From an uncultured Rhodospirillaceae bacterium (GTDB lineage: Bacteria > Pseudomonadota > Alphaproteobacteria > MPNO01 > UBA2964): DNA of 64,000 bases. Positions within the stretch are counted from its first letter, which is position 1. Every line of letters begins with the position of its first letter. Positions 1 to 64,000 of this stretch are shown here, in pieces. The stretch lies in assembly GCA_964492555.1 (NCBI GenBank), contig CAZBKQ010000007.1, positions 21,534-85,533 on the forward strand, written 5' to 3'. The notes under the pieces were generated by a model. The model made no database searches. It was given only the letters and a program-made list of their open reading frames with translations, and was not told where the DNA came from. The translations under genes and the position numbers were made by a program.

Positions 1-431
1 TGGGTCGCCATGTTCATCTCGACATCGTGAAAGCGCAGCGTTTCCTCTTCCAGCGCCGGCCGGATGCGGCGCAGCACGGCGTGAATACGGGCGATCAGCT
101 CCTTATAGGAAAACGGCTTCGGCAGATAATCATCGGCGCCGGCGTTGAGCCCCCGCACGCGGTCGGCTTCCTCGCCCCGCGCGGTCAGCATGATGATCGG
201 GATGTTGCGCGTTTCCGGCCGGCGGCGGATGCGGCGGCAGACCTCGATGCCGGACAGGTTTGGCAGCATCCAGTCCAGCACGACCAGATCGACGGTGCGT
301 TCGGAAAGAACCAGAAGACCTTTCTCGCCGTCAAGCGCCTCGACAACGTCGAAGCCTTCGGCCTCCAGATTATACTTTAGCAGGGTGACGAGAGCGTTCT
401 CGTCTTCAACGACAAGCACGGTCGGTTTCAT
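1..431 (-). CDS. phoB: Phosphate regulon response regulator PhoB. The N-terminal receiver domain and start of the effector domain are present. The gene is truncated by the window edge.
   Basis: Reverse-complement translation from position 431 gives MKPTVLVVEDENALVTLLKYNLEAEGFDVVEALDGEKGL...DLVVLDWMLPNLSGIEVCRRIRRRPETRNIPIIMLTARGEEADRVRGLNAGADDYLPKPFSYKELIARIHAVLRR. It is absent from the ORF track because it is truncated. The ATG overlaps the phoU stop in an ATGA. Confidence 0.85.
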   Translation of the reverse strand, partial: MKPTVLVVEDENALVTLLKYNLEAEGFDVVEALDGEKGLLVLSERTVDLVVLDWMLPNLSGIEVCRRIRRRPETRNIPIIMLTARGEEADRVRGLNAGADDYLPKPFSYKELIARIHAVLRRIRPALEEETLRFHDVEMNMAT

Positions 432-1147
432 GTCTCGGATATACTGTCTGTCAGCAGGCGGTCGGATTTGGTCTGGCGGGTGCGCTGCTGCTGCATACGC
501 TCGCCTTCTACCATGTAATAGATCGTTTCGCAGATATTGGTGACGTGATCGCCGATGCGTTCGATATTCTTGGCGATGAACAGTACGTGCGAACAGGCGC
601 TGATACGGTGCGCGTCTTCCATCATGTAAGTCAGCAATTCGCGGAACAGGCTGACATACATCTCATCGACTTCCCGGTCTGCGTTCCAGACGCGCTGCGC
701 CTTTTCGGCATCCTGTTCGATATAGGCGTCGATGCAGTTCTTCATCATCGTCATGGTCAGCCGCCCCATCCGCGGGATGGCATGCACCGGGCGAATCGGG
801 TCGACTTCCGACAGGGGTATGGAGCGCCGCGCCATGCTGGTGGCGTAATCAGCAATCCGCTCCAGATCGGCGGACAATTTGAAGGTGGCGACAATATTTC
901 TCAAATCGCGCGCCATCGGTTGGCGCAGCGCCAGAAGCCGGACCGCCTGATTATCGATTTCATAATTCAGATCGTCGATCCGGTCGTCATCGTCGATGAT
1001 CTTGTAGGCAAGCTCCGTGTCACGCTCGACCAGCGCCTTCATGGCCCGTTCAATCTGGGATTCCACCAGCCCGCCCATCTCAACAATGGAATTATTGAGA
1101 CGTTCAATTTCTTCGTCATAGGATTTTACAATATGGTCTCGGGACAT
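428..1147 (-). CDS. phoU: Phosphate signalling complex protein PhoU.
   Basis: ORF 428..1279. Start refined to the internal Met (MSRDHIVKSYDEEIERLN...), about 240 aa, typical PhoU length and repeats. It lies in a pst-phoU-phoB operon. Confidence 0.9.
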   Translation of the reverse strand: MSRDHIVKSYDEEIERLNNSIVEMGGLVESQIERAMKALVERDTELAYKIIDDDDRIDDLNYEIDNQAVRLLALRQPMARDLRNIVATFKLSADLERIADYATSMARRSIPLSEVDPIRPVHAIPRMGRLTMTMMKNCIDAYIEQDAEKAQRVWNADREVDEMYVSLFRELLTYMMEDAHRISACSHVLFIAKNIERIGDHVTNICETIYYMVEGERMQQQRTRQTKSDRLLTDSISET

Positions 1148-1184
1148 TTTGCTGCTCCCATAAAGCCGGCCTGGGCAGGGCCGA

Positions 1185-2048
1185 TTATCCGAACCGGCCG
1201 GTGATATAGCCCTGCGTCCGCTCGTCCTGCGGGCTTGTGAAGATTTCCTCGGTAACGCCAAATTCCACCAGTTGCCCAAGATGAAAAAAGGCGGTGTGCT
1301 GAGAGACGCGCGCGGCCTGTTGCATGTTGTGGGTGACGATCACGATGGTGAAATTATCCCGCAGCTCGTCGATCAGCTCCTCGACATGGGCCGTGGCGAT
1401 CGGGTCCAGCGCCGAGCAGGGCTCATCCATCAGGATGACCTCGGGGCTGACGGCAATCGCGCGCGCGATGCAGAGACGCTGCTGCTGGCCGCCCGACAGG
1501 CCCGTGCCGGGCTCTTTCAGCCGGTCCTTGACCTCTTTCAACAGGCCCGCTTTTTCCAACGATGTGTGAACGATTTCGTCGAGTTCTGTCTGGTCGCTGG
1601 CCAGGCCGTGGATGCGGGGGCCATAAGCCACATTGTCAAATATCGATTTGGGAAACGGGTTCGGTTTCTGGAAAACCATGCCGATGCGCGCCCGCAATTC
1701 AACGACATCCAGGCTTGGGTCGTAAATGTCCCTGCCGTCGATCTGGACTTCGCCGCTGACGCTGCATCCGTCGATCGTGTCATTCATCCGGTTCAGACAG
1801 CGCAAATAGGTCGACTTTCCGCAACCCGACGGGCCGATAAGGGCGGTAACGTTTTGCCGCAGGATATCCAGGTTGATATCGAACAACGCTTGTTTCTCGC
1901 CATAGAACACGCAGACGTTTCGGGTAGACATTTTTATATCGTTCTTATCCATGTCCATTTGCAGCTTCGATTCTTCCATGGCGTCGTCGGGCGGGATTCT
2001 CCGCGTTGGCGGATCGAGATTAAGCCCTATCATATTTTCCTGGTTCAA
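1185..2048 (-). CDS. pstB: Phosphate ABC transporter ATP-binding protein PstB.
   Basis: Walker [19 protein letters not shown] signature and Walker [12 protein letters not shown]; it follows pstA. The true start may be an internal Met (MEESK at 1979 or MDMDK at 1958). Confidence 0.9.
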
Positions 2049-2078
2049 CGGACCATCCTCTTCAAAGAATTACAAGAC

Positions 2079-3359
2079 CTACCAGCGCCGCTCGAATTTT
2101 TTGCGTAACAGCACCGCGGCAAGGTTCATCACGATCAAAAAAGTCAGCAGGACAAGTGTCGCCGCAGCCGTTCGTTCGACAAAGGCGCGCTCCGGACTGT
2201 CCGCCCACAGGAAAATCTGTACCGGAAGCACCGTCGCGGAATCGGTAATGCCGGTAGGGATATCTACAATAAAGGCCACCATGCCGATCATCAGCAGCGG
2301 CGCGGTTTCACCCAATGCCCGGGCGGCTCCGATAATTGTGCCGGTAAGAATGCCGGGAAAGGCGAGCGGCAGTACATGGTGCAACACCACCTGCATGGGA
2401 GACGCGCCAATACCGGCGGCCGCTTCACGTATTGACGGCGGTACAGCGCCAAGCGCGGCACGCCCCGCGATAATCACCGTCGGCAGGGTCATCAACGCCA
2501 AAACGATGCCGCCAACCAGCGGCGCCGAGCGCGGCATGCCGAAAAAGCTCAGAAAAACGGCCAGCCCCAGAAGGCCGAACACGATGGACGGCACCGCGGC
2601 GAGGTTGTTGATGTTGACCTCGATCAGGTCGGTCCATTTGTTCTTGGGCGCGAATTCCTCCAGATACACCGCGGCCGCGACCCCCAGAGGAAAGGACAAC
2701 GCAAGCGTAACAAACATTGTCAGCAACGACCCCATGACCGCGCCCCAAATGCCCGCCAATTCCGGTTCGCGTGAGTCGCCATTGGTGAAAAATCTGAAAT
2801 TGAAATTCTGTCCGATGGTTCCTTCCGCGACCAGCTTGTCGATCCAGCCCGCCTGTTTGACCGAAATACGTCCCTGATTATCGGCCACGATATTTTTCTT
2901 GAGATATTGATCGACATCGTCCGAAGCGGCGATCTCCAGGGAGAAGGTTTTGCCGACAAGGCTCAGGTCTTGCGTCACGAGATGCTGCAGTTCAAACGCG
3001 GCGCCGCTGCTGATCAGCTTGTAAAGCGATCTGCGATCACGGCGTGACCGGACCTCCGGAAATTTCGCGCGCAGGCTCTGGCGGATATAGGCGTTGAAGT
3101 TGGCGTCCCCGATTGCCCGCCGGTCAACCTTTCCGTCCACCCGAAAGTCCTCGGTGGGCACTTCCACCGACAGGGTCAGATAGGCCTGGCTGAAGGCGGG
3201 AAGCCCCTGGGCAAGCATACTGCCAAGAAGAAGGCAAAGCGCCGCAATCGCGACCAATACGGAAATGATCCCGTACATCTTGAATCGGCGTTCCGCGGCG
3301 TAACGACGATGACGCCGCTGCGCGGCCAGCTCTGCCGTGTTTTTTCCGTCGACGGTCAT
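2079..3359 (-). CDS. pstA: Phosphate ABC transporter permease PstA.
   Basis: 426 aa multi-TM permease between pstC and pstB in the conserved pstSCAB order. Confidence 0.88.
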   Translation of the reverse strand: MTVDGKNTAELAAQRRHRRYAAERRFKMYGIISVLVAIAALCLLLGSMLAQGLPAFSQAYLTLSVEVPTEDFRVDGKVDRRAIGDANFNAYIRQSLRAKFPEVRSRRDRRSLYKLISSGAAFELQHLVTQDLSLVGKTFSLEIAASDDVDQYLKKNIVADNQGRISVKQAGWIDKLVAEGTIGQNFNFRFFTNGDSREPELAGIWGAVMGSLLTMFVTLALSFPLGVAAAVYLEEFAPKNKWTDLIEVNINNLAAVPSIVFGLLGLAVFLSFFGMPRSAPLVGGIVLALMTLPTVIIAGRAALGAVPPSIREAAAGIGASPMQVVLHHVLPLAFPGILTGTIIGAARALGETAPLLMIGMVAFIVDIPTGITDSATVLPVQIFLWADSPERAFVERTAAATLVLLTFLIVMNLAAVLLRKKFERRW

Positions 3360-3372
3360 TCCAGCGCGGCCC

Positions 3373-4755
3373 TCAATCGTATTTTTCTCTGTATTTGCGG
3401 ACGGTGCGTAACGCGATCACATTCAGAACCAGCGTTACGCAAAACAGGGCAAGCCCCAGCGCAAATGCCGCGAGCGTCTTGGCGCTGTCGAATTCCTGAT
3501 CTCCCACCAGGAGCGTGACGATTTGCACGGTGACCGTTGTAACGGCTTCCAATGGGTTTGCGGTCAAATTCGCGGCCAGCCCCGCCGCCATGACCACGAT
3601 CATGGTTTCGCCGATAGCGCGGCTGATTGCCAAGAGCACGCCCCCGACAATTCCCGGAAACGCGGCGGGGACGATCACCTGACGGACCGTTTCCGACTGG
3701 GTTGCGCCAAGCGCATAGGAACCGTCTCTCAAGGTCTGCGGGACAGCGTTTATAACGTCATCCGACAGCGAAGACACAAACGGAATAATCATCACCCCCA
3801 TGACCAGGCCGGCCGCAAGCGCGCTTTCGGAGGCCACATCGAGCCCGATATTCTCACCGAGTCCGCGAATAAAAGGCGCTACGGTCAAGGCCGCGAAAAA
3901 GCCGTAAACAACCGTCGGGATGCCGGCCAGGATTTCCAGGGCCGGTTTCAGAATGTCCCGTAATTTGCGTGGCGCGTATTCAGACAGGTAAATTGCGGAC
4001 ATCAGTCCGACCGGAACGGCGACAATCATGGCAATGACCGTGATCAGAATTGTGCCGGCGAATATCGGCACCGCGCCAAACGCGCCATCGCTCGCAACCT
4101 GATCGGCCCGGAGCGCTGTTTGCGGACTCCATTCCAGCCCGAACAAAAACTCGGTTACCGGGACCTTGCCGAAAAACCGGATGGTTTCAAATATCAGCGA
4201 GAGCACGATGCCGATGGTCGTCAGAATCGCGATCAGTGAAGCAACGACCAAACACGCATTAAATGCGCCCTCGACGAAATTTCTCGCTCTGAGCCGCGGC
4301 CTGATGCGCCGATGGGCCCAAAATAGCCCGCCGCAGGAAAATGCGAGGATGGCCGCGAACAAGGCAGCGTTGCCGGTCGCGCGCCATTCGTTAAACCGGG
4401 CGGCCGCGGCAATGACGACCGGGTCGTCACGGCGGCTGGTGATATTGCCGTCGGCAAGATTTGATACATCGTTCAACAGCAGGCCCAGCCGCTCAGGCGG
4501 CATATTCCGCTGTGCTTCCGGGAGCGACCCGACGACCAGGCTTTCAAGGAAATACGGTTGAAACGCCGCCCAGATCGCAAACAGGGCGATGGCCGGCAGC
4601 CCTGTCCAGAGGGCGACATAAAGACCGTAATATTGCGGCAATGAATGGAGCCCGCGAATGTCCCCGTTCACCAGGATCGCGGCCCGTCTGCGCCCGATAA
4701 AATGTCCAAAGACAATCAGAAGGGCGAGGATGCAGGCTATAAAGGCGGGGGACAT
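3373..4755 (-). CDS. pstC: Phosphate ABC transporter permease PstC.
   Basis: 460 aa multi-TM permease immediately downstream of pstS. Confidence 0.88.
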   Translation of the reverse strand: MSPAFIACILALLIVFGHFIGRRRAAILVNGDIRGLHSLPQYYGLYVALWTGLPAIALFAIWAAFQPYFLESLVVGSLPEAQRNMPPERLGLLLNDVSNLADGNITSRRDDPVVIAAAARFNEWRATGNAALFAAILAFSCGGLFWAHRRIRPRLRARNFVEGAFNACLVVASLIAILTTIGIVLSLIFETIRFFGKVPVTEFLFGLEWSPQTALRADQVASDGAFGAVPIFAGTILITVIAMIVAVPVGLMSAIYLSEYAPRKLRDILKPALEILAGIPTVVYGFFAALTVAPFIRGLGENIGLDVASESALAAGLVMGVMIIPFVSSLSDDVINAVPQTLRDGSYALGATQSETVRQVIVPAAFPGIVGGVLLAISRAIGETMIVVMAAGLAANLTANPLEAVTTVTVQIVTLLVGDQEFDSAKTLAAFALGLALFCVTLVLNVIALRTVRKYREKYD

Positions 4756-4835
4756 TTAAAAGGCGCTTTGTTTATCGACTGTTCCTACCAAAAAAAACCG
4801 GCGGTCCCGTCAGGGAACCGCCGGTAACCCACTCT

Positions 4836-5873
4836 CTACATTGAGAGCGGTGAAAGGGCTCGCGCCGCGGCGCGAACTTTTTTCCGTTCCGCGTCGGAAA
4901 GCGGGATCAACCCCTTGTCAACCAGATAGCCATCGGGCCCGAACGCCTTTTCGTTGGCGAAGGAGGCGACATATTCCTTTAACCCCGGGATTACCCCCGC
5001 GTGGGCATTTTTGACATAGAAGAAAAGCGACCGGGAAATCTTGTATTTGCCGGAAGAAATATTCTCGAAGGTCGGCGGCGTTCCGTTGATTTTCGAGCCT
5101 TTGACGCTGTCCGTGTTCTGATCAAGGAAGCTGAAGCCGAATATGCCGAAGGCGCTCGGATTGGCGACCAGCTTCTGGACGATCAGATTGTCGTTTTCGC
5201 CCGCCTCAACGAAGGCGCCGTCTTCCCGGATGCCGTGGCAAATGGCCTTGTATTTCTTCTTGGCGGTTTTCCGCATGGCCTTGATGGCCTTGAAGGTCTT
5301 GCAGCCGCCTTCCATGGCCAACTCGACAAACGCGTCGCGGGTGCCGGAGGTTGGTGGCGGGCCCAGGACTTCGATCTTGACCTTCGGAAGCGATGCATCG
5401 ATGTCGCTCCACATTTTATAGGGGTTGGGAATCAGTTTGCTTCCGTCCTTGTCCGCCGGTACTTGTCTGGCCAGCGCAAGGAACACGTGACGCAATGAAA
5501 AATCCGGTTTCGGCCCGGCCTTTGCGTTGGCGAGCACGATGCCGTCAAACCCTACCTTGACCTCGGTAATTTTTTCGACGCCGTTTCTGGCGCAGCGATC
5601 CACCTCGGATTTCTTGATACGGCGCGACGCGTTGGTAACGTCCGGATGCCCTACGCCCACACCCGCGCAAAACAGCTTTAATCCGCCGCCGGAACCGGTG
5701 GATTCGATGACCGGGGTCTTGAATTTGGTGGTTTTACCGAAGTTTTCAGCGACCGCCGTGGCGAACGGGAAAACCGTCGATGAACCAACGATGCGAATCT
5801 GATCGCGGGCTTGCGCGGAACCGGCGAAAACGGCAACGGCCGCCGCCGCAACGAGCAGGGATTTGTAAGCCAT
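4836..5873 (-). CDS. pstS: Phosphate ABC transporter substrate-binding protein PstS.
   Basis: ORF 4836..5909. Start refined to MAYKSLLVAAAAVAVFAGSAQA (signal peptide), preceded by an AAGGAG RBS. It carries the PBP-like phosphate-binding fold motif (GSSTVFPF...TGSGGG). Confidence 0.9.
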   Translation of the reverse strand: MAYKSLLVAAAAVAVFAGSAQARDQIRIVGSSTVFPFATAVAENFGKTTKFKTPVIESTGSGGGLKLFCAGVGVGHPDVTNASRRIKKSEVDRCARNGVEKITEVKVGFDGIVLANAKAGPKPDFSLRHVFLALARQVPADKDGSKLIPNPYKMWSDIDASLPKVKIEVLGPPPTSGTRDAFVELAMEGGCKTFKAIKAMRKTAKKKYKAICHGIREDGAFVEAGENDNLIVQKLVANPSAFGIFGFSFLDQNTDSVKGSKINGTPPTFENISSGKYKISRSLFFYVKNAHAGVIPGLKEYVASFANEKAFGPDGYLVDKGLIPLSDAERKKVRAAARALSPLSM

Positions 5874-5975
5874 TATGGAGCTCTCCTTGGGGAAGTGTTT
5901 CAGGTCCATATTGTTGCCATCCCGGCGGCACTCCCTATGCCGCGCCGGTGACGCAAATAACCTATGGCGTTCCCG

Positions 5976-6016
5976 TGACTGTTATATTTCAGTTATGTGA
6001 CAGTTATGTGACAGCC
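5976..6016 (-). promoter_or_regulatory. Tandem Pho boxes (PhoB binding site) upstream of pstS.
   Basis: On the pstS (minus) strand the region reads CTGTCACATAA-CTGTCACATAA-CTGAAATATAA-CAGTCAC. These are three 11-bp direct repeats matching the CTGTCAT-N4 Pho box consensus, about 100 nt upstream of the pstS start. Coordinates are +/-2 nt. Confidence 0.6.
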
Positions 6017-6081
6017 GTCATTTTTTCGGCGGAATTTCCGGTAAACCGAAGAATATTCGACGGGCGGTTGCCTTTGGCCCG

Positions 6082-7494
6082 TCAATCGTCAGAGCGCGGT
6101 TCCGGACCGCTTCGCCTCACCGGCAGATAAACCGTGAATGTGCTGCCCGAATTCGGCTCGCTCTCGATGGCGAGCGCGCCGCGATGCCGGTTGACGGCGT
6201 GCTTGACGATGGCGAGGCCAAGCCCCGTGCCGCCGCGTTGGCGCGATGCCTGGCTGTCGACGCGGTAAAAACGCTCCGTCAGGCGCGGGATGTGATCGGC
6301 GTCAATGCCCGGCCCTCTGTCCCGCACCGATATCGCGACATAAGGCAGGTTTCCGCTCAGCGCCGACGGCAGCTTCGCGATATCGGCCAGGCGTGCCGCG
6401 ATGTCGATTTCCGAATCGGGATTGCCATACTTGATGGCATTGTCCAACAGGTTCTGGAAGACCATCGACAAATCGTTCTTGTCGCCCGGCAGTTCGGGAA
6501 ACCCCTCGGCGATTTCGGTTCTGATTTTGATCGCCTGCTCCCGTGCCTTGATGGAAAGTGTGCTGACGACCTCTTCCAGCATATCGCTGATATCCACCGC
6601 CTGTGTCGGAACGGCGTGTTCGTTCATTTCAATACGGGATAACGACAGCAGATCGTCAACCAGACGCGACATCCGCTCCGCCTGATTCTCCATCAGTCCG
6701 AAAAACTGTTCCTGGGCTTCCGGATCATCCCGCGCCGCGCCGCGCAATGTCTGAAGGCTGCCGAGCAGCACCGACAGCGGGGTGCGCAATTCATGGCTGA
6801 CATTGGCGATGAAATCGGAACGCAGCGCCTCCGTGCGTTTCAGCTCGGTGATGTCGTAAAGCGCGATGACCACCGCGATATCGACATCGCCTTCTTCTTC
6901 CAGGGCGGAAATACGAGCGCTGAAATTACGCTCGACCGGAATGGTGAAATCGAACTCCACCTCGGCCGTGGACTCGTCTCCGGCCAGCACGCCGTCGACC
7001 GCCAGCAGGACATTGGGATTTCGTAATACGGTGGAGAGATCCCTGCCCAGAAGCGAGTCGCCCAGCAATTCATGCGCCGCCAAGTTCGCCCGGGTGATCC
7101 GCCTGTCCTCATTCAGCATCAGGACCGGATCGGGCAATCGGTCGAGCCCCGGCGTTGATCTGGTATTGGTCGCCGGCCGCGGCGCGGCGCGGGCCACGCT
7201 GACGGCGACGGTTTCGCGCATCCCGGTGACCAGCGGCGCCAGCGTGCCGCTGAAGACCAGCGGGGGCCGGGGCGCATCGGGATCGTCCCCCAGATTGCCG
7301 ATAAATTTCCTGAGGGCGGCGACATCGGACAGCAGCGCATGCACCAGAAGTCCGATACCGCCGGCCGCGGCCAGTACCGCGACAATCGCATGGGCAGTCG
7401 AAAATCCCTCCGCCGCCGCGAGCGCGACAATTACAAGCACCGCCGGCGAACACATCGCCAGCAAGGGTCGCCATATCCGGGCAAGGGATACCAC
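6082..7494 (-). CDS. phoR: Phosphate regulon sensor histidine kinase PhoR.
   Basis: The HisKA motif HELRTPLSVL, a PAS-like region and an HATPase_c C-terminus are present. It is the first gene of the phoR-pst-phoUB block. Start is uncertain: TTG at 7494 or ATG at about 7455. Confidence 0.85.
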   Translation of the reverse strand: MVSLARIWRPLLAMCSPAVLVIVALAAAEGFSTAHAIVAVLAAAGGIGLLVHALLSDVAALRKFIGNLGDDPDAPRPPLVFSGTLAPLVTGMRETVAVSVARAAPRPATNTRSTPGLDRLPDPVLMLNEDRRITRANLAAHELLGDSLLGRDLSTVLRNPNVLLAVDGVLAGDESTAEVEFDFTIPVERNFSARISALEEEGDVDIAVVIALYDITELKRTEALRSDFIANVSHELRTPLSVLLGSLQTLRGAARDDPEAQEQFFGLMENQAERMSRLVDDLLSLSRIEMNEHAVPTQAVDISDMLEEVVSTLSIKAREQAIKIRTEIAEGFPELPGDKNDLSMVFQNLLDNAIKYGNPDSEIDIAARLADIAKLPSALSGNLPYVAISVRDRGPGIDADHIPRLTERFYRVDSQASRQRGGTGLGLAIVKHAVNRHRGALAIESEPNSGSTFTVYLPVRRSGPEPRSDD

Positions 7495-7547
7495 CTGATC
7501 CGTATCCTTTGTCTGTGCCGGCCGCGCGCCCTCCGGCGCGCCGCCGC

Positions 7548-9872
7548 CTAGCTTATCGAATCATACGCCGCCAGGACCGCATTGGTCACGATGTCCGAAA
7601 CGCCGGCATCCAGCCGGGCGATCTGCACCGGCTTGTCCAGCCCGACCAGCATCGGGCCGATGACGGTCGCGCCGGCGAGCTTCTGCAGGATGCGCGAAGA
7701 AATCGACGCCGAAAACAAATCGGGCATGACCAGCACATTCGCGGGTCCTTCCAGCCGGTTGAACGGATAGATATCGCTCATCGCCGGATCCAGCGCCGTG
7801 TTGACCGAAATTTCGCCTTCATAAACGAATTTCCGCTTCTTTGAATCCAGAATGGCAACCGCTTCCCGGATCGTGTCGATGCGTTCGCTTTCCCTTCCGC
7901 CAAAGCTCGAATGCGAGACCAGCGCGACGCGGGGTTCGTGTCCCATCGTGCGCGCCCGTTCGGCGGCCTGCGCCGCGATCTCGGCAAGTTGCTGCGCGGT
8001 CGGGGTTTCATGGACGATGGTGTCGGCGATGAACACCGTGCGATCGCGCGCCGTGACGATCGACAGGCCGAAAAGCGACTCACCTTTTTTGATGTCGATG
8101 GCGCGCAGCACGTCGTTCCAGCTGGTCGGGGCATTGCGCGTCAGGCCGGTGACCATGCCGTCGGCGTCGCCCATCGCGATCATGCAGGCCGCGAAAATAT
8201 TCCTGTCGGTTACCACCATGCGCTGACAGTCACGCCGCAGATGGCCCCGTCGCTGCAGCCGTCCATAGAGGTAATCTGTATATTTGTCGTTGTTTTTGGA
8301 AAAGCGCGCATTGTGGATTTCGAGCTTGTCCGCGCCCGGCAGGCCAAGCTCCTTGATCTTATCCTTGACCCGGTCCTCCCGGCCGATCAGTACCGGTGTG
8401 CCGTATCCCGCATTGCGGAAGGTCAGCGCCGCCCGAATTACCGGTTCTTCTTCGCCCTCTGCGAAAACGATCCGCCGCGGGCGCCGCTTGACCGTCTCGA
8501 AGATATTGTGGAGCCGCCCGACGGTTGGATCCATCCGCTGCGCCAGCGCGTGGCGATAAGTTTCCATATCGGCGATCTCTGTCCGTGCCACGCCGGTCTT
8601 TATCGCGGCCTCGGCCACTGCGGGCGGCACGGCGGTAATCAGCCTCGGGTCGAACGGCGTCGGGATCAGATAATCCTGACCGAAGGTCAGCCGCCGGCCC
8701 GAATAGGCGCCCGCCACCTCATCGGGCACATCTTCCCGCGCCAGGTCCGCCAGGGCACGGGCGGCGGCGATTTTCATCTCATCATTGATGCGCCGCGCGC
8801 GGACGTCGAGCGCCCCCCGGAAAATATAGGGAAAGCCCAGCACATTATTGATCTGGTTGGGATAATCGGACCGGCCGGTGGCGATGATCGCATCGTCGCG
8901 CGCCGCGCGCGCGTCTTCCGGTGTGATTTCGGGGTCGGGGTTCGCCAGCGCGAAAATTATCGGCGCCTTGGCCATCGATTTGACCATCTTCTGGGTCACC
9001 GCGCCGCCGACGGAAACGCCGAAGAAAATATCCGCGCCTTTCATGGCGTCTTCCAGTGTCCGCGCGTCGGTGTCGATGGCAAAGGCCGACTTCCACTGGT
9101 TCATGCCGGCCTCTCGGCCCTGATGGACGACGCCCCGGGAATCGCACAGCACGACATTTTTCCTCGGCAGCCCCATCGCAATAAACAGATCCAGGCAGGC
9201 GATGGCCGCCGCGCCGGCGCCGTTGACCACAACCTTGGGCTCTTTCAGCTTGCGCCCGGTAATTTCCAGCGCGTTCAGCAGCCCGGCCGCGGCGATCACC
9301 GCGGTGCCGTGCTGATCGTCATGGAATACCGGAATGTCCATTAACTCGCGCAGCCGTTCCTCGATGATAAAGCAGGCCGGCGCCGCGATGTCCTCCAGAT
9401 TGATTCCGCCGAAACCGGGGCCCAGATACCGGACGCAATTGACGAACTCATCGATGTCCGATGTGTCCACTTCCAGATCGACCGCGTCGATATCCGCGAA
9501 ACGCTTGAACAGGACGCATTTGCCTTCCATCACCGGCTTTGCGCCCAGTGCCCCTAGATCACCCAGCCCCAGTACCGCGGTGCCGTTGGAAATCACCGCG
9601 ACCATGTTGCCCTTGTTGGTGTATTCGAAGGCGGTGTTTTCGTCCCTGGCGATTTCAAGGCAGGGCGCGGCGACGCCCGGCGAATAGGCCAAAGACAGAT
9701 CGCGCTGCGTGGTGATCGGTTTCAGCGGCTGGATCGACAGCTTGCCGGGCGGCGGGCCGGCATGAAGCGCCAGTGCCTCGCGTTCCAGATTCGAAATAGT
9801 CGCCTTGTTCGAGCTGTTCTTTTTTGCCGCCGCCTTTTTCCGCGCCGCGGTCTTTTTCGCCTTCCGAGCCAT
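7548..9872 (-). CDS. maeB: NADP-dependent malic enzyme (malic enzyme domain fused to a phosphotransacetylase-like domain).
   Basis: ORF 7548..9938. Start refined to Met22 (MARKAKK...). The match to E. coli MaeB begins at ...[41 protein letters not shown]; the C-terminal half is PTA-like. Confidence 0.85.
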
Positions 9873-10019
9873 GATGAGCCGTACCTCCCCGACCGTAATC
9901 CCGTCAATGTGATGGCAACGGCGCGTCGGCGCAAGCATTTGGCGCGTCTGTCACGAAGTCTTCATCGAGTTCGGGCGCGGCGGATGACGCACCCGGCGCG
10001 CGGATGATATCCTCAACCC

Positions 10020-12722
10020 ATGGCGGACGGATCGGGCAGCGGCATGGAAAAACGCGGCAGGGGCGCGGGCGCGCAGGGCGCGGTAACGCCCATGATGGCG
10101 CAATATCTTGCCATCAAGGAAGCCCATCCCGATTGCCTGCTCTTTTACCGGATGGGCGATTTTTACGAATTGTTTTTCGAAGACGCGGTCGCGGCCTCGG
10201 CGGCGCTCGACATCACCCTGACGAAACGCGGCAAACATGACGGCGCTGATATCCCGATGTGCGGGGTGCCGGTGCATGCCGCGGATTCATATCTGTCGCG
10301 CCTGATCCGCAAGGGCTTTCGCGTTGCCGTCTGCGAACAGACCGAAAACCCGGCGGAGGCAAAAAAGCGCGGCTCGAAATCCGTCGTCGCGCGCGATGTC
10401 ATCCGCATCGTCACGCCGGGCACGCTGACGGAAGACGCGCTGCTGGATGCGGCGCGCAATAATTTTCTGGCCGCGCTGGGCGATGCGCAAGGGGCGCTCG
10501 GCCTCGCCTGGCTGGATATCTCCACCGGCGCCTTTTTTGTCCAGACGGTGAGCGCGGCCACCCTGCCTGCGGCGCTTGCCCGGGTGGAACCGGGCGAGCT
10601 TCTGGTGCCCGAACGAATTCTGCGGGATGAATCGCTGTTCGAGATATTGGGCGAGGCGCGCGATATTCTCGCCCCGCTGCCCTCCTCCCGCTTCGATAGC
10701 GAGGCGGCCCGCCGGCGGCTTGAAGCCGCCTATGAGGTCGCGGCGCTGGATGCGTTCGGCGCGTTCAGCCGGGCCGAAATCGCGGCCGCCGGCGCACTAC
10801 TCGATTATGTGGAGCTGACCCAGAAGGGCCGCCTGCCCCGGCTCGATGCGCCGCGCCGTCTCGGCGACGGGGCGGTGATGGAAATCGATGCCGCCACACG
10901 CCGCAATCTGGAAATCTCCCGCACGCTTTCGGGCGACCGCCAGGGGTCTCTCCTGTCCGTCATTGACCGCACGGTGACCGGCGCGGGCGGGCGGCTGCTG
11001 GCGGGCTGGCTTGCCGCGCCGCTGACCGGGCTCGGCGATATCGCCGGGCGTCATGACGCGGTCGGCTGGCTGTATGAGTCCGCCACGTGCCGCGACGACC
11101 TGCGGGGCTATTTGCGCGAATGCCCGGATGTGGAACGCGCCCTGTCCCGCCTGATGCTCGACCGGGGCGGGCCGCGCGATCTTGCCGCCATTCGTGACGG
11201 GTTGCGCCAGGGCGCCCTGATCCGCGACCGGTTGCAGGCCGACTCCGCCGCATCGCCCCTGCCTGAATTGCTCTCGGGCGAGGTCTCGGGGCTCGGCCAT
11301 TTCGAGACGCTGTGCGACAGGTTCGACCGCGCGCTTGCCGATACCCTGCCGGTCAATGCGCGCGATGGCGGGTTTATCGCCGAAGGCTATTCGGAAGAGC
11401 TGGATGAGCTGATCGCGCTGCGTGATTCCAGCCGCAAGCTGATCATGGGGCTGCAATCCGATTACGCGGCGGCGACCGGCATCGCGTCGCTGAAGGTGCG
11501 CCATAATAATGTGCTGGGCTATTTCATCGAGGTCACCGCGGCCAATGCCGACAAGATGCCGTCGGGCGAAGACAGCGATTTCATCCATCGCCAGACGCTC
11601 GCCAGCGCGGTACGCTATACGACGGTGGAACTCGGCGATCTCGAAGGGCGCATTTCCCGTGCCGCAGATCAGGCGCTGGCGCTGGAACAGAAGCTGTTCA
11701 CTGATCTTGCCGGCGAAATAAAAGACCGGGCCGGCGATATCGCCCGCGCCGCAACCGCGCTCGCCACAATCGATGTGACCGCCGCGCTGGCTGCGCTGGC
11801 CGCCGCGCGGCGCTATGTCCGCCCGGCCATGGAAGACGGCGCCGCCTTCGCCATCGCGGGCGGCCGTCATCCGGTGGTGGAGGCCGCGCTCGACTCATCC
11901 GCCGATGCGGCGTTCGTGCCCAATGATTGCGACCTCGACCCCGCCCGGCGGCTGTGGCTGCTGACCGGTCCCAACATGGCGGGCAAAAGCACCTTTTTGC
12001 GCCAGAACGCGCTGATCGCCATTCTCGCCCAGGCGGGGTCCTTCGTTCCGGCGGAAGAGGCGCGCATCGGCGTCATAGACCGGCTGTTCAGCCGGGTCGG
12101 CGCGGCGGATGATCTTGCGCGCGGGCGCTCGACATTCATGGTGGAAATGGTGGAAACCGCCGCCATCCTGAACCAGGCCACCGAACGCTCGCTGATCATT
12201 CTCGATGAAATCGGGCGCGGCACGGCAACCTTTGACGGGCTGTCCATCGCCTGGGCGGCGCTCGAACATATTCATGACGTCAATAAATGCCGGGCGCTGT
12301 TCGCCACCCATTATCATGAGCTGACGGTGCTCGCCGCGCGGCTGCCGTCGCTGGAATGTCACACCATGCGGGTCAAGGAATGGCGAGAAGACGTGGTGTT
12401 CCTGCATGAGGTCGCGGCCGGGTCCGCCGACCGGTCCTACGGCATCCATGTCGGGCGGCTGGCGGGGTTGCCGCCGGCGGTGATCGGCCGGGCAGAAGAG
12501 GTGCTGGCGGCCCTCGAATCCGGTGAACAGGGCGGCGCGGTCAGCCGGCTGGCCGATGATCTGCCGCTCTTTAACGCGACCGCCGCGCGCGGCAAGGGCA
12601 AACAGGAATCGCAAAAGGAATCGGAGATCGAGGCGGCGCTGAAAGCCGCCGATCCCGACGCCATGACGCCGCGCGAGGCGCTGGAATTCCTCTACCGGCT
12701 CCGGGGGATGCTGGGGGGTTAA
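10020..12722 (+). CDS. mutS: DNA mismatch repair protein MutS.
   Basis: [35 protein letters not shown]-terminus and Walker [14 protein letters not shown]. The start is likely the in-frame Met at 10044 (MEKRG...). Confidence 0.92.
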
Positions 12723-12830
12723 GGCGCACGCCCCATTCCCGCCGCAAAGTTACGGTTCATTCGACCACGCCGCTCGTGCTAACCATGGGGTGCGCCGCGC
12801 GCGCGTGAATTTCAACAGGCCGGGTCTCCC

Positions 12831-15671
12831 ATGGCGACGATCCTCAAACGCAAGGAAATCATCGATCTTGAGGCGCTGACCGCCGCCTATGAGGCGGAAT
12901 GGTCGGAAGACGAATCGACCTCCGAATCGCGCAAACGCCTGTTCGAGATGATCAAGCGGGCGCTGGCCGAGGGGCGCGATGAAGTCCGCCGCCGGTTCGA
13001 GGAAGACCACGAAACCGGGGAAACCAATGTCCGCGCCACCGCCTTTCTGATGGATCAGCTTCTGCGGTTCGCGCTCGATATCACCACCACCCATATCTAT
13101 CCGACCGCGGAACCGACCTCCGCCGAACGGATTTGCGTCGTTTGCACCGGCGGGTACGGGCGGGGCGAGCTCGCGCCCTTTTCCGATCTCGATCTGATGT
13201 TCCTGCTGCCCTACCGGCTGACCCCCCGGGTCGAGCAGATCGTCGAATCGATCCTCTATCTGCTCTGGGATCTCAGTCTCAAGGTCGGGCACGCCACCCG
13301 CAATGTCAAAGAGGTCGTGCGGCTGTCAGAAGACGACATCACCATTCGCACGGCGGTTCTGGAATCGCGTTTCCTCTGGGGTAACCGCAAGCTGTTTCAG
13401 GATATGCGGCGCGCCTTCCGCAAGAATGTGATGGCCGATTCCGGCCCGGCCTTCGCCGAAGCCAAGCTGGTGGAACGCGATGAGCGCCACCAGAAAATGG
13501 GCGATTCGCGCTATGTGCTGGAACCCAACCTGAAGGAGGGCAAGGGCGGGCTGCGCGATCTGCATACGCTGTTCTGGATCGCCAAATATCTTTATCAGGT
13601 CGATGCCGTGCCGGACCTGGTCGAAAAGGGCGTGCTGACGGCGGCGGAGGCGCGGCGTTTCGCCAAGGCGCAGAACTTTCTCTGGACCGTGCGGTCGCAT
13701 CTGCATTATCTGACCGGGCGGGGCGAGGACAGGCTGACCTTTGACGTTCAGACCGAAATCGGCCGCCGCATCGGGTATCGCGATCACGCCGGAACGCTCG
13801 GCGTCGAACGCTTCATGAAACATTACTATCTGACGGCGAAGGAGGTCGGTGATCTGACGCGGATATTCTGTGCCGCGCTGGAGGCCGAGCATCAGCGCTG
13901 GAACGCGTTCAACTTCAAGGCGCGCGATATATTCCGCCGCGATATCGAGGGGTTCAAGATCGAAAGCGGTCGGTTATCCGTCGAATCCGGATCGGAACTG
14001 ACAGAGGACCCGGTTCGGATCCTGAGGCTGTTTCGCGCGGCGCAGACCCATGACCGCGATATCCATCCACGCGCATTGCGGTTGATCACGCGGCATCTGA
14101 AGCTGGTCGACACCATCCGGGACGACAAGGAAGCCAACCGGCTGTTCGTGGAGATGCTGACCGACCCGAACGACGCCGACGTGACGCTGCGCCGGCTGAA
14201 CGAATCGGGCGTGTTCGGGCGTTTCGTGCCCGATTTCGGGCGTGTCGTCGCGCAGATGCAGCACGACATGTATCACGTCTATACGGTCGATGAGCATACG
14301 ATCTTCGCCATCGGCATCCTGCACGGGATAGAACAGGGCAAATACAAGGACGACATGCCGGTGGCGAGCGAGGTGATCCACAAGCTGGTCTCCAAACGCG
14401 CGCTTTATGTCGCCATCCTGCTGCATGATATCGCAAAGGGGCGCGGCGGCGATCATTCGGTGCTGGGGGCGGAGGTCGCGCTGGATTTGTGTCCCCGTTT
14501 CGGTCTTTCGCCTGAAGAAACCGAGACCGTCGAATGGCTGGTCCGCTATCATCTGCTGATGAGCCATATCGCCTTTCATCGCGATCTCGCCGATCCCAAG
14601 AGCATCATTGATTTCGCCGAACAGGTGCAATCGGTTGAACGGCTGCGGCTGCTGCTTTGTCTGACGGTCGCCGATATACGGGCGGTCGGGCCCAATGTCT
14701 GGAATAACTGGAAGGCGTCGCTGCTGCGTGAGCTGTATTACGCGACGGAGGCGGAGCTTTCCGGCGGGCATGACACGACGGGCCGGGAAGCCCGGATCGA
14801 AAGCGCCAAACACGCCTTGTCCGAAACGCTCGGCAATATGGGCTGGTCCGGCGGCGCGATCGAGGAAATCGTCGCTCTCGGCTACCCGTCCTACTGGCTG
14901 TCACTTGATACCGATACGCATTGCCGCCATGCGGCGTTGATCCATGACGCGTTGGCCAATGACCGGCAGATCGCCTACGATACGCGCGCCGACGATGTCC
15001 ACGCGGTAACCGAACTGACGATCTACACACCCGATCACCCCGGCCTGTTTTCATCCATCGCCGGGGCGATCGCCGTTTCCGGCGCGAATATCGTCGGCGC
15101 GAAGATTTTCACCATGACCAACGGCATGGCGCTCGACATATTCGCGATCCAGGATTCGACCGGGAACGCCTTTGTCCGTCAGGGCGATATCGACCGGTTG
15201 ACGGCGCGGATCGAACAGGCGCTGCGCGGCGAATGGCGGCCGTCGGTCGAGTTGCAAAAAAAGCCGGTGATCTCCAGCCGCGATGACGTGTTCTCCGTCT
15301 CGCCGCGCGTGCTGATCAATAACGGCGCGAGCCGCACTCATTCGGTGATCGAAATCAACGGGCGCGACCGGACCGGCTTTTTGCATGACGTTACCCGGAC
15401 ACTGGCAGACCTCGGCCTGCAGGTGTCCAGCGCGCTGGTCACGACCTATGGTGAACGGGCGGTGGACGTGTTCTACGTCAAGGACGGGTTCGGAATGCAG
15501 ATCACCAATGAGCGCAAGCTAGACCAGATCCGGGAGGAGCTGCTTGAGACGCTGGGCGCCTCGCCGGAAGATCTCGAAGAGGCGCGCAATCGCCAGCCGC
15601 GCGGCGCCGCCCGCAAGGCGGCCCGCCGCCCGCGCAGGGTTTCACCCCATTCCGCCGGCACCGCGTCGTAA
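12831..15671 (+). CDS. glnD: Bifunctional [protein-PII] uridylyltransferase / uridylyl-removing enzyme GlnD.
   Basis: 946 aa with an NTase domain (GGYGRGELAPFSDLDL), an HD domain and two C-terminal ACT domains. glnD followed by murJ is the conserved alphaproteobacterial order. Confidence 0.9.
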   Translation: MATILKRKEIIDLEALTAAYEAEWSEDESTSESRKRLFEMIKRALAEGRDEVRRRFEEDHETGETNVRATAFLMDQLLRFALDITTTHIYPTAEPTSAERICVVCTGGYGRGELAPFSDLDLMFLLPYRLTPRVEQIVESILYLLWDLSLKVGHATRNVKEVVRLSEDDITIRTAVLESRFLWGNRKLFQDMRRAFRKNVMADSGPAFAEAKLVERDERHQKMGDSRYVLEPNLKEGKGGLRDLHTLFWIAKYLYQVDAVPDLVEKGVLTAAEARRFAKAQNFLWTVRSHLHYLTGRGEDRLTFDVQTEIGRRIGYRDHAGTLGVERFMKHYYLTAKEVGDLTRIFCAALEAEHQRWNAFNFKARDIFRRDIEGFKIESGRLSVESGSELTEDPVRILRLFRAAQTHDRDIHPRALRLITRHLKLVDTIRDDKEANRLFVEMLTDPNDADVTLRRLNESGVFGRFVPDFGRVVAQMQHDMYHVYTVDEHTIFAIGILHGIEQGKYKDDMPVASEVIHKLVSKRALYVAILLHDIAKGRGGDHSVLGAEVALDLCPRFGLSPEETETVEWLVRYHLLMSHIAFHRDLADPKSIIDFAEQVQSVERLRLLLCLTVADIRAVGPNVWNNWKASLLRELYYATEAELSGGHDTTGREARIESAKHALSETLGNMGWSGGAIEEIVALGYPSYWLSLDTDTHCRHAALIHDALANDRQIAYDTRADDVHAVTELTIYTPDHPGLFSSIAGAIAVSGANIVGAKIFTMTNGMALDIFAIQDSTGNAFVRQGDIDRLTARIEQALRGEWRPSVELQKKPVISSRDDVFSVSPRVLINNGASRTHSVIEINGRDRTGFLHDVTRTLADLGLQVSSALVTTYGERAVDVFYVKDGFGMQITNERKLDQIREELLETLGASPEDLEEARNRQPRGAARKAARRPRRVSPHSAGTAS

Positions 15672-15711
15672 TCGAATGCCGGATTTAATTCCCATGACCG
15701 TGCCGCGTTAG

Positions 15712-17271
15712 ATGGCGCTATTCAAGGCAATTGCGACCGTCGGCGGCTACACCATGATCAGCCGCGTTCTCGGATTTCTGCGCGATATTCTGATCGCCGC
15801 GCTGATGGGGGCGGGCCCTGTCGCGGACGCGTTTTTCGTCGCCTTCAAGCTGCCGAATTTTTTCCGCCGCCTGTTTGCCGAGGGCGCGTTCAACGCCGCC
15901 TTCGTGCCGCTGTTCGCCGGGCGGCTGGCGGCGGATGGCCAGGCATCGGCGCGCGATTTTGCCGCAGCCGTTCTGTCCGTCATGGCGGTGTTTCTGTTTT
16001 GCTTCGTGACCCTGTTGCAGATCGCGATGCCGCTGCTGATGTACGGGTTCGCGCCGGGGTTCGCCGGCGATCCCGTCCGCTTTGACCTGGCGGTGGAACT
16101 GACCCGCATTACCTTTCCCTATCTCCTTTTTATATCGCTGGTCTCGCTGTTGGGTGGGGTGCTGAATTCTCTCGACCGGTTCGCCGCCGCCGCCGCGACG
16201 CCGATTATTCTGAATATCTGTCTGATCGGCGGGCTGGTGGTTGCCGCGCCGCATTTGCCGACGCCGGGTCACGGGCTGGCCTGGGGCGTGGCCGCCGCCG
16301 GCATCGCGCAGTTCCTGTGGCTTATCCATGCCTGCCGCCGCGCCGGCATGGTTTTCCGCCTGCCGAAACCGCGGCTGACGCCGGGGGTGAAGCGGCTGCT
16401 GACCCTGATGGTGCCGGGCGCCATCGGCGCCGGGGTGGTGCAGCTCAATCTGCTGATCGATATCGTGATCGCCTCGACGCTGCCCGCCGGGGCGGTGTCA
16501 TTCCTCTATTATGCGGACCGGCTGAATCAGCTGCCGCTCGGCGTCATCGGCGTTGCCATCGGGACGGCGCTCTTGCCGCTGCTGTCGCGCCAGCTGCGCC
16601 AGGGAGAGGATGCGGCGGCGCGCGAGTCGATGAACAGGGCGATAGAAATCGCGCTGCTCTTTACCGTGCCGGCCGCGGTGGCGCTGGTGCTGATCGCCGA
16701 TCCGATCATAAAGGTGCTGTTTGAACGCGGTGCGTTCGATCCCGCGACGACCCGGGCGACGGCGCTGGCGCTGACCGCCTATGCCGTCGGGTTGCCGGCC
16801 TATGTGCTGGTCAAGGTGCTTGCGCCCGGCTTTTTCGCCCGTGAAGACACCAAAACGCCGGTCAAGATCGCGATCGTCTGCGTCGCTATCAATATCGCAC
16901 TCAGCCTGACGCTGATCCATTTTCTGGCGCATGCCGGGATCGCGCTGGCGACCGCGATTGCCGCCTGGGTCAATGCCGGGTTGCTGGCGCTGATCCTGGC
17001 GCGGCGCGGGCATCACCGTCTCGATGCGCGGCTTAAGGGCAGGGCCTTGCGGATTTGTCTCGCGGCCGCCGGGATGGGGGCCGGGTTGTGGGTCGCGCAT
17101 GGCTGGCTTGAGGCTGCGTTTTCCGCGTCGCTGGCGGAGCGGATAATGGCGCTGATCCCGCTGGTGTTGGGCGGGATGGCGGTTTACGGCGTTCTCGCCA
17201 CCGCGACCGGTGCGGCGTCGCTCTCTGAAATAAAGGGGATTTTGCGGCGCAAACCGTCGCTTGACCCGTAA
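15712..17271 (+). CDS. murJ: Lipid II flippase MurJ (MviN).
   Basis: MurJ N-terminal signature (RVLGFLRDILIAALMGAG...ADAFFVAFKLPNFFRRLFAEGAFNAAFVP) in a 519 aa polytopic protein. Confidence 0.9.
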   Translation: MALFKAIATVGGYTMISRVLGFLRDILIAALMGAGPVADAFFVAFKLPNFFRRLFAEGAFNAAFVPLFAGRLAADGQASARDFAAAVLSVMAVFLFCFVTLLQIAMPLLMYGFAPGFAGDPVRFDLAVELTRITFPYLLFISLVSLLGGVLNSLDRFAAAAATPIILNICLIGGLVVAAPHLPTPGHGLAWGVAAAGIAQFLWLIHACRRAGMVFRLPKPRLTPGVKRLLTLMVPGAIGAGVVQLNLLIDIVIASTLPAGAVSFLYYADRLNQLPLGVIGVAIGTALLPLLSRQLRQGEDAAARESMNRAIEIALLFTVPAAVALVLIADPIIKVLFERGAFDPATTRATALALTAYAVGLPAYVLVKVLAPGFFAREDTKTPVKIAIVCVAINIALSLTLIHFLAHAGIALATAIAAWVNAGLLALILARRGHHRLDARLKGRALRICLAAAGMGAGLWVAHGWLEAAFSASLAERIMALIPLVLGGMAVYGVLATATGAASLSEIKGILRRKPSLDP

Positions 17272-17319
17272 CCTTAATGGCGGGATAACGCCGCGCTCAA
17301 CGACTATAAAGGACAGCTC

Positions 17320-18327
17320 ATGGCGCGGGTCTTTTCCGGCGTTCAACCGACCGGCAATCTGCATCTTGGCAATTATCTCGGCGCGATCCGGAATTTTGTC
17401 CGGCTGCAGGACGATCACGAATGCATCTATTGTGTCGTCGACCTGCACGCCGTCACCGTCTGGCAGGACCCGGCGGAACTGATCCGCAATACGCGGGAGG
17501 TCGCCGCCGCCTTTATCGCCGCGGGCGTCGATCCCGAACAAAGCATCATCTTCAACCAGAGTGCGGTGCCACAGCACGCGGAGCTCGCCTGGGTTTTCAA
17601 TTGCGTTGCGCGGGTCGGTTGGCTCAACCGGATGACGCAATTCAAGGACAAGGCGGGTAAGAACCGCGAAAACGCGAGCGTCGGGCTTTATGTCTATCCG
17701 GCGCTGATGGCGGCGGACATCCTTGCCTATCGCGCGACACACGTGCCGGTGGGCGAGGACCAGAAACAGCATCTGGAGTTGACCCGCGATATTGCGCAGA
17801 AATTCAATAACGATTTCGGGACGGAGTTTTTCCCCATTATCGAGCCCCTGATCTTTGATCACGCGGCGCGGGTGATGAGTTTGCGCGACGGGCGCAACAA
17901 GATGAGCAAATCCGATCCGTCGGATAATTCCCGGATCAACATCACCGATGATGCCGATGCAATCGCGAAAAAAATCCGCCGCGCCAGGACTGACCCCGAA
18001 CCGGTGCCCGACGGGTCCGAAGCGCTGGGGACGGCGGAGACACGGCCGGAGGCATTCAACCTGATCGATATCTTCGCCGCGCTGGCCGATCGGCCCGCCG
18101 CCGACATCATGGCGGAGTATGGCGGCAAGCCGTTTTCCGAATTCAAGCCCGCGCTTGCCGATGTGGCGGTAACGGCGCTCGGCCCCATGGGTGATGAGAT
18201 GCGCCGGCTGATGGATGATCCCACGGAAATCGACCGCACGCTGGCCAATGGCGTGGCGCGCGCGCGGGAGATTGCGGCGCCGGTCCTGGAAGAAGTTTAC
18301 GATATCGTCGGGTTTTTGCGTCCCTGA
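17320..18327 (+). CDS. trpS: Tryptophan--tRNA ligase.
   Basis: Class I HIGH-type motif ([15 protein letters not shown]) and KMSKS (KMSKSD); 335 aa. Confidence 0.95.
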
Positions 18328-18433
18328 ACGCCAAATCGGCGCTTAAATGCCGGTTTTTGCTTGCGAAACCGGCAGATCGGGCGCAAAAGACGGCGCAACC
18401 CGCTATTTTTCGACTCGTTCCCCGGCGCCGTTT

Positions 18434-19354
18434 ATGGACCTTTATTTTCCTATTGCAGAAATGTCGCTCAACGCGCTCCTGCTGTTCAGCATGGGAGCGG
18501 GTGTAGGCGTCCTGTCCGGCATGTTTGGCGTGGGCGGCGGGTTTCTGATGACGCCGCTGCTGATTTTTGTCGGCGTGCCGCCCGCCGTGGCGGTGGCGAC
18601 GGAGGCCAACCAGGTGGTCGCCGCGTCCGTCTCCGGGGCCCTCGCCCATTGGCGGCGCGGCAATGTCGATGTGAAGATGGGCGTCGTGCTGCTGATCGGC
18701 GGCTTTATCGGCTCCACCGCCGGTGTCTGGATATTCACCTGGCTGCGCCAGCTTGGTCAGATCGACGTCGTCATCTCCATGTGTTTCGTGACCTTCCTTG
18801 GCATCATCGGGGTTTTGATGGTGAGCGAAAGCGTGCGCGCCTGGATGAAAAGCCGGAATCCGGGGGGCGCGCCCCGCACCAAGCTGCATCAGCATACCTG
18901 GCTGCACGGCCTGCCCTTCAAGATGCGGTTCCGCCGCTCGAAGCTCTATATCAGTGCCCTGCTGCCGCTCGGCATCGGTATCTTTGTCGGCATTCTCTCT
19001 GCCATCATGGGTGTCGGCGGCGGCTTCATCATGGTGCCGGCGATGATCTATCTGCTCGGCATGCCGACCTCGGTCGTCGTCGGGACCTCGCTTTTCCAGA
19101 TCATTTTCGTCACCGCCAACGTGACTTTCCTGCAATCGGTCAATAACCAGACCGTCGATGTCATGCTGGCCCTGTTGCTGGTCGTCGGGAGCGTCATCGG
19201 CGCGCAGATCGGCACCATGTTCGGCGCCAAGTTGCGCGGCGAACAGCTGCGGGCGCTTCTGGGTCTGATCGTGCTCGCTGTCGGCGCCAAGGTCGCCTGG
19301 ACCTTGATCGCGACGCCGGCGGAACTGTTCACCATCGGGGCGGGGGGGCACTGA
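18434..19354 (+). CDS. TSUP family (TauE/SafE-like, DUF81) membrane permease.
   Basis: ORF 18347..19354. Start refined to MDLYFPIAEMS. Two internal repeats each carry the GVGGGF(L/I)M(T/V)P motif characteristic of TSUP transporters. Confidence 0.75.
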   Translation: MDLYFPIAEMSLNALLLFSMGAGVGVLSGMFGVGGGFLMTPLLIFVGVPPAVAVATEANQVVAASVSGALAHWRRGNVDVKMGVVLLIGGFIGSTAGVWIFTWLRQLGQIDVVISMCFVTFLGIIGVLMVSESVRAWMKSRNPGGAPRTKLHQHTWLHGLPFKMRFRRSKLYISALLPLGIGIFVGILSAIMGVGGGFIMVPAMIYLLGMPTSVVVGTSLFQIIFVTANVTFLQSVNNQTVDVMLALLLVVGSVIGAQIGTMFGAKLRGEQLRALLGLIVLAVGAKVAWTLIATPAELFTIGAGGH

Positions 19355-20073
19355 TGATACGGCGTCTTCTCCTGTCATATTTTATCCTGTTCGTGCTGCT
19401 GTGTGCCCCGCCGGTCGCCGCCAAGCCGCTGGTCGCAGATTTGTCCGACACCAAGATTGAAATCACCACCAGCTTTTCCGGCACCCGTCTGCTGCTTTTT
19501 GGCGCGATCAACGAACCGGGCGATGTCGTTGTCGTCGTGCGCGGTCCCGACGTACTTGAGGCCGTGCGTAAAAAACAACGCGTCGGCGGGATCTGGGTGA
19601 ATGGCCGCGCGCGGGTTTTTGAGAACGCGCCCGGTTATTATTATGTCGCCTCGTCAAAGCCGCTTGGTGACATCGCGTCCGCCCAGACATTGCGCGACTA
19701 TTCGATCGGATATGGCTCTTTCGAGTTGCTGCATGACGGAGAATTCCGCGACGCGCTGATCCGGTTGAAAGAGGCGCGCGAACTTTATGTGCGCCGCGAC
19801 GCATCGGTGAAGGTCATTGACGACAGCCTGTTTCGGGCGGAGCTGAGCTTTCCGTCCAGCGTGCCGACCGGTCCTTACCGGGCGGAAGTGCATCTGTTTC
19901 GCAATGGCCGGCACATCAACACCTACGCAAAGCAGCTTCGGGTGCGCAAGGTGGGTGTCGAGGCGGCGGTGTTTAATTTTGCTCATACCCATTCGGCGCT
20001 TTACGGTATTATCGCCGTGTTGATCGCTCTGGTGGCCGGCTGGACCGCCGGCGCGGTATTCAGAAGGACCTGA
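19354..20073 (+). CDS. Conserved alphaproteobacterial hypothetical protein with an N-terminal signal or anchor and a C-terminal TM segment (TIGR02186-like).
   Basis: 239 aa. The start overlaps the TSUP stop by 1 nt (TGATG). It has a hydrophobic N-terminus and a C-terminal TM (YGIIAVLIALVAGWTAGAVF). Family assignment is from memory of this family being paired with DUF81 genes. Confidence 0.5.
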   Translation: MIRRLLLSYFILFVLLCAPPVAAKPLVADLSDTKIEITTSFSGTRLLLFGAINEPGDVVVVVRGPDVLEAVRKKQRVGGIWVNGRARVFENAPGYYYVASSKPLGDIASAQTLRDYSIGYGSFELLHDGEFRDALIRLKEARELYVRRDASVKVIDDSLFRAELSFPSSVPTGPYRAEVHLFRNGRHINTYAKQLRVRKVGVEAAVFNFAHTHSALYGIIAVLIALVAGWTAGAVFRRT

Positions 20074-20075
20074 TC

Positions 20076-20585
20076 TTGATGACAGAAACCGGGGAAAGCC
20101 AGGCGGCTGATAGCAGCGTTCCCGCCGAGCGATTTTTTTTGGTCGTGGTCGACGCTTCCAAAGAGCTTCGCGTCGCGTTGCGCTTTGCCGCCCAGCGGGC
20201 GCGCAAAACCGGTGGCCGCGTCGCGCTCCTCTCGGTTCTGGAACCGGCCGATTTTCAGCACTGGATGGCGGTCGAGGAAAAAATGCGCGAGGAACGCCGC
20301 GAAGAGGCGGAACGCCTGCTCGAAAAGCTGGGGGCGGAAGTCACTGAAATCACCGGCGACATGCCGTCGCTTTATGTCCGGGAAGGCAAGGTTAGCGACG
20401 AAATTCTCGGGCTGATCAAGGAAGAACCCAACATATCCATCCTGGTGCTGGGGGCGGGGACGGACAAAAAAGGCCCCGGACCGCTGGTATCCTCCCTGGC
20501 GGGCAAGCTTTCCGGTGAATTTCCGGTTCCGATCACGGTCGTGCCCGGCACGTTGAGCGACGCTCAAATTGACGCCCTGACCTGA
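20076..20585 (+). CDS. Universal stress protein (UspA family).
   Basis: 169 aa with an Usp-like alpha/beta fold pattern (FLVVVDASKE...VALLSVLEP...ILVLGAGTDKKGPG...GSVSE-like C-terminus). It starts 3 nt after the preceding gene. Confidence 0.7.
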   Translation: MMTETGESQAADSSVPAERFFLVVVDASKELRVALRFAAQRARKTGGRVALLSVLEPADFQHWMAVEEKMREERREEAERLLEKLGAEVTEITGDMPSLYVREGKVSDEILGLIKEEPNISILVLGAGTDKKGPGPLVSSLAGKLSGEFPVPITVVPGTLSDAQIDALT

Positions 20586-20747
20586 TCGCCTCTCCACCGG
20601 ATTTCAGTTTTTAACCATAAAAAATTCGATAATATTACCGGATTGTTTGGTTTTCCACACGTTTCCACTTTCGAAACGTTGTCGAAAAATGCGCTCCATC
20701 AACAGGTTAGAGAAAATCCGAATCACCGGGCGATTCTCCATCTTGTA

Positions 20748-20766
20748 AATTAACGTCTCGTTAATT
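20748..20766. promoter_or_regulatory. Perfect inverted repeat AATTAACG-tct-CGTTAATT (TTAA-N7-TTAA, CtrA-box-like) in an AT-rich spacer upstream of the glucosaminidase gene.
   Basis: Seen directly in the sequence. It sits about 125 nt upstream of the 20890 start. A TTTTCCACA (DnaA-box-like) motif lies at about 20651..20659. Confidence 0.3.
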
Positions 20767-20889
20767 AAATCTCCGCTCACGCCTCATCGTAACTGGGCGA
20801 CCTCTTTAGTTTCGGCAGCCGCTGGACGGCGGGAAATCCCGATCCGGAAATGACCGGCGGGGAGAGTGATGTCGGAGGGTTGAGCGATT

Positions 20890-21963
20890 TTGGAACAGAA
20901 AGCCACAAACAGAATTTTCGATGCGGGCCTGCTCGGGATAGCGGGCGCGGGCGGCGCGTTGCTTTATGGGCTGATGTCCCTGACGGGGCTATTTGCCCCT
21001 GGCGAGACCCTGTCCGCGGCGAATACGGGAAAATCTGCTCCCGCCGTTGTCGCGGCCGGCCCCCGCGTCGAACATTTGCTGGGCCCCGCGACGAATGACT
21101 ACGAACCCGCGCGCGTCGTGCGGGAGGGTCATGCCACGCTGCAAATTGCGCCGGTCAGCCTGCTGCGGCGCTATTACGATTCCATCGGCTTCGATCTGTC
21201 CCGCGTGCGCGATCACGGCCGGGTGCCGCGTCTGATTCTGGCCGCGCTGCCGAGGGATATTCAAAGTGTCGAACAGCCGCGTCTTCGCAAAATGCTGTTT
21301 ATGCAGACAACATTGCCGCTGATCCTCCATGTGAATGAAAAAATCATGGCAGATCGCAAACGCGTAATGTCGCTGCGCGGCAAGGCCGAGGAAGGCGGAG
21401 TTCTGAGCCCCGCCGAAAAGCGCTGGCTGACCGATCTGTCGGTGGAATATGGCGCCGGTGGGGAAAATCCGGATCCGCAAAACCCCGATTTTGCCTCTCT
21501 GCTGAAGCGTGTGGATATCCTGCCGCCGTCCCTTGCGCTGGCGCAGTCGGCCGAGGAAAGCGGTTGGGGTACGTCGCGATTCGCGCGTGAAGGCAATGCC
21601 TTGTTCGGCCAACGCACCTGGCGCGGCCCGAAGGGCATGATCCCGAAGAAGCGGGCCGCGGGTGAAAAATACCGGGTGCGGTCTTTCGACACACTGCTCG
21701 AGGGCGTCTGGGCCTACGCCTATAACCTGAATACCCATTTCGCCTATGCGAAGTTTCGCGAGCGCCGGGCGCGTTTACGGGCAGCGGGCAATACTCTGAC
21801 CGGTGATCGGCTGATCGACACTCTCGATCGTTATTCCGAAAGAGGTCAGGATTATATTCGGACGATTCGGACGATCATGCGGGTCAACGCGCTCAGCCAA
21901 TTCGACGGCGCGCGCTTGTCGCATCCGCCCGTCCTTCCGCCGGAGCCGTCCTCCGGCGCCTGA
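20890..21963 (+). CDS. Membrane-anchored mannosyl-glycoprotein endo-beta-N-acetylglucosaminidase domain protein (Bax/FlgJ-like).
   Basis: C-terminal glucosaminidase motif (LALAQSAEESGWGTSRFAREGNALFG) and an N-terminal TM helix. The track start at 20890 is a TTG; the next in-frame ATG is at about 20974. Confidence 0.72.
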   Translation: MEQKATNRIFDAGLLGIAGAGGALLYGLMSLTGLFAPGETLSAANTGKSAPAVVAAGPRVEHLLGPATNDYEPARVVREGHATLQIAPVSLLRRYYDSIGFDLSRVRDHGRVPRLILAALPRDIQSVEQPRLRKMLFMQTTLPLILHVNEKIMADRKRVMSLRGKAEEGGVLSPAEKRWLTDLSVEYGAGGENPDPQNPDFASLLKRVDILPPSLALAQSAEESGWGTSRFAREGNALFGQRTWRGPKGMIPKKRAAGEKYRVRSFDTLLEGVWAYAYNLNTHFAYAKFRERRARLRAAGNTLTGDRLIDTLDRYSERGQDYIRTIRTIMRVNALSQFDGARLSHPPVLPPEPSSGA

Positions 21964-21977
21964 TCGGGTCTTCTCTT

Positions 21978-23045
21978 TTATTGCGAGACTTTGCGGGGCG
22001 GCACGTAGAACTGCCGCCCGTACCAGCGCCAACGCCCACCCTTGTCATGCAGGGTGCAGTTGATACGCGAGCGTCCCACCGGGAACGGCTTGGTCATCCG
22101 GACTTCGACACGGGCCTCACCCAGCCGTTCAATCCGTAATTTCTCCTCGCTGGAGGCGTAACAATTCAGCCTGTCCAGCTTGCCGACGCTTTCACCGTTT
22201 ACGGTAAATCCGAATGCTGGCGGGTTTGCGCCCCTGGTCAGATACGGGTCGGCAGGCGTTATATCGGTGGCGTTAAGCGGCAGCGCCCTGCCCGCCAGAC
22301 GCAGGCGCTCAACGCCGCCAAACGTTTCGTTAAAGGCGAAGCGCGGCAAGTAAAAGAAGTTGGCCGCGCGATGCAAAACGCCCGAGTGCTGGCCGAACCC
22401 GACCGTAAACCCGGCCTTTTTCGACGCGTTGCCGACCGCGACACTGTATTCGCCATAGGGATAGGCGATCATTTCCGGGACAAAACCGAGTTCCGCCTGA
22501 AAGCGGGCGTTGGATTTTTTCAGCTCCGCCGCGATGTCTTCCGGCGGCAATAAGGGCAAATGGGGGTGGGACGCGGTCTGGCTGCCGATCGTTACGCCGG
22601 CCTGATGCAGCTCGCGGATCTGGTCCCAGCTCATGTAACCAGGGAACTTCCGGTCGATGGCGTCGGTCGCCACGAAGAGCGTAAAAGGCAGATTCGCCGC
22701 CCGCAGCCGCGGCCAGGCATTCTGATAAACCGACAGGAATGCGTCATCAACGGAAAGCCCGACGGTCTTTTCCGGAAGATCATCGCCCTTGCGCAGCGCC
22801 GATACGATTTCGTGAACCGGACGGACGGTAAATTCGCCGCCGATCAAAGTTTCAAGATGCGCCTCGAACTGATCGATCCGGACATTGGTTGACGGATGTT
22901 CGCTCTCACCAAACCGGTGATACATCAGGATGACGGCGGAATTCGCGGCCACGGCCTGCTCCGTCAGCAGGAGCAAGGCCCCGAGCGCGGCTACGGTTCT
23001 GACCAGAGCCCGTTTCGATAAGGACATATTCATAACCAGTGACAC
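21978..23045 (-). CDS. Secreted polysaccharide deacetylase family protein (NodB homology domain).
   Basis: Signal peptide, then the NodB motifs (LMYHRF, SVDDAF and a His-rich region). Alternative start at MSLSKRAL (23027). Confidence 0.72.
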   Translation of the reverse strand: MSLVMNMSLSKRALVRTVAALGALLLLTEQAVAANSAVILMYHRFGESEHPSTNVRIDQFEAHLETLIGGEFTVRPVHEIVSALRKGDDLPEKTVGLSVDDAFLSVYQNAWPRLRAANLPFTLFVATDAIDRKFPGYMSWDQIRELHQAGVTIGSQTASHPHLPLLPPEDIAAELKKSNARFQAELGFVPEMIAYPYGEYSVAVGNASKKAGFTVGFGQHSGVLHRAANFFYLPRFAFNETFGGVERLRLAGRALPLNATDITPADPYLTRGANPPAFGFTVNGESVGKLDRLNCYASSEEKLRIERLGEARVEVRMTKPFPVGRSRINCTLHDKGGRWRWYGRQFYVPPRKVSQ

Positions 23046-23142
23046 TCAACCCCGAACCGCGATGGGCCGTTTACGCGCCGATAGCGGTTCCTGATATTTA
23101 TATGTCGCCGATTTCAGGAAAAAATGCAACAAAACGGATGGG

Positions 23143-23697
23143 TTACACCATCATCCGGCGCGGCAGTTCCCCATCGCCGATCAACGGATATTTGCGGGAA
23201 TCGAACAGTTGATAATGCCACCATTCGTTCCTGTAAAAATCCCACCCCGCATCCGTCATGATACCCAGCAGAATAAATCGATTGCGCCGCGCCTCTGCTG
23301 AAACGTCCCGTGCGCCGTGATGCGACAGCGGTGTAAAGGCGTCGAACCCGGTGCCCATGTCAAGCGGGGTACCGTCCTCAGCCAACAATGTCAGATCGAC
23401 CGCGACGCCGCGCGAATGGGGCGATCCGCGTTCCGGGTGGGCGAGAAAATCCGGATCCGGCGTATGATTCCACAGCGTCCACTGAGCCTCGGTCGGGCGA
23501 AACGCATCGAAGATCAGAAGCCGGAGTCCGATATCCGCGGCACCGTCACGCGCCCGGGCGAGCGCCTCCGCCGCGTCGGTGTGGAGATAGCATACCGGAG
23601 TCGCGTAAACCGGCGCGCCGGTGAAATTTTCATGCGTCGCATAGGCAAGCCGGATATCGACTTCGAATTCAGACCCGTTTATTTCTTTAAGCATCAT
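23143..23697 (-). CDS. ddpX: D-alanyl-D-alanine dipeptidase (VanX/DdpX-like, peptidase M15D).
   Basis: 184 aa with the VanX-family Zn-ligand pattern (SxHxxGxAxD and ExWH: SPHSRGVAVDL...NEWWHYQL). Confidence 0.75.
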   Translation of the reverse strand: MMLKEINGSEFEVDIRLAYATHENFTGAPVYATPVCYLHTDAAEALARARDGAADIGLRLLIFDAFRPTEAQWTLWNHTPDPDFLAHPERGSPHSRGVAVDLTLLAEDGTPLDMGTGFDAFTPLSHHGARDVSAEARRNRFILLGIMTDAGWDFYRNEWWHYQLFDSRKYPLIGDGELPRRMMV

Positions 23698-23757
23698 GGC
23701 AGAAAAAATTGCAGATTGTGTTCCGCGAAAACCCTATCACAGCAACGGGATGACCGC

Positions 23758-24450
23758 ATGATCGCGCTGGGGATCGATACGTCGGGCGCCGCTTGCGCCG
23801 CGGCCGTGTGGCGGGACGGTGAAACGCTTGCGGCGCACCGCCGGGATATGGCGCGCGGCCACGCGGAGGCCTTGATGCCGATGATCGGCGAGGCGCTTGC
23901 CGATGCGGCAATCTCATACGACGAAATCGATATAATCGGTGCGACCACCGGGCCCGGCTCCTTTACGGGCGTGCGGACCGGCTTGGCGGCATCGCGGGGT
24001 TTGTCGCTCGCGCTGGGATGTCCGTTGTCGGGTGTCACGACATTCGAGGCCGTCGCCGCCGCCGCGGCGCGCGCGGTTTCGCCGGGTCGTGGGGGGGCGC
24101 TTTGGGTGGTGCTTGAAACGCGGCGCACGGATTTTTTTCTTCAGAAGTTTGAGATGCGGGACGCCGCCGCGATCCCGGTGACCGAACCCGTCGCGGAAGA
24201 CGCCGCCGCCGCGCGTGCCTTGCTGGAAGACGGATGCCTCGCCGCCGGCGACGGGCTGGCGCGCCTGCGCGAACAAGCCGCCTTGTCCGAAAATGTTCAG
24301 GAAGCGACGGATTGCCGCACGCCCGATGCCGCGCTCGTTGCGGAAATGGCGGTCCGGAAATCCGGTTCCGTCGAGGGTCCGGTCAGACCGCTTTATATTC
24401 ATCCGCCACAGGCGGCATTGCCGCGAAACGGCGGGCGGTTGCGGCCATGA
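23758..24450 (+). CDS. tsaB: tRNA threonylcarbamoyladenosine biosynthesis protein TsaB (YeaZ).
   Basis: ORF 23317..24450 carries a spurious N-terminal extension that overlaps ddpX. The true start is MIALGIDTSGAACAAAVW...GPGSFTGVRTGLA, the YeaZ signature, at 23758. Confidence 0.8.
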   Translation: MIALGIDTSGAACAAAVWRDGETLAAHRRDMARGHAEALMPMIGEALADAAISYDEIDIIGATTGPGSFTGVRTGLAASRGLSLALGCPLSGVTTFEAVAAAAARAVSPGRGGALWVVLETRRTDFFLQKFEMRDAAAIPVTEPVAEDAAAARALLEDGCLAAGDGLARLREQAALSENVQEATDCRTPDAALVAEMAVRKSGSVEGPVRPLYIHPPQAALPRNGGRLRP

Positions 24451-24959
24451 GAAAACTGGCGGAAGACGGACGCCCCTTGCCGGGTCACCACATCGAAACG
24501 CTTTCCGGCGGTGATCTCGGCGTCGTTGCGCGTATTCACGCCAAGTGCTTTTTCGATGCCTGGGATGAGGACATGCTGACGCAGATCCTCGAAATGCCCG
24601 GTTCGTTCGGGCTGGTGGCGCGCCGGCCCAGATTTGATTCCATCGCGGGGTTTGCGCTGGCGCGCGTCGCGGCGGATGAATGCGAGCTGCTCTCGCTCGG
24701 GGTGTCGCCGGAATGCCGCAGCCAGGGGATCGCGACCGCCCTGCTGCGCGGATCGATGTCGCGCGCCGCCGCGGAAAGGGCGCGCTGGTTTTTTCTGGAG
24801 GTCGCGACGGATAACGAGGCCGCGCGGCGGCTCTATCGCGCGCACGGTCTGGTCAAGGTCGGCGCCCGTCCGGACTATTATGAAAATGAAGACGGCAGCC
24901 GGACAGACGCCCATACCATGCGGTGCGATCTCGGCGATCTGCTGCCGGGACGTTCCTGA
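24447..24959 (+). CDS. rimI: Ribosomal-protein-alanine N-acetyltransferase RimI (GNAT).
   Basis: Start refined to MRKLAEDG. Its ATG overlaps the tsaB TGA in an ATGA. GNAT motif A (LLSLGVSPECRSQGIATALL) is present. tsaB-rimI is a conserved pair. Confidence 0.8.
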   Translation: MRKLAEDGRPLPGHHIETLSGGDLGVVARIHAKCFFDAWDEDMLTQILEMPGSFGLVARRPRFDSIAGFALARVAADECELLSLGVSPECRSQGIATALLRGSMSRAAAERARWFFLEVATDNEAARRLYRAHGLVKVGARPDYYENEDGSRTDAHTMRCDLGDLLPGRS

Positions 24960-24967
24960 CGCTTTTT

Positions 24968-25237
24968 TCAGTTTTTGCGAATGCGCAGGAGATGAAGTCC
25001 GTCGGGGGGCTGATCCGGTTGCGGTTTCAGCGACAGGATGTCGTGACCGAGTTCCGCCACGGAGTCGGGCACATTTTTCAGCGGCTCCTCGCCCCGCAGA
25101 CGAATCTCCGCGACGTCTCCCGCGGCCATTTTCTCAATAAGCAGGCGCGTTCTGACAAAAGTCATCGGACAGATATCGGCGGTGATGTCCAGCCGGTGAT
25201 CCGCCGTTTCAGCTATTTCTGGCGCGGGCGCTTTCAT
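24968..25237 (-). CDS. TusA-like sulfurtransferase family protein (SirA/YedF/YeeD fold).
   Basis: 89 aa, with one Cys in a CPMT context (DITADICPMTFVRTRLLIEKMAAGDVAEIRL) where TusA has CPxP. Confidence 0.55.
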   Translation of the reverse strand: MKAPAPEIAETADHRLDITADICPMTFVRTRLLIEKMAAGDVAEIRLRGEEPLKNVPDSVAELGHDILSLKPQPDQPPDGLHLLRIRKN

Positions 25238-25341
25238 ACCTAAAATCCGTAAACTGTCACCAATTATATAGGGCCGGGTGTGGAAAAGACACGTCGGGCG
25301 GGCCTTCTACGCCATAGGCGAACCCCGGCGACTGGTGTATA

Positions 25342-25812
25342 GTGCGCGCCATGACAGCGAGATCCGCGCAATCGCGCAAGGCTTCCGAAAAAATATCGGA
25401 ACTGGAGCGCGCCTGCATCGAAAAGGGCATGAAGATGACCGAGCAGCGACGGGTCATCGCGCGCGTTCTCTCTGAATCGACCGATCACCCCGATGTGGAA
25501 GAAGTCTATCGCCGTTCCGCGAAATACGATTCCGGTATCAGCATCGCGACGGTCTATCGCACGCTCAGGCTTTTCGACATCGCCAATATCATCGACCGTC
25601 TCGAATTCGGCGACGGGCGCGCGCGTTATGAGATTTCCGACGAAGACGGCCATCATCATCATCTGATTGACATGAAAACCGGTCAGGTGGTTGAGTTTGA
25701 GGACGACAAGCTTGAACAGCTCAAGGCGCGTATCGCAAATGAGCTGGGGTACAAGCTGATCGGGGACCGGCTTGATCTATATGGTGTCCCCCTGGAAGAC
25801 GACGATGGATAG
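25342..25812 (+). CDS. Fur family transcriptional regulator, Cys-less and His-rich (Irr/Mur-like).
   Basis: Fur-type winged helix (TEQRRVIARVLSES...) and a DEDGHHHHLID motif; it lacks the CxxC Zn sites. The start may be the Met at 25351. Confidence 0.78.
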   Translation: MRAMTARSAQSRKASEKISELERACIEKGMKMTEQRRVIARVLSESTDHPDVEEVYRRSAKYDSGISIATVYRTLRLFDIANIIDRLEFGDGRARYEISDEDGHHHHLIDMKTGQVVEFEDDKLEQLKARIANELGYKLIGDRLDLYGVPLEDDDG

Positions 25813-25880
25813 GGGCAGCTTGCGGCGCGGGGCTATGACAGCCGGCGGGCCCGGGCATTTCAGCAAGGACGGCATCTCGG

Positions 25881-26720
25881 ATGGCGGGTTCGGTTAATCC
25901 AGTTTCAGACGTTTCCGGCGGGGTCGCGATAACACCGATCCACGCCGGTAATCTGGTCGCGCGGATGGCGGATGGCGAGGCCGATCTCGATGCCGCACAG
26001 GCGCTCCGTTATCGCGTGTTCTATGAGGAAATGAACGCGCGCCCGGACGCCGCGACGGCAGAGCGGAAACGCGATTTCGATTCGTTCGACACGGTGTGCG
26101 ATCACTTGCTGGTCATTGACGAGGACCGGACGGACATCCCCGGCGGTGTTGTCGGGACCTATCGCCTGTTGTTGCGCAGCGTGGCCGAGCGCCATAACGG
26201 GTTTTATTCCGCCGACGAATATAATATCGAGCCCTTGCTGGCGCTCGACGGCGACATCATGGAGCTGGGCCGGTCTTGCGTCGACGCCGCTAATCGGAAC
26301 AAGCCGACGATGCAGCTCTTGTGGCGGGCGATCGCGCAATATGTGTTTTCCAATGACGTAAAGGCGATGTTCGGCTGCGCGAGTTTTCCGGGCGCCGATC
26401 CGCAAGCGCTCGCGCCGGTGCTGTCCTACCTCTATCATTTTCACCTTGCTCCTGAGGATTTGCGGCCCGTCGCGTTGCCGGAACGATATGTCGATATGTG
26501 CCTGATGGACCGGGATCAGATCGACCCCAAACGCGCGCTCGCGAAGGTGCCGCCCCTGATAAAGGGATATTTGCGCCTCGGTGGATTTATCGGAGACGGG
26601 GCGGTGGTCGACGAACAGTTCAATACCACTGACGTTTGTGTCGTCGTGATGACCGAACGGGTGACGGACAAATACTTCAAACATTATGAACGGTCGGCAA
26701 GCAGGACTGCCGGCGACTGA
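25881..26720 (+). CDS. olsB: GNAT-like N-acyltransferase, probable ornithine lipid synthase OlsB (L-ornithine N-alpha-acyltransferase).
   Basis: 279 aa hemolysin-like GNAT (LRYRVFYEEMNARPD...) followed directly, with overlap, by a PlsC-family acyltransferase. This is the olsBA arrangement. Confidence 0.62.
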   Translation: MAGSVNPVSDVSGGVAITPIHAGNLVARMADGEADLDAAQALRYRVFYEEMNARPDAATAERKRDFDSFDTVCDHLLVIDEDRTDIPGGVVGTYRLLLRSVAERHNGFYSADEYNIEPLLALDGDIMELGRSCVDAANRNKPTMQLLWRAIAQYVFSNDVKAMFGCASFPGADPQALAPVLSYLYHFHLAPEDLRPVALPERYVDMCLMDRDQIDPKRALAKVPPLIKGYLRLGGFIGDGAVVDEQFNTTDVCVVVMTERVTDKYFKHYERSASRTAGD

Positions 26721-27540
26721 TCGATTCAGTTCCCGCGGCAAGGCGATTTTCCGGCTTTGCGGGCTTGTGGTTCTCACCCTGGGCCTGATGCCGCCGCAGA
26801 TTTGCGCGCTGTTGTTGCGCCTTCCGGCGGCGCGCGCCATTCCCCGGCTATGGCATCGCGTGGCCGTGCGCATCATGGGTTGGCGTGTTGTGGTGCATGG
26901 CGCGCCGTCCCATGCGCCGCGCACGCTTTATGTCGCCAACCATGCCTCTTATTCCGATATCGTGGTTCTCGGCTCGCTCGCGGACATCAATTTCATCGCG
27001 AAGGCGGAGGTGGCTGGTTGGCCGGTTTTCGGATTTCTAGCCCGGCTGCATGGCACCATGTTTATCGAGCGCCGCGGCGCGAAGGCGGCCGCGCAGCGGG
27101 ATGAGATCGCCAACCGACTCGACAAGGGTCACAAGCTGGTCCTGTTCGCCGAAGGCACCAGCAATGACGGCATCCACGTCCAGCCTTTCAAGAGCGCCCT
27201 GTTTTCGGTTGTGCATGGCGCGGCGGACGGCCCGGAAATTACCCTGCAGCCGGTCTCTATCGCCTACACCCGGCTGGACGGTGTCCCGGTCGGGCGAACG
27301 TTTCTGTCGCATTTTGCATGGTACGGCGATATGACGCTGGTGCCGCATTTGCTCGAATTGCTGGGGCTCGGTTCTGTGACCATAGAGGTGACGTTTCACG
27401 AACCGGTTGATGCGTCCCGGTTCGAAACACGGCGCGCGCTCGCGGAATATTGCCACGGGGTGGTTTCTTCCGGTGTCGCGGCCTCGAACGCCGGCACCGC
27501 GTCTGACAGGGCCGCCGTAACGGCGCGCGCAAATTCTTGA
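26686..27540 (+). CDS. olsA: Lysophospholipid (lyso-ornithine lipid) O-acyltransferase, PlsC family; probable OlsA.
   Basis: HX4D motif (NHASYSD) and a FAEGTSNDG block of 1-acyl-sn-glycerol-3-phosphate acyltransferases. It overlaps the olsB 3' end. Confidence 0.62.
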
Positions 27541-27592
27541 CAGCCCTTGCGGGGGTGATAGTGTCGGAATCAGGCAGAAGCCGCGATTTCCA

Positions 27593-28971
27593 ATGGGTGG
27601 CGGCCATTTTCCGGCCCCTTCGACAAATCGTTCCGCGATAGAAAACTTGGCCAAAAAAGTCTTTATCAAAAGCTACGGATGCCAGATGAACGTCTACGAT
27701 TCTGATCGTATGGCGGATGTTCTGGCGCCGGAGGGGTATGCCCGCACCGATGACGCGGACGATGCCGATCTGGTTATTCTGAACACCTGTCATATACGGG
27801 AAAAAGCGGCGGAAAAGGTGTATTCCGAACTCGGCCGCCTGCGCCGAAAGGACGGTCCGGTGATCGCGGTGGCGGGCTGCGTCGCCCAGGCCGAGGGCGA
27901 GGAAGTGCTGCGCCGCGCGCCAAATGTCGATCTTGTGGTCGGGCCGCAGACCTATCACCGCCTGCCCCAGCTATTGCGCGACGCAGCGCGGAAGCGCGGC
28001 GTGGTCGATACGGATTTTCCGGCCGAGACGAAATTCGGCGACATGCCGCCGCCGGCCCTCGGTGGCCCGGCGGCTTTTCTGACGATCCAGGAAGGGTGCG
28101 ACAAGTTCTGTGCCTTTTGCGTCGTGCCTTATACGCGCGGCGCCGAATATTCCCGGCCCGGCGACGAGGTGATCGAGGAGGCGCGCGGGCTGGTGGCCGC
28201 GGGGGCGCGGGAAATCACGCTGCTCGGTCAGAACGTCAACGCCTATCACGGCTGTGATGACGGGCTTGCCGGGTTGATCCGGATGCTCGATGAAATCGAC
28301 GGGCTTGATCGTATTCGTTATACGACCTCGCATCCCAGGGACATGTCCGACGCGTTGATCGCGGCCCATGCGGAGATCCCGTCGCTGATGCCCTATCTGC
28401 ATCTGCCGGTGCAGTCCGGCTCCGACGGAATCTTGAAGCGGATGAACCGCCAGCATGCCGCGGCGGATTATGAAGAGATTATCGTGCGAATTCGCGCGGC
28501 GCGCCCCGATATCGCGCTGTCTTCCGATTTTATCGTCGGCCATCCCGGTGAAAGCGACGCGGATTTCGAGGAAACGCTGGCCCTGATCGAAAGGGTTCGT
28601 TACGCGCAGGCCTATTCATTCAAATACAGCCCGCGCCCCGGCACGCCGGCGGCGGAGGCCGATGACCAGGTGCCGGAACCGGTCAAGGCCGAGCGCCTCG
28701 CGCGGCTCCAGGAATTGCTCAACCGTCATCAACTCGAATTCAACGATCAATTCGTCGGGCGGGACATGGCGGTCCTGTTGGACCGCGCCGGGCGCCGGGA
28801 CGGCCAGTTGGCCGGGCGTAGCCCCTATAACCAGGCGGTGCATGTGACATTCTCCGGCGCGGAGGAAGCGCGCGCGTTTCTGGGCCGGATCGTTACCGTG
28901 CGGATTGCGGAGGCCAAGCCGAACTCGTTGTCAGGAACTCCGGTAGCGGATCCAGCGATGGAGGGTGCGGC

Positions 28972-28975
<4 letters not shown>
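27593..28975 (+). CDS. miaB: tRNA-2-methylthio-N6-dimethylallyladenosine synthase MiaB.
   Basis: The [18 protein letters not shown]0004 N-terminus, a radical-SAM CxxxCxxC (CDKFCAFC) and a TRAM C-terminus are present. The likely true start is the in-frame TTG at about 27647 ([15 protein letters not shown]). Confidence 0.9.
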
Positions 28976-29997
<1,022 letters not shown>

Positions 29998-30510
29998 CGC
30001 CGCGACCGCGACTATTGTCGTCGATGTCCGTGATCCCGCGTGGGACGCGGCGCTGCCCGATGCATCCGTGTTGTGCCGGAACGCCGCGAACGCGGTTCTG
30101 GATGCGGAATCGGTGCCTCGCGCCGGGACGGAAATAGGCGTGGTGCTGGCCGATGACGCGCTGGTCCGCGACCTCAACCGCGACTGGCGCGGCATCGACG
30201 CGCCGACCGACGTTTTGTCTTTTGGCGCGGAGGAGCCCGACCCCGCGCCCGGGGCCCCGCGGCTGCTTGGCGATGTGGTGGTCGCGTTGGGCGTCGCCGC
30301 GCGGGATGCCGAGGCCGACGGCGTTTCGTTGCGGAATCATCTTTCCCACCTGATCGTCCATGGCGTTTTTCATCTGCTGGGCTATGATCACGAAGACGAT
30401 ATGCAGGCGGAATGCATGGAGGCGAGAGAAACCGACGTGTTGCGTGATCTCGGGATCGGCGATCCCTATCGCGATAAGCCGCTCGTTCGACGCGCGGGAG
30501 AGGCCAGCTG

Positions 30511-31431
30511 ATGGCCGGACCCCTGAATGCCGGCGCGGACAACGACCCCGTCAATGATCAGCGCGATGAGGGGTCCGCCGGACGGCCCGCAAAATCATGG
30601 TGGCGGCGGCTGTTTTTCCGCTCGCGTTCTAATGGCGGGGATCTCCGCGATACCATTGAGGAGCTGATCGACGAACAGGAGGAAACCGGCGAATTGCCGG
30701 CCTCCGCCGACGAACTGACCCTGCTTCGCAATATCCTCAATCTTCATGGGCTGACGGTTTATGACATCATGGTGCCGCGCGCCGATATCGTCGCGGTCGA
30801 TATCCGTACCACGCTTGCCGATCTTGTCGGGCTGATGAGCGAGGAAGCCCATTCGCGAATCCCGGTTTACAGGGAAACGCTGGATGACATCGCGGGCATG
30901 GTTCACATCAAGGACGTGCTGGAAAGCTGGACGCGCGATAATCAGGGGGACCTCGCCGATCTGGTGCGCCCGGTGCTTTTCGTGGCGCCGTCCACGCCGA
31001 TCCTTGAACTCTTGCTGCAGATGCGCGTCCGGCGGGTCCACATGGCGCTGGTCGTTGATGAATTCGGCGGAATTGACGGGTTGGCGACGATCGAGGACCT
31101 GGTCGAGGAAATCGTCGGCGAGATTGAGGACGAGCACGACGAAGACGAAACCCCCCGGATGGTCGAATACCGGAACGGCACGGTCGAGGCGGATGCCCGC
31201 GTGCCGATAATGGATTTTGAAGAGCGGATGGGTGAGTTCCTGACCGATTCCGAGCGGGAAGAAGATATCGATACGCTGGGCGGGCTGGTGTTTTTTCTGG
31301 CCGGCAGGGTCCCCGCAAAGGGTGAAATCATTGCGCACAGCTCCGGCCTGGAGTTTCAGATTCTTGACGCGGATCCCCGGCGAATCCGGCGCATGCGGAT
31401 CGCTATTCCCGCCGCGCCGGAGGATTGCTGA
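30511..31431 (+). CDS. corC: CorC/HlyC family (YbeX) CBS-pair plus CorC_HlyC domain protein.
   Basis: Two CBS domains and a C-terminal transporter-associated domain. The start overlaps the ybeY stop. Confidence 0.85.
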   Translation: MAGPLNAGADNDPVNDQRDEGSAGRPAKSWWRRLFFRSRSNGGDLRDTIEELIDEQEETGELPASADELTLLRNILNLHGLTVYDIMVPRADIVAVDIRTTLADLVGLMSEEAHSRIPVYRETLDDIAGMVHIKDVLESWTRDNQGDLADLVRPVLFVAPSTPILELLLQMRVRRVHMALVVDEFGGIDGLATIEDLVEEIVGEIEDEHDEDETPRMVEYRNGTVEADARVPIMDFEERMGEFLTDSEREEDIDTLGGLVFFLAGRVPAKGEIIAHSSGLEFQILDADPRRIRRMRIAIPAAPEDC

Positions 31432-32999
31432 CCGGATTGAACGCCGCCGGCATGGAAATCGTTCCGGACTTGTCCCGCGTTTCGGCCCGGGTCGGAGACG
31501 CGACCGGGTGGCGCCGGCACGCCGTCGCCCTGCTCTCCGGCCTCACCGCCGCCGCCGCGCTGCCGCCGCTATATTTCCTTCCCCTGTTATGGGTCGCGTT
31601 CCCGGTATTTTTATGGCTTCTCAATGGGACGCGTTCGGTGCGCGCCGCCGCCGTTGACGGTTGGTGGTTCGGGTTCGGGTTTTTTCTGGCCGGGCTCCAC
31701 TGGATCAGTTTTTCCCTGCTGGTTGACGGCGACAAATTCGCCTGGATGATCCCGTTCGCGCTCATCCTGATACCGGCCGTCCTGGCCCTGTTTGCCGCCG
31801 CCGCCGCCGCGCTGTCCCGGCTTGGCCCCGCCGGGTTGCCGCGCCTGATCGCACTGGCCGCCGCCTGGGTCGTTCTGGAATGGGCGCGCGCGTATCTGTT
31901 TACCGGATTTCCGTGGAATCCGATCGCCGTTGTCTGGGCGATCGACGCCGCGCCGCTTCAGGCGCTTTCCTGGTTTGGCGGGTACGGTCTGGGTTTTCTT
32001 ACTCTGCTCGCCGCGCTGGCGCCCGCCGCTCTCGGTTTTTCGCAAACGCGCACCCGCCTGATCCCGCCTGTGTTGGCGATAGTTTTTGTCGCCATTCTGT
32101 GGGGCGCCGGCGCCGCGCGGCTTCCGGCCGGACCCGCGCCGGTGGTGGATGATGTCCGGCTTCGCATTGTCCAGCCCAACATCCCGCAGCATCTGAAATG
32201 GAAACGCGACTTGCGGGAACGCCATCTGGCGGCGTTGCTGCGCCTGTCGCGCCATCCGCCGGACGCGCGGCCCACCCATGTGATCTGGCCGGAAACCGCC
32301 GTGCCGTTTCTGGTTTCCCGTGACGAGCAAATGCGCCGGATCATCGCCACCGCGGCCCCGCCCGGCGGACTTTTGCTGACCGGTTCGCTGCGCGCGACGC
32401 CGGCGGGTCAAAGGCCGTTCCGGTTATGGAACAGTTTTCACGCCATCGACCCCCGGGGAACGATTCGCGCGACCTATGACAAGTATCATCTGGTGCCGTT
32501 CGGCGAATACGTTCCGCTTCGCGGGTTGTTCAACATCTCCAAAATTACCGAGGGCCGGACCGACTTCACCGCCGGACCGCCGCCCCGGGCGATTGAGTTG
32601 CCGGGCCTTCCCCCGGTTGTGCCGCAAATCTGCTATGAGATTATATTCCCGGATGAGGCGGCTTCCGCAGCCCGTCCGGGATGGATCGTAAACATCACCA
32701 ACGACGCCTGGTTTGGTGACAGCGCGGGCCCCCGCCAGCATTTCGCGCTGGCCCGGATGCGCGCGGCGGAGTTGGGGTTGCCGGTGGCACGGGCGGCCAA
32801 TACGGGAATTTCGGCGATGATCGATCCCTGGGGGCGAATCGTTAGCCGGCTCGATATCGGGGTGCGCGGAAATCTCGACGTCGGCCTGCCGGAGGCTTTG
32901 CCGCCGACCATCTATAGCCGTATCGGCGAAATACCCATGGTAACACTGGCATTTCTTGTGCTTGCGGGGTTGGCGTTCACCGGCCGCCGACGTGGCTGA
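31425..32999 (+). CDS. lnt: Apolipoprotein N-acyltransferase Lnt.
   Basis: Polytopic N-terminus plus a CN-hydrolase domain (VQPNIPQHLKW...ICYEIIFPDE...NITNDAWFG). Confidence 0.85.
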   Translation: MLTGLNAAGMEIVPDLSRVSARVGDATGWRRHAVALLSGLTAAAALPPLYFLPLLWVAFPVFLWLLNGTRSVRAAAVDGWWFGFGFFLAGLHWISFSLLVDGDKFAWMIPFALILIPAVLALFAAAAAALSRLGPAGLPRLIALAAAWVVLEWARAYLFTGFPWNPIAVVWAIDAAPLQALSWFGGYGLGFLTLLAALAPAALGFSQTRTRLIPPVLAIVFVAILWGAGAARLPAGPAPVVDDVRLRIVQPNIPQHLKWKRDLRERHLAALLRLSRHPPDARPTHVIWPETAVPFLVSRDEQMRRIIATAAPPGGLLLTGSLRATPAGQRPFRLWNSFHAIDPRGTIRATYDKYHLVPFGEYVPLRGLFNISKITEGRTDFTAGPPPRAIELPGLPPVVPQICYEIIFPDEAASAARPGWIVNITNDAWFGDSAGPRQHFALARMRAAELGLPVARAANTGISAMIDPWGRIVSRLDIGVRGNLDVGLPEALPPTIYSRIGEIPMVTLAFLVLAGLAFTGRRRG

Positions 33000-33188
33000 G
33001 CCGGTTGTAGTTGCTTGAAAAAACAATCGGCAAATTGTATGACATTCTCCGGCATAATATATTCGCTATATGAAGGCATCACGTTTTTGTGAGTTCACGC
33101 GCCTTTCGGGGGATTGTTGCAAGGCGCTTGTTTAAGAAATCGCGGCTGGGGATGGCAACAGGTAGCCGCATGTGAGGAGTTTTTCATT

Positions 33189-33650
33189 ATGTCTGAAACG
33201 ACAGTTGGCGTGTCGGGTCGGCGTCGCAGAACGCGGCGGTCCGGGCCTCACCCTGTTGACGTGCACGTGGGCAAGCGTGTGCGGGCCAGACGGACATTGT
33301 TGGGTATGAGTCAGGAAAAGCTGGGAGTGGCGTTGGGGCTTACATTTCAGCAGGTACAAAAATACGAACGCGGGGCGAACCGGATCGGGTCGAGCCGCCT
33401 TTGGGAAGTAAGCCAGATTCTCGATGTGCCGGTATCCTATTTCTTTGAGGAAATGACCGACGATACGGCGTCGGCGCGATCGACCGACGATGTACCGGAA
33501 GGTCTCGCCGAAGACGGGGCGGAGTTCAGCCGCGATCCGTTGGCGAAGCGCGAAACGCTTGAACTGGTCCGGGCCTATTACCGGATACCCGAAGCCAAGG
33601 TCCGCAAGAGAGTCTTTGAGCTGACAAAGGCCCTCGGCGCCGGACGCTGA
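33189..33650 (+). CDS. XRE-family helix-turn-helix transcriptional regulator with an acidic C-terminal extension.
   Basis: ORF 33114..33650. Start refined to MSETTVG. HTH_3 core (LGMSQEKLGVALGLTFQQVQKYERGANRIGSSRLWEVSQIL). Confidence 0.7.
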   Translation: MSETTVGVSGRRRRTRRSGPHPVDVHVGKRVRARRTLLGMSQEKLGVALGLTFQQVQKYERGANRIGSSRLWEVSQILDVPVSYFFEEMTDDTASARSTDDVPEGLAEDGAEFSRDPLAKRETLELVRAYYRIPEAKVRKRVFELTKALGAGR

Positions 33651-33823
33651 CCGGTCTTTCCGGCTCATCCGGGAAACATCGCCCTTGACGCGACGGGCGA
33701 TTTCCATGACAACCCCGCCTTGTTTAAGGCGCGCAATACCGTTGCGCCAGGCCCATAAGTGGGCTGGCGTGGCGGTGTCGCGGCGTAATTTTGAGCCCAT
33801 GTCAAAAGGTTTGGAGGTTTCCT

Positions 33824-34990
33824 TTGCCAAAAGGTTCGTTTGTTTTCACCAGTGAGTCCGTCTCCGAGGGTCATCCCGACAAGGTCAGCGATCGTATTTC
33901 GGACACAGTCCTCGACGCATTTCTGTCGGCGGACCCCTATTCACGCGTTGCGTGTGAAACGCTTTGCACCACCAACAAGGTGGTGCTGGCCGGTGAGGTT
34001 CGGGGCCCGGACTCAGTCAATGCCGATGCGATCGAGGCAATGACTCGCGAGGCGATCAAGGATATCGGATACGCTCAGGACGGCTTCCACTGGGAGACTG
34101 CGGATATCGACGTTCTGCTGCATCAGCAATCCGGCGATATCGCCCAAGGCGTCGATTCATCCGGCAACAAGGACGAAGGCGCCGGCGACCAGGGTCTGAT
34201 GTTCGGCTATGCCTGCACCGAAACCGATGCATTGATGCCCGCGCCGATTCATTTGTCGCACGAAATTCTGCGCTCGCTCGCGGAAGCCCGGCACAAGGGC
34301 GATGCGCCCGGTATCGAACCGGATTCGAAGAGCCAGGTCACGCTGCGCTATGAAAACTTCAAGCCTGTCGGCGCGACCTCCGTGGTGGTGTCGACCCAGC
34401 ATGCCGAAAATCTGAGCCAGGCCGATGTGCGTGAGCTGGTGCGGCCGCATGTCGAAAAAGTCCTGCCCGATGGCTGGATGTGCCCGGAGGATGAATTCTA
34501 CGTCAATCCAACCGGTCGTTTCGTCGTCGGTGGGCCTGACGGCGATTGTGGCCTGACGGGGCGCAAGATCATCGTCGACACCTATGGCGGGGCGGCACCG
34601 CATGGCGGCGGCGCATTTTCCGGCAAGGATCCGACGAAGGTTGACCGTTCGGCCGCCTACGCTGCGCGCTATCTGGCGAAAAACGTGGTCGCCTCCGGGC
34701 TGGCGGAACGTTGCGTGATCCAGGTCGCCTACGCGATCGGCGTTTCCAAACCGCTTTCGGTTTATGTTGATACCCAGGGTACCGGCGAGGTCGATGAGGA
34801 TAAATTGTCCACCGTGCTGCAGGAGCTGGTCGATCTCAGCCCGCGCGGCATTCGCGAACATCTTGAGCTCAACAAGCCGATTTACGCGCGGACCAGCGCC
34901 TATGGTCATTTCGGGCGTAATCCGGAAGCCGATGGCGGATTCTCCTGGGAACGCACGGATATTGCCGACGCGCTGAAGTCGGCCTTCTGA
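33824..34990 (+). CDS. metK: S-adenosylmethionine synthase.
   Basis: [21 protein letters not shown]-terminal signature and [19 protein letters not shown]. The likely start is a TTG 6 nt after a GGAGG RBS. The upstream in-frame ATG at 33791 would add a non-homologous extension. Confidence 0.93.
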
Positions 34991-35006
34991 GGCCGCGCTG
35001 CCGCCC

Positions 35007-35717
35007 ATGACGGCGCGTGCCGGAAAGCCGCCCGACGGTCAGAGTCCGCAACGAAAACTTTATGGACGCCGCAAGGGACGCCCCTTGCGGCCCCACCGCC
35101 AATATCTGGTCGACCGGTTATTGCCGCGGCTGGAGATCAGCGGCGCCGCGCCGCCGCAACCTGTTGCGGGGCGCCCCCTCTGGATCGAAATCGGTTTCGG
35201 CGCCGGCGAACATCTGAGTTGGCAGGCCGAACATCATCCGGATACGGATTTCATCGGCAGCGAGGTCTTTATAAATGGTGTCGCCCGGCTGCTTACCGAT
35301 ATAGAGGAAAGATCGCTCGGCAATATCCGGTTATGGACGGACGATGCGCGATTGTTGCTCGATACCCTGCCGGACGGGGCGGTTGATCGCATATTTGTGC
35401 TGTTTCCCGACCCCTGGCCCAAGGCGCGTCATCGCAAGCGCCGGATCATCGGCCCGGGGACATTGCCCGATATCGCGCGTGTGTTACGGCCCGGCGGCAT
35501 TTTGCGGGCGGCGACCGATATTCCGGATTATCAGCGCTGGATGTTGCAGCATGTCTTGGGATGCGGCGCATTCGACTGGACGGCGCGCCGGCCCGCGGAC
35601 TGGCGAAACCGGCCCGATGACTGGCCCGAGACGCGTTATGAGGCGAAGGCCGTCGCCGCCGGACGGCCGTGCGCCTATTTTTCGTTCCGGCGCAACCATC
35701 AGGAAACGCCGCACTAA
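35007..35717 (+). CDS. trmB: tRNA (guanine46-N7)-methyltransferase TrmB.
   Basis: SAM-binding block (WIEIGFGAGEHL...VLFPDPWPKARHRKRR). metK followed by trmB is the conserved order. Confidence 0.9.
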   Translation: MTARAGKPPDGQSPQRKLYGRRKGRPLRPHRQYLVDRLLPRLEISGAAPPQPVAGRPLWIEIGFGAGEHLSWQAEHHPDTDFIGSEVFINGVARLLTDIEERSLGNIRLWTDDARLLLDTLPDGAVDRIFVLFPDPWPKARHRKRRIIGPGTLPDIARVLRPGGILRAATDIPDYQRWMLQHVLGCGAFDWTARRPADWRNRPDDWPETRYEAKAVAAGRPCAYFSFRRNHQETPH

Positions 35718-35810
35718 GCGTCGCTAAACGCTTGCGGAAACCCCCTTTGTCGGGATATAAGGCGGGTCATTACATTCCTGCTGACTGTTTTGTGACGGTC
35801 ATTTCATAGG

Positions 35811-35836
35811 GGTGGGCCAACGGCCCGCCTTTTTTG
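35811..35836 (+). terminator. Putative intrinsic terminator after trmB.
   Basis: GGGCC-aac-GGCCC hairpin, extended by a GGCGGG...CCCGCC outer stem, followed by TTTTTT. Confidence 0.35.
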
Positions 35837-35866
35837 TAACCGTCGCGGAACCATTCGGGAGAAGAC

Positions 35867-36385
35867 GTGAAGACCGGTCATCGCGAACGCATGATTGCTG
35901 AATTGATCACCCCGTCGGTGGAAGACGCGGGTTACGATCTTGTGCGGGTGGTATTCGCCGGCAAGAATCTGGCGACGCTCCAGATCATGATTGATCGTCT
36001 GGACGGGCGCGCGATCACGGTGGATGACTGCGCCGATGTCAGCCGGATGGTGTCGGCGCTTCTCGACGTGGAAGACCCCGTACCGGGGGCTTATACGTTG
36101 GAAGTCAGTTCGCCCGGGATCGACCGGCCGCTGGTGCGTGAGTCTGATTTCGATCGCTTTGCCGGGTTCGAGGCCAAGGTTGAGATGGACCAGCCCGTGA
36201 TGGGGCAGCGCCGTTTCACCGGCCGGCTCGCGGGAATCGACGGCGGCGATGTGAAGATGTTGTGCGATGACGAGGATATGCGGCTGCCTTATGTTGCAAT
36301 CCGAAGCGCATCGCTGGTTTTGACGGACGAATTGATTGAGGCTACGCAGCGCGCCTGGGAAGCGGCTGCGGCAAACGAGGGCTGA
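35867..36385 (+). CDS. rimP: Ribosome maturation factor RimP.
   Basis: First gene of the rimP-nusA-infB operon. The track start is GTG; an alternative ATG lies at 35891 (MIAELITPSVEDAGYDLV). Confidence 0.85.
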   Translation: MKTGHRERMIAELITPSVEDAGYDLVRVVFAGKNLATLQIMIDRLDGRAITVDDCADVSRMVSALLDVEDPVPGAYTLEVSSPGIDRPLVRESDFDRFAGFEAKVEMDQPVMGQRRFTGRLAGIDGGDVKMLCDDEDMRLPYVAIRSASLVLTDELIEATQRAWEAAAANEG

Positions 36386-36389
36386 AAAA

Positions 36390-37997
36390 GTGGACATCGA
36401 ATTCGAAGAAGAATCTGTAACCGGCATCGGGTATGACCGGTTGGAACTCCTCCAGGTGGCGGAAGCGGTCGCCCGCGACAAGGGGATCGAAAAAGAAGAA
36501 GTCATCGACGCGATGGAACAGGCCATCCAGAAGGCGGCGCGCACGCGCTACGGTCTGGAAAACGACGTCCGGGCGGAAATTGATCGCGGCAACGGAGAGA
36601 TCAGGCTTGCCCGCTATCTGGAAGTCGCCGATCCGGTTGAGAATGAGGCAACGCAGATTCCCCTTGAGGAAGCGCGCAAACTCAATCCGGAAGCCGATGT
36701 CGGCGACTATCTGACCGAACCCCTGCCGCCGATCGATTTTGGGCGGATTGCCGCGCAGACCGCGAAACAGGTCATCGTCCAGAAGGTGCGTGAGGCCGAA
36801 CGCGCGCGTCAGTACAATGAGTACAAGGACCGCGTCGGTGAAATCGTCAATGGCATCGTCAAGCGTATCGAATTCGGCAACGTGACCGTCGATCTCGGAC
36901 GCGCCGAGGCGGTCTTGCGCCGCGACGAGGTGATCCCGCGTGAAAGTTACCGCCCCGGCGATCGCGTCCGCGCCTATATTTATGACGTGCGGGAGGAAAT
37001 GCGCGGTCCGCAGATTTTCCTGTCCCGTACCCATCCGCAATTCATGGCCGGGCTGTTCGCGCAGGAAGTCCCGGAAATCTATGACGGCATTATCGAACTG
37101 CGCGCCGTCGCCCGCGATCCGGGCAGCCGCGCCAAGATCGCCGTTATTTCGAATGATTCGGGCATCGACCCGGTCGGCGCCTGCGTCGGTATGCGCGGCA
37201 GCCGGGTTCAGGCCGTCGTCGGCGAATTGCAAGGCGAAAAGATTGACATCATCCAATGGTCCGAAGACCCCGCGACCTTTGTGGTTAACGGGCTGGCGCC
37301 GGCGGAGGTCACCCGCGTCGTCCTTGATGAGGAAGCGGGGCGGATCGAGGTGGTCGTGCCGGATGATCAGCTTTCGCTGGCCATCGGCCGCCGCGGCCAG
37401 AATGTCCGGCTGGCCTCTCAGCTCACCGGCTGGGATATCGTTATCCTGACCGAGGAAGAGGAATCCGAACGGCGTCAGGAGGAATTCCGGGTCCGGACGC
37501 AGCTTTTCATGGACGCGTTGGGCGTCGATGATGTGTTGTCGCATCTTCTGGTGGCGGAAGGGTTTACCTCGATCGAGGAAATCGCCTATGTGCCGATCGA
37601 GGACCTTCTGGGTGTCGAGGGGCTTGATGACGATCTGGTGGCGGAGCTGCGCGATCGGGCGGAACAATATCTCGCCGAACGTGAGTCCGAGGCCGAAGAG
37701 CGGCGCAAGGAACTTGGCGTGTCGGATGAGGTGGCGGAAATCGCCGGTCTATCGGCGGGTATGCTGGTCGCTTTGGGCGAAGCCGATGTGAAGACGCTCG
37801 ATGATCTCGGCGATCTCGCCGGCGATGAGCTGACATCGCCCGAAGACGGGCTGTTGCGCGATTTCGGGCTTTCCGAGGAGGAGGCGAACGACATTATCAT
37901 GGCGGCGCGAGCTCACTGGTTCGATGACGAACCGGAAACCGCGGAGCCCGCAGGCGAAACGGCTGAGGCGGAAGATTCCGCCGAGCCGTCGGCCTGA
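36390..37997 (+). CDS. nusA: Transcription termination/antitermination factor NusA.
   Basis: ORF 36336..37997 overlaps rimP. The in-frame GTG just after the rimP stop gives VDIEFEEE...LLQVAEAVARDKGI, the NusA N-terminus. S1 and KH domains and an acidic C-terminal tail are present. Confidence 0.9.
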   Translation: MDIEFEEESVTGIGYDRLELLQVAEAVARDKGIEKEEVIDAMEQAIQKAARTRYGLENDVRAEIDRGNGEIRLARYLEVADPVENEATQIPLEEARKLNPEADVGDYLTEPLPPIDFGRIAAQTAKQVIVQKVREAERARQYNEYKDRVGEIVNGIVKRIEFGNVTVDLGRAEAVLRRDEVIPRESYRPGDRVRAYIYDVREEMRGPQIFLSRTHPQFMAGLFAQEVPEIYDGIIELRAVARDPGSRAKIAVISNDSGIDPVGACVGMRGSRVQAVVGELQGEKIDIIQWSEDPATFVVNGLAPAEVTRVVLDEEAGRIEVVVPDDQLSLAIGRRGQNVRLASQLTGWDIVILTEEEESERRQEEFRVRTQLFMDALGVDDVLSHLLVAEGFTSIEEIAYVPIEDLLGVEGLDDDLVAELRDRAEQYLAERESEAEERRKELGVSDEVAEIAGLSAGMLVALGEADVKTLDDLGDLAGDELTSPEDGLLRDFGLSEEEANDIIMAARAHWFDDEPETAEPAGETAEAEDSAEPSA

Positions 37998-38027
37998 GTC
38001 CGGTTCCGGCCATGAGAGGGTTTTCCG

Positions 38028-38693
38028 ATGTCCGCGGCTCCAAAAGAGACAACCAGACAGGCGGTGCAACGCGATACGGCCTCGCGTGAACGCCGCTGTA
38101 TCGTAACCCGCGAATCGCGGCCGGCCCGCGATTTGATCCGGTTTGTCGTAAGCCCCGACGGCGCGATCGTTCCCGATCCCGCGGAACGCTTGCCGGGCCG
38201 TGGATTGTGGACCGGTGCGACCCGCGATATAGTCGAGACAGCCTGTTCCGGGCGGATGTTCGACAAGGCCGCGAAACAGCCCGTCAGCGTTGCTTCCGAT
38301 CTTGCCGACACCGTGGAACGCCTGCTTTTGCGGCGTTGTCTCGATATGATCGGGCTGGCGCGGCGGGCCGGCGAAGCGGTCGCCGGGTTTGAAAAGGCGC
38401 GCGCGGTGGTTTCAGCCGGCAAGGCGGTTTTGGCGATAGCGGCCTATGATGGCGCGCCGGGAGGCCGGCAAAAGCTGTTGTCCGGACATCCCGATTTGCC
38501 GGTGATCGATATTTTCTTCCGCGAAGAGTTGGGGCGGGTATTCGATCGGGAAGACGTAGTGTTTGCGGCTATTTCCAATCGGGGAATCGGCGCGAAGTTG
38601 CAGGTTGAAGCGAACAGGCTTGCCGGGTTCCGGAATATGGTTCCGGTGGATGGTCGGCAGGCGGAGATAGGCGTAAGGGCGGTATCAGGATGA
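38028..38693 (+). CDS. YlxR (DUF448) fused to an L7Ae-like RNA-binding protein.
   Basis: N-terminal [23 protein letters not shown] (YlxR) and a C-terminal L7Ae-like segment. It sits between nusA and infB as in other Alphaproteobacteria. Confidence 0.72.
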
Positions 38694-41275
38694 CAGAGCA
38701 GAAAACGGATCAGGACGAAAAGCCGAAACGCGTGTTAAAGGCGCGTCCGCGCCTTGAGCTGAAGAAAACGGTCGATGCCGGTCAGGTAAAGCAAAGCTTT
38801 TCGCACGGCCGCACCAAATCCGTCGCGGTCGAGGTACGCCGCAAGCGCACCATCGGCAAGGGAGCCGCGCCGACAAAGGCGGCGGCGCCCGCGGAGACGA
38901 CCGCCGCGCCCAGCAAAACATCCGCGCCCGAAAAGGGTGGTGCGCCGTCGCGTAAGCCCGCGGTTTTGAAGACGCTGACGGAGGAAGAAGCCGCCGCGCG
39001 CCGCCGGGCTCTTGAGACGGCGCAGAAATCCGATGCCGCCAACAGCGTGCTTGAGCAAACATCGGCCGCCGCCGAGGCGCGCCGCCAGGCCGCCCGCGAC
39101 GAGCAGGAAGCGCGCCAGCGGGAAGAAGACGAGCGCCAGCGCCGCGAGGAAGAAGACCGGAAGCGCCGCGAGGAAGAAGAAGCCCGCAAGCGCCAGGAAG
39201 AGGAAGCTGCCGAACGCGCCGCCGAACAGGCCGCGAAATTGCAGGCGCGCGAGGATCAGGGCGGCGAAGCCGGCGATGCCCCGCCGGCCCGGCGTCCGGC
39301 GGATGACGGCGCCGCCAAGAAGCAGACCCGCGAAGAACGGCCGGATGCCCGCCGGCCCAGCGCGCGCCGCGGCGAACCCCGCCGCAGAAGCCGGGGCAAG
39401 CTGACCGTCAACCAGGCGCTGAATGAGGAAGAGCGGACACGCAGCCTTGCTTCCGTGCGGCGGCAACGCGAACGGACCCGGCGCAGCCAGCAATCGCAGC
39501 CTATCGAAACCAAAAAAATCAGCCATGAGGTAACGCTGCCCGAAACCATCATGGTGCAGGAGCTTGCCAACCGCATGGCCGAACGCGGGGTGGATGTCAT
39601 CCGGTCGTTGATGAAGCTTGGCGTCATGGCGACGCTGCAGCAGATGATCGATGCCGACACGGCGGAACTGGTCATTGAGGAATTCGGCCACACCGCCAGG
39701 CGCGTCAGCGAATCCGATGTCGAAATCGGGCTGAAGGGCGAAGATGATTCCGAGGATCAGCTGAAGCCGCGCTCGCCCGTCGTCACAGTCATGGGCCATG
39801 TCGACCACGGCAAGACGTCTCTTCTGGACGCGCTGCGTGAAACCAATGTCGCGGCGCGAGAGGCCGGCGGCATTACCCAGCATATCGGCGCCTATCAGAT
39901 TGAGAGCGAAGACGGGGGCCGGGTTACCTTTATCGACACGCCGGGCCACGCCGCCTTTACCTCCATGCGGGCGCGCGGCGCCAATGTGACCGATATCGTG
40001 ATCCTGGTAGTCGCGGCCGATGACGGCATCATGCCCCAGACGATTGAGGCGATCGATCATGCCAAGGCGGCGGAAGTGCCGATTATCGTCGCAATCAACA
40101 AGATCGACCGACCTAATGCCGATCCGCAGCGGGTGCGCAATGAACTGTTGCAGCATGAAATCCTGCTGGAGGACGTCGGCGGCGATGTGCTGTCGGTTGA
40201 GGTTTCGGCCACCGAAGGCACCAATCTCGACAAGTTGACCGAGGCCATCCAGCTTCAGGCGGAAGTTCTGGAGCTCAAGGCCAATCCCGACCGCGCCGCC
40301 GAAGGTGTGGTGATCGAGGCCAATCTGGAAACCGGACGCGGCGCGGTAGCGACCGTGCTGGTGCAGCGCGGCACGCTGAATGTCGGCGATATTGTCGTGG
40401 CCGGCGGCGAATGGGGCCGTGTCCGGGCGATGACCAATGATCAGGGCGGCAAGATTGAAAGCGCGATCCCCGCCCAGCCGGTTGAAATCATGGGCCTTTC
40501 CGGGGCGCCCGCGGCAGGCGATGAATTCGCGGTCGTTGAAAACGAGGCGCGGGCGCGGGAGATCACGGAATTCCGCCAGCGCCAGGCGCGATTGCAGCGC
40601 ACGACAGTGGCGCCGGCCGGCTCGCTGGAACAGCTCTTCAGCCAGATTGAGGCGGGCGAGGCGCAAAATTTGCCGCTGGTGATCAAGGCCGACACGCATG
40701 GTTCGGTGGAAGCGATCGTCAACAGCCTGGAAAAGCTCAGCACCGATGAGGTGAAGGTGCAGGTACTTCATTCCGGCGTCGGCGGCATCAATGAATCCGA
40801 TGTCGGGCTGGCTCAGGCATCGAACGGCTTTATCGTCGGCTTCAACGTCCGCGCCAACGCGCAGGCGCGCGATCTGTCGCAGCGCGAAAAGCTCGATATC
40901 CGCTACTACTCGATCATCTATGATCTGACCGACGATATCAGGGATATGCTGAGCGGCATGCTCGCGCCCGAAATGCGCGAGACCTTCCTTGGCTATGCCG
41001 AAATCCTGGAAGTCTTCAATATCAGCAAGATGGGCCGGGTCGCGGGCTGCAAGGTCACCGACGGCATGGTCAAGCGTGGTTCGGGCGTCCGCCTGCTGCG
41101 CGACGATGTGGTGATCCATGAAGGCTCGCTTTCCACCCTGAAGCGCTTCAAGGACGATGTCCGTGAAGTCCGCGAAGGGATGGAATGCGGCATGTCGTTT
41201 GAGAATTATCAGGACTTAAAGCAGGGCGACGTCATCGAATGTTTCGATGTCGAAGAGGTCACCCGCACCCTGTAA
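38690..41275 (+). CDS. infB: Translation initiation factor IF-2.
   Basis: Charged N-terminal region rich in R, E, K and A, then G-domain motifs ([21 protein letters not shown]). Confidence 0.95.
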
Positions 41276-41313
41276 CCGCCAGGGGGCGGCGCCCGCGCCG
41301 CCGGTAGAGCCGC

Positions 41314-41730
41314 ATGACACGCAAATCCCGGTCGAGCCGTTCCGGAACAGAACGCAGCCAGCGCCAGCTTCGCGTCGGTGAAGTGCTGCGTCACGCGCTG
41401 GTCGATATTTTCGCCCGGGGCGAATTGCGCGACCCCGCGCTGGAGGGCGTGTCGCTGACCGTGGCGGAGGTCCGGGTCAGTCCCGACCTTCGCAACGCAA
41501 CCGCCTTCGTCATGCCGCTCGGCGGCGATAACGCGGCGGAAATTACCGCAGCGCTCAACCACGCCGCGCCGTTTCTGCGCCGCCAGCTCGGCAAGGTCAT
41601 CACCATGCGCTATTTGCCGCGCCTGTCTTTTGAGGCCGATGTGGCGTTCGATCATGGTGAGCGGATCGAAAACCTACTCAGGACCGATGCGGTTTCCCGC
41701 GATCTCGGCGAGCGGGAGCCCGGGGAATGA
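41314..41730 (+). CDS. rbfA: Ribosome-binding factor A.
   Basis: 138 aa KH-like fold (RVGEVLRHALVDIF...VSLTVAEVRVSPDLRNATAFV). Confidence 0.9.
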   Translation: MTRKSRSSRSGTERSQRQLRVGEVLRHALVDIFARGELRDPALEGVSLTVAEVRVSPDLRNATAFVMPLGGDNAAEITAALNHAAPFLRRQLGKVITMRYLPRLSFEADVAFDHGERIENLLRTDAVSRDLGEREPGE

Positions 41731-42668
41731 GCCGCCGCCGGCGCGGCAAGCCGGTCAGCGGATGGGCGATTCTCGACAAGACGGTGGGCGTGACCTCAAC
41801 CCGCGCGGTGTCCATGGTGCGGCGCGCCTTCGATGCGCAAAAGGCCGGGCATGGCGGCACTCTGGACCCGTTGGCGAGTGGTATTTTGCCGATTGCGCTG
41901 GGTGAGGCGACAAAGCTGATCTTCCGGGTCATGGACGGGCGCAAGACCTATCGCTTCACCGTCCGCTGGGGTGAGGCGCGCGATACCGACGATGCCGAAG
42001 GCGATATCACGGAAACCAGCATCCATCGGCCCTCCTCCGCCGATATTGCGGCGGTTTTGTCCGAATTCATCGGTGAGATCGACCAGATCCCCCCGGCTTT
42101 TTCGGCGGTAAAGATCGATGGCAAGCGGGCCTATGATCTGGCGCGGGCGGGTGCCGCGGTGACGCCCAAATCCCGGCGGGTGACGATATTCGCTCTGGAA
42201 CTGCTTGAGACCCCTGATCGCGACAGCGCCACCTTCGAGGTACGCTGCGGCAAGGGCACCTATGTCCGCAGTCTCGGGCGCGATATTGCCCGGCGATTGG
42301 GAACGGTCGGTTATATTTCCGCGCTGCGACGGACTGCCACCGGACCATTCAACGAAAAATGCGCGATTTCGCTGGATAATTTCGATTCTCTGGTGCATAT
42401 TGCGCCGCCTTCCGGTTCCCTGTTGCCGGTTGAAGCCGCGCTGGACGACATCCCGGCGTTTTCGCTGAATCCGGAACAGGCGGATCACATGCGTCATGGT
42501 AGAGCCGTGTCGCTTTTTGATCTGGCGGAAGACAGATCCTTCGAAGCACTGAAAGAACAGGCGGCGGATGATCTTGTATGCGCGATGGCCGATGGGCGGC
42601 TTGTCGCGCTGGCGCGTGTCGAGGACGGAAAGCTTTGTCCCGCGCGTGTGCTTAACCAGACTGATTAG
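41727..42668 (+). CDS. truB: tRNA pseudouridine(55) synthase TruB.
   Basis: Catalytic Asp motif (GHGGTLDPLASGILPIALGEATK) and a PUA C-terminus. Its start overlaps the rbfA stop. Confidence 0.9.
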   Translation: MSRRRRGKPVSGWAILDKTVGVTSTRAVSMVRRAFDAQKAGHGGTLDPLASGILPIALGEATKLIFRVMDGRKTYRFTVRWGEARDTDDAEGDITETSIHRPSSADIAAVLSEFIGEIDQIPPAFSAVKIDGKRAYDLARAGAAVTPKSRRVTIFALELLETPDRDSATFEVRCGKGTYVRSLGRDIARRLGTVGYISALRRTATGPFNEKCAISLDNFDSLVHIAPPSGSLLPVEAALDDIPAFSLNPEQADHMRHGRAVSLFDLAEDRSFEALKEQAADDLVCAMADGRLVALARVEDGKLCPARVLNQTD

Positions 42669-42677
42669 GAGATATCG

Positions 42678-42947
42678 ATGTCGATTACCCAGGAAAAGAA
42701 GGCCGAGCTCATTAAGGAGTACGGCCGGGCCGAAGGCGACACGGGCTCGCCGGAGGTACAGGTCTCGATCCTCACTGAACGGATTCGCAACCTGACCGAC
42801 CATCTAAAGGAGCATAACAAGGATTTTCATTCCCGCCGTGGATTGCTGGTCATGGTCGGCCAGCGGCGCAGGCTCCTTGACTATCTGAAACGCAAGGATG
42901 AATCCCGCTATCAGGATCTCATCAAGAGTCTCGGCATCCGGCGCTGA
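42678..42947 (+). CDS. rpsO: 30S ribosomal protein S15.
   Basis: 89 aa, [44 protein letters not shown]. Confidence 0.95.
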
Positions 42948-43174
42948 CCGGATGTCCGTTTCACCGGGCGCGCCATATGGTTTGGCCGTCCGGTACCGTG
43001 CCGCATTCGGTGTGCGGCGCGTTGGCTGGCCGTGCGGCAGGGGCTGCGACGGCCGTTCACCGGCCGGGTAAGGAAAGACCCGAGGACCGGTGACATACGG
43101 CGCGGCAAGGGTGCTGGCGCCGATTGGCCGGAGCGCGTAGGGCGCTTCCGGTCAGGAAGGAAGGACGTATAGAT

Positions 43175-45328
43175 ATGTTCAACGTTTACCGTAAGGAAAT
43201 CGACTGGGGCGGCAGGCCGCTCGTTATCGAAACAGGAAAAATCGCCCGTCAGGCCGACGGCGCCGTCATGGTCTCCTATGGCGACACGGTGGTTCTGGCG
43301 ACGGCGGTCGCGCAAAAGGCGCCCAAGCCGGGCGTGGATTTCTTCCCGCTGACCGTCAACTATCAGGAAAAAACATTCGCCGCCGGCAAAATCCCCGGCG
43401 GCTTTTTCAAACGCGAAGGCCGGCCCAGCGAAAAGGAAACGCTGGTCTCCCGCCTGATTGACCGGCCGATCCGGCCGCTTTTCGCCAAGGGTTTCCAGAA
43501 TGAGACCCAGGTGATCTGCACCGTGCTGAGCCATGATCTGGAAAACGACCCGGATGTCGTTGCCTTGGTCGGCGCCTCCGCCGCGCTGACGATCTCGGGC
43601 ATTCCGTTCCTCGGGCCCATCGGGGCGGCGCGCGTCGCCCATGTGGATGGGGATTTTGTCCTCAACCCGGTGCCGGAACAGCTTGAGAATTCCAAGCTCG
43701 ACATGGTCGTCGCGGGCACGCATGACGCGGTCCTGATGGTGGAATCCGAAGCCGATCAGCTGTCGGAAGAAACCATGCTCGGCGCGGTGATGTTCGCCCA
43801 GCGCGAATTCCAGCCGGTGATCCAGGCGATCATCGAGCTGGCGGAACAGTGCGCCAAGGAACCCTGGGCGATTCCCGAACCGACTGCGGAAAAAGAAGCG
43901 CTGCGGGCCAGGATCAATGGTCTGGCGGAAGAGCCGCTGCGCGCGGCCTATCGCGAAACGGTCAAACAGACCCGTGTGGAGATGATTTCCGCCGCCAAGG
44001 AAGCCGCGCTGACGGCCTTGGCCGAGGAAGACCCGGAATATAACGGCCAGCTCGCGGCCGGGCTTCTCAAGGATCTCGAAAAGGACATCGTCCGGGGCGC
44101 CATTCTGGAAACCGGACAGCGGATTGACGGGCGCGACACCAAAACGGTTCGTCCGATCGAGGTCGAGGTCGGCATTCTGCCGCGGGCGCATGGAAGCGCC
44201 CTGTTCACGCGCGGCGAGACGCAGTCGCTCTGCGTTGCGACGCTCGGCACCGGTCAGGACGAACAGATCATCGACGCGCTGGAAGGCGAATATCGCGAAC
44301 GGTTCATGCTGCATTACAACTTCCCGCCCTATTCGGTCGGTGAAGCCAGCTTCCTGCGTTCGCCGGGACGCCGCGAAATCGGTCACGGCAAGCTCGCCTG
44401 GCGGGCGGTGCGCGCCGTGCTGCCAACCGCCGAGGATTTCCCCTATACGCTGCGTGTCGTTTCGGAAATCACTGAATCGAACGGTTCGTCCTCGATGGCG
44501 ACGGTGTGCGGTTCTTCCCTGTCCCTGATGGATGCGGGCGTGCCGCTCAAGCAACCAGTCGCCGGCATTGCGATGGGGCTGATCAAGGAAGATAGCGGTT
44601 ATGCCGTCCTTTCCGACATTCTGGGTGATGAGGATCATCTTGGCGACATGGACTTCAAGGTGGCGGGAACCGCCGACGGGGTCACCTCGTTGCAGATGGA
44701 TATCAAGATCACCGGCATTACCGAGGAAATCATGGAAACCGCGCTGAACCAGGCAAAGGACGGTCGGCTTCACATTCTCGGTGAAATGTCCAAGGGGATG
44801 GCCGGCGCCCGTGACGACGTCAGCCTGCTGGCGCCGCGCATCACGACCCTGTCCATTCCGAAGGACAAGATTCGCGATGTCATCGGCACTGGCGGCAAGG
44901 TGATCCGCGAGATTTGCGAGACCACCGGCGCCAAGATCGATATCGACGATGACGGCACCGTCAAGGTGGCAGCTGTCGATGGTGAGGCCGGAGAGGCCGC
45001 ACTTGAATGGATCAAGGGCATCGTTGCCGAACCCGAGGTCGGTGTGATCTATAACGGGAAGGTCGTGAAAGTTGTCGATTTCGGCGCTTTCGTGAATTTC
45101 CTGGGTGCCCGCGACGGGCTGGTTCACATCAGTGAGCTGGAACCGCGCCGGGTGAACAAGGTGACCGACGTCGTCAATGAAGGCGATGAGGTAAAGGTCA
45201 AGGTTCTGGCCGTCGACGACCGGGGCAAGGTCAAGCTTTCCATGAAGGTTGTCGATCAGGAAACCGGCGAGGAAATCCAGCCGGAACCCAAGGACAAGCC
45301 AAAGGAAGATGAATCGGCTGACGCCTGA
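43175..45328 (+). CDS. pnp: Polyribonucleotide nucleotidyltransferase (PNPase).
   Basis: ORF 43124..45328. Start refined to [16 protein letters not shown] after an AGGAAGGAAGGA RBS. Two RNase PH domains plus KH and S1 domains. Confidence 0.95.
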
Positions 45329-45342
45329 GCCGATTAAATCCA

Positions 45343-46110
45343 ATGATCGGGGGCCGCCGGATAATGTCCGCGCGGCCCCTTTTTTATTCCTTTCCCCGCG
45401 TGATCGGCCATCGCGGGGCAAGGGGACTCGCGCCTGAAAACACGCTGGCCGCCATTCGCGCGGCCCGGGATTGCGGGCTCTCATGGATTGAGGTCGACGT
45501 GCGGCTGACTCGCGATGCGGTGCCGGTGCTGTCGCACGATCCTGTTATTGCGCCGGGTGACGGTGCCTTGCCCGTTCGGATTGCCGCGCTTGACGCAGAA
45601 ATGTTGAGAAAACGGATTCCCTCCGTCCTAGGACTTGCCGATGCTCTTGCGCTGGCCCGCGCGTCAGGCCTCAACGTCAATGTGGAGCTTAAATCCGAAG
45701 GCTCCCGTAATAGCGTTCTGGCGCGCAAAGTGGCTGCGCAAATAACAGCTTTTGACCGCATCTCTGGCCCATCGGTTCTGCTCTCCAGTTTCGAGAAGGA
45801 TCTGGTTGCCGATATGGCGGCGCTGCTGCCGCACATTCCCCGGGCGCTTATCCTGGCCCGCGCAGCGCCGCGGGATATTGAAGCCGCCCGGCGGCTGGAA
45901 TGCGTCAGTGTACATATTGCGCGCCGCGGCGCCGATTTCGGGACCATTGCGGCCATTCACCGGCACGGCATGCGCTGTGCGGTTTATACCGTGAACCGGG
46001 TGGCGGCGGCGCGCCGCTTGTTCGCGGCGGGGGCGGACGGCGTCTTTACCGACCGGCCGGACCGGTTTTCCGCCATCGAAAAAAATCGCCCCCGGGGCTG
46101 GTCGTTCTGA
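45343..46110 (+). CDS. Glycerophosphodiester phosphodiesterase family protein.
   Basis: GDPD motif (VIGHRGARGLAPENTLAAIRAA...WIEVDVRLTRDAVPVLSHD). Confidence 0.75.
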   Translation: MIGGRRIMSARPLFYSFPRVIGHRGARGLAPENTLAAIRAARDCGLSWIEVDVRLTRDAVPVLSHDPVIAPGDGALPVRIAALDAEMLRKRIPSVLGLADALALARASGLNVNVELKSEGSRNSVLARKVAAQITAFDRISGPSVLLSSFEKDLVADMAALLPHIPRALILARAAPRDIEAARRLECVSVHIARRGADFGTIAAIHRHGMRCAVYTVNRVAAARRLFAAGADGVFTDRPDRFSAIEKNRPRGWSF

Positions 46111-46234
46111 AATCCTTTCATATACATAGGGGTAAGAGGCCGGTTGGTGTAAAATTCTGTTTCCCCAAGGGGATTTACGGGATAATTTCTGCTGTCCGGG
46201 CCGTGGACTGATAGATGACGGGGACGAGCGCGCG

Positions 46235-46756
46235 ATGAGCGTGAAAGACAGAAACAGCTTCTCTTACGAGGATTTGCTCGAATGCGGGCATGGACGCCTG
46301 TTCGGGCCCGGCAACGCGCAGCTTCCCCTGCCGCCGATGCTGATGTTCGACCGCATCACCCGGATTACCGAGGATGGCGGTACGCACGGCAAGGGCGAGG
46401 TGGTCGCCGAAATGGATGTGAAGCCCGGCAACTGGTTTTTCGAATGCCATTTCGAAGGCGATCCGGTTATGCCCGGCTGTCTCGGGCTTGACGCGCTGTG
46501 GCAGCTTACCGGCTTCTTTCTCGGCTGGACCGGCGATCCCGGCAAGGGACGCGCGCTCGGTCTCGGCGGGTTGAAATTCAACGACCAGGTAACGCCGGAC
46601 GCAACACTGGTGACCTACCGGGTCGATGTGAAAAGAATTGTCCGGCGCGGTTTTTCCATCGCCATCGCCGACGGGACGCTGGATGTTGATGGAACAATCG
46701 CCTATGAGGCGCAGGATCTGCGCGTCGGGCTGTTCACCGAATCTCAGGACGGGTGA
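46235..46756 (+). CDS. fabA: 3-hydroxyacyl-[ACP] dehydratase / trans-2-decenoyl-[ACP] isomerase FabA.
   Basis: 173 aa with the FabA active-site region ([24 protein letters not shown]). Confidence 0.9.
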
Positions 46757-46763
46757 GGATTGA

Positions 46764-47987
46764 ATGAAAAGGGTTGTCGTAACCGGCATCGGTATCGTCA
46801 GCAGCATCGGCGACAACAAGGCCGAAGTCGCTGAATCGCTGCGCAGCGGAAAATCCGGCATCGGATTTTGCGAGGAATATAAGGAACGCGGATTCCGCAG
46901 CCATGTGCATGGCGCGCCGGGGATCGATATCGATGAGACGATGGACCGCAAGCTGCGGCGCTTCATGGGTGACGGCGCGGCCTATAACTATATCGCCATG
47001 CAGGAGGCGCTGGCCGATTCCGGGCTGGAGGACGGGGATATTTCCAACCCCCGCACCGGTCTGATCATGGGCTCGGGCGGCCCATCGACCAAGAATTTGC
47101 TGGTCGCCTTCGACACCGCCCGGGAAAAGGGCGCGAAAAAGGTCGGCCCCTTCATGGTGCCGCGCACCATGTCGAGTACCAATTCCGCGACGCTGGCGAC
47201 CGCCTTCGGGATCAAGGGCGTGAACTATTCGATCAGCTCGGCCTGCGCGACCTCCGCACATTGCATTGGCAACGGCACGGAGCTGATCCAGCTCGGCAAG
47301 CAGGACATCGTCTTTGCCGGCGGCGGCGAGGAGCTCGACTGGACCATGACGGTTCTGTTTGACGCGATGGGCGCGCTGTCCAGCAAATATAACGATGCGC
47401 CGGAAACCGCCTCGCGCCCGTTTGACGCCAATCGCGACGGGTTTGTCATTGCCGGCGGCGGCGGAGTCGTGGTGCTGGAAGAGCTGGAACACGCGAAAGC
47501 GCGCGGCGCCACGATTTACGCCGAATGCGCGGGATATGGCGCGACCTCCGACGGGTATGACATGGTGCAGCCTTCCGGAGAAGGCGCGGTGCGCTGCATG
47601 CAGATAGCGCTCGATGGCGTCGATGCGCCGATCGATTACATCAATACCCACGGCACCAGCACGCCGGTCGGCGATGTAAAGGAGCTGGCGGCGCTGCGTG
47701 AGGTATTCGGCGACCGCAACCAGATTCCCGCCTTCGCCTCGACCAAGTCGCTGACCGGCCATTCGCTGGGTGCGGCCGGCGTTCAGGAAGCGATCTATTC
47801 TCTGCTGATGATGGAAGGCGGATTTATTTCCGCCTCCGCCAATGTCGAGGAGCCGGACGAGGATCTCGGCGACATGCCGCTGGTGACCGAGATGCGAGAC
47901 AATGTCGAGCTTAACTGCGTATTGTCGAACAGCTTCGGTTTTGGCGGGACCAACGCGTCGCTGGTCTTTAAATCGGTGGCCGCGTGA
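46764..47987 (+). CDS. fabB: 3-oxoacyl-[ACP] synthase I.
   Basis: KAS I/II fold, active-site Cys ([12 protein letters not shown]) and a C-terminal His and GHSLGAAG block. Confidence 0.9.
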
Positions 47988-48778
47988 GTCTTCTGAACGG
48001 AAAAAAGGGGCTCGTCCTCGGGGTCGCCAACGACCATTCGATCGCCTGGGGGATCGCCGATGCGGCGGCCCGGGCCGGCGCGTCGCTCGCCTTCACCTAC
48101 CAGACCGACTCGTTCGAAAAACGGGTCCGTCCGCTGGCGGAATCGGCGGGGGCGGATATTATCACCCCCTGCGATGTGGTTGACGACGCCAGCCTCGATG
48201 CGGTGTTCGCCGAAATCGGTGAAAAATGGGGCGGGCTCGATTTTGTCGTGCATTCCGTCGCCTATTCCGACAAGAACGAGCTGACCGGCGCCTATTCGGA
48301 TACGTCGCGGGAAAACTTCCTCCGCAGCCTCGACATCTCCTGCTATTCCTTCACCGCCATTGCGCGCCGCGCCGCGGCCCTGATGGAAAATGGCGGCAGC
48401 CTGATCACTTTGACCTATTCCGGCGCGGAACGGGTGATGCCGAATTATAACGTGATGGGGGTCGCCAAGGCGGCGCTGGAAGCCAGTGTCCGCTATCTCG
48501 CCGCTGATCTTGGGCCGAAATCGATCCGGGTAAACGCGATTTCCGCCGGACCGATGCGCACCCTGGCGGGCAGCGCCGTGGGCGGCGCGCGCGAGGTCTA
48601 TAAATGGAACGCCGAATATTCACCGCTGCGGCGTAATACCCTGCTGGATGATGTCGGCGGGGCCGGGCTTTATTTGCTGAGCGATCTTTCCGCCGGTGTT
48701 TCGGGTGAAATCATGCATGTCGATTCGGGCTTCAATGTCGTCGGCGTGCCCGATCTGTTGCGCCACAGAAAAGAATAA
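47984..48778 (+). CDS. fabI: Enoyl-[ACP] reductase (NADH) FabI.
   Basis: [14 protein letters not shown]-terminus and a YxxMxxxK-type catalytic region ([12 protein letters not shown]). Its start overlaps the fabB stop. Confidence 0.9.
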
Positions 48779-48830
48779 AAATTTTCTTTTGAATGGTTCC
48801 AATCTGAAAAGGATTGCTTATATAGGAACC

Positions 48831-49250
48831 ATGAACGACAGACCCTATTCACGCATCATTGCGATATTGCAGAAGGCCGGGCTTCGCCCGACCCGCCAGC
48901 GCATGGCCCTTGGCCGGCTTCTGTTCGAATCCGGCGACCGGCATGTGACCGCCGAAGATGTTCACGCCGAAGCCGTCGCCGTCGGTGTAAAGGTGTCCCT
49001 GGGCACGGTTTACAACACCTTGCACCAGTTCACCGATGCCGGGCTGGTCCGGGAGGTCGTGGTTGAACCGGGCAAGACCTATTTCGATACCAATACCTCG
49101 TCCCATCATCATTTCTTTTTTGAAGATAGCGGCGTTATCCGCGATATTCCGGCGGAAGAGGTTGCGATTGAGCGCCTGCCCGAACTGCCCGATGGGGTTT
49201 CGCTTTCGCGCGTCGATGTGGTCGTCCGCGTTACCGGAGACGAAGGCTGA
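48831..49250 (+). CDS. irr: Fur-family iron response regulator (Irr-like), Cys-less with an HHH motif.
   Basis: ORF 48696..49250. Start refined to MNDRPYSRIIAIL. SSHHHFFFED matches the HHH motif described for rhizobial Irr. The irr-adjacent-to-fabABI order is recalled from Rhizobiales. Confidence 0.68.
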   Translation: MNDRPYSRIIAILQKAGLRPTRQRMALGRLLFESGDRHVTAEDVHAEAVAVGVKVSLGTVYNTLHQFTDAGLVREVVVEPGKTYFDTNTSSHHHFFFEDSGVIRDIPAEEVAIERLPELPDGVSLSRVDVVVRVTGDEG

Positions 49251-49264
49251 GCGGGGATTTTAAT

Positions 49265-49279
49265 TTATAATCATTGTAA
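49265..49279. promoter_or_regulatory. PerR/Fur-box-like palindrome TTATAATCATTGTAA upstream of the rubrerythrin gene.
   Basis: It matches TTATAATnATTATAA at 14 of 15 positions. It lies in a 190 bp AT-rich spacer about 170 nt upstream of the rubrerythrin start. Coordinates are +/-2 nt. Confidence 0.35.
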
Positions 49280-49444
49280 AGAATTGTGTATAGGATTGAT
49301 TTCATGAAAAGTTCACTTGAATAATTTATGGGTTTTCCTATATAAGAGGAATGTTGGCGCCACAATGGGGCCGGCGTCGCCCGAACGGGCACAATACAAG
49401 CCATCCGTCCGGATGGCGGCCAGAAGAAGGTAAAGGAGACACCG

Positions 49445-49861
49445 ATGGCAGGACTTAAGGGGACCAAGACCGAAAACAATCTCAAGGAAGCGTTTGCCGG
49501 CGAATCGCAGGCCAACCGCCGTTATCTTTATTTCGCGCAGAAAGCCGACGTCGAAGGCTATAACGATGTCGCCGCCGTATTCCGTTCCACCGCGGAAGGC
49601 GAAACCGGCCACGCGCACGGCCATCTCGAATATCTTGAGGAAGTCGGCGATCCGGCGACCGGGGAACCGATCGGCGATACCGCCAGCAACCTGAAGGCGT
49701 CGGTCGCGGGGGAAACCCACGAATACACCGACATGTATCCGGGCATGGCGAAGGAAGCCCGTGAAGAAGGGTTCGACGAAATCGCGACCTGGTTTGAGAC
49801 CCTCGCCAAGGCGGAACGTTCCCATGCGGGCCGCTTTCAGAAGGCTCTCGACGAGCTTTAA
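49445..49861 (+). CDS. Rubrerythrin-family (erythrin-like) diiron protein without a rubredoxin domain.
   Basis: Two ExxH diiron motifs ([16 protein letters not shown] and the ExxH at SHAGRFQ), ferritin-like four-helix pattern; 138 aa. Confidence 0.85.
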
Positions 49862-49966
49862 TCATCCCGCGGCAGCGTGGCGCGAAACTTTCGCGCTACG
49901 CCCGCATTTTTCAAAGGATTTATCGATTCAGACAGGGCCCCGCGCCCTGAACAGTGGAGCCGTGCC

Positions 49967-51319
49967 ATGAGTGAAGGAAGCCTTGAAGCGCCGATCCGTC
50001 ACCCGATCGACTGGAATAATCCCGATTTTTACGATGAGGCAAAACTCGATGCGGAGCTTCGGCGGGTATTCGATATCTGTCACGGCTGCCGGCGCTGCTT
50101 CAATCTCTGTGATTCCTTCCCGCGCCTGTTCGATCTGATCGACGATTCGGAAACCGGTGAGCTGGACTCGGTCGATTCCTCGGGTTTCAAACCCGTCGTC
50201 GATGCCTGCACCCTGTGCGACATGTGTTTCATGACAAAATGTCCCTACGTGCCGCCGCATGAATTCAATCTCGATTTTCCGCACCTCATGCTGCGGTACC
50301 GCGCGGTGGAAAAGAAAAAGGGCGAAGTGCCGTTCGTCCAGAAACAGGTTTCCGAAACCGACCGCAACGGCAAGCTGGCCGGCGCCGTCGCGCCGCTTTC
50401 CAACTGGGCGACGCAAACCGGCAACGGGCTGACCCGGCCCCTGATGCAGGGCGTTGCGGGGATCGATGCCCGTGCCGAGTTGCCGAAATTCCACGGCAAG
50501 ACCTTTACCGCCCGCGCCAAAACCGACATTCCCAAAATCAACACGGACGCACCGGGCCATGGCCGCAAGGCGGTTATCTATTCGACCTGTTTTGTTAATT
50601 ACAATAATCCCCAGATCGGCGCCGCCGCGCGGGGCGTTCTGGCGAAGAACGGGGTCGAGACAGAGGTCGCCCATCCGCGTTGCTGCGGCATGCCGAAGCT
50701 GGAACATGGCGATATCGAAGCGGTCGCCGAAAACGCCAGGGCCGTGGCGGCGGAACTGCTGCCCTGGGTGGATAAGGGATATGACGTCATCGCGCTGGTG
50801 CCGTCCTGCGCCCTGATGCTGAAATTCGAATGGCCGCTGATCCTGCCGAAAAATGACGACGTCAAACGGCTGGCGGAGGCGACCAGCGATATCACCGAAT
50901 ATGTCGTCGATATCGCAAAGAACGAGGGGCTGGCAGAAGGGCTGCAACCAATCGATGGCGGCGTCGCGGTTCATCTCGCCTGTCACGCGCGGGCGCAGAA
51001 TATCGGACCGAAGGCGGCTGAAATGTTACGCAATCTGCCCGATACCCGTGTCGCGGTGATCGAACGCTGCTCCGGTCATGGCGGGTCCTGGGGCATGATG
51101 AAGGACAATTTCGACACCGCGATGATGGTCGGCAAGCCGGTGGCGAAGCAGGCGGTACAGGGCGGTCAGGCCGCCGTTGTTTCGGAATGTCCGCTCGCCG
51201 GTCTGCATATCCTGCAGGGTATGCAGGATGTCGCCGAGGGTGACGAAAAGGCGAAGATTCCCGAAACCGCGCCGCACCCGATCGAAATCATGGCCCGCGC
51301 TTACGGGATCGAGGTCTGA
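49967..51319 (+). CDS. (Fe-S)-binding protein with two 4Fe-4S ferredoxin motifs and CCG (cysteine-rich) domains (HdrD/GlpC/LutA-like).
   Basis: ORF 49877..51319. Start refined to MSEGSLEAP after a GGAG RBS. Motifs CHGCRRCFNLCDSFP and CTLCDMCFMTKCPYVPP, then CCGMP-containing CCG domains. Confidence 0.8.
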   Translation: MSEGSLEAPIRHPIDWNNPDFYDEAKLDAELRRVFDICHGCRRCFNLCDSFPRLFDLIDDSETGELDSVDSSGFKPVVDACTLCDMCFMTKCPYVPPHEFNLDFPHLMLRYRAVEKKKGEVPFVQKQVSETDRNGKLAGAVAPLSNWATQTGNGLTRPLMQGVAGIDARAELPKFHGKTFTARAKTDIPKINTDAPGHGRKAVIYSTCFVNYNNPQIGAAARGVLAKNGVETEVAHPRCCGMPKLEHGDIEAVAENARAVAAELLPWVDKGYDVIALVPSCALMLKFEWPLILPKNDDVKRLAEATSDITEYVVDIAKNEGLAEGLQPIDGGVAVHLACHARAQNIGPKAAEMLRNLPDTRVAVIERCSGHGGSWGMMKDNFDTAMMVGKPVAKQAVQGGQAAVVSECPLAGLHILQGMQDVAEGDEKAKIPETAPHPIEIMARAYGIEV

Positions 51320-51342
51320 AAATAGCCGCCAAGGAGAATTCG

Positions 51343-51930
51343 ATGGCTAAAACCGAACTTACCCGGGACGATCTGATGGCGCCGGAGGCTTACGCCGCCG
51401 AACGCCGCGCGCACGCGCAGCGCATTTCCGCCGTCAAGGCGGATCGCCGTGTCGCGGTCGGCCCCGACGCGACCTTCTATTTCGAAAGCTGGGACACGAT
51501 GTGGTTTCAGGTGCATGAAATGCTGCACATCGAAAAAGGCGGTGAGGAACAGATCGCCGATGAGCTCGCCGCCTATAACCCGCTGATCCCCAACGGGCGT
51601 GAACTGACCGCGACCATGATGATCGAAATCCCCGATCCCGGCCGCCGCCACAAGGTGCTGGCCGGCCTTGGCGGAATTGAGGAAACCGTCGTCATGATCG
51701 TCAATGGCGAGGAAATCCGTGGCAAGGCTGAAGAAGATGTCGACCGCACCAATGCCGCCGGCAAAGCGTCTTCGGTCCAGTTCATTCATTTCCCCTTTAC
51801 CGACGCGCAGGTCGCGGCCTTCCGCGCCGACGGGGCGGATGTGCGGATTTCCATCGAACACCCCAATTACCGTCACACTGCGGGGCTGACGGAAACCGCG
51901 CGCGCCGCTCTTGCATCGGATTTCAGTTGA
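51343..51930 (+). CDS. DUF3501-family protein.
   Basis: 195 aa. It is tightly linked downstream of the rubrerythrin and CCG Fe-S genes. The family call is from memory of this conserved triad. Confidence 0.55.
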   Translation: MAKTELTRDDLMAPEAYAAERRAHAQRISAVKADRRVAVGPDATFYFESWDTMWFQVHEMLHIEKGGEEQIADELAAYNPLIPNGRELTATMMIEIPDPGRRHKVLAGLGGIEETVVMIVNGEEIRGKAEEDVDRTNAAGKASSVQFIHFPFTDAQVAAFRADGADVRISIEHPNYRHTAGLTETARAALASDFS

Positions 51931-51966
51931 ATTTGAAACAATAAGACTGGAACCCGCCGCTTGAAT

Positions 51967-52028
51967 CCTGTTTCATTTGTGCGTTGCCAACGCGCAACAC
52001 GCTGGGGAAGCGAAACAAATGAAACAGG
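51967..52028 (+). promoter_or_regulatory. 62 nt stem-loop with a 13 bp perfect inverted repeat (CCTGTTTCATTTG...CAAATGAAACAGG) in the tctC 5' leader.
   Basis: Seen directly. The 3' arm ends about 5 nt before the AGGGAAGG RBS of the 52039 start. An inner GTTGC...GCAAC sub-hairpin is present. Confidence 0.4.
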
Positions 52029-52038
52029 GAAGGTAAAA

Positions 52039-53076
52039 ATGGGACTTAAACAAAGCGCCTTGCTGGCCGCGTCCATCGGGATGGCGGCGGCATCATTGTC
52101 GGGTACCGCCGCCAAAGCGGATGCGGTTGCCGATTTCTACAAGGGAAAAACAGTTACCATCGTCGTCGCCGCGCGGGCCGGCGGCGGCCATCATAAATGG
52201 TCGCTGTTCCTGTCGCCGTTCTGGGAAAAATACATGCCCGGAAAGCCCAACTTCATCACCCAGAATATGGGCGGTGCCGGCGGGACCAAGGCGGCGAACT
52301 ATCTCTATAATCGCGCCGCGCAGGACGGCACCGTGATCGGCATCCTTCTGCAGGATACGCCTTTTGCCGCGCGGCTGCGTTCGACGGGAATCAAATACGA
52401 TCCGCAAAAATTCCAGTTTATCGGCGGCGCTGAACGGCCGCAGCCGGCTTTTATCGCCTTGAAGGAAGCGGGCGTGAAAACGCTGGAGGACGTCAAGAAA
52501 AAGCAAGTCATTATCGGCTCCACCGGCAAGGGGTCGCAGACTTTTATCCTGCCGAAACTCGCCAATGGCATGATCGGCACGAAGTTCAAGATCGTGCTCG
52601 GCTATCGCGGCATGGCGGGGATTTACAAGGCCTTGGACAGCAAGGAAGTTTATGCGTTCCAGGCGGGTTATTCCTCGATTGAACTTATCCGGCCGCATTG
52701 GGTCGAGGAAAAAAGGATCGAGGTTCTGGCGGTCAATTCGCTGAAACCGTTGCCCGGTTGGGAGCATAAGAAGCTGTTCAAGGATTACGTCACCGACCCG
52801 ACCGATAAAAAGATCGTCGAGCTGATCGCCGGGAATGACATTATCGGCCGGGCCTGGCTGGCTCCTCCGGGCATGCCGAAAGCGCGGGTCGATGCGATGC
52901 GCGCGGCCTTCAAGAAAATATTCAGCGACAAGGACGCGCTGGCCGCGGCCAAGAAGCGCAAGATGGATATCGGCTATGTGGAGTGGGAATTGCAACAGGC
53001 CCACGCGAAAAACCTGTCCACCGCGCATGACGGGTTGTTTGACAGAATGCGCAAGCTGATGTCTTTAAAGAACTGA
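52039..53076 (+). CDS. tctC: Tripartite tricarboxylate transporter substrate-binding protein (TctC/Bug family).
   Basis: ORF 51961..53076. Start refined to MGLKQSALLAASIGMAAASLSGTAAKA (signal peptide). Bug-family periplasmic binding fold. Confidence 0.8.
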   Translation: MGLKQSALLAASIGMAAASLSGTAAKADAVADFYKGKTVTIVVAARAGGGHHKWSLFLSPFWEKYMPGKPNFITQNMGGAGGTKAANYLYNRAAQDGTVIGILLQDTPFAARLRSTGIKYDPQKFQFIGGAERPQPAFIALKEAGVKTLEDVKKKQVIIGSTGKGSQTFILPKLANGMIGTKFKIVLGYRGMAGIYKALDSKEVYAFQAGYSSIELIRPHWVEEKRIEVLAVNSLKPLPGWEHKKLFKDYVTDPTDKKIVELIAGNDIIGRAWLAPPGMPKARVDAMRAAFKKIFSDKDALAAAKKRKMDIGYVEWELQQAHAKNLSTAHDGLFDRMRKLMSLKN

Positions 53077-53156
53077 GCCGGGGGAACGGGTTTCGGATAC
53101 TGTGACGGTCCCCCAGTGGATTGCCGGGGTTGGCAAACCAGCCGTCACGGCGGAGC

Positions 53157-53184
53157 GGCGCAGCGTTTTACGCTGCGCCGTTTT
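53157..53184 (+). terminator. Intrinsic terminator between the convergent tctC and SH3-protein genes.
   Basis: GGCGCAGCG-tttta-CGCTGCGCC perfect 9 bp stem followed by GTTTTGCTTT. Confidence 0.55.
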
Positions 53185-53210
53185 GCTTTCCGGAACCGGC
53201 GGCGAGCCGC

Positions 53211-53741
53211 CTATTTGAAGGTCTCATCCTTATAGACGCCCCAGATTTCGGCGCGTTTGATCCAGCCATCGAAACCTGAAAATGCCGCCTGGCACCAGAT
53301 ACCGCGGCAGGTTTCCAGCCGTCCGATATTCTTTTTCGCAATCCTGGCGATGACGCCGGCATTGGGCCGCGGGTCGCGCCGCAGCAATATCTGGTTATCA
53401 GGGACGATCACCCAGCGTTTGCCCGACAGGAGCGAGCGGTGGACCCAACCGGTGGATCCCTGCCAGTCGCGGATCTTGCGCCAGGTATCGAACTCATCCA
53501 GTACCTCTACCGGCATGTTGCGGTAGGTCAGCACCCACTCGACAGGATAGCGCGTGCCGGGGCCGGTCCTCAGATTGACCTTCCCGGAGCGAAGAGAGAC
53601 GAAGCGCGGAATCTCCAGCCCGGTGACCTTACCGGTCTTTTGCGCGCCGGCGGGGCTTTGCGGTGCCGATCCGGCAATCAGCAAAATGGCCAGCGCAATA
53701 GCATGCCAAGGAAAGCGCGAATTTTGAAATATGGTTTTCAT
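53211..53741 (-). CDS. Secreted bacterial SH3-domain protein (SH3b/DUF1058-like).
   Basis: Signal peptide (MKTIFQNSRFPWHAIALAILLIAGSA) and an SH3-like motif (VNLRTGPGTRYPVEWVLTYRNMPVEVLDEFDTWRKIRDWQGSTGWVH). Confidence 0.6.
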   Translation of the reverse strand: MKTIFQNSRFPWHAIALAILLIAGSAPQSPAGAQKTGKVTGLEIPRFVSLRSGKVNLRTGPGTRYPVEWVLTYRNMPVEVLDEFDTWRKIRDWQGSTGWVHRSLLSGKRWVIVPDNQILLRRDPRPNAGVIARIAKKNIGRLETCRGIWCQAAFSGFDGWIKRAEIWGVYKDETFK

Positions 53742-53874
53742 GCCAGCCCGAAATCCCTAAAACGCCCGCCTATTATAGGGCGCGCCTCTGGACGGCTCCA
53801 GTTCCGATGGGCATGATTACCGCGCGTTCGTCAGAAGGCGCATTAAAGTCGCAAAAGCGGGACAGGGATCGCCC

Positions 53875-54861
53875 TTGATGAAAAAACCGGTTGTCGTCGT
53901 TACACACAAGCTTCCCGCGGTCATCGAAGTGCGGATGAAGGAACTGTTCGACGCCCATCTCAACGCGGCGGATACACCGATGCCGGCGGATGAGATTATT
54001 GCCGCCTGCGACGGCGCCGATGTGCTGGTGCCGACCGTTACCGACAGCATCGACGCGGATCTGATCGGAAAGCTACCGGACAGTGTTCGGCTGATCGCCA
54101 ATTTCGGCGTCGGCATCAATCACATTGATTGCGCCGCCGCCGATGCGCGCGGCATCACGGTCACCAATACGCCCGGGGTGCTGACCGACGACACGGCGGA
54201 TCTGACCATCGCGCTGCTGGTGTCCGTACCTCGCCGACTGGTCGAAGGCGCGCAGCTGGCCCGCGCCGGTGGATGGAAAGGTTGGCGCCCCACCTTCATG
54301 CTCGGGCACCGGGTCAACGGCAAACGTCTCGGTATTGTCGGGATGGGACGGATCGGTCAGGCGGTGGCAAAACGCGCCCGCGGGTTCGATATTCAGGTCC
54401 ATTATCACAACCGCAACCGGGTTCATCAGGCAATCGAGGAAGAGCTGGAGGCGACCTGGTGGGAAAGCCTCGATGAGATGCTCGAACATGTCGATCTGCT
54501 GTCGATCCATTGTCCCCTGACGCCGGATACGACCAACCTGATGAGCGCGGAACGGCTCGACCGGTTGCCGCCCCATGCGGTGATCGTCAATACCGCGCGC
54601 GGCGGTATCATCGATGAAGACGCACTGGCCGAAAGGCTGGCTTCCGGTCGGCTCGCCGGGGCGGGGCTGGATGTTTATGCCAACGAACCGGAAATTCACC
54701 CCAAGCTGCTGGAGCTCGACAATGTCGTTGCCGTGCCGCATCTCGGCTCCGCCACCCATGAAGGACGCGTCGCGATGGGCGAAAAGGTGGTGATGAATGT
54801 CAAGGCATTCGCCGATGGCCACGCTTTGCCCGACCGGGTGCTGATCGGTGTGGATGTATAG
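53875..54861 (+). CDS. D-isomer-specific 2-hydroxyacid dehydrogenase (glyoxylate/hydroxypyruvate reductase-like).
   Basis: NAD-binding GxGxxG (LGIVGMGRIGQAVAKR) and the catalytic R/E/H triad region (IVNTARGGIID...VPHLGSAT). Confidence 0.85.
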   Translation: MMKKPVVVVTHKLPAVIEVRMKELFDAHLNAADTPMPADEIIAACDGADVLVPTVTDSIDADLIGKLPDSVRLIANFGVGINHIDCAAADARGITVTNTPGVLTDDTADLTIALLVSVPRRLVEGAQLARAGGWKGWRPTFMLGHRVNGKRLGIVGMGRIGQAVAKRARGFDIQVHYHNRNRVHQAIEEELEATWWESLDEMLEHVDLLSIHCPLTPDTTNLMSAERLDRLPPHAVIVNTARGGIIDEDALAERLASGRLAGAGLDVYANEPEIHPKLLELDNVVAVPHLGSATHEGRVAMGEKVVMNVKAFADGHALPDRVLIGVDV

Positions 54862-54939
54862 CGGTTTGAACCTTGGCCCCGGTTCGGTGGCCGGGGTGAC
54901 AATCGACGGTAACGGCAACTGATCGGATTTTACGATCGG

Positions 54940-55320
54940 CTAGATAAAAACAATCTGCGCGTTGTCGCGTTCCGCTTCGGCGAGAAAGCTCACCATGCCG
55001 CCGGGTGTGGCCGCGATGTCGGGCCTCAGATCATCCATCATCAGCCCCTCGGATTTAAGCCCGGCGTCGCAAATCTGAAAATCCGCTTCGAATTCCGCGC
55101 AGGCGGCGATCATTTCCGCCAGCGTCGCGATGCCTTTTTCCGCATTCGCGGAATCGTTTGCCCTGCCCCAACCCGGCGTGAGCGCATGGATCGCGCCCAT
55201 GGTGAAGAATAACGTGACCGGCCGGTCCGTGGCGGTCGCGGCGGCGGCCATTACGAAACCGTAATGAATGCGGCCGTAATCGGCGGAATGCAGGATCAGG
55301 GACAGGCGGCGCTTTGCCAT
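54940..55320 (-). CDS. DsrE/DsrF-like family small protein.
   Basis: 126 aa with two Cys (AACAEF, QICDAG). Its start overlaps the stop of the upstream MoeB-like gene. Confidence 0.5.
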   Translation of the reverse strand: MAKRRLSLILHSADYGRIHYGFVMAAAATATDRPVTLFFTMGAIHALTPGWGRANDSANAEKGIATLAEMIAACAEFEADFQICDAGLKSEGLMMDDLRPDIAATPGGMVSFLAEAERDNAQIVFI

Positions 55321-55321
55321 G

Positions 55322-56119
55322 TCAGGCGCCCGCGTGGGCGGAAAGATCGGTTATGGCGGGGTGGTCGCCGCATAGCGCGCATGCCGGATCGCGCTTCAGT
55401 CCGATCTTGCGAAAGGTCGTTTCCAACGCATCATAGAGCAGGAGGCTCCCGGCCAGGGTTTCGCCGACCCCCATGATTTCCTTGAGAATTTCGGTTGCCT
55501 GCAACGCGCCCATCACACCGGCGAGCGCGCCCAGCACGCCGCCTTCCGAACAGCTCGGCACCATCCCGTCGGGTGGCGCCTCGCGATAGAGACAACGGTA
55601 ACAAGGGAAATCCGGCCCGAGATGCGATTTGAAGGTGGCGATCTGCCCCTCGAACCGCAGGATGGCGGCGGAGACCAGCGTGCGCCCGGTCAGATGGGCG
55701 GCATCGGCGACCAGAAACCGCGTGGCGAAATTATCCGATCCGTCGGCGACGATATCGTAATCGGCCATCAGCGCGGCGGCGTTTGCCGCGTTCAACCTTG
55801 TGTGATGCGGCACGATTTTTACGTCCGGATTGATATCGCTCACCACGTTTGCGGCGCTGTCCACCTTTGGCGTGCCGATGCGCGACGTGCCGTGAATGAC
55901 CTGGCGCTGCAAATTGGAAAGATCGACCACATCATCATCGACTACCCCGATGGTGCCGACACCGGCGGCGGCCAGATAAAGCAGCATCGGTGCGCCCAGC
56001 CCGCCCGCGCCGACCACCAGCACCTTCGCGCCCAGCAGTTTTTCCTGCCCCACCCCGCCCACTTCGGGCAGCACGATATGGCGCGCATAGCGGTGAAGCT
56101 GTTCCTCGGTGAAATCCAT
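55322..56119 (-). CDS. moeB: ThiF/MoeB/HesA-family E1-like adenylyltransferase (probable MoeB).
   Basis: Nucleotide-binding GAGGLG, both CxxC Zn motifs (CYRC, CALC) and no rhodanese domain; 265 aa. Confidence 0.8.
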   Translation of the reverse strand: MDFTEEQLHRYARHIVLPEVGGVGQEKLLGAKVLVVGAGGLGAPMLLYLAAAGVGTIGVVDDDVVDLSNLQRQVIHGTSRIGTPKVDSAANVVSDINPDVKIVPHHTRLNAANAAALMADYDIVADGSDNFATRFLVADAAHLTGRTLVSAAILRFEGQIATFKSHLGPDFPCYRCLYREAPPDGMVPSCSEGGVLGALAGVMGALQATEILKEIMGVGETLAGSLLLYDALETTFRKIGLKRDPACALCGDHPAITDLSAHAGA

Positions 56120-56132
56120 TCTGTGTGGGGCC

Positions 56133-56582
56133 TTAACGTCCGGTCGATCCGAACCCGCCGGCGCCGCGCTCGGTCTCGTCCAACCTGTCTACTTCCGCGA
56201 TTTGCACCTGCGTGACGGGCGCGATGACCATCTGCGCGATCCGCATCCCGCGCGTCACGGTAAAGGGCGCGTCGCCCAGATTGATCAGGATGACTTTGAC
56301 TTCGCCCCGGTAATCCGCATCGATGGTCCCGGGCGTGTTCAGCACCGTGATCGCGTCGCGCGCCGCCAGCCCGGACCGTGGGCGAACCTGCGCTTCATAA
56401 CCGTCCGGCAGGGCGATGGCGAGACCGGTCGGCACCAGCGCGTGCTTGCCGGGCGCCAGCACCAGATCTTCGGTCACCGCCGCCGGCAGATCCATGCCTG
56501 CGGCGGACGCGGTCTCATAGGAAGGCAGCGGTAAATCTTCGTTGTTTTCCAGCCGCTTGATGGAAAGTGTCGGTTGGTTCAT
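56133..56582 (-). CDS. dut: dUTP diphosphatase.
   Basis: ORF 56133..56684. Start refined to [11 protein letters not shown]. dUTPase motifs ([25 protein letters not shown]). It lies 4 nt after the coaBC stop. Confidence 0.9.
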
Positions 56583-56586
56583 CGGG

Positions 56587-57789
56587 TTACGCGGTTTCCT
56601 GTATATGATCGGCGATCCGCGCGGCCAGCTTTTCGGCGACCTCCGTCTTGGTAATTTCCGGCCAGTCCTCGACGCCCGCGCCATGGATCAAATGGATGGT
56701 GTTGATCTCGCCACCGAACGTGCCGGTGCCGGGCGAAACATCATTGGCGAGGACCCAGTCGCACCCCTTGGCGGTCAGCTTCGGTTGCGCCTTGGCGACC
56801 ACATCGCCGGTTTCCGCGGCGAAGCCGATCACCAGACGGGGGCGGTCATTGCCGCTATTGCCGAGGGTTTTCAGGATATCCGGGTTCTCCACCATGGAAA
56901 TCGCGGGCGCCTCGCCGTTTTTCTTGATCTTTTGCGCGGCTTCCTCGGCCGGGCGCCAATCCGCCACCGCCGCGGCGCAGACTGCGATATCGGCGGGCAG
57001 CGCCGCCTTGCAGGCCGCCAGCATGTCGCGCGCGCTTTCGACATGATTGACCGAAACACCGGCCGGGTCGGGCTCCATGGTCGGGCCGGTCACCAGCGTG
57101 GTGTCCGCCCCCAGCCGCGCCAGCGCCGCCGCGATGGCGTGGCCCTGCTTTCCCGACGACCGGTTGGCGATATAGCGCACCGGGTCGATGGCTTCATGGG
57201 TCGGGCCGCTGGTCACCAGCGCGCGCTTTCCCGAGAGACGCGCATGGGCGCTGAAATGATCGCATATCGCCTCGACCACGGCCGCCGATTCCGCCATGCG
57301 GCCGGGCCCGAATTCGCCGCAGGCCATATCGCCGTCATCCGGCCCGACAAAAATAATTCCGCGCTCGCGCAGGGTCGCCGCATTGGCGGCCATCGCCGCG
57401 TGTTCCCACATGCGCACATTCATTGCCGGCACCGCCATCACCGGTTTGTCGGTCGCCAGCAGCGCCGTGGTCGCCAGATCGTCGCAAATCCCCTGCGCCA
57501 TACGGGCCAGTATGTTCGCGGTCGCCGGCGCGACGACCAGCAGATCGGCATCGCGCGACAGCTGGATATGGCCCATCTCGTGTTCGTCGGTCAGCGAAAA
57601 GATATCGCCATAGACCTTGTCGCCCGAGAGGGCGGAAACCGACAGCGGCGTCACGAATTCGGTTGCCGCCCGGGTCAGCACACAGCGCACTGCCGCGCCC
57701 TGTTCGCGCAGGCGGCGGATCAGCTCCAGACATTTATAGGCGGCGATGCCGCCCGATATGATCAACAGGATTCGCTTGCCATGCAGCAT
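56587..57789 (-). CDS. coaBC: Bifunctional phosphopantothenoylcysteine decarboxylase / phosphopantothenate--cysteine ligase.
   Basis: ORF 56587..57963. Start refined to [19 protein letters not shown] (flavoprotein N-terminus). C-terminal DFP ligase domain. The coaBC-dut pair is conserved. Confidence 0.9.
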
Positions 57790-57901
57790 TGCAGCCGGTT
57801 TCCCATCAATTTTCAGGATAGGGGAGAAACTAGAGCGGATGGCGGGCGGCGTCCAGAAAATTGGGTGACCGGCCTTTCCCCCGATCCCGCGCAAATCCTG
57901 T

Positions 57902-58777
57902 TCAGGGCCCCTGCCGGGATGCTTTCCGCACCTTGTCCGCAACCCCCTGATCATGCGACGCAAGGATAACGAGATCCGGAATTTTTTCTTTAAGGGCCCG
58001 GACTTTTGCGTATGAGGCGCGCAATGTCGCTGCGTCGCCGGTGCCGGGGGTCTGTCCCCGCATCAGCATTTCCGTGTCATAGGCGAGGTCCCCAATCAAC
58101 AATAGTGGCTTCATGCCGGCGCTTCGCACCAGCAGCGAGAGGGACCCCGCCGTATGGCCGGGCGTCGGCAGCGCGACCAGCGATCCATCCCCCATGACGT
58201 CGAAAATGCCGTCAAAAGCCTCAAATAAAGGATCTTTCACCGGCTTGAAGGCGATCTGGCGCCATTTTGCGCCCGGCAACTCGATATGATCCCGCAATAT
58301 CCATTTGCGTTCCGGGTGCGGAAGCGACAGTTGCGCCCACTCGTCCTGGCTGACCAGCAATTCCGCTTGCGGCACATCGGAAATCCCCCCGATATGATCG
58401 AAATGGAGATGGGAGACAATTACCTTCGCGACTGCGGCGGCGGCATGGCCATGTTTTTCCAATTGCCGCCCGAGCGCGTCTTCCGGTCCGATATGCAGCC
58501 TGAAAATTCTGCGCAACAGGAACCGGCCGACGGCGCTGTCGATATAACCGGGATCCAGCTTGATAGCCGGGTCCATCCCGGTATCGAACAGGATCAACCC
58601 GTCCCGATGTTCAATCGCGAAGCAATGCAGCGGTATCCTGATCCAGCTTCGCGACGTCAAAACCCACCAGATTTGGGGCAAAAGGCTGCCATGGCGGTGT
58701 TCCCGGTGCTGTTCGCCCCACCCGGTCGACAGGGTTTTGATTGATTTGATAGCCGCGTCTTCTAGAGGCTGTGCCAT
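57902..58777 (-). CDS. MBL-fold metallo-hydrolase, N-acyl homoserine lactonase-like.
   Basis: HxHxDH motif (SHLHFDHIGG) plus a downstream His and Asp pattern; 291 aa. Confidence 0.72.
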   Translation of the reverse strand: MAQPLEDAAIKSIKTLSTGWGEQHREHRHGSLLPQIWWVLTSRSWIRIPLHCFAIEHRDGLILFDTGMDPAIKLDPGYIDSAVGRFLLRRIFRLHIGPEDALGRQLEKHGHAAAAVAKVIVSHLHFDHIGGISDVPQAELLVSQDEWAQLSLPHPERKWILRDHIELPGAKWRQIAFKPVKDPLFEAFDGIFDVMGDGSLVALPTPGHTAGSLSLLVRSAGMKPLLLIGDLAYDTEMLMRGQTPGTGDAATLRASYAKVRALKEKIPDLVILASHDQGVADKVRKASRQGP

Positions 58778-58860
58778 ATCACCCTCCGGGCTTGTCCAGA
58801 AAGGAATGCGTCAATCCTGGCCGGGTTTCCAAAAAAGGGCCAGGAGGTATTGGAAACCGC

Positions 58861-60411
58861 CTAAAACACCAGCAGAAACACGGCGATCGCCCCGGCGGCG
58901 GCCCAGAGCGGCCAGCGCGATCCGGATTTTTCGCGGGCGAGCAGGGCTGCCACGCTGTCGGGGTGAAGTTTCAGCCCGTCGCGCCCCAGCGAGCCGATAC
59001 TTTCCTCCATGTCGGAAATCAGCGCGGGCAGCCGTTCAATGACCCGTCCCGCCTCGGCGGCGATCTCGGCGGCGCGCGCCTCCGGCGTCATATGATCCTC
59101 CACCCATTGCTCGATCAGCGGCCGGGCGAGTTCCCACATATTGGTTTCGGGATGCAGCCGGCGACCGACCCCTTCCGCCACCAGCATGGTCTTTTGCAGC
59201 AGCAATAATTGCGGCTGGGTCTGCATGTCGAACCGTTCGGTTACGTCGAAAAGCTGCGCCAGCAGCCGGGCGAGCGATATATCCTTGAGCGATAATCCGA
59301 AAATCGGTTCCGCGATGGCGCGGGCGGCCTGGGCGAAGGCTTCTTCTGACTGGCCGGACGGCACGTAACCCGCCTGGAAATGCACCCTGGCGACGCGGTC
59401 GTAATCGCCGTTCAAAAAGCCGATCAGCATTTCCGCGAGATAATAGCGCGTGCGCCGGTCGATGCGTCCCATGATGCCGAAATCCAGCGGCTGCATGGTG
59501 CCGTCTTCCGCGATCATCATATTGCCGGGATGCATGTCGGCGTGGAAAAAACCGTCACGGAAGACCTGCAGGAAAAACAGCCGCGCCATATTGGCGACCA
59601 GCGTTTCCGTATCGTGCCCGGCGGCGCGGATCGCTTCGACCTCATCGGTCGACAGCCCGTCCACCCGTTCCAACGTGAGCACCCGGCGGCCCGTGCGGGC
59701 CCAGTCCATTCGCGGCACATGGAAACTCTCATCGTCGGCAAAATTGCCGCGCAGTTCATCGCCGGCGGCGGCCTCAAGCCGCAAATCCATCTCCTGGGAA
59801 ACAGTTTCCGCAATAACATCAATAACTTCTGAAATGCGCAACCGGCGGGTTTTGGGCACATAGCGTTCCGCGCACTCCCCCAGCCAGGACAGCAAATCGA
59901 GTTCCTGGGCGAAGGCGCGTTCAATTCCTGGCCGCAAAATCTTGACCGCGACCTTTTCGTCTTCGGCGGTGACCGCGAAATGCACCTGGGCGATGGAGGC
60001 GGCGGCGACCGGCTGATCATCGAATTCGGAAAACAGTTCCTCCACCGGCTGCCCCAGCTCGCTTTCGATGGCGGCCCGGGCCTCCGATGCCGGAAAAGGC
60101 GGCAGACGGTCCTGCAGGGAAGAGAGATCCTCGGCTATATCATCGCCCACCAGATCGCGCCGCACGGACAGGGCCTGGCCAAGCTTGATAAAGACCGGGC
60201 CGAGCGCCGCGAAGGCCAGCGCCAGACGCTCGCCGGCCCGCTTATCCGCCGATTCAGACGCCGGTTTCTGGCCGATCATCGCCAGGCGGTGAAGGTTGCG
60301 CACCAGTTTCGGGTTCACCCCGGCCTGTTCCAACGGGAACAGCGCGTCATGGCGGGCAAGGGTCCGCCCGATCGTGAAGAGACGTTTCAGGCTGCGCCAG
60401 GTACGGCCCAT
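58861..60411 (-). CDS. ubiB: Ubiquinone biosynthesis protein kinase-like UbiB.
   Basis: ABC1/ADCK kinase-like domain (ASIAQVH...KILRPG...DMHPGNMMIAEDG) and C-terminal TM segments. It lies downstream of ubiE. Confidence 0.9.
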   Translation of the reverse strand: MGRTWRSLKRLFTIGRTLARHDALFPLEQAGVNPKLVRNLHRLAMIGQKPASESADKRAGERLALAFAALGPVFIKLGQALSVRRDLVGDDIAEDLSSLQDRLPPFPASEARAAIESELGQPVEELFSEFDDQPVAAASIAQVHFAVTAEDEKVAVKILRPGIERAFAQELDLLSWLGECAERYVPKTRRLRISEVIDVIAETVSQEMDLRLEAAAGDELRGNFADDESFHVPRMDWARTGRRVLTLERVDGLSTDEVEAIRAAGHDTETLVANMARLFFLQVFRDGFFHADMHPGNMMIAEDGTMQPLDFGIMGRIDRRTRYYLAEMLIGFLNGDYDRVARVHFQAGYVPSGQSEEAFAQAARAIAEPIFGLSLKDISLARLLAQLFDVTERFDMQTQPQLLLLQKTMLVAEGVGRRLHPETNMWELARPLIEQWVEDHMTPEARAAEIAAEAGRVIERLPALISDMEESIGSLGRDGLKLHPDSVAALLAREKSGSRWPLWAAAGAIAVFLLVF

Positions 60412-60414
60412 CGG

Positions 60415-61197
60415 TCAGACACGCCAGGCGGAATGGATGGCGACGATGCCGCCGCTCAGCGGCTGCCAGGTAACGTTGCCGAATCCGGCGGCGCGGAATT
60501 CTCCGGCCAGCGTTTCCGGCTCGGGGAATGTCCGGATGCTTTCCGCCAGATAACGGTATGACTCCGCGTCGTCCGCGACCCGTTGGCCGAGCCAGGGCAG
60601 TACGTTCAGCGAATAGGCGTCATAAACCGGCTTCAAAACCGGCAATACGGCGGGGGAGAATTCCAGACACAGAAAATGCCCGCCGAAATCCATCACCCGG
60701 TGAAAATCCGCCATTGCCGCGGCGCGGTCCGTCACATTGCGCAACCCGAAGGAAATCGTCGCGCCATCAAAGGACCGGTCGGCAAAGGGCAATGATTCGG
60801 CGGGCGCGGTGACAAAGTCGAAACCGGACAGATACCCCCTATCGATGGCGCGGCTCTCCGCCTGTTCCAGCATCGCGCTATTGGGATCGCAGAGCGTAAT
60901 CGGGTGCTTCGGGCCACTCTTTCCGGCCTGTTCCAGCCGCGCGCGCATACGAAAGGCGATATCACCCGTACCGGCCGCGATATCGGCCAGCCGCATGGCG
61001 GGTCGCGGGTCAAGCCGGTCGATCAGCAGCTTTTTCCACACCCGGTGCAGACCGCCGCTCATCAGATCGTTCATCAGGTCGTACCGCCCGGCGACGGAAT
61101 CGAACACGCCGCGTACCCGTGTCGCGTGTTCATCCAGCTTCACCTCTTCGAAGCCGAAATCCCTGACTCTGTTGTTGGAATCCGCTTTTGCGTTCAT
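60415..61197 (-). CDS. ubiE: Demethylmenaquinone / 2-methoxy-6-polyprenyl-1,4-benzoquinol C-methyltransferase UbiE.
   Basis: SAM-MTase motif I (LADIAAGTGDIA) and the UbiE-family N-terminus (FGFEEV...KVRGVFDSVAGRYDLMNDLMS). Confidence 0.9.
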   Translation of the reverse strand: MNAKADSNNRVRDFGFEEVKLDEHATRVRGVFDSVAGRYDLMNDLMSGGLHRVWKKLLIDRLDPRPAMRLADIAAGTGDIAFRMRARLEQAGKSGPKHPITLCDPNSAMLEQAESRAIDRGYLSGFDFVTAPAESLPFADRSFDGATISFGLRNVTDRAAAMADFHRVMDFGGHFLCLEFSPAVLPVLKPVYDAYSLNVLPWLGQRVADDAESYRYLAESIRTFPEPETLAGEFRAAGFGNVTWQPLSGGIVAIHSAWRV

Positions 61198-61254
61198 TGG
61201 CGGACAATAGCCCAGCGGTCTGTTTCACGCTAGCATTATGGAAAGGATCGCGCT

Positions 61255-61326
61255 CCAGCCCGCTCCCTCCTCCCGGTCAACCTTGGGAATCCCCTTATGG
61301 GTGGTCGGGAGGGGGGAGTGGGCTGG
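61255..61326 (+). promoter_or_regulatory. 72 nt imperfect stem-loop with roughly 20 bp arms in the mutM 5' leader.
   Basis: CCAGCCCGCTCCCTCCTCCCG...CGGGAGGGGGGAGTGGGCTGG. It lies in the spacer between divergent ubiE and mutM and ends about 22 nt before the mutM ATG. Confidence 0.35.
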
Positions 61327-61348
61327 AACCGCAAGCAAAAGGAACCCC

Positions 61349-62179
61349 ATGCCCGAACTGCCCGAAGTTGAAACCGTTCGCACCGGCCTTGCCGTCGTCA
61401 TGGAAGGTAAACCGATATCGCAGGTGCGCGTTCACCGGGGCGATTTGCGCCGCCCGGTGCCGGAAGGTTTCGCCGCGGCGATAGAGGGGCGGCGGGTGAT
61501 CCGGCTCGGCCGGCGGGCGAAATATCTGCAAATTTTTCTCGATGACGGGCAGGTCGTGCTGGCCCATCTCGGCATGTCGGGGAGAATGGTGATCGATCAA
61601 CAATTCGCGGATACTGACCCGAAATCTAAACACGAACATATTACCTTTCTGGTCGGCAACGGGACCGCCATCCGCTTCGCCGACCCGCGCCGGTTCGGGC
61701 TGGTCGATCTCTGCGCCGAAGTCGTGCTGGCGGAGCATCCGCTGCTCGCCGGGCTGGGGGTGGAGCCTTTATCCAATGAATTCGACGGGGCGTTTCTGGC
61801 CGCCGCGCTCAAGGGCAAGAAAACACCGATCAAGGCGGCTTTGCTGGATCAGCGCATTATCGCCGGGCTCGGCAATATCTATGTGTGCGAGGCGCTCTGG
61901 CTCGCGCGGTTGTCGCCGAGGCGGAGCGCGCACACGGTATCGGGCCAACGCGCCCTGCGTCTCGCCGATGCGGTGAAGTCGGTGCTCATTGACGCCATCG
62001 CGGCGGGCGGCTCGACATTGCGCGATCATGTCGCCCCGAGCGGCGAGATCGGCTATTTCCAGCACAGTTTCAAGGTCTATGGCCGCGAACGCGAGCCCTG
62101 CCCGTCCTGCGCGCGCCCGTTGCGCCGGATCGTTCAGTCCGGGCGATCCACATTTTTTTGCGCCACTTGCCAACGTTGA
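61349..62179 (+). CDS. mutM: Formamidopyrimidine-DNA glycosylase.
   Basis: ORF 61238..62179. The true start is MPELPEVETV (catalytic Pro2) after an AAGGAA RBS. The zinc finger CPSCARPLRR...CATCQR is at the C-terminus. Confidence 0.9.
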   Translation: MPELPEVETVRTGLAVVMEGKPISQVRVHRGDLRRPVPEGFAAAIEGRRVIRLGRRAKYLQIFLDDGQVVLAHLGMSGRMVIDQQFADTDPKSKHEHITFLVGNGTAIRFADPRRFGLVDLCAEVVLAEHPLLAGLGVEPLSNEFDGAFLAAALKGKKTPIKAALLDQRIIAGLGNIYVCEALWLARLSPRRSAHTVSGQRALRLADAVKSVLIDAIAAGGSTLRDHVAPSGEIGYFQHSFKVYGREREPCPSCARPLRRIVQSGRSTFFCATCQR

Positions 62180-62226
62180 TGGGCCGGGCTGTTTCGTTCC
62201 GCAAAGAAATACTCTAGAACCCCGCC

Positions 62227-62631
62227 ATGCGATTTTTCTTCGCCATAGCATTGCTGCTCGCGGCGCTGATGACTCTCGCCCATCCGGTGCGCAGCGATGG
62301 CGGTTTTCTGACCGCGATAGACGATATGCCGCTGGCCGACGGACTTACCGAACAGAAATCTTCCGCCATGGTTTTCGATACCGGCCAAGGGCGCATTTCC
62401 GAAGTCACCGCCACGGGCACTGCGGCTATTGACGCGGTAATGTCATTTTACACCGCTAGCCTGCCGCAACTCGGCTGGTCGGCCGCCGGCAAGAATGTCT
62501 GGCGCCGCAGCGGATCAAAGGCGACGGCGGTCTGGCGGCGCGGCGCGGAAAAGCTGCTTATAGAACTCAAACAGCAGAATGGACGGCTCGAAGCCGGATT
62601 TGTGCTGACACCCATCGATCACAAACCCTGA
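62227..62631 (+). CDS. Hypothetical secreted protein.
   Basis: 134 aa with a signal peptide ([23 protein letters not shown]). I recognise no motif. Confidence 0.45.
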
Positions 62632-62645
62632 TAATCGGAGACATC

Positions 62646-63425
62646 ATGACTTTCGAAACCATCCTTGTTGAAACCCGCGGCAATGTCGGGCTGGTGACGC
62701 TGAACCGGCCGGAGGCGCTGAACGCGCTTTCCGACCAGCTTATCGGCGAGCTCGGCCAGGCGCTGGATACGCTGGAGGGCGATGACGCGATCGGCGCCAT
62801 CGTGCTGACCGGGTCTGAAAAGGCCTTTGCCGCCGGCGCCGATATCAAGGAAATGCAGAGCCGTACCTATCCCGAAACCTTTGTTCAGGATTTTATCACC
62901 GATGGCTGGGAACGTGTTTCGCAATGCCGCAAGCCGGTCATTGCCGCTGTCGCCGGTTTCGCCCTTGGCGGCGGGTGCGAGGTGGCGATGATGTGCGATT
63001 TCATCCTTGCCGCGGAAACCGCCAGGTTTGGCCAGCCGGAGATCAAGATCGGGGTGACGCCGGGCGCCGGCGGCAGCCAGCGCCTGACCCGCGCGGTCGG
63101 CAAGGCCAAATCGATGGAAATGTGCCTCACCGGCCGGATGATGGATGCGGAAGAGGCCGAACGCGCCGGGCTTGTCTCGCGCATCGTCGCCGCCGATGAC
63201 CTTGTCGAGGAGGCTGTGAAAACCGCGCAATCGATCGCCGATATGTCCCTGCCCGCCGCCATGATGGTGAAGGAACAGGTCAACCGTGCCTTTGAGACCA
63301 CGCTGAGCGAGGGGGTGCGTTATGAACGGCGCCTGTTCCAGTCGCTTTTCGGCACGCCCGATCAGATTGAGGGAATGGCGGCCTTTACCGAAAAGCGAAA
63401 GCCGGAATTCGGTAAAAAAGGCTGA
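62646..63425 (+). CDS. Enoyl-CoA hydratase (crotonase family).
   Basis: Crotonase fold with the oxyanion and acid-base residues (AGADIKEM...[28 protein letters not shown]). Confidence 0.85.
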
Positions 63426-63454
63426 AAAAACCGGGGCTTTGGCGTTGGAATTGC

Positions 63455-63482
63455 TTGACGCCGGGGCCCCGGCGCTATAAAA
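63455..63482 (+). promoter_or_regulatory. Putative sigma-70-type promoter of rpsT.
   Basis: TTGACG, a 15 nt spacer, then TATAAA, about 35-40 nt upstream of the rpsT start. The spacer contains the palindrome CCGGGGCCCCGG. Confidence 0.35.
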
Positions 63483-63519
63483 CGCCCGCTTCGCGCCCGG
63501 TGGCGCCAGGAATTGGAAT

Positions 63520-63783
63520 ATGCCGAATATACAATCTGCCAAGAAACGCGTGCGTCAGACCGCCCGCAAAACCGACGTAAACCGCGCCCGGCGCAGCCGT
63601 ATCCGCACCTTTATCAAGAAGGTCGATCTGGCGATTGCGGCGGGCGACAAGTCCGGCGCGGAAGCGGCGCTCAAGGCGGCGCAACCTGAAATCATGCGCG
63701 GGGTCACGCGCGGTGTTGTGCACAAGAATACCGCCTCGCGGAAAATTTCCCGCCTGTCGGCTCAGGTGCGCGCGCTCGGCTGA
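63520..63783 (+). CDS. rpsT: 30S ribosomal protein S20.
   Basis: 87 aa, [35 protein letters not shown]... Confidence 0.95.
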
Positions 63784-63806
63784 CGGACCGCAAAACGAGA
63801 GTTCGA

Positions 63807-63835
63807 AACCCGCTCCCCTGGAGCGGGTTTTTTTG
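63807..63835 (+). terminator. Rho-independent terminator of rpsT.
   Basis: CCCGCTCC-cct-GGAGCGGG perfect 8 bp GC-rich stem followed by TTTTTTT, 25 nt after the stop. Confidence 0.7.
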
Positions 63836-64000
63836 TTCTCCGGCACGACCCGTTGCTGTTTAGGGGCATCCGATGCCACCCGAATTCAGGATAGTCTCTC
63901 AACTGATTGAAGAGTCGTGACATTTTTGATTTCACAATTTTGTCAATAAAAAAATTTGCATTTTTTTGTCCGGAAAGCGTTGCAGTCTACGGGTCTCCGC

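Follow-up and report, generated by a model that had tools for sequence, protein, structure and literature searches.

What does the AT-rich spacer in front of a glucosaminidase gene do in this alphaproteobacterial DNA: does it mark an origin of chromosome replication, or does it control the gene that follows? The spacer lies in a stretch of 64 kb that was analysed as a whole (the window), between a gene of the Usp (universal stress protein) family and a Glucosaminidase-domain gene with a TTG start codon, both on the plus strand. A sequence-only reading had proposed either role, an origin signalled by CtrA and DnaA boxes or a cell-cycle-controlled promoter. The evidence assembled here makes it likely that the spacer supplies the Bax-like gene, which encodes a peptidoglycan glucosaminidase, with its promoter and 5' leader, within a conserved composite regulatory module (Table 1).

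The low GC content of the spacer is real. It amounts to 47.7 % overall and 41.5 % over positions 20586-20785, and of all 200-bp stretches in the 64 kb the one at 20601-20800 has the lowest GC content, at 40 %; the genome baseline of about 65 % that had been assumed was too high, the window mean being 61.4 %. The motifs and palindromes described in the sequence-only reading are all present, namely the perfect inverted repeat AATTAACG-TCT-CGTTAATT at 20748-20766, readable as TTAA-N7-TTAA(T) at 20750-20764, and the palindromes TTAATTAA (20761-20768) and TTTCGAAA (20669-20676). Overlooked there were a perfect ungapped CtrA motif, TTAACCAT, a match to the IHF core, ATCAACAGGTTA, and a pair of GANTC sites (20720-20736). 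Small open reading frames within the spacer (20-58 aa, with GTG or TTG starts only) appear to be non-coding, because its conservation pattern is one of short blocks.

Table 1. Coordinates of the spacer, its neighbours and its elements (window positions; a dot stands for elements without assigned strand)
Feature	Position	Strand	Remarks
Usp-family gene	20076..20585	+	Pfam Usp, E = 1.3e-15; stop codon forms left edge of spacer
AT-rich spacer, 304 bp	20586..20889	+	regulatory module (blocks A-E) and predicted leader of ~112 nt
Block A, TTAACCAT, ungapped CtrA-type motif	20611..20618	+	sole copy in 64 kb; 139 bp upstream of full box
TTTTCCACA, relaxed DnaA box of the sequence-only reading	20651..20659	+	matches TTWTNCACA
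Block B equivalent, inverted repeat ACGTTTC-CACTTTC-GAAACGT	20659..20679	.	includes GTTTCCACT (20661-20669) and TTTCGAAA (20669-20676)
Block C, ATCAACAGGTTA, IHF core ATCAA-N4-TTR	20698..20709	+	one of 2 core matches in 64 kb
Block D, CGAATC (GANTC site)	20719..20724	.	forms GAATC-N7-GATTC with second GANTC at 20732-20736 (element 20719..20736)
Predicted -35 hexamer TTGTAA	20743..20748	+	frame alignment with ~38 nfu and 7 bax-type promoters; TTGATC in relatives
Block E, CtrA-type full box TTAACGTCTCGTTAA	20750..20764	.	sole TTAA-N7-TTAA in 64 kb; fills 17-bp promoter spacer
Predicted -10 hexamer TAAATC	20766..20771	+	relatives carry GATTTA, CAATTT and CATCTA in this frame
Leader block G, TCGGCAGC	20812..20819	+	TCGGCACC in relatives; -78 here, -73 to -82 in relatives
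Small hairpin CCGG-AAATGA-CCGG	20844..20857	+	just upstream of ribosome-binding site
Shine-Dalgarno GGAGGG	20874..20879	+	conserved at -13 to -16 in relatives
Bax-like glucosaminidase gene, predicted N-terminal membrane anchor	20890..21963	+	putative target of the promoter

Might the spacer be ordinary AT-rich intergenic DNA in which motif matches arise by chance? Words containing TTAA are enriched in AT-rich spacers, and the DnaA-like word stays inside chance expectation: the window has three copies of the relaxed box TTWTNCACA where 1.6 are expected, and 1.5 % of spacer shuffles contain it, which is unexceptional once the number of spacers is counted. The two CtrA-type motifs, full and ungapped as defined for CtrA (PMC6180460), present a different picture. 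TTAA-N7-TTAA occurs once in the 64 kb against 0.10 expected from dinucleotide shuffles, and TTAACCAT once against 0.65 expected, and both of these lie in the promoter region. While each is found in about 0.8 % of spacer shuffles, the two occur together in 0.015 % (about 1.5e-4; 20,000 dinucleotide shuffles). Moreover, the motif positions are kept across genomes that differ in GC content, and this conservation contradicts an origin by chance, which we consider extremely improbable.

The same ordered set of motifs recurs with near-fixed spacing in 15 loci of related marine alphaproteobacterial genomes, giving 16 copies with that of the window, which come from a few clades and are not independent samples. 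The order is TTAACCAT, a TTCCGCA-N-CGGAA palindrome, an IHF-type ATCAA-N4-TTR, CGAATC, and finally TTGATC, TTAA-N7-TTAA and the -10 element. As in the window, the module precedes a Bax-like glucosaminidase gene, or else it precedes an nfu-bax pair (L007, L008, L015, L021, L024, L025, L031 and L043). In six loci (L009, L010, L011, L013, L018 and L027) the motifs stand at matching positions even though their Bax proteins are only 45-53 % identical to that of the window and their GC content ranges from 0.49 to 0.68, and the length of the spacer is nearly constant at 304-312 bp in L010, L012, L013, L018 and L027. The Usp gene is kept upstream of the module in most related loci; in L009, however, the module follows trpS directly, without usp, which implies that it goes with the downstream gene.

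Measured from the start codon, block A lies at -279 in the window and at -289 to -295 in relatives (exact or with one mismatch), CGAATC at -171 as compared to -172 to -176 (L009, L013, L018 and L027), and the full box at -140 as compared to -141 to -147 in the six loci named above. Distances within the module are near-fixed as well: block B starts 88 bp upstream of the CtrA box here and 86-87 bp upstream of it in L015, L018 and L027; block C lies 50-52 bp upstream of the box in 11 of the 16 copies (52 bp in the window), with a shuffle chance of 4.5e-4 for a match at this offset; and block D lies 31 bp from the box here and 29-32 bp in relatives (shuffle probability at the offset, 1.6e-3), a GANTC site being present at this position in 11 of 16 copies when the anchored rows are read by eye. 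The box itself is exact in 13 of the 16 copies. Its TTAA halves are invariant while the seven bases between them take 11 different forms, as expected of a CtrA box and not of an extended palindrome; the extension to a perfect inverted repeat (20748-20766) is seen in the window genome. Among 19 occurrences of TTAA-N7-TTAA in about 590 kb of related loci, 13 belong to the module, and another precedes bax in L039. The sequence-only reading fares unevenly when orthologous spacers are aligned: its full CtrA motif, together with the ungapped one, is conserved in position, whereas the DnaA-like words are absent.

For the remaining blocks the assignments are more graded. The palindrome of block B has the consensus TTTCCGCA(Y)NCG(R)AA in relatives, and its shuffle probability of 7e-5 in the window is optimistic, the match pattern having been drawn up after the window was seen. 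None of the operators with which we compared it (FNR, LexA, Irr and other known alphaproteobacterial operators) fits. WATCAANNNNTTR is the established IHF consensus, with which ATCAACAGGTTA agrees at 12 of 13 positions (the W position being C); this consensus was defined in enterobacteria, and block C is a predicted site.

How firmly can the spacer of the window be joined to this family? Its module copy is too diverged for profile detection. With default filters, nhmmer profiles built from all 15 copies, from the 8 nfu-type copies or from the 7 bax-type copies did not detect the window spacer, and with the filters off only the nfu profile gave an in-register match (E = 2.3). Orthology consequently rests on short colinear motifs, some of which were defined after the window was seen. 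The closest sequenced relative, L005 (Usp 84 % identical), has an unrelated spacer without the module motifs. Four metagenome contigs with an identical Bax have spacers that are 100 % identical to that of the window and hence uninformative, and no protein homologues of the window Bax were found between 56 % and 100 % identity, so that a nucleotide-level alignment of close orthologues is impossible. Aligning the distant spacers with MAFFT put the window out of register, and an anchored ungapped comparison was used instead. A metagenome scan with TTGATCTTAA-N7-TTAA returned at least 120 stretches; among the matches listed, all were AT-rich chance matches and none carried the module.

A promoter frame emerges from the comparison with nfu. 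About 38 of 44 nfu loci carry TTGA(T/C)N-N17-(C/T)A(T/C)NT(T/A) at 50-126 nt upstream of the ATG. In the module loci the CtrA box falls exactly within the 17-bp spacer of this frame, which in the window it fills almost entirely, and about 38 further nfu loci have the frame without the box. Promoters of the alphaproteobacterial housekeeping or RpoH-like kind follow the consensus CTTGA-N16-17-C(C)ATNT in Sinorhizobium and Rhodobacter; the frame that the roughly 38 related nfu promoters share with those of the module, in short TTGA(T/C)N-N17-CATNT, resembles it, whereas the window's own hexamers, TTGTAA and TAAATC, are weaker than those of relatives. By alignment to this frame we infer a core promoter of the sigma-70 type, with a transcription start predicted near 20778 and a leader of about 112 nt. 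A sigma-54 element (-24/-12) and an EcfG-type promoter (GGAAC-N16-17-CGTT) were not seen in the spacer by eye.

The proposal of a cell-cycle-controlled promoter for the glucosaminidase gene has thereby gained ground: both CtrA motifs recur upstream of the orthologous genes, and the box sits inside the -35/-10 frame. The spacer is probably a composite CtrA-gated promoter and leader. We envision a scenario whereby a dimer of a CtrA-family response regulator binds the box and gates access of RNA polymerase, and this gating would tie expression to the cell cycle or to the motility state. Further upstream, counted from the predicted start, a GANTC site would lie at about -57, and beyond it an IHF-type bend site (-80 to -69), a palindrome that may be the operator of a dimeric regulator (-116 to -102) and the second CtrA-type motif, TTAACCAT (-167 to -160). 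Such a near-fixed layout suggests a bent or looped multi-protein complex.

Would CtrA activate or repress here? A CtrA box near -35 that ends 23-24 nt before the start is associated with activation, and one that overlaps the -10 element with repression (PMC6180460, PMC11264516). By frame alignment, the box of the spacer spans about -28 to -14, between these two classical positions. In proven CtrA-activated promoters the box replaces the -35 element and ends 23-24 nt before the start; in the spacer, in contrast, the box is preceded by a good -35-like hexamer, TTGATC/TTGTAA, and would end about 14 nt before the predicted start. We lean slightly towards repression or delayed expression, and away from activation, because the box is about 9 bp closer to the predicted start than in known CtrA-activated promoters and because box-free versions of the promoter look constitutive.

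In other respects the spacer resembles promoters known to depend on CtrA in Caulobacter crescentus and Rhodobacter sphaeroides (fliQ, fliL, ccrM, pilA, fla2 genes and the hemE Ps promoter), with which it shares the TTAA-N7-TTAA and the ungapped TTAACCAT words (PMC6180460), and in which the box likewise overlaps the core promoter. At pilA, extra distal CtrA sites modulate timing (PMC11264516), and the spacer too has an extra upstream site. It differs from these promoters in its IHF-type site and palindrome at fixed distances from the box. These additions recall IHF-assisted promoters with an upstream activator site, in which bending of the DNA carries a distant regulator to RNA polymerase: the palindrome lies about 35 bp upstream of the IHF-core match, which in turn precedes the core promoter by about 50 bp, and this spacing is nearly invariant, although the sigma-54 element of such promoters was not seen here by eye.

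The putative target encodes a relative of Bax, not an equivalog. Its product scores 53.9 bits against the Pfam Glucosaminidase family (3.6e-14; cut-off 30.2) and 127.8 bits against NCBIfam NF007681 'protein bax' (E = 4.4e-37), which is below the equivalog cut-off of 193 bits; homologues are named 'Bax protein' in database sources, and our translation, read by eye, contains a hydrophobic N-terminal stretch, IFDAGLLGIAGAGGALLYGLMSLTGLF. As to the origin of the arrangement, the module may drive nfu, which encodes a NifU-like Fe-S carrier, and then bax in many relatives, while in the lineage of the window nfu is absent from the locus and the module abuts bax. If CtrA binds, the CtrA-type regulon of uncultured marine Rhodospirillales-like bacteria would gain a gene for a peptidoglycan glucosaminidase, as well as the Fe-S carrier gene nfu in relatives. 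To our knowledge, the biology of CtrA in these organisms is essentially unstudied. Parts of the CtrA relay are absent in some Rhodospirillales (PMC2877005), ctrA does not lie in the 64-kb window, and our searches of the CtrA literature turned up no link to NifU/nfu or to a glucosaminidase. The locus is a clear case of a CtrA box set between the -35 and -10 elements of a promoter that otherwise looks constitutive, and the fixed distances to the IHF-type site and the palindrome define a putative multi-factor promoter along with a candidate operator for a putative regulator.

Could the spacer instead be a chromosomal replication origin, or part of one, of the Cori type, in which CtrA sites silence replication while DnaA and IHF open AT-rich DNA? 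Like Cori and origins predicted in silico, it is AT-rich and intergenic, encompasses the lowest-GC stretch of the window and contains CtrA-type and IHF-type motifs (a full and a half CtrA motif, a match to the IHF core and a single relaxed DnaA box), which are the classes of sites used to predict alphaproteobacterial origins; some predicted origins have CtrA sites as few as these (PMC1914354). Yet Cori has five DnaA boxes and five CtrA sites in more than 400 bp, and three DnaA boxes are found in Wolbachia (PMC1914354), whereas the 304-bp spacer, measured against several CtrA sites together with an IHF site in more than about 400 bp of AT-rich DNA, has the two CtrA-type motifs, the single IHF core and a single DnaA box that is not conserved. 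The DnaA boxes of the sequence-only reading are not conserved: TTTTCCACA does fit TTWTNCACA but has no counterpart in the orthologous spacers, and a second TTTCCAC word beside block B is the simpler reading of it, and GTTTCCACT, together with TTTCGAAA, aligns to the conserved TTCCGCA-N-CGGAA palindrome and not to a DnaA box. Origins of the Cori type adjoin a hemE or COG1806 (CC0001/RP001) gene in a conserved cluster (PMC1914354). The spacer does not: hemE, COG1806, dnaA, parAB and gidAB were not found among about 55 long open reading frames and the genes called in 9 kb beyond the left end (an extension obtained via PstA), which together reach about 30 kb to the upstream side of the spacer and 43 kb to its downstream side, nor were maf and rho in Pfam and NCBIfam scans of the roughly 55 window frames. 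Nor does GC skew turn at the spacer; between 10 kb and 55 kb it stays positive, to the left of the spacer as well as to the right, and within the 64 kb its cumulative minimum lies near 10 kb, at a flip of gene orientation, and not at 20.6 kb. About 10 kb of genes, including mutS, glnD, murJ and trpS, are transcribed towards the spacer. Finally, the promoter frame around the box precedes a gene and is also found in promoters that lack the box, and the module tracks the nfu/bax promoter through usp-bax and oxygenase-nfu contexts instead of a fixed chromosomal landmark. An origin at this site is very unlikely, and the evidence does not support that reading. Just as little probability attaches to a looser version, in which the five-part module acts as a replication-control element in this clade, be it a relocated or secondary origin or a DARS/datA-like locus that assembles CtrA, IHF and an initiator-related protein; it would explain the rigid spacing and the AT-rich core. 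For annotation the lesson is one of caution: the presence of CtrA-, IHF- and DnaA-like words in AT-rich DNA is not enough to call an origin.

Two alternatives retain the promoter region and do without CtrA or without DNA-level control. The box might be the operator of another dimeric helix-turn-helix repressor, for instance of the TetR or MarR type, bound to the 8-bp repeat AATTAACG-N3-CGTTAATT. The repeat is perfect over 8 + 8 bp in the window genome, an operator within the promoter spacer is typical of simple repressors, and CtrA is a putative regulator in the organism of the window. The 12 other exact copies, however, keep only the TTAA halves and the 7-bp gap, while their flanks vary (CTTAACAC...TTCTTAAAC, TTAATTTATGATTAACC and others), and the second, non-palindromic CtrA-type motif co-occurs with the box, all of which leaves this repressor unlikely. 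An RNA-level main function, be it a structured leader, a riboswitch-like element or a small RNA, with the DNA motifs incidental, seems slightly less probable again. Blocks A to E, which are the best conserved, all precede the predicted start and are kept in sequence, not covarying; Rfam 15 gives no match at gathering score over the window (best local E values of 2.7-4.4, to unrelated families); the window leader does not fold more stably than shuffled controls (z = +0.81); and a minus-strand terminator-like hairpin, called on block D, is not conserved in relatives. The leader does hold some features that an RNA element would explain. In relatives, GTTAACCAA is preceded by a hairpin that shows compensatory changes, but this first hairpin is not evident in the window. 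Their consensus fold pairs block G, through TCGGC, with GCCGG just 5' of the ribosome-binding site; covariation support for it is weak, the covariation term being about zero. Hairpins with differing stems (CCCA/TGGG, CGCCC/GGGCG and CCGGTT/AACCGG), seen by eye, stand at the same place just before the ribosome-binding site of bax in both types of locus.

In the window, the spacer between the Usp-family gene and the gene for a Bax-like glucosaminidase (bax) very probably serves as promoter and leader rather than as a replication origin. The sequence-only reading was accurate as to its AT-richness (47.7 % GC overall), inverted repeat, palindromes and relaxed DnaA-box word; its genome GC of about 65 % gives way to a measured window mean of 61.4 %. 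The lowest-GC 200 bp of the whole 64 kb lie here (20601-20800, 40 %), together with an ungapped CtrA-type motif, an IHF-core match and paired GANTC sites, the last three overlooked in that reading.

Features of the spacer and its flanks
Feature	Position	Strand	Remark
Usp-family gene	20076-20585	+	left flank of spacer
Spacer	20586-20889		304 bp, between Usp-family and Glucosaminidase-domain genes
Ungapped CtrA-type motif TTAACCAT	20611-20618		block A, perfect
Relaxed DnaA-box word TTTTCCACA	20651-20659		TTTCCAC word neighbouring block B
GTTTCCACT	20661-20669		with TTTCGAAA, the window's block B
Palindrome TTTCGAAA	20669-20676		block B
IHF-core match ATCAACAGGTTA	20698-20709		block C
Two GANTC sites	20720-20736		GAATC-N7-GATTC
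Inferred -35	20743-48		frame alignment
Inverted repeat AATTAACG-TCT-CGTTAATT	20748-20766		
TTAA-N7-TTAA(T)	20750-20764		block E, the box
Palindrome TTAATTAA	20761-20768		
Inferred -10	20766-71		frame alignment
Predicted start	near 20778		predicted leader ~112 nt
Short hairpin	20844-20857		immediately 5' of bax ribosome-binding site
Glucosaminidase-domain (bax-like) gene	20890-21963	+	TTG start; right flank of spacer

TTAA-N7-TTAA occurs once in the 64 kb (0.10 expected) and TTAACCAT likewise once (0.65 expected), both in the spacer; among 20,000 dinucleotide-preserving spacer shuffles, each motif arose in ~0.8 % and the two together in 0.015 %. The relaxed DnaA box TTWTNCACA is unremarkable, with 3 copies in the window versus 1.6 expected and a frequency of 1.5 % in the shuffles. 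Two further TTTTCCACA words, one at 25279-25287 (-) in the spacer that immediately precedes fur (25342), the other at 61032-61040 (+) near the ubiE/fpg divergent region, show that this word is not peculiar to the flagged spacer.

A large protein collection contained no homologue of the Bax-like protein between 56 % and 100 % identity; the identical protein is found on four metagenome contigs, where the spacers are identical too. A genome scan returned 80 loci at 37-56 % identity, every one from a MAG of a Rhodospirillales-like marine alphaproteobacterium, and the order trpS-tauE-AlphProTM-usp-...-bax-deacetylase-dipeptidase is widely retained among them. In L009, L010, L011, L013, L018 and L027, whose modules directly precede bax, TTAA-N7-TTAA stands at -141 to -147 from the bax start (window, -140) and TTAACCAT, with at most one mismatch, at -289 to -295 (window, -279); L012 carries both motifs with one mismatch each. 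The GC content of these genomes ranges from 0.49 to 0.68, and the spacer measures 304-312 bp in five of the bax-type relatives. Between and beyond the CtrA-type motifs, relatives carry the palindrome TTCCGCA-N-CGGAA at about -230 (window counterpart, -228), ATCAA-N4-TTG at about -195 (-192), CGAATC at -172 to -176 (-171), TCGGCACC at about -80 (-78) and GGAGGG at about -14 (-16). Of the motifs proposed earlier for a conservation check, the CtrA type has kept its positions, whereas the DnaA-like word is unconserved.

When the 16 copies of this module (the window plus 15 related loci, which come from a few clades and cannot count as independent samples) are compared ungapped and anchored on the box, the palindrome and the ATCAA block remain aligned, at 86-88 bp (by a palindrome pattern written after the window had been seen) and 50-52 bp from the box. 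Related loci totalling ~590 kb contain TTAA-N7-TTAA 19 times; 13 of these sites belong to the module, and another is found in the nfu-bax spacer of L039. A profile built from the other 15 copies leaves the window spacer undetected, the sole in-register match having E = 2.3 with filters off, so that orthology rests on the colinear short motifs. In L005, the closest genome (Usp 84 % identical), the spacer is unrelated. The module goes with the downstream gene, since in L009 it directly follows trpS in the absence of usp.

What might the blocks be? Block E has invariant TTAA halves and an invariant 7-bp gap but 11 different N7 sequences, and the bases to which the window's repeat owes its perfect 8-bp palindrome are not preserved in other copies. 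This pattern fits a CtrA box and speaks against an extended palindromic operator, and CtrA is a reasonably likely reader of the TTAA motifs. Full sites, the TTAACCAT variant and TTAA half-sites are defined CtrA motifs; activating sites sit around -35 and leave 23-24 nt between the box edge and the start, repressing sites cover -10, and at pilA additional upstream sites delay and reduce expression (PMC6180460, PMC11264516). Some Rhodospirillales lack components of the CtrA relay (PMC2877005). In 11 of the 16 copies block C fits the IHF core ATCAA-N4-TTR, with a constant offset among them, and the 64 kb contain only two such matches. Block D retains GANTC, the CcrM methylation word, at this position in 11/16 copies by our own count; the window's 153 GANTC sites amount to no window-wide enrichment. 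Block B is probably a protein site, because its palindrome is conserved in sequence; it is not known to match any described operator. An exact match to the palindrome consensus, TTCCGCACCCGGAA, lies at 58310-58323 (-), followed by an ATATC...GTTGC stretch, within a metallo-beta-lactamase-fold lactonase-like gene (57902-58777). With the module profile, nhmmer scores this region highest in the whole window (E = 0.027); the match is probably due to chance, but the putative block B regulator might also bind here.

The promoter frame emerges from loci in which nfu (NifU-like, ~185 aa) lies immediately upstream of bax. There are 47 of these among the 80, with nfu placed between the module, or trpS, and bax; nfu is absent throughout the 64-kb window and missing at the locus in about ten relatives. 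TTGA(T/C)N-N17-(C/T)A(T/C)NT(T/A) recurs 50-126 nt upstream of ATG in ~38/44 nfu loci, a frame that fits the alphaproteobacterial housekeeping or RpoH-like promoter consensus. In module loci the box falls exactly within the 17-bp promoter spacer: TTGATC / TTAACTTCGGCTTAACC / CAATTT and TTGATC / TTAACACTTTCTTAAAC / GATTTA in relatives, TTGTAA / ATTAACGTCTCGTTAAT / TAAATC in the window. The earlier alternative, a promoter for the glucosaminidase gene, is thus favoured by the placement of its motifs. The module precedes nfu in L007, L008, L015, L021, L024, L025, L031 and L043, with TTAACCAT, TTTCCGCATGCGGAA, ATCAACGGGTTG, CGAATC and TTGATC-TTAA-N7-TTAAC as its parts. The flank of the window's bax ribosome-binding site, small hairpin included, resembles the nfu-bax spacer of such loci. 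This resemblance agrees with an ancestral order module-nfu-bax from which nfu was lost; once nfu had gone or moved, bax seems to have remained under the control of the promoter. The module's left neighbour is not fixed, because in L015 (1600-2673) usp and module are separated by a 357-aa ORF in which a Rieske-like CxH...CxxH motif is visible by eye, with comparable insertions in L007, L008 and L025. In the nfu-bax spacers of L036, L062 and L072, which lack the full module, GTGTTAACCATG lies 112-138 nt upstream of bax, and in that of L039 TTAAGGCGTTATTAAC (TTAA-N7-TTAA, at 3661) lies 178 nt upstream; these are possibly independent CtrA-type inputs to bax itself.

An origin of replication, which CtrA plus DnaA boxes in an AT-rich spacer had suggested, is by contrast highly improbable. 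In silico, alphaproteobacterial origins are recognised by proximity to hemE or COG1806, high AT content, a fitting number of DnaA, CtrA and IHF sites and the lack of a rival spacer with as many sites; Cori has five DnaA, five CtrA and one IHF site in >400 bp (PMC1914354). The spacer does combine AT-richness with an IHF-type site, but it has a single relaxed, unconserved DnaA box in 304 bp, and its neighbourhood is not that of an origin: hemE, parAB and dnaA, proposed as landmarks, were not found among the roughly 55 long ORFs scanned in the window or in the genes called ~9 kb beyond the left end, and neither were COG1806, gidAB, maf and rho. The left part of the window carries the pst operon, phoR and maeB (- strand), preceded in those ~9 kb by phoB, macro-domain and MFS genes, pfkB, a bactofilin gene, nth, dapB and dnaJ. 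Then follow mutS, glnD, murJ, trpS, tauE, an Alph_Pro_TM protein gene and usp (+ strand), so that 10 kb of genes are directed into the spacer. Beyond it lie bax, genes for a polysaccharide deacetylase (-) and a D-Ala-D-Ala dipeptidase (-), then tsaB, rimI, fur, a plsC-like gene, miaB, phoH, ybeY, corC, lnt, metK, trmB, nusA, infB and truB and, farther right, dut, coaBC, ubiB, ubiE and fpg. GC skew, also proposed as a check, tracks gene orientation (negative at 1-10 kb, positive at 10-55 kb, negative at 55-60 kb) and within the 64 kb makes no turn at the spacer, both flanks having the same sign. The module's location within a promoter frame also argues against an origin.

A modest RNA-level function of the leader is possible, yet would not be the main signal. 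In relatives, a hairpin that shows compensatory changes precedes GTTAACCAA, and a possible pairing covers the ribosome-binding-site flank. The hairpin preceding the ribosome-binding site hints at a small conserved RNA element: it recurs at both locus types (L007, L008, L015, L025, L013, L018) with differing stems (CCGG/CCGG, CCCA/TGGG, CGCCC/GGGCG, CCGGTT/AACCGG). Against this, Rfam gave no match, the window leader folds no better than shuffled sequence (z = +0.81), and the covariation energy in relatives is about zero.

We therefore regard a CtrA-box promoter and leader of bax as the likely overall identity of the spacer. We envision a scenario whereby a sigma-70-type promoter would drive bax while a CtrA-type operator occupies the promoter spacer, and whereby the sites upstream at fixed distances (distal CtrA-type, an IHF-type bend, a palindrome for another regulator) might join the promoter in a higher-order complex. 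Repression or timing control is slightly favoured over activation, because the hexamers of this promoter are just as good where the box is lacking and because the distance from box to inferred start is ~9 bp shorter than in CtrA-activated promoters. CtrA-type boxes in promoters are well known; new are the targets, a Bax-like glucosaminidase and nfu, for which literature searches found no link to CtrA, the location of the box within the promoter spacer, and its rigid association with an IHF-type site and a palindrome in uncultured marine lineages.

Elsewhere in the window, two long ORFs overlap, 42911-45484 (-; 857 aa, no Pfam match) and 43124-45328 (+; 734 aa). The most AT-rich 100 bp (49257-49356, 24 % GC) closely follow a second Fur-family gene (48696-49250), lie upstream of a gene pair of the CCG-domain/DUF3501 kind, overlap the 3' end of an ORF at 49313-49825 (-), and contain TTTATAATCATTGTAAAGAATTG, which resembles Fur/Irr-type AT-rich operators.

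Follow-up and report, generated by a model that had tools for sequence, protein, structure and literature searches.

Gene content and conservation of the locus

Within the window, the 64,000-nucleotide stretch of DNA analysed here from an uncultured marine Rhodospirillaceae-like alphaproteobacterium, three genes lie together on the forward strand at positions 49445–51930. These encode a rubrerythrin (RBR; 49445–49861), an Fe-S protein with a CCG domain (RFO; 49967–51319) and a DUF3501 protein (51343–51930), at the places and on the strand described in the initial annotation and with identities now assigned by Pfam. The gap between the RBR and RFO genes is 105 nt and that between the RFO and DUF3501 genes is 23 nt. 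Across related loci the median of the latter is 27 nt, and in one of these loci (L086) the two genes overlap by 4 nt. The neighbourhood of RFO in the window comprises irr and the genes for RBR, DUF3501, an SH3 protein and a solute-binding-like protein, and no substrate-related gene was found to be conserved beside the module across the lineages compared. Rfam and tRNA scans of the whole window gave no matches.

The order RBR-RFO-DUF3501 was kept in 80 of 80 related loci of the Rhodospirillales/Kiloniellales type wherever the contig reaches, and is also present in Burkholderia cenocepacia. Two distant metagenomic lineages show the same order, with DUF3501 proteins that are 35–38% identical and with different flanking genes. 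This arrangement is far beyond chance, and as it is kept in distant lineages with differing flanks, the module moves as a unit. A plasmid search returned only Burkholderia chromids, which carry no annotation.

The triad had been put forward as conserved, which agrees both with these loci and with the 185 genomes in which RBR, RFO and DUF3501 were reported to co-occur in a near-exclusive manner (PMC5114695). It is not an unrecognised entity, having been named and analysed as the aerobic-type RBR-RFO-DUF3501 system by Cardenas, Quatrini & Holmes (2016; PMC5114695). The window triad matches that system in its families, its gene order and its absence of rubredoxin, with an erythrin-only diiron protein, a CCG Fe-S protein and a DUF3501 protein, and nothing essential differs. 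The co-occurrence and fusion analysis that had been proposed as a check is also found in that study, which reported the triple co-occurrence together with DUF3501-RFO fusions in Nitrosomonas, and it is from there that the fusions are cited here. Longer DUF3501 proteins of 240–320 aa recovered by a representative search carried no extra Pfam domain and were rejected as informative fusions. It should also be noted that the Thermoproteales have RBR and DUF3501 without RFO (PMC5114695), so that RFO is not needed universally, and that in protists all three proteins are mitochondrion-targeted (Gray et al. 2020; PMC7050145).

Putative regulatory features of the operon

The gene immediately preceding RBR, in the same orientation, is irr (48840–49250), which encodes a Fur-family iron response regulator of the IrrA type (NCBIfam IrrA, 208.8 bits, cutoff 150; Pfam FUR, E 1e-22). 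Its start is placed 9 nt earlier, at 48831, by gene callers. It holds this same position and strand in every related locus that extends far enough (approximately 70). The spacer between irr and RBR contains an Irr-box (ICE)-like site, TTTATAATCATTGTAAA (49264–49280, forward strand), with two mismatches to TTTAGAA-N3-TTCTAAA. A box with three mismatches or fewer was detected at the same position in 67 of 73 irr-RBR spacers, and with two or fewer in 56 of 73, in comparison to 0 of 249 random pieces. In most relatives a TTGAC −35 element follows approximately 3 nt after the box and thus abuts it. The best promoter-like element for the operon, TTGAAT-N16-TATATA (49317–49344, forward strand), was read from the sequence, having been missed by a simple consensus scan, and is kept in the closest relatives (L005–L007). 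In the window both mismatches of the box fall at core positions, and the best −35 element follows only approximately 45 nt further downstream; in the clade of the window the box is degenerate and has shifted upstream of another −35/−10 pair. These core mismatches and this displacement make Irr control here, and its sign, uncertain. A small palindrome, GCCATCCGTCCGGATGGC (49400–49417, forward strand), can also be read in the 5' leader.

A weaker ICE-like site, TTTTGAATGGTTCCAAT (48787–48803, forward strand), is present in the spacer between fabI and irr and may possibly serve in irr autoregulation. It is one of only two such sites that the 64-kb window contains at up to three mismatches. Of 73 related loci, 14 have a site of this quality ahead of irr, in comparison to 0 of 249 random 200-nt pieces.

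The combination of an IrrA-type regulator with such a box, which is clear in most relatives and weaker in the window, resembles the Irr/ICE regulon (Rudolph 2006; Rodionov et al. 2006, PMC1698941). For the Rhodospirillales and SAR11, the minimal Irr regulon was predicted to consist of rubrerythrin or of CcpA, another peroxidase, with rubrerythrin being the predicted target in Rhodospirillum, Magnetospirillum and Pelagibacter (PMC1698941). RBR is not preceded by an Irr box in Burkholderia or a low-GC alphaproteobacterial locus, which suggests that Irr control is lineage-specific. SAR11 rbr rises slightly under iron limitation (1.57x), a poor fit with simple repression at low iron. The Irr-repressed "rubrerythrin-like" gene blr7895 of Bradyrhizobium was considered as a member of the same system and set aside, as its product is MbfA, an iron exporter of the erythrin-VIT1 type. 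The adjacent irr and the Irr-box-like site provide the most informative context for the operon. Both were absent from the initial annotation, and they are not discussed at this operon in PMC5114695 or PMC7050145.

Between RBR and RFO lies an intra-operon hairpin (49875–49901, forward strand) with a 12-bp stem, of which 8 bp are G-C, and a 3-nt loop, followed by CCGCATTTTT. The hairpin noted previously between these genes is therefore real, and better formed than had been described, with a folding z-score for the spacer of −3.7 relative to shuffled sequences. GC-rich hairpins that beat all 20 shuffles were found in 57 of 73 related RBR-RFO spacers (median z −4.4), with hairpin sequences that are unrelated to one another; the element is conserved as a structure and not as a sequence. 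It occurs once in the window, and its interpretation as a dispersed repeat was rejected as no second copy is present there. It may represent either a terminator-like or an mRNA-stabilising element. A simple consensus scan of the RBR-RFO spacer detected no promoter-like site.

Characteristics of the three proteins

RBR (138 aa) is an aerobic-type, rubredoxin-less rubrerythrin of the ferriperoxin/sulerythrin type. Its match to Pfam Rubrerythrin (PF02915, E 1e-29) covers residues 11–134, with a second Pfam match to the Ferritin-like domain. The diiron ligand set is complete, with five Glu and two His residues (E20, E53, H56, E90, E93, E124 and H127), including the two ExxH motifs expected of such a set, in agreement with the description of the first gene as encoding an erythrin-type diiron protein. 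The protein aligns over its whole length, and near-identically, with B. pseudomallei Rbr (4di0, 9onm; E 3e-71), is 82% identical to Burkholderia RBR and matches sulerythrin (1j30) with an E value of 4e-52. Neither a rubredoxin domain nor any Cys residue was found in the whole 138-aa protein. Classical Rbr of Desulfovibrio vulgaris shares the diiron four-helix bundle and peroxidase chemistry with RBR, but has in addition a C-terminal rubredoxin domain. As this Fe(Cys)4 domain is lacking and the score against NCBIfam Rbr (140 bits) is below the cutoff of 200, assignment of RBR to the classical two-domain rubrerythrins was rejected.

Two members of the family have been characterised biochemically, ferriperoxin (Fpx) of Hydrogenobacter thermophilus and sulerythrin of Sulfolobus tokodaii, both of them single-domain diiron erythrins with peroxidase activity and with ligand sets identical to that of RBR. 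Ferriperoxin is an NADPH/FNR-dependent reductase of H2O2 and alkyl hydroperoxides and is required for aerobic growth, its mutant being ROS-sensitive and unable to grow in air (PMC3317640). It was assayed with FNR/NADPH and not with RFO and DUF3501, and FNR reduced it in vitro without either of these (PMC3317640). Unlike in the window, the RFO gene of H. thermophilus is unlinked (PMC5114695).

The start of RFO is most likely ATG 49967 and not GTG 49877, judging from a GGAG 7 nt upstream, from homologues that all start M-x-EGSLEAP and from gene callers that give 450 aa for this protein on identical metagenome contigs. RFO contains exactly 15 Cys residues. Eight of these form two conserved ferredoxin-type motifs, C38-x2-C41-x2-C44-x3-C48 and C81-x2-C84-x2-C87-x4-C92-P, and the two 4Fe-4S motifs previously ascribed to the protein are thus present, with a Pfam ferredoxin match that is itself weak and below the cutoff (Fer4_9, E 0.006). 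The CCG domains reported earlier are upheld in part. The first (C208, C239, C240 and C281) is the only one to pass Pfam (PF02754, E 3e-12), whereas the second has three Cys residues (C339, C368 and C408) and S369 after C368, so that CSG replaces CCG. The complete CXnCCGXmCXXC motif, with five Cys, is in neither domain, the CXXC element being missing from both, and the CCG region provides seven Cys ligands against ten in the HdrB motif pair. This reduced set of 4 + 3 has invariant His residues nearby.

RFO scored below the NCBIfam cutoffs for GlpC (190.8 bits against 278, and 123.2 against 279.9) and also for LdhH and GlcF. Its identification as GlpC, which connects to quinone pools, was rejected on these equivalog scores and because neither glpA nor glpB is present in its neighbourhood. 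Outside its CCG core RFO has no hydrophobic segment, and it begins at the ferredoxin domain. A single-sequence search of the PDB with RFO gave no matches, and a profile search gave only insignificant ferredoxin-like ones (best E 0.02). An AlphaFold2 model (pLDDT 83, from a shallow alignment) was compared with solved structures by Foldseek, at the level of fold and not of aligned residues, and matched LutA (E 2e-7), EtfD (E 5e-7; 413 aligned columns, query-normalised TM 0.53) and HdrB chains (E 2e-6 to 1e-4, target-normalised TM ~0.6).

EtfD (PDB 9ojn), HdrD/HdrBC, GlpC and LutA share with RFO two ferredoxin-type [4Fe-4S] motifs and two CCG domains. The partners differ, RFO being accompanied by RBR and DUF3501 and its relatives by ETF, HdrA/E or GlpAB. 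In comparison to HdrD/HdrBC, RFO has the ferredoxin motifs and the HdrB-like fold without complete CCG motifs or an adjacent HdrA or HdrE. EtfD has an N-terminal five-helix membrane cytochrome b domain that RFO lacks, and both EtfD and HdrB have more Cys ligands than RFO. Cluster D1 of mycobacterial EtfD has, like RFO, lost the second Cys from one CC pair (PMC13083937).

The DUF3501 protein (195 aa) matches Pfam PF12007 with an E value of 3e-62, as expected from the identity proposed for the third gene, and also matches 3fjv, a structure from the B. pseudomallei Rbr operon. It consists of a helical N-terminal part and a beta-sandwich, is without a cofactor motif and has no Cys. Its fold is near-unique, which together with the absence of Cys makes an adaptor role more likely. 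The observation that the role of DUF3501 and the electron donor of the system had not been defined still holds for the literature up to 2026.

Proposed function of the module

The triad, an instance of the three-component aerobic-type rubrerythrin system, probably acts as a cytoplasmic hydroperoxide-detoxifying module that is linked to iron, in which RFO would serve as the wire and DUF3501 as the adaptor. RBR would form a domain-swapped diiron four-helix bundle at which H2O2 and organic hydroperoxides are reduced to water or the alcohol. As RBR has no rubredoxin domain, its electrons must come from outside the protein, and the three proteins, taken as one electron-transfer chain, could supply them. 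RFO would be the dedicated electron wire to RBR through two cubane [4Fe-4S] clusters and one or two variant CCG-domain clusters, with DUF3501 as a non-redox adaptor by which RBR is docked to it. The ultimate donor could be quinol from the pool, a thiol or a flavoprotein (ETF or FNR, for example). The hairpin after RBR may keep RBR in excess over RFO and DUF3501. Such a module would be iron-expensive, with 2 Fe per RBR and roughly 11–16 Fe per RFO, and its expression may be tied to iron or haem status through Irr and the promoter Irr box.

It had been proposed that the triad reduces peroxide or a disulfide. The former agrees with the peroxidase activity of the RBR family (PMC3317640), while the latter is weakened by the incomplete HdrB Cys set. 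RFO could be an HdrD-like disulfide reductase or thiol oxidase that couples a thiol/disulfide pair, either low-molecular-weight or protein, to peroxide or O2 at RBR, as its CCG domain, HdrB-like fold and annotation in the source as "heterodisulfide reductase-related" would suggest. However, both CXXC elements of HdrB are missing and the second CCG is CSG, and neither HdrA, HdrE and DsrC nor a lipoate-binding partner was found near RFO. In EtfD, one of the nearest full-length relatives with a solved structure, this module carries out no disulfide chemistry and acts as an electron wire that is non-catalytic, fully coordinated and functional in air (PMC13083937). A fold like that of LutA, HdrB and EtfD without the full HdrB Cys set favours electron transfer over disulfide reduction, and the thiol-based function is considered decidedly improbable. 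A more detailed version of the electron-transfer reading takes RFO as an EtfD-like, air-stable wire without a membrane anchor, linking with DUF3501 the respiratory electron pool, through quinol or an ETF-like flavoprotein, to RBR for the reduction of hydroperoxide or O2 in the cytoplasm. Its variant clusters would be non-catalytic and possibly linear [3Fe-4S], and the module, inherited by early mitochondria, would be a functional counterpart of the periplasmic CcpA; with all these parts, this version is unlikely.

Other functions can be envisaged for the diiron protein itself. If RBR were a ferritin-like ferroxidase or iron-buffering protein under Irr control, RFO and DUF3501 could release its iron as Bfd does for bacterioferritin. 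The Ferritin-like Pfam match would fit such a role, as would the known Irr targets, which are mostly genes of iron storage or export (e.g., bfr and mbfA). In SAR11, which is without ferritin, rbr, annotated as a hypothetical ferroxidase, is the sole Irr target predicted, and BpRbr is promiscuous and binds several metals. Against this, the solved relatives of RBR are domain-swapped dimers and not cages, and so have no storage cavity; all seven peroxidase-type ligands are conserved, ferriperoxin behaves enzymatically and genetically as a peroxidase (PMC3317640), and CcpA, the other candidate for minimal Irr target among related species, is likewise a peroxidase. Iron handling is thus rather improbable. 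It is highly improbable that the diiron site reduces or activates O2, with RFO as its reductase, in the manner of an alternative-oxidase-like terminal oxidase or a diiron oxygenase/hydroxylase. The system is restricted to aerobes and mitochondria (PMC5114695, PMC7050145), relatives of RFO such as EtfD connect to quinone pools (PMC13083937) and sulerythrin serves as a model of diiron O2 activation (PMC12851003), but the activity measured for an orthologue is that of a peroxidase (PMC3317640) and no substrate-related gene accompanies the module. That the three genes lie side by side but share no function is scarcely credible, despite the terminator-like hairpin in the 105-nt gap and the reduction of ferriperoxin by FNR by itself in vitro (PMC3317640), given the order kept across alpha- and betaproteobacteria with unrelated flanks, the near-exclusive co-occurrence, the fusions (PMC5114695) and a RBR-RFO spacer in which the simple consensus scan found no promoter-like site.

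Overall, the sequence observation of the initial annotation was confirmed and its interpretation supported only in part, the triad being an already named system and the disulfide option being weakened. The window adds context rather than discovery, in the form of a strict irr linkage with an Irr box, the hairpin and the motif-based case against a disulfide reductase. The triad is a probable iron-regulated peroxide-detoxifying module, of a kind that is widespread in aerobic bacteria, archaea and the mitochondria of several protist lineages, and its RBR component is essential to aerobic growth in at least one bacterium. Identifying the donor and establishing what DUF3501 does would fill a real gap in the physiology of oxidative stress, and might bring to light a further use for Fe-S clusters of the unusual CCG type.

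Organization and conservation of the triad

The region 49445–51930 of the window was found to carry three genes on one strand, in agreement with the initial annotation. The first (RBR, 49445–49861) encodes a protein of 138 aa with a single rubrerythrin/erythrin domain (PF02915, E 1e-29), and a domain search and cysteine count over all 138 aa revealed neither a rubredoxin domain nor a cysteine. The second encodes an Fe-S protein (RFO) in which a CCG domain (PF02754, E 3e-12) is accompanied by two motifs of ferredoxin type (C38-x2-C-x2-C-x3-C48 and C81-x2-C-x2-C-x4-C92-P), while the third (51343–51930) encodes a DUF3501 protein (PF12007, E 3e-62) and follows RFO after 23 nt (median of 27 nt among relatives). 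The mechanical ORF of RFO opens at GTG 49877; however, the true start is almost certainly ATG 49967, as a GGAG lies 7 nt upstream, every homologue begins with M-x-EGSLEAP and gene callers report 450 aa on identical contigs.

An identical DUF3501 protein, in the same gene order, is encoded on metagenome contigs of marine and estuarine origin, the closest genome by this protein being a Rhodospirillaceae MAG (75% identity). A scan using one genome per species gave 80 related loci (DUF3501 identity of 58–75%), including Rhodospirillales, Kiloniellales, Fodinicurvata, Pelagibius, Thalassospiraceae and Elsteraceae. By tblastn mapping, every sufficiently long locus had the order irr(+)-RBR(+)-RFO(+)-DUF3501(+), irr encoding a Fur-family iron response regulator, even where fabA-fabB-fabI was inverted to the opposite strand. 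The triad was also found in this order without irr in Burkholderia, with other flanks; on a metagenomic contig (DUF3501 35% identical), where the RFO and DUF3501 genes share 4 nt; and in a low-GC alphaproteobacterium, flanked by T6SS genes and aspS. As the order recurs in these three settings with different flanks and without irr, sequence comparison indicates that the triad is an autonomous module and, as the conserved unit initially proposed, a true functional one. RBR identity is 84–98% within the clade and 82% to Burkholderia cenocepacia (49445–49861 against 3081–3494 of locus L085), compared with only about 45% for RFO and DUF3501 to the same species; this constraint is unusually strong for a protein of 138 aa relative to its operon partners.

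The module has already been published and is hence not new, the window representing a further member. The definition of the aerobic-type rubrerythrin lineage and the name RFO for its Fe-S partner go back to Cardenas, Quatrini and Holmes (2016; PMC5114695). They also carried out the kind of co-occurrence and fusion analysis that the initial annotation had suggested, finding all three genes in 185 of 4461 genomes, RBR with DUF3501 only in 25 (Thermoproteales among them) and DUF3501-RFO fusions in Nitrosomonas. Mitochondrial targeting of all three proteins, of alphaproteobacterial origin, was described in Andalucia and other protists (Gray et al., 2020; PMC7050145).

Downstream of the triad, a perfect inverted repeat with arms of 14 nt (CCTGTTTCATTTGT / ACAAATGAAACAGG, 51967–52028, arms 34 nt apart, fold z -3.0) directly precedes the ribosome-binding site of a gene encoding 345 aa (52039–53076). 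In the window organism alone, this gene is interposed between DUF3501 and the SH3 gene. Its product had no Pfam or NCBIfam match except a sub-threshold one to NMT1_3, which hints at a solute-binding protein. Genes for an SH3_4-domain protein (-) and a D-2-hydroxyacid dehydrogenase (+) at 53211–54861 follow the triad in about 60 of the 80 related loci and are not beside it in Burkholderia or the distant lineages; this adjacency probably reflects inherited synteny, not a functional link. At 54940–56119 (-), only 1 nt separates the gene of a ThiF/MoeB-type adenylyltransferase (265 aa) from that of a DsrE-like protein (126 aa) directly 3' of it, and the two may form a sulfur-carrier or sulfur-transfer pair; dUTPase and CoaBC genes come after them on the identical metagenome contigs.

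Intergenic hairpin and Irr-type sites

With RFO starting at 49967, the previously noted hairpin falls inside the 105-nt RBR-RFO spacer (fold z = -3.7). It has a 12-bp stem with eight G-C pairs and a 3-nt loop (49875–49901), is followed by CCGCATTTTT and occurs once in the window. Most relatives have a strong GC-rich stem-loop after the RBR stop, beating 20 of 20 shuffles in 57 of 73 spacers (median z -4.4), with unrelated sequences and usually no U-tract. A scan of the window spacer found no promoter-like site. The hairpin is suspected to be a partial terminator or 3'-end stabiliser, by which RBR would be produced in excess over RFO and DUF3501. Upstream of RBR, the predicted leader (about 100 nt) contains a palindrome (GCCATCCGTCCGGATGGC, 49400–49417) and, in the clade alignment, further conserved GC blocks; it had no match in Rfam.

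The gene 5' of the triad encodes an IrrA-type regulator (NCBIfam 208.8 bits, cutoff 150). Among 73 irr-RBR spacers of relatives, the Irr box (ICE; TTTAGAA-N3-TTCTAAA) was detected with no mismatch in five, one in 20, two in 31 and three in 11, against none of 249 random 200-nt pieces with three or fewer. At most loci TTGAC begins about 3 nt past the box, and about 17 nt further on there is a CATAT-like −10, a geometry which fits promoter occlusion by Irr. Only two ICE-like sites were found in the 64-kb window, one on each side of irr: TTTATAATCATTGTAAA (49264–49280, two mismatches) and the weaker TTTTGAATGGTTCCAAT (48787–48803, three mismatches), which lies in the 50–60-nt fabI-irr spacer and suggests autoregulation of irr. 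Only about one fifth of related loci have a comparable site 5' of irr. Predicted Irr control of the module is thus well supported at the family level. Its strength and sign at the window locus are uncertain, because the clade comprising the window and three related loci (L005–L007) has lost TTGAC and conserves another promoter-like pair, TTGAAT-N16-TATATA (49317–49344), about 45 nt 3' of the ICE. In SAR11, rbr rises 1.57-fold under iron limitation.

No ICE was found beside the module in lineages without an adjoining irr. In Burkholderia cenocepacia, an ECF-type sigma factor with a DUF6596 domain is encoded 5' of the module (L085 1334–2791), with about nine GACGCAC heptamers in a row in the spacer between them (about 2815–2880); the module is therefore regulated differently outside Irr-containing alphaproteobacteria.

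Possible roles of the three proteins

RFO contains exactly 15 cysteines, all kept as far as Burkholderia: eight in the ferredoxin motifs, C208, C239-C240 and C281 in CCG domain 1, and C339, C368 (followed by Ser) and C408 in domain 2. The HdrB (heterodisulfide reductase subunit) motif CXnCCGXmCXXC, in contrast, has five per domain, and RFO lacks both CXXC elements. It has no membrane segment and does not reach the NCBIfam cutoffs for GlpC, LdhH or GlcF. Its AF2 model (pLDDT 83, pTM 0.86) matches LutA, HdrB and EtfD of Mycobacterium smegmatis (413 columns, E 5e-7). In EtfD the same module is a non-catalytic wire from ETF to menaquinone, functional in air; of its CCG domains, the one with CT in place of the CC pair binds a linear [3Fe-4S] cluster, and in the other a His completes the coordination of a noncubane [4Fe-4S] cluster (PMC13083937). 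As RFO shows an analogous CC-to-CS change, has invariant histidines (336, 340, 371 and 414) and is missing the CXXC elements, its motifs and modelled fold make a role as electron wire more likely than disulfide reduction, one option of the first reading.

A literature search turned up no publication that gives RFO or DUF3501 a biochemical role, in line with the first reading. DUF3501 has no cysteine and no cofactor motif; acidic and aromatic side chains predominate among its conserved residues (R21, F47, E48, E59, E64, E74, Y78, P83, E95, E113, H173, Y176). Since it also pairs with RBR alone in Thermoproteales and forms fusions with RFO in Nitrosomonas, it is most simply read as an adaptor that docks RBR onto its reductase. 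A DUF3501 structure from structural genomics (3fjv) comes from the same Burkholderia operon as the B. pseudomallei rubrerythrin BpRbr, which with sulerythrin is one of the RBR orthologues of solved structure (window RBR against BpRbr, E 3e-71). A 2025 preprint on BpRbr still treats its operon partners as electron donors by hypothesis only.

Ferriperoxin, the RBR orthologue in Hydrogenobacter, reduces H2O2 and organic hydroperoxides in dependence on NADPH and FNR, and aerobic growth is impossible without it (PMC3317640). The minimal Irr regulon predicted for Rhodospirillum, Magnetospirillum and Pelagibacter consists of a rubrerythrin-like gene or, alternatively, of the di-haem peroxidase CcpA (Rodionov et al., 2006; PMC1698941), an alternation that favours a peroxidase role. 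Iron buffering by the module, thiol/disulfide coupling, and O2 reduction or oxygenation are less well supported than the best-supported reading, namely an Irr-tuned peroxide reductase in which RFO would hand electrons to RBR through DUF3501.
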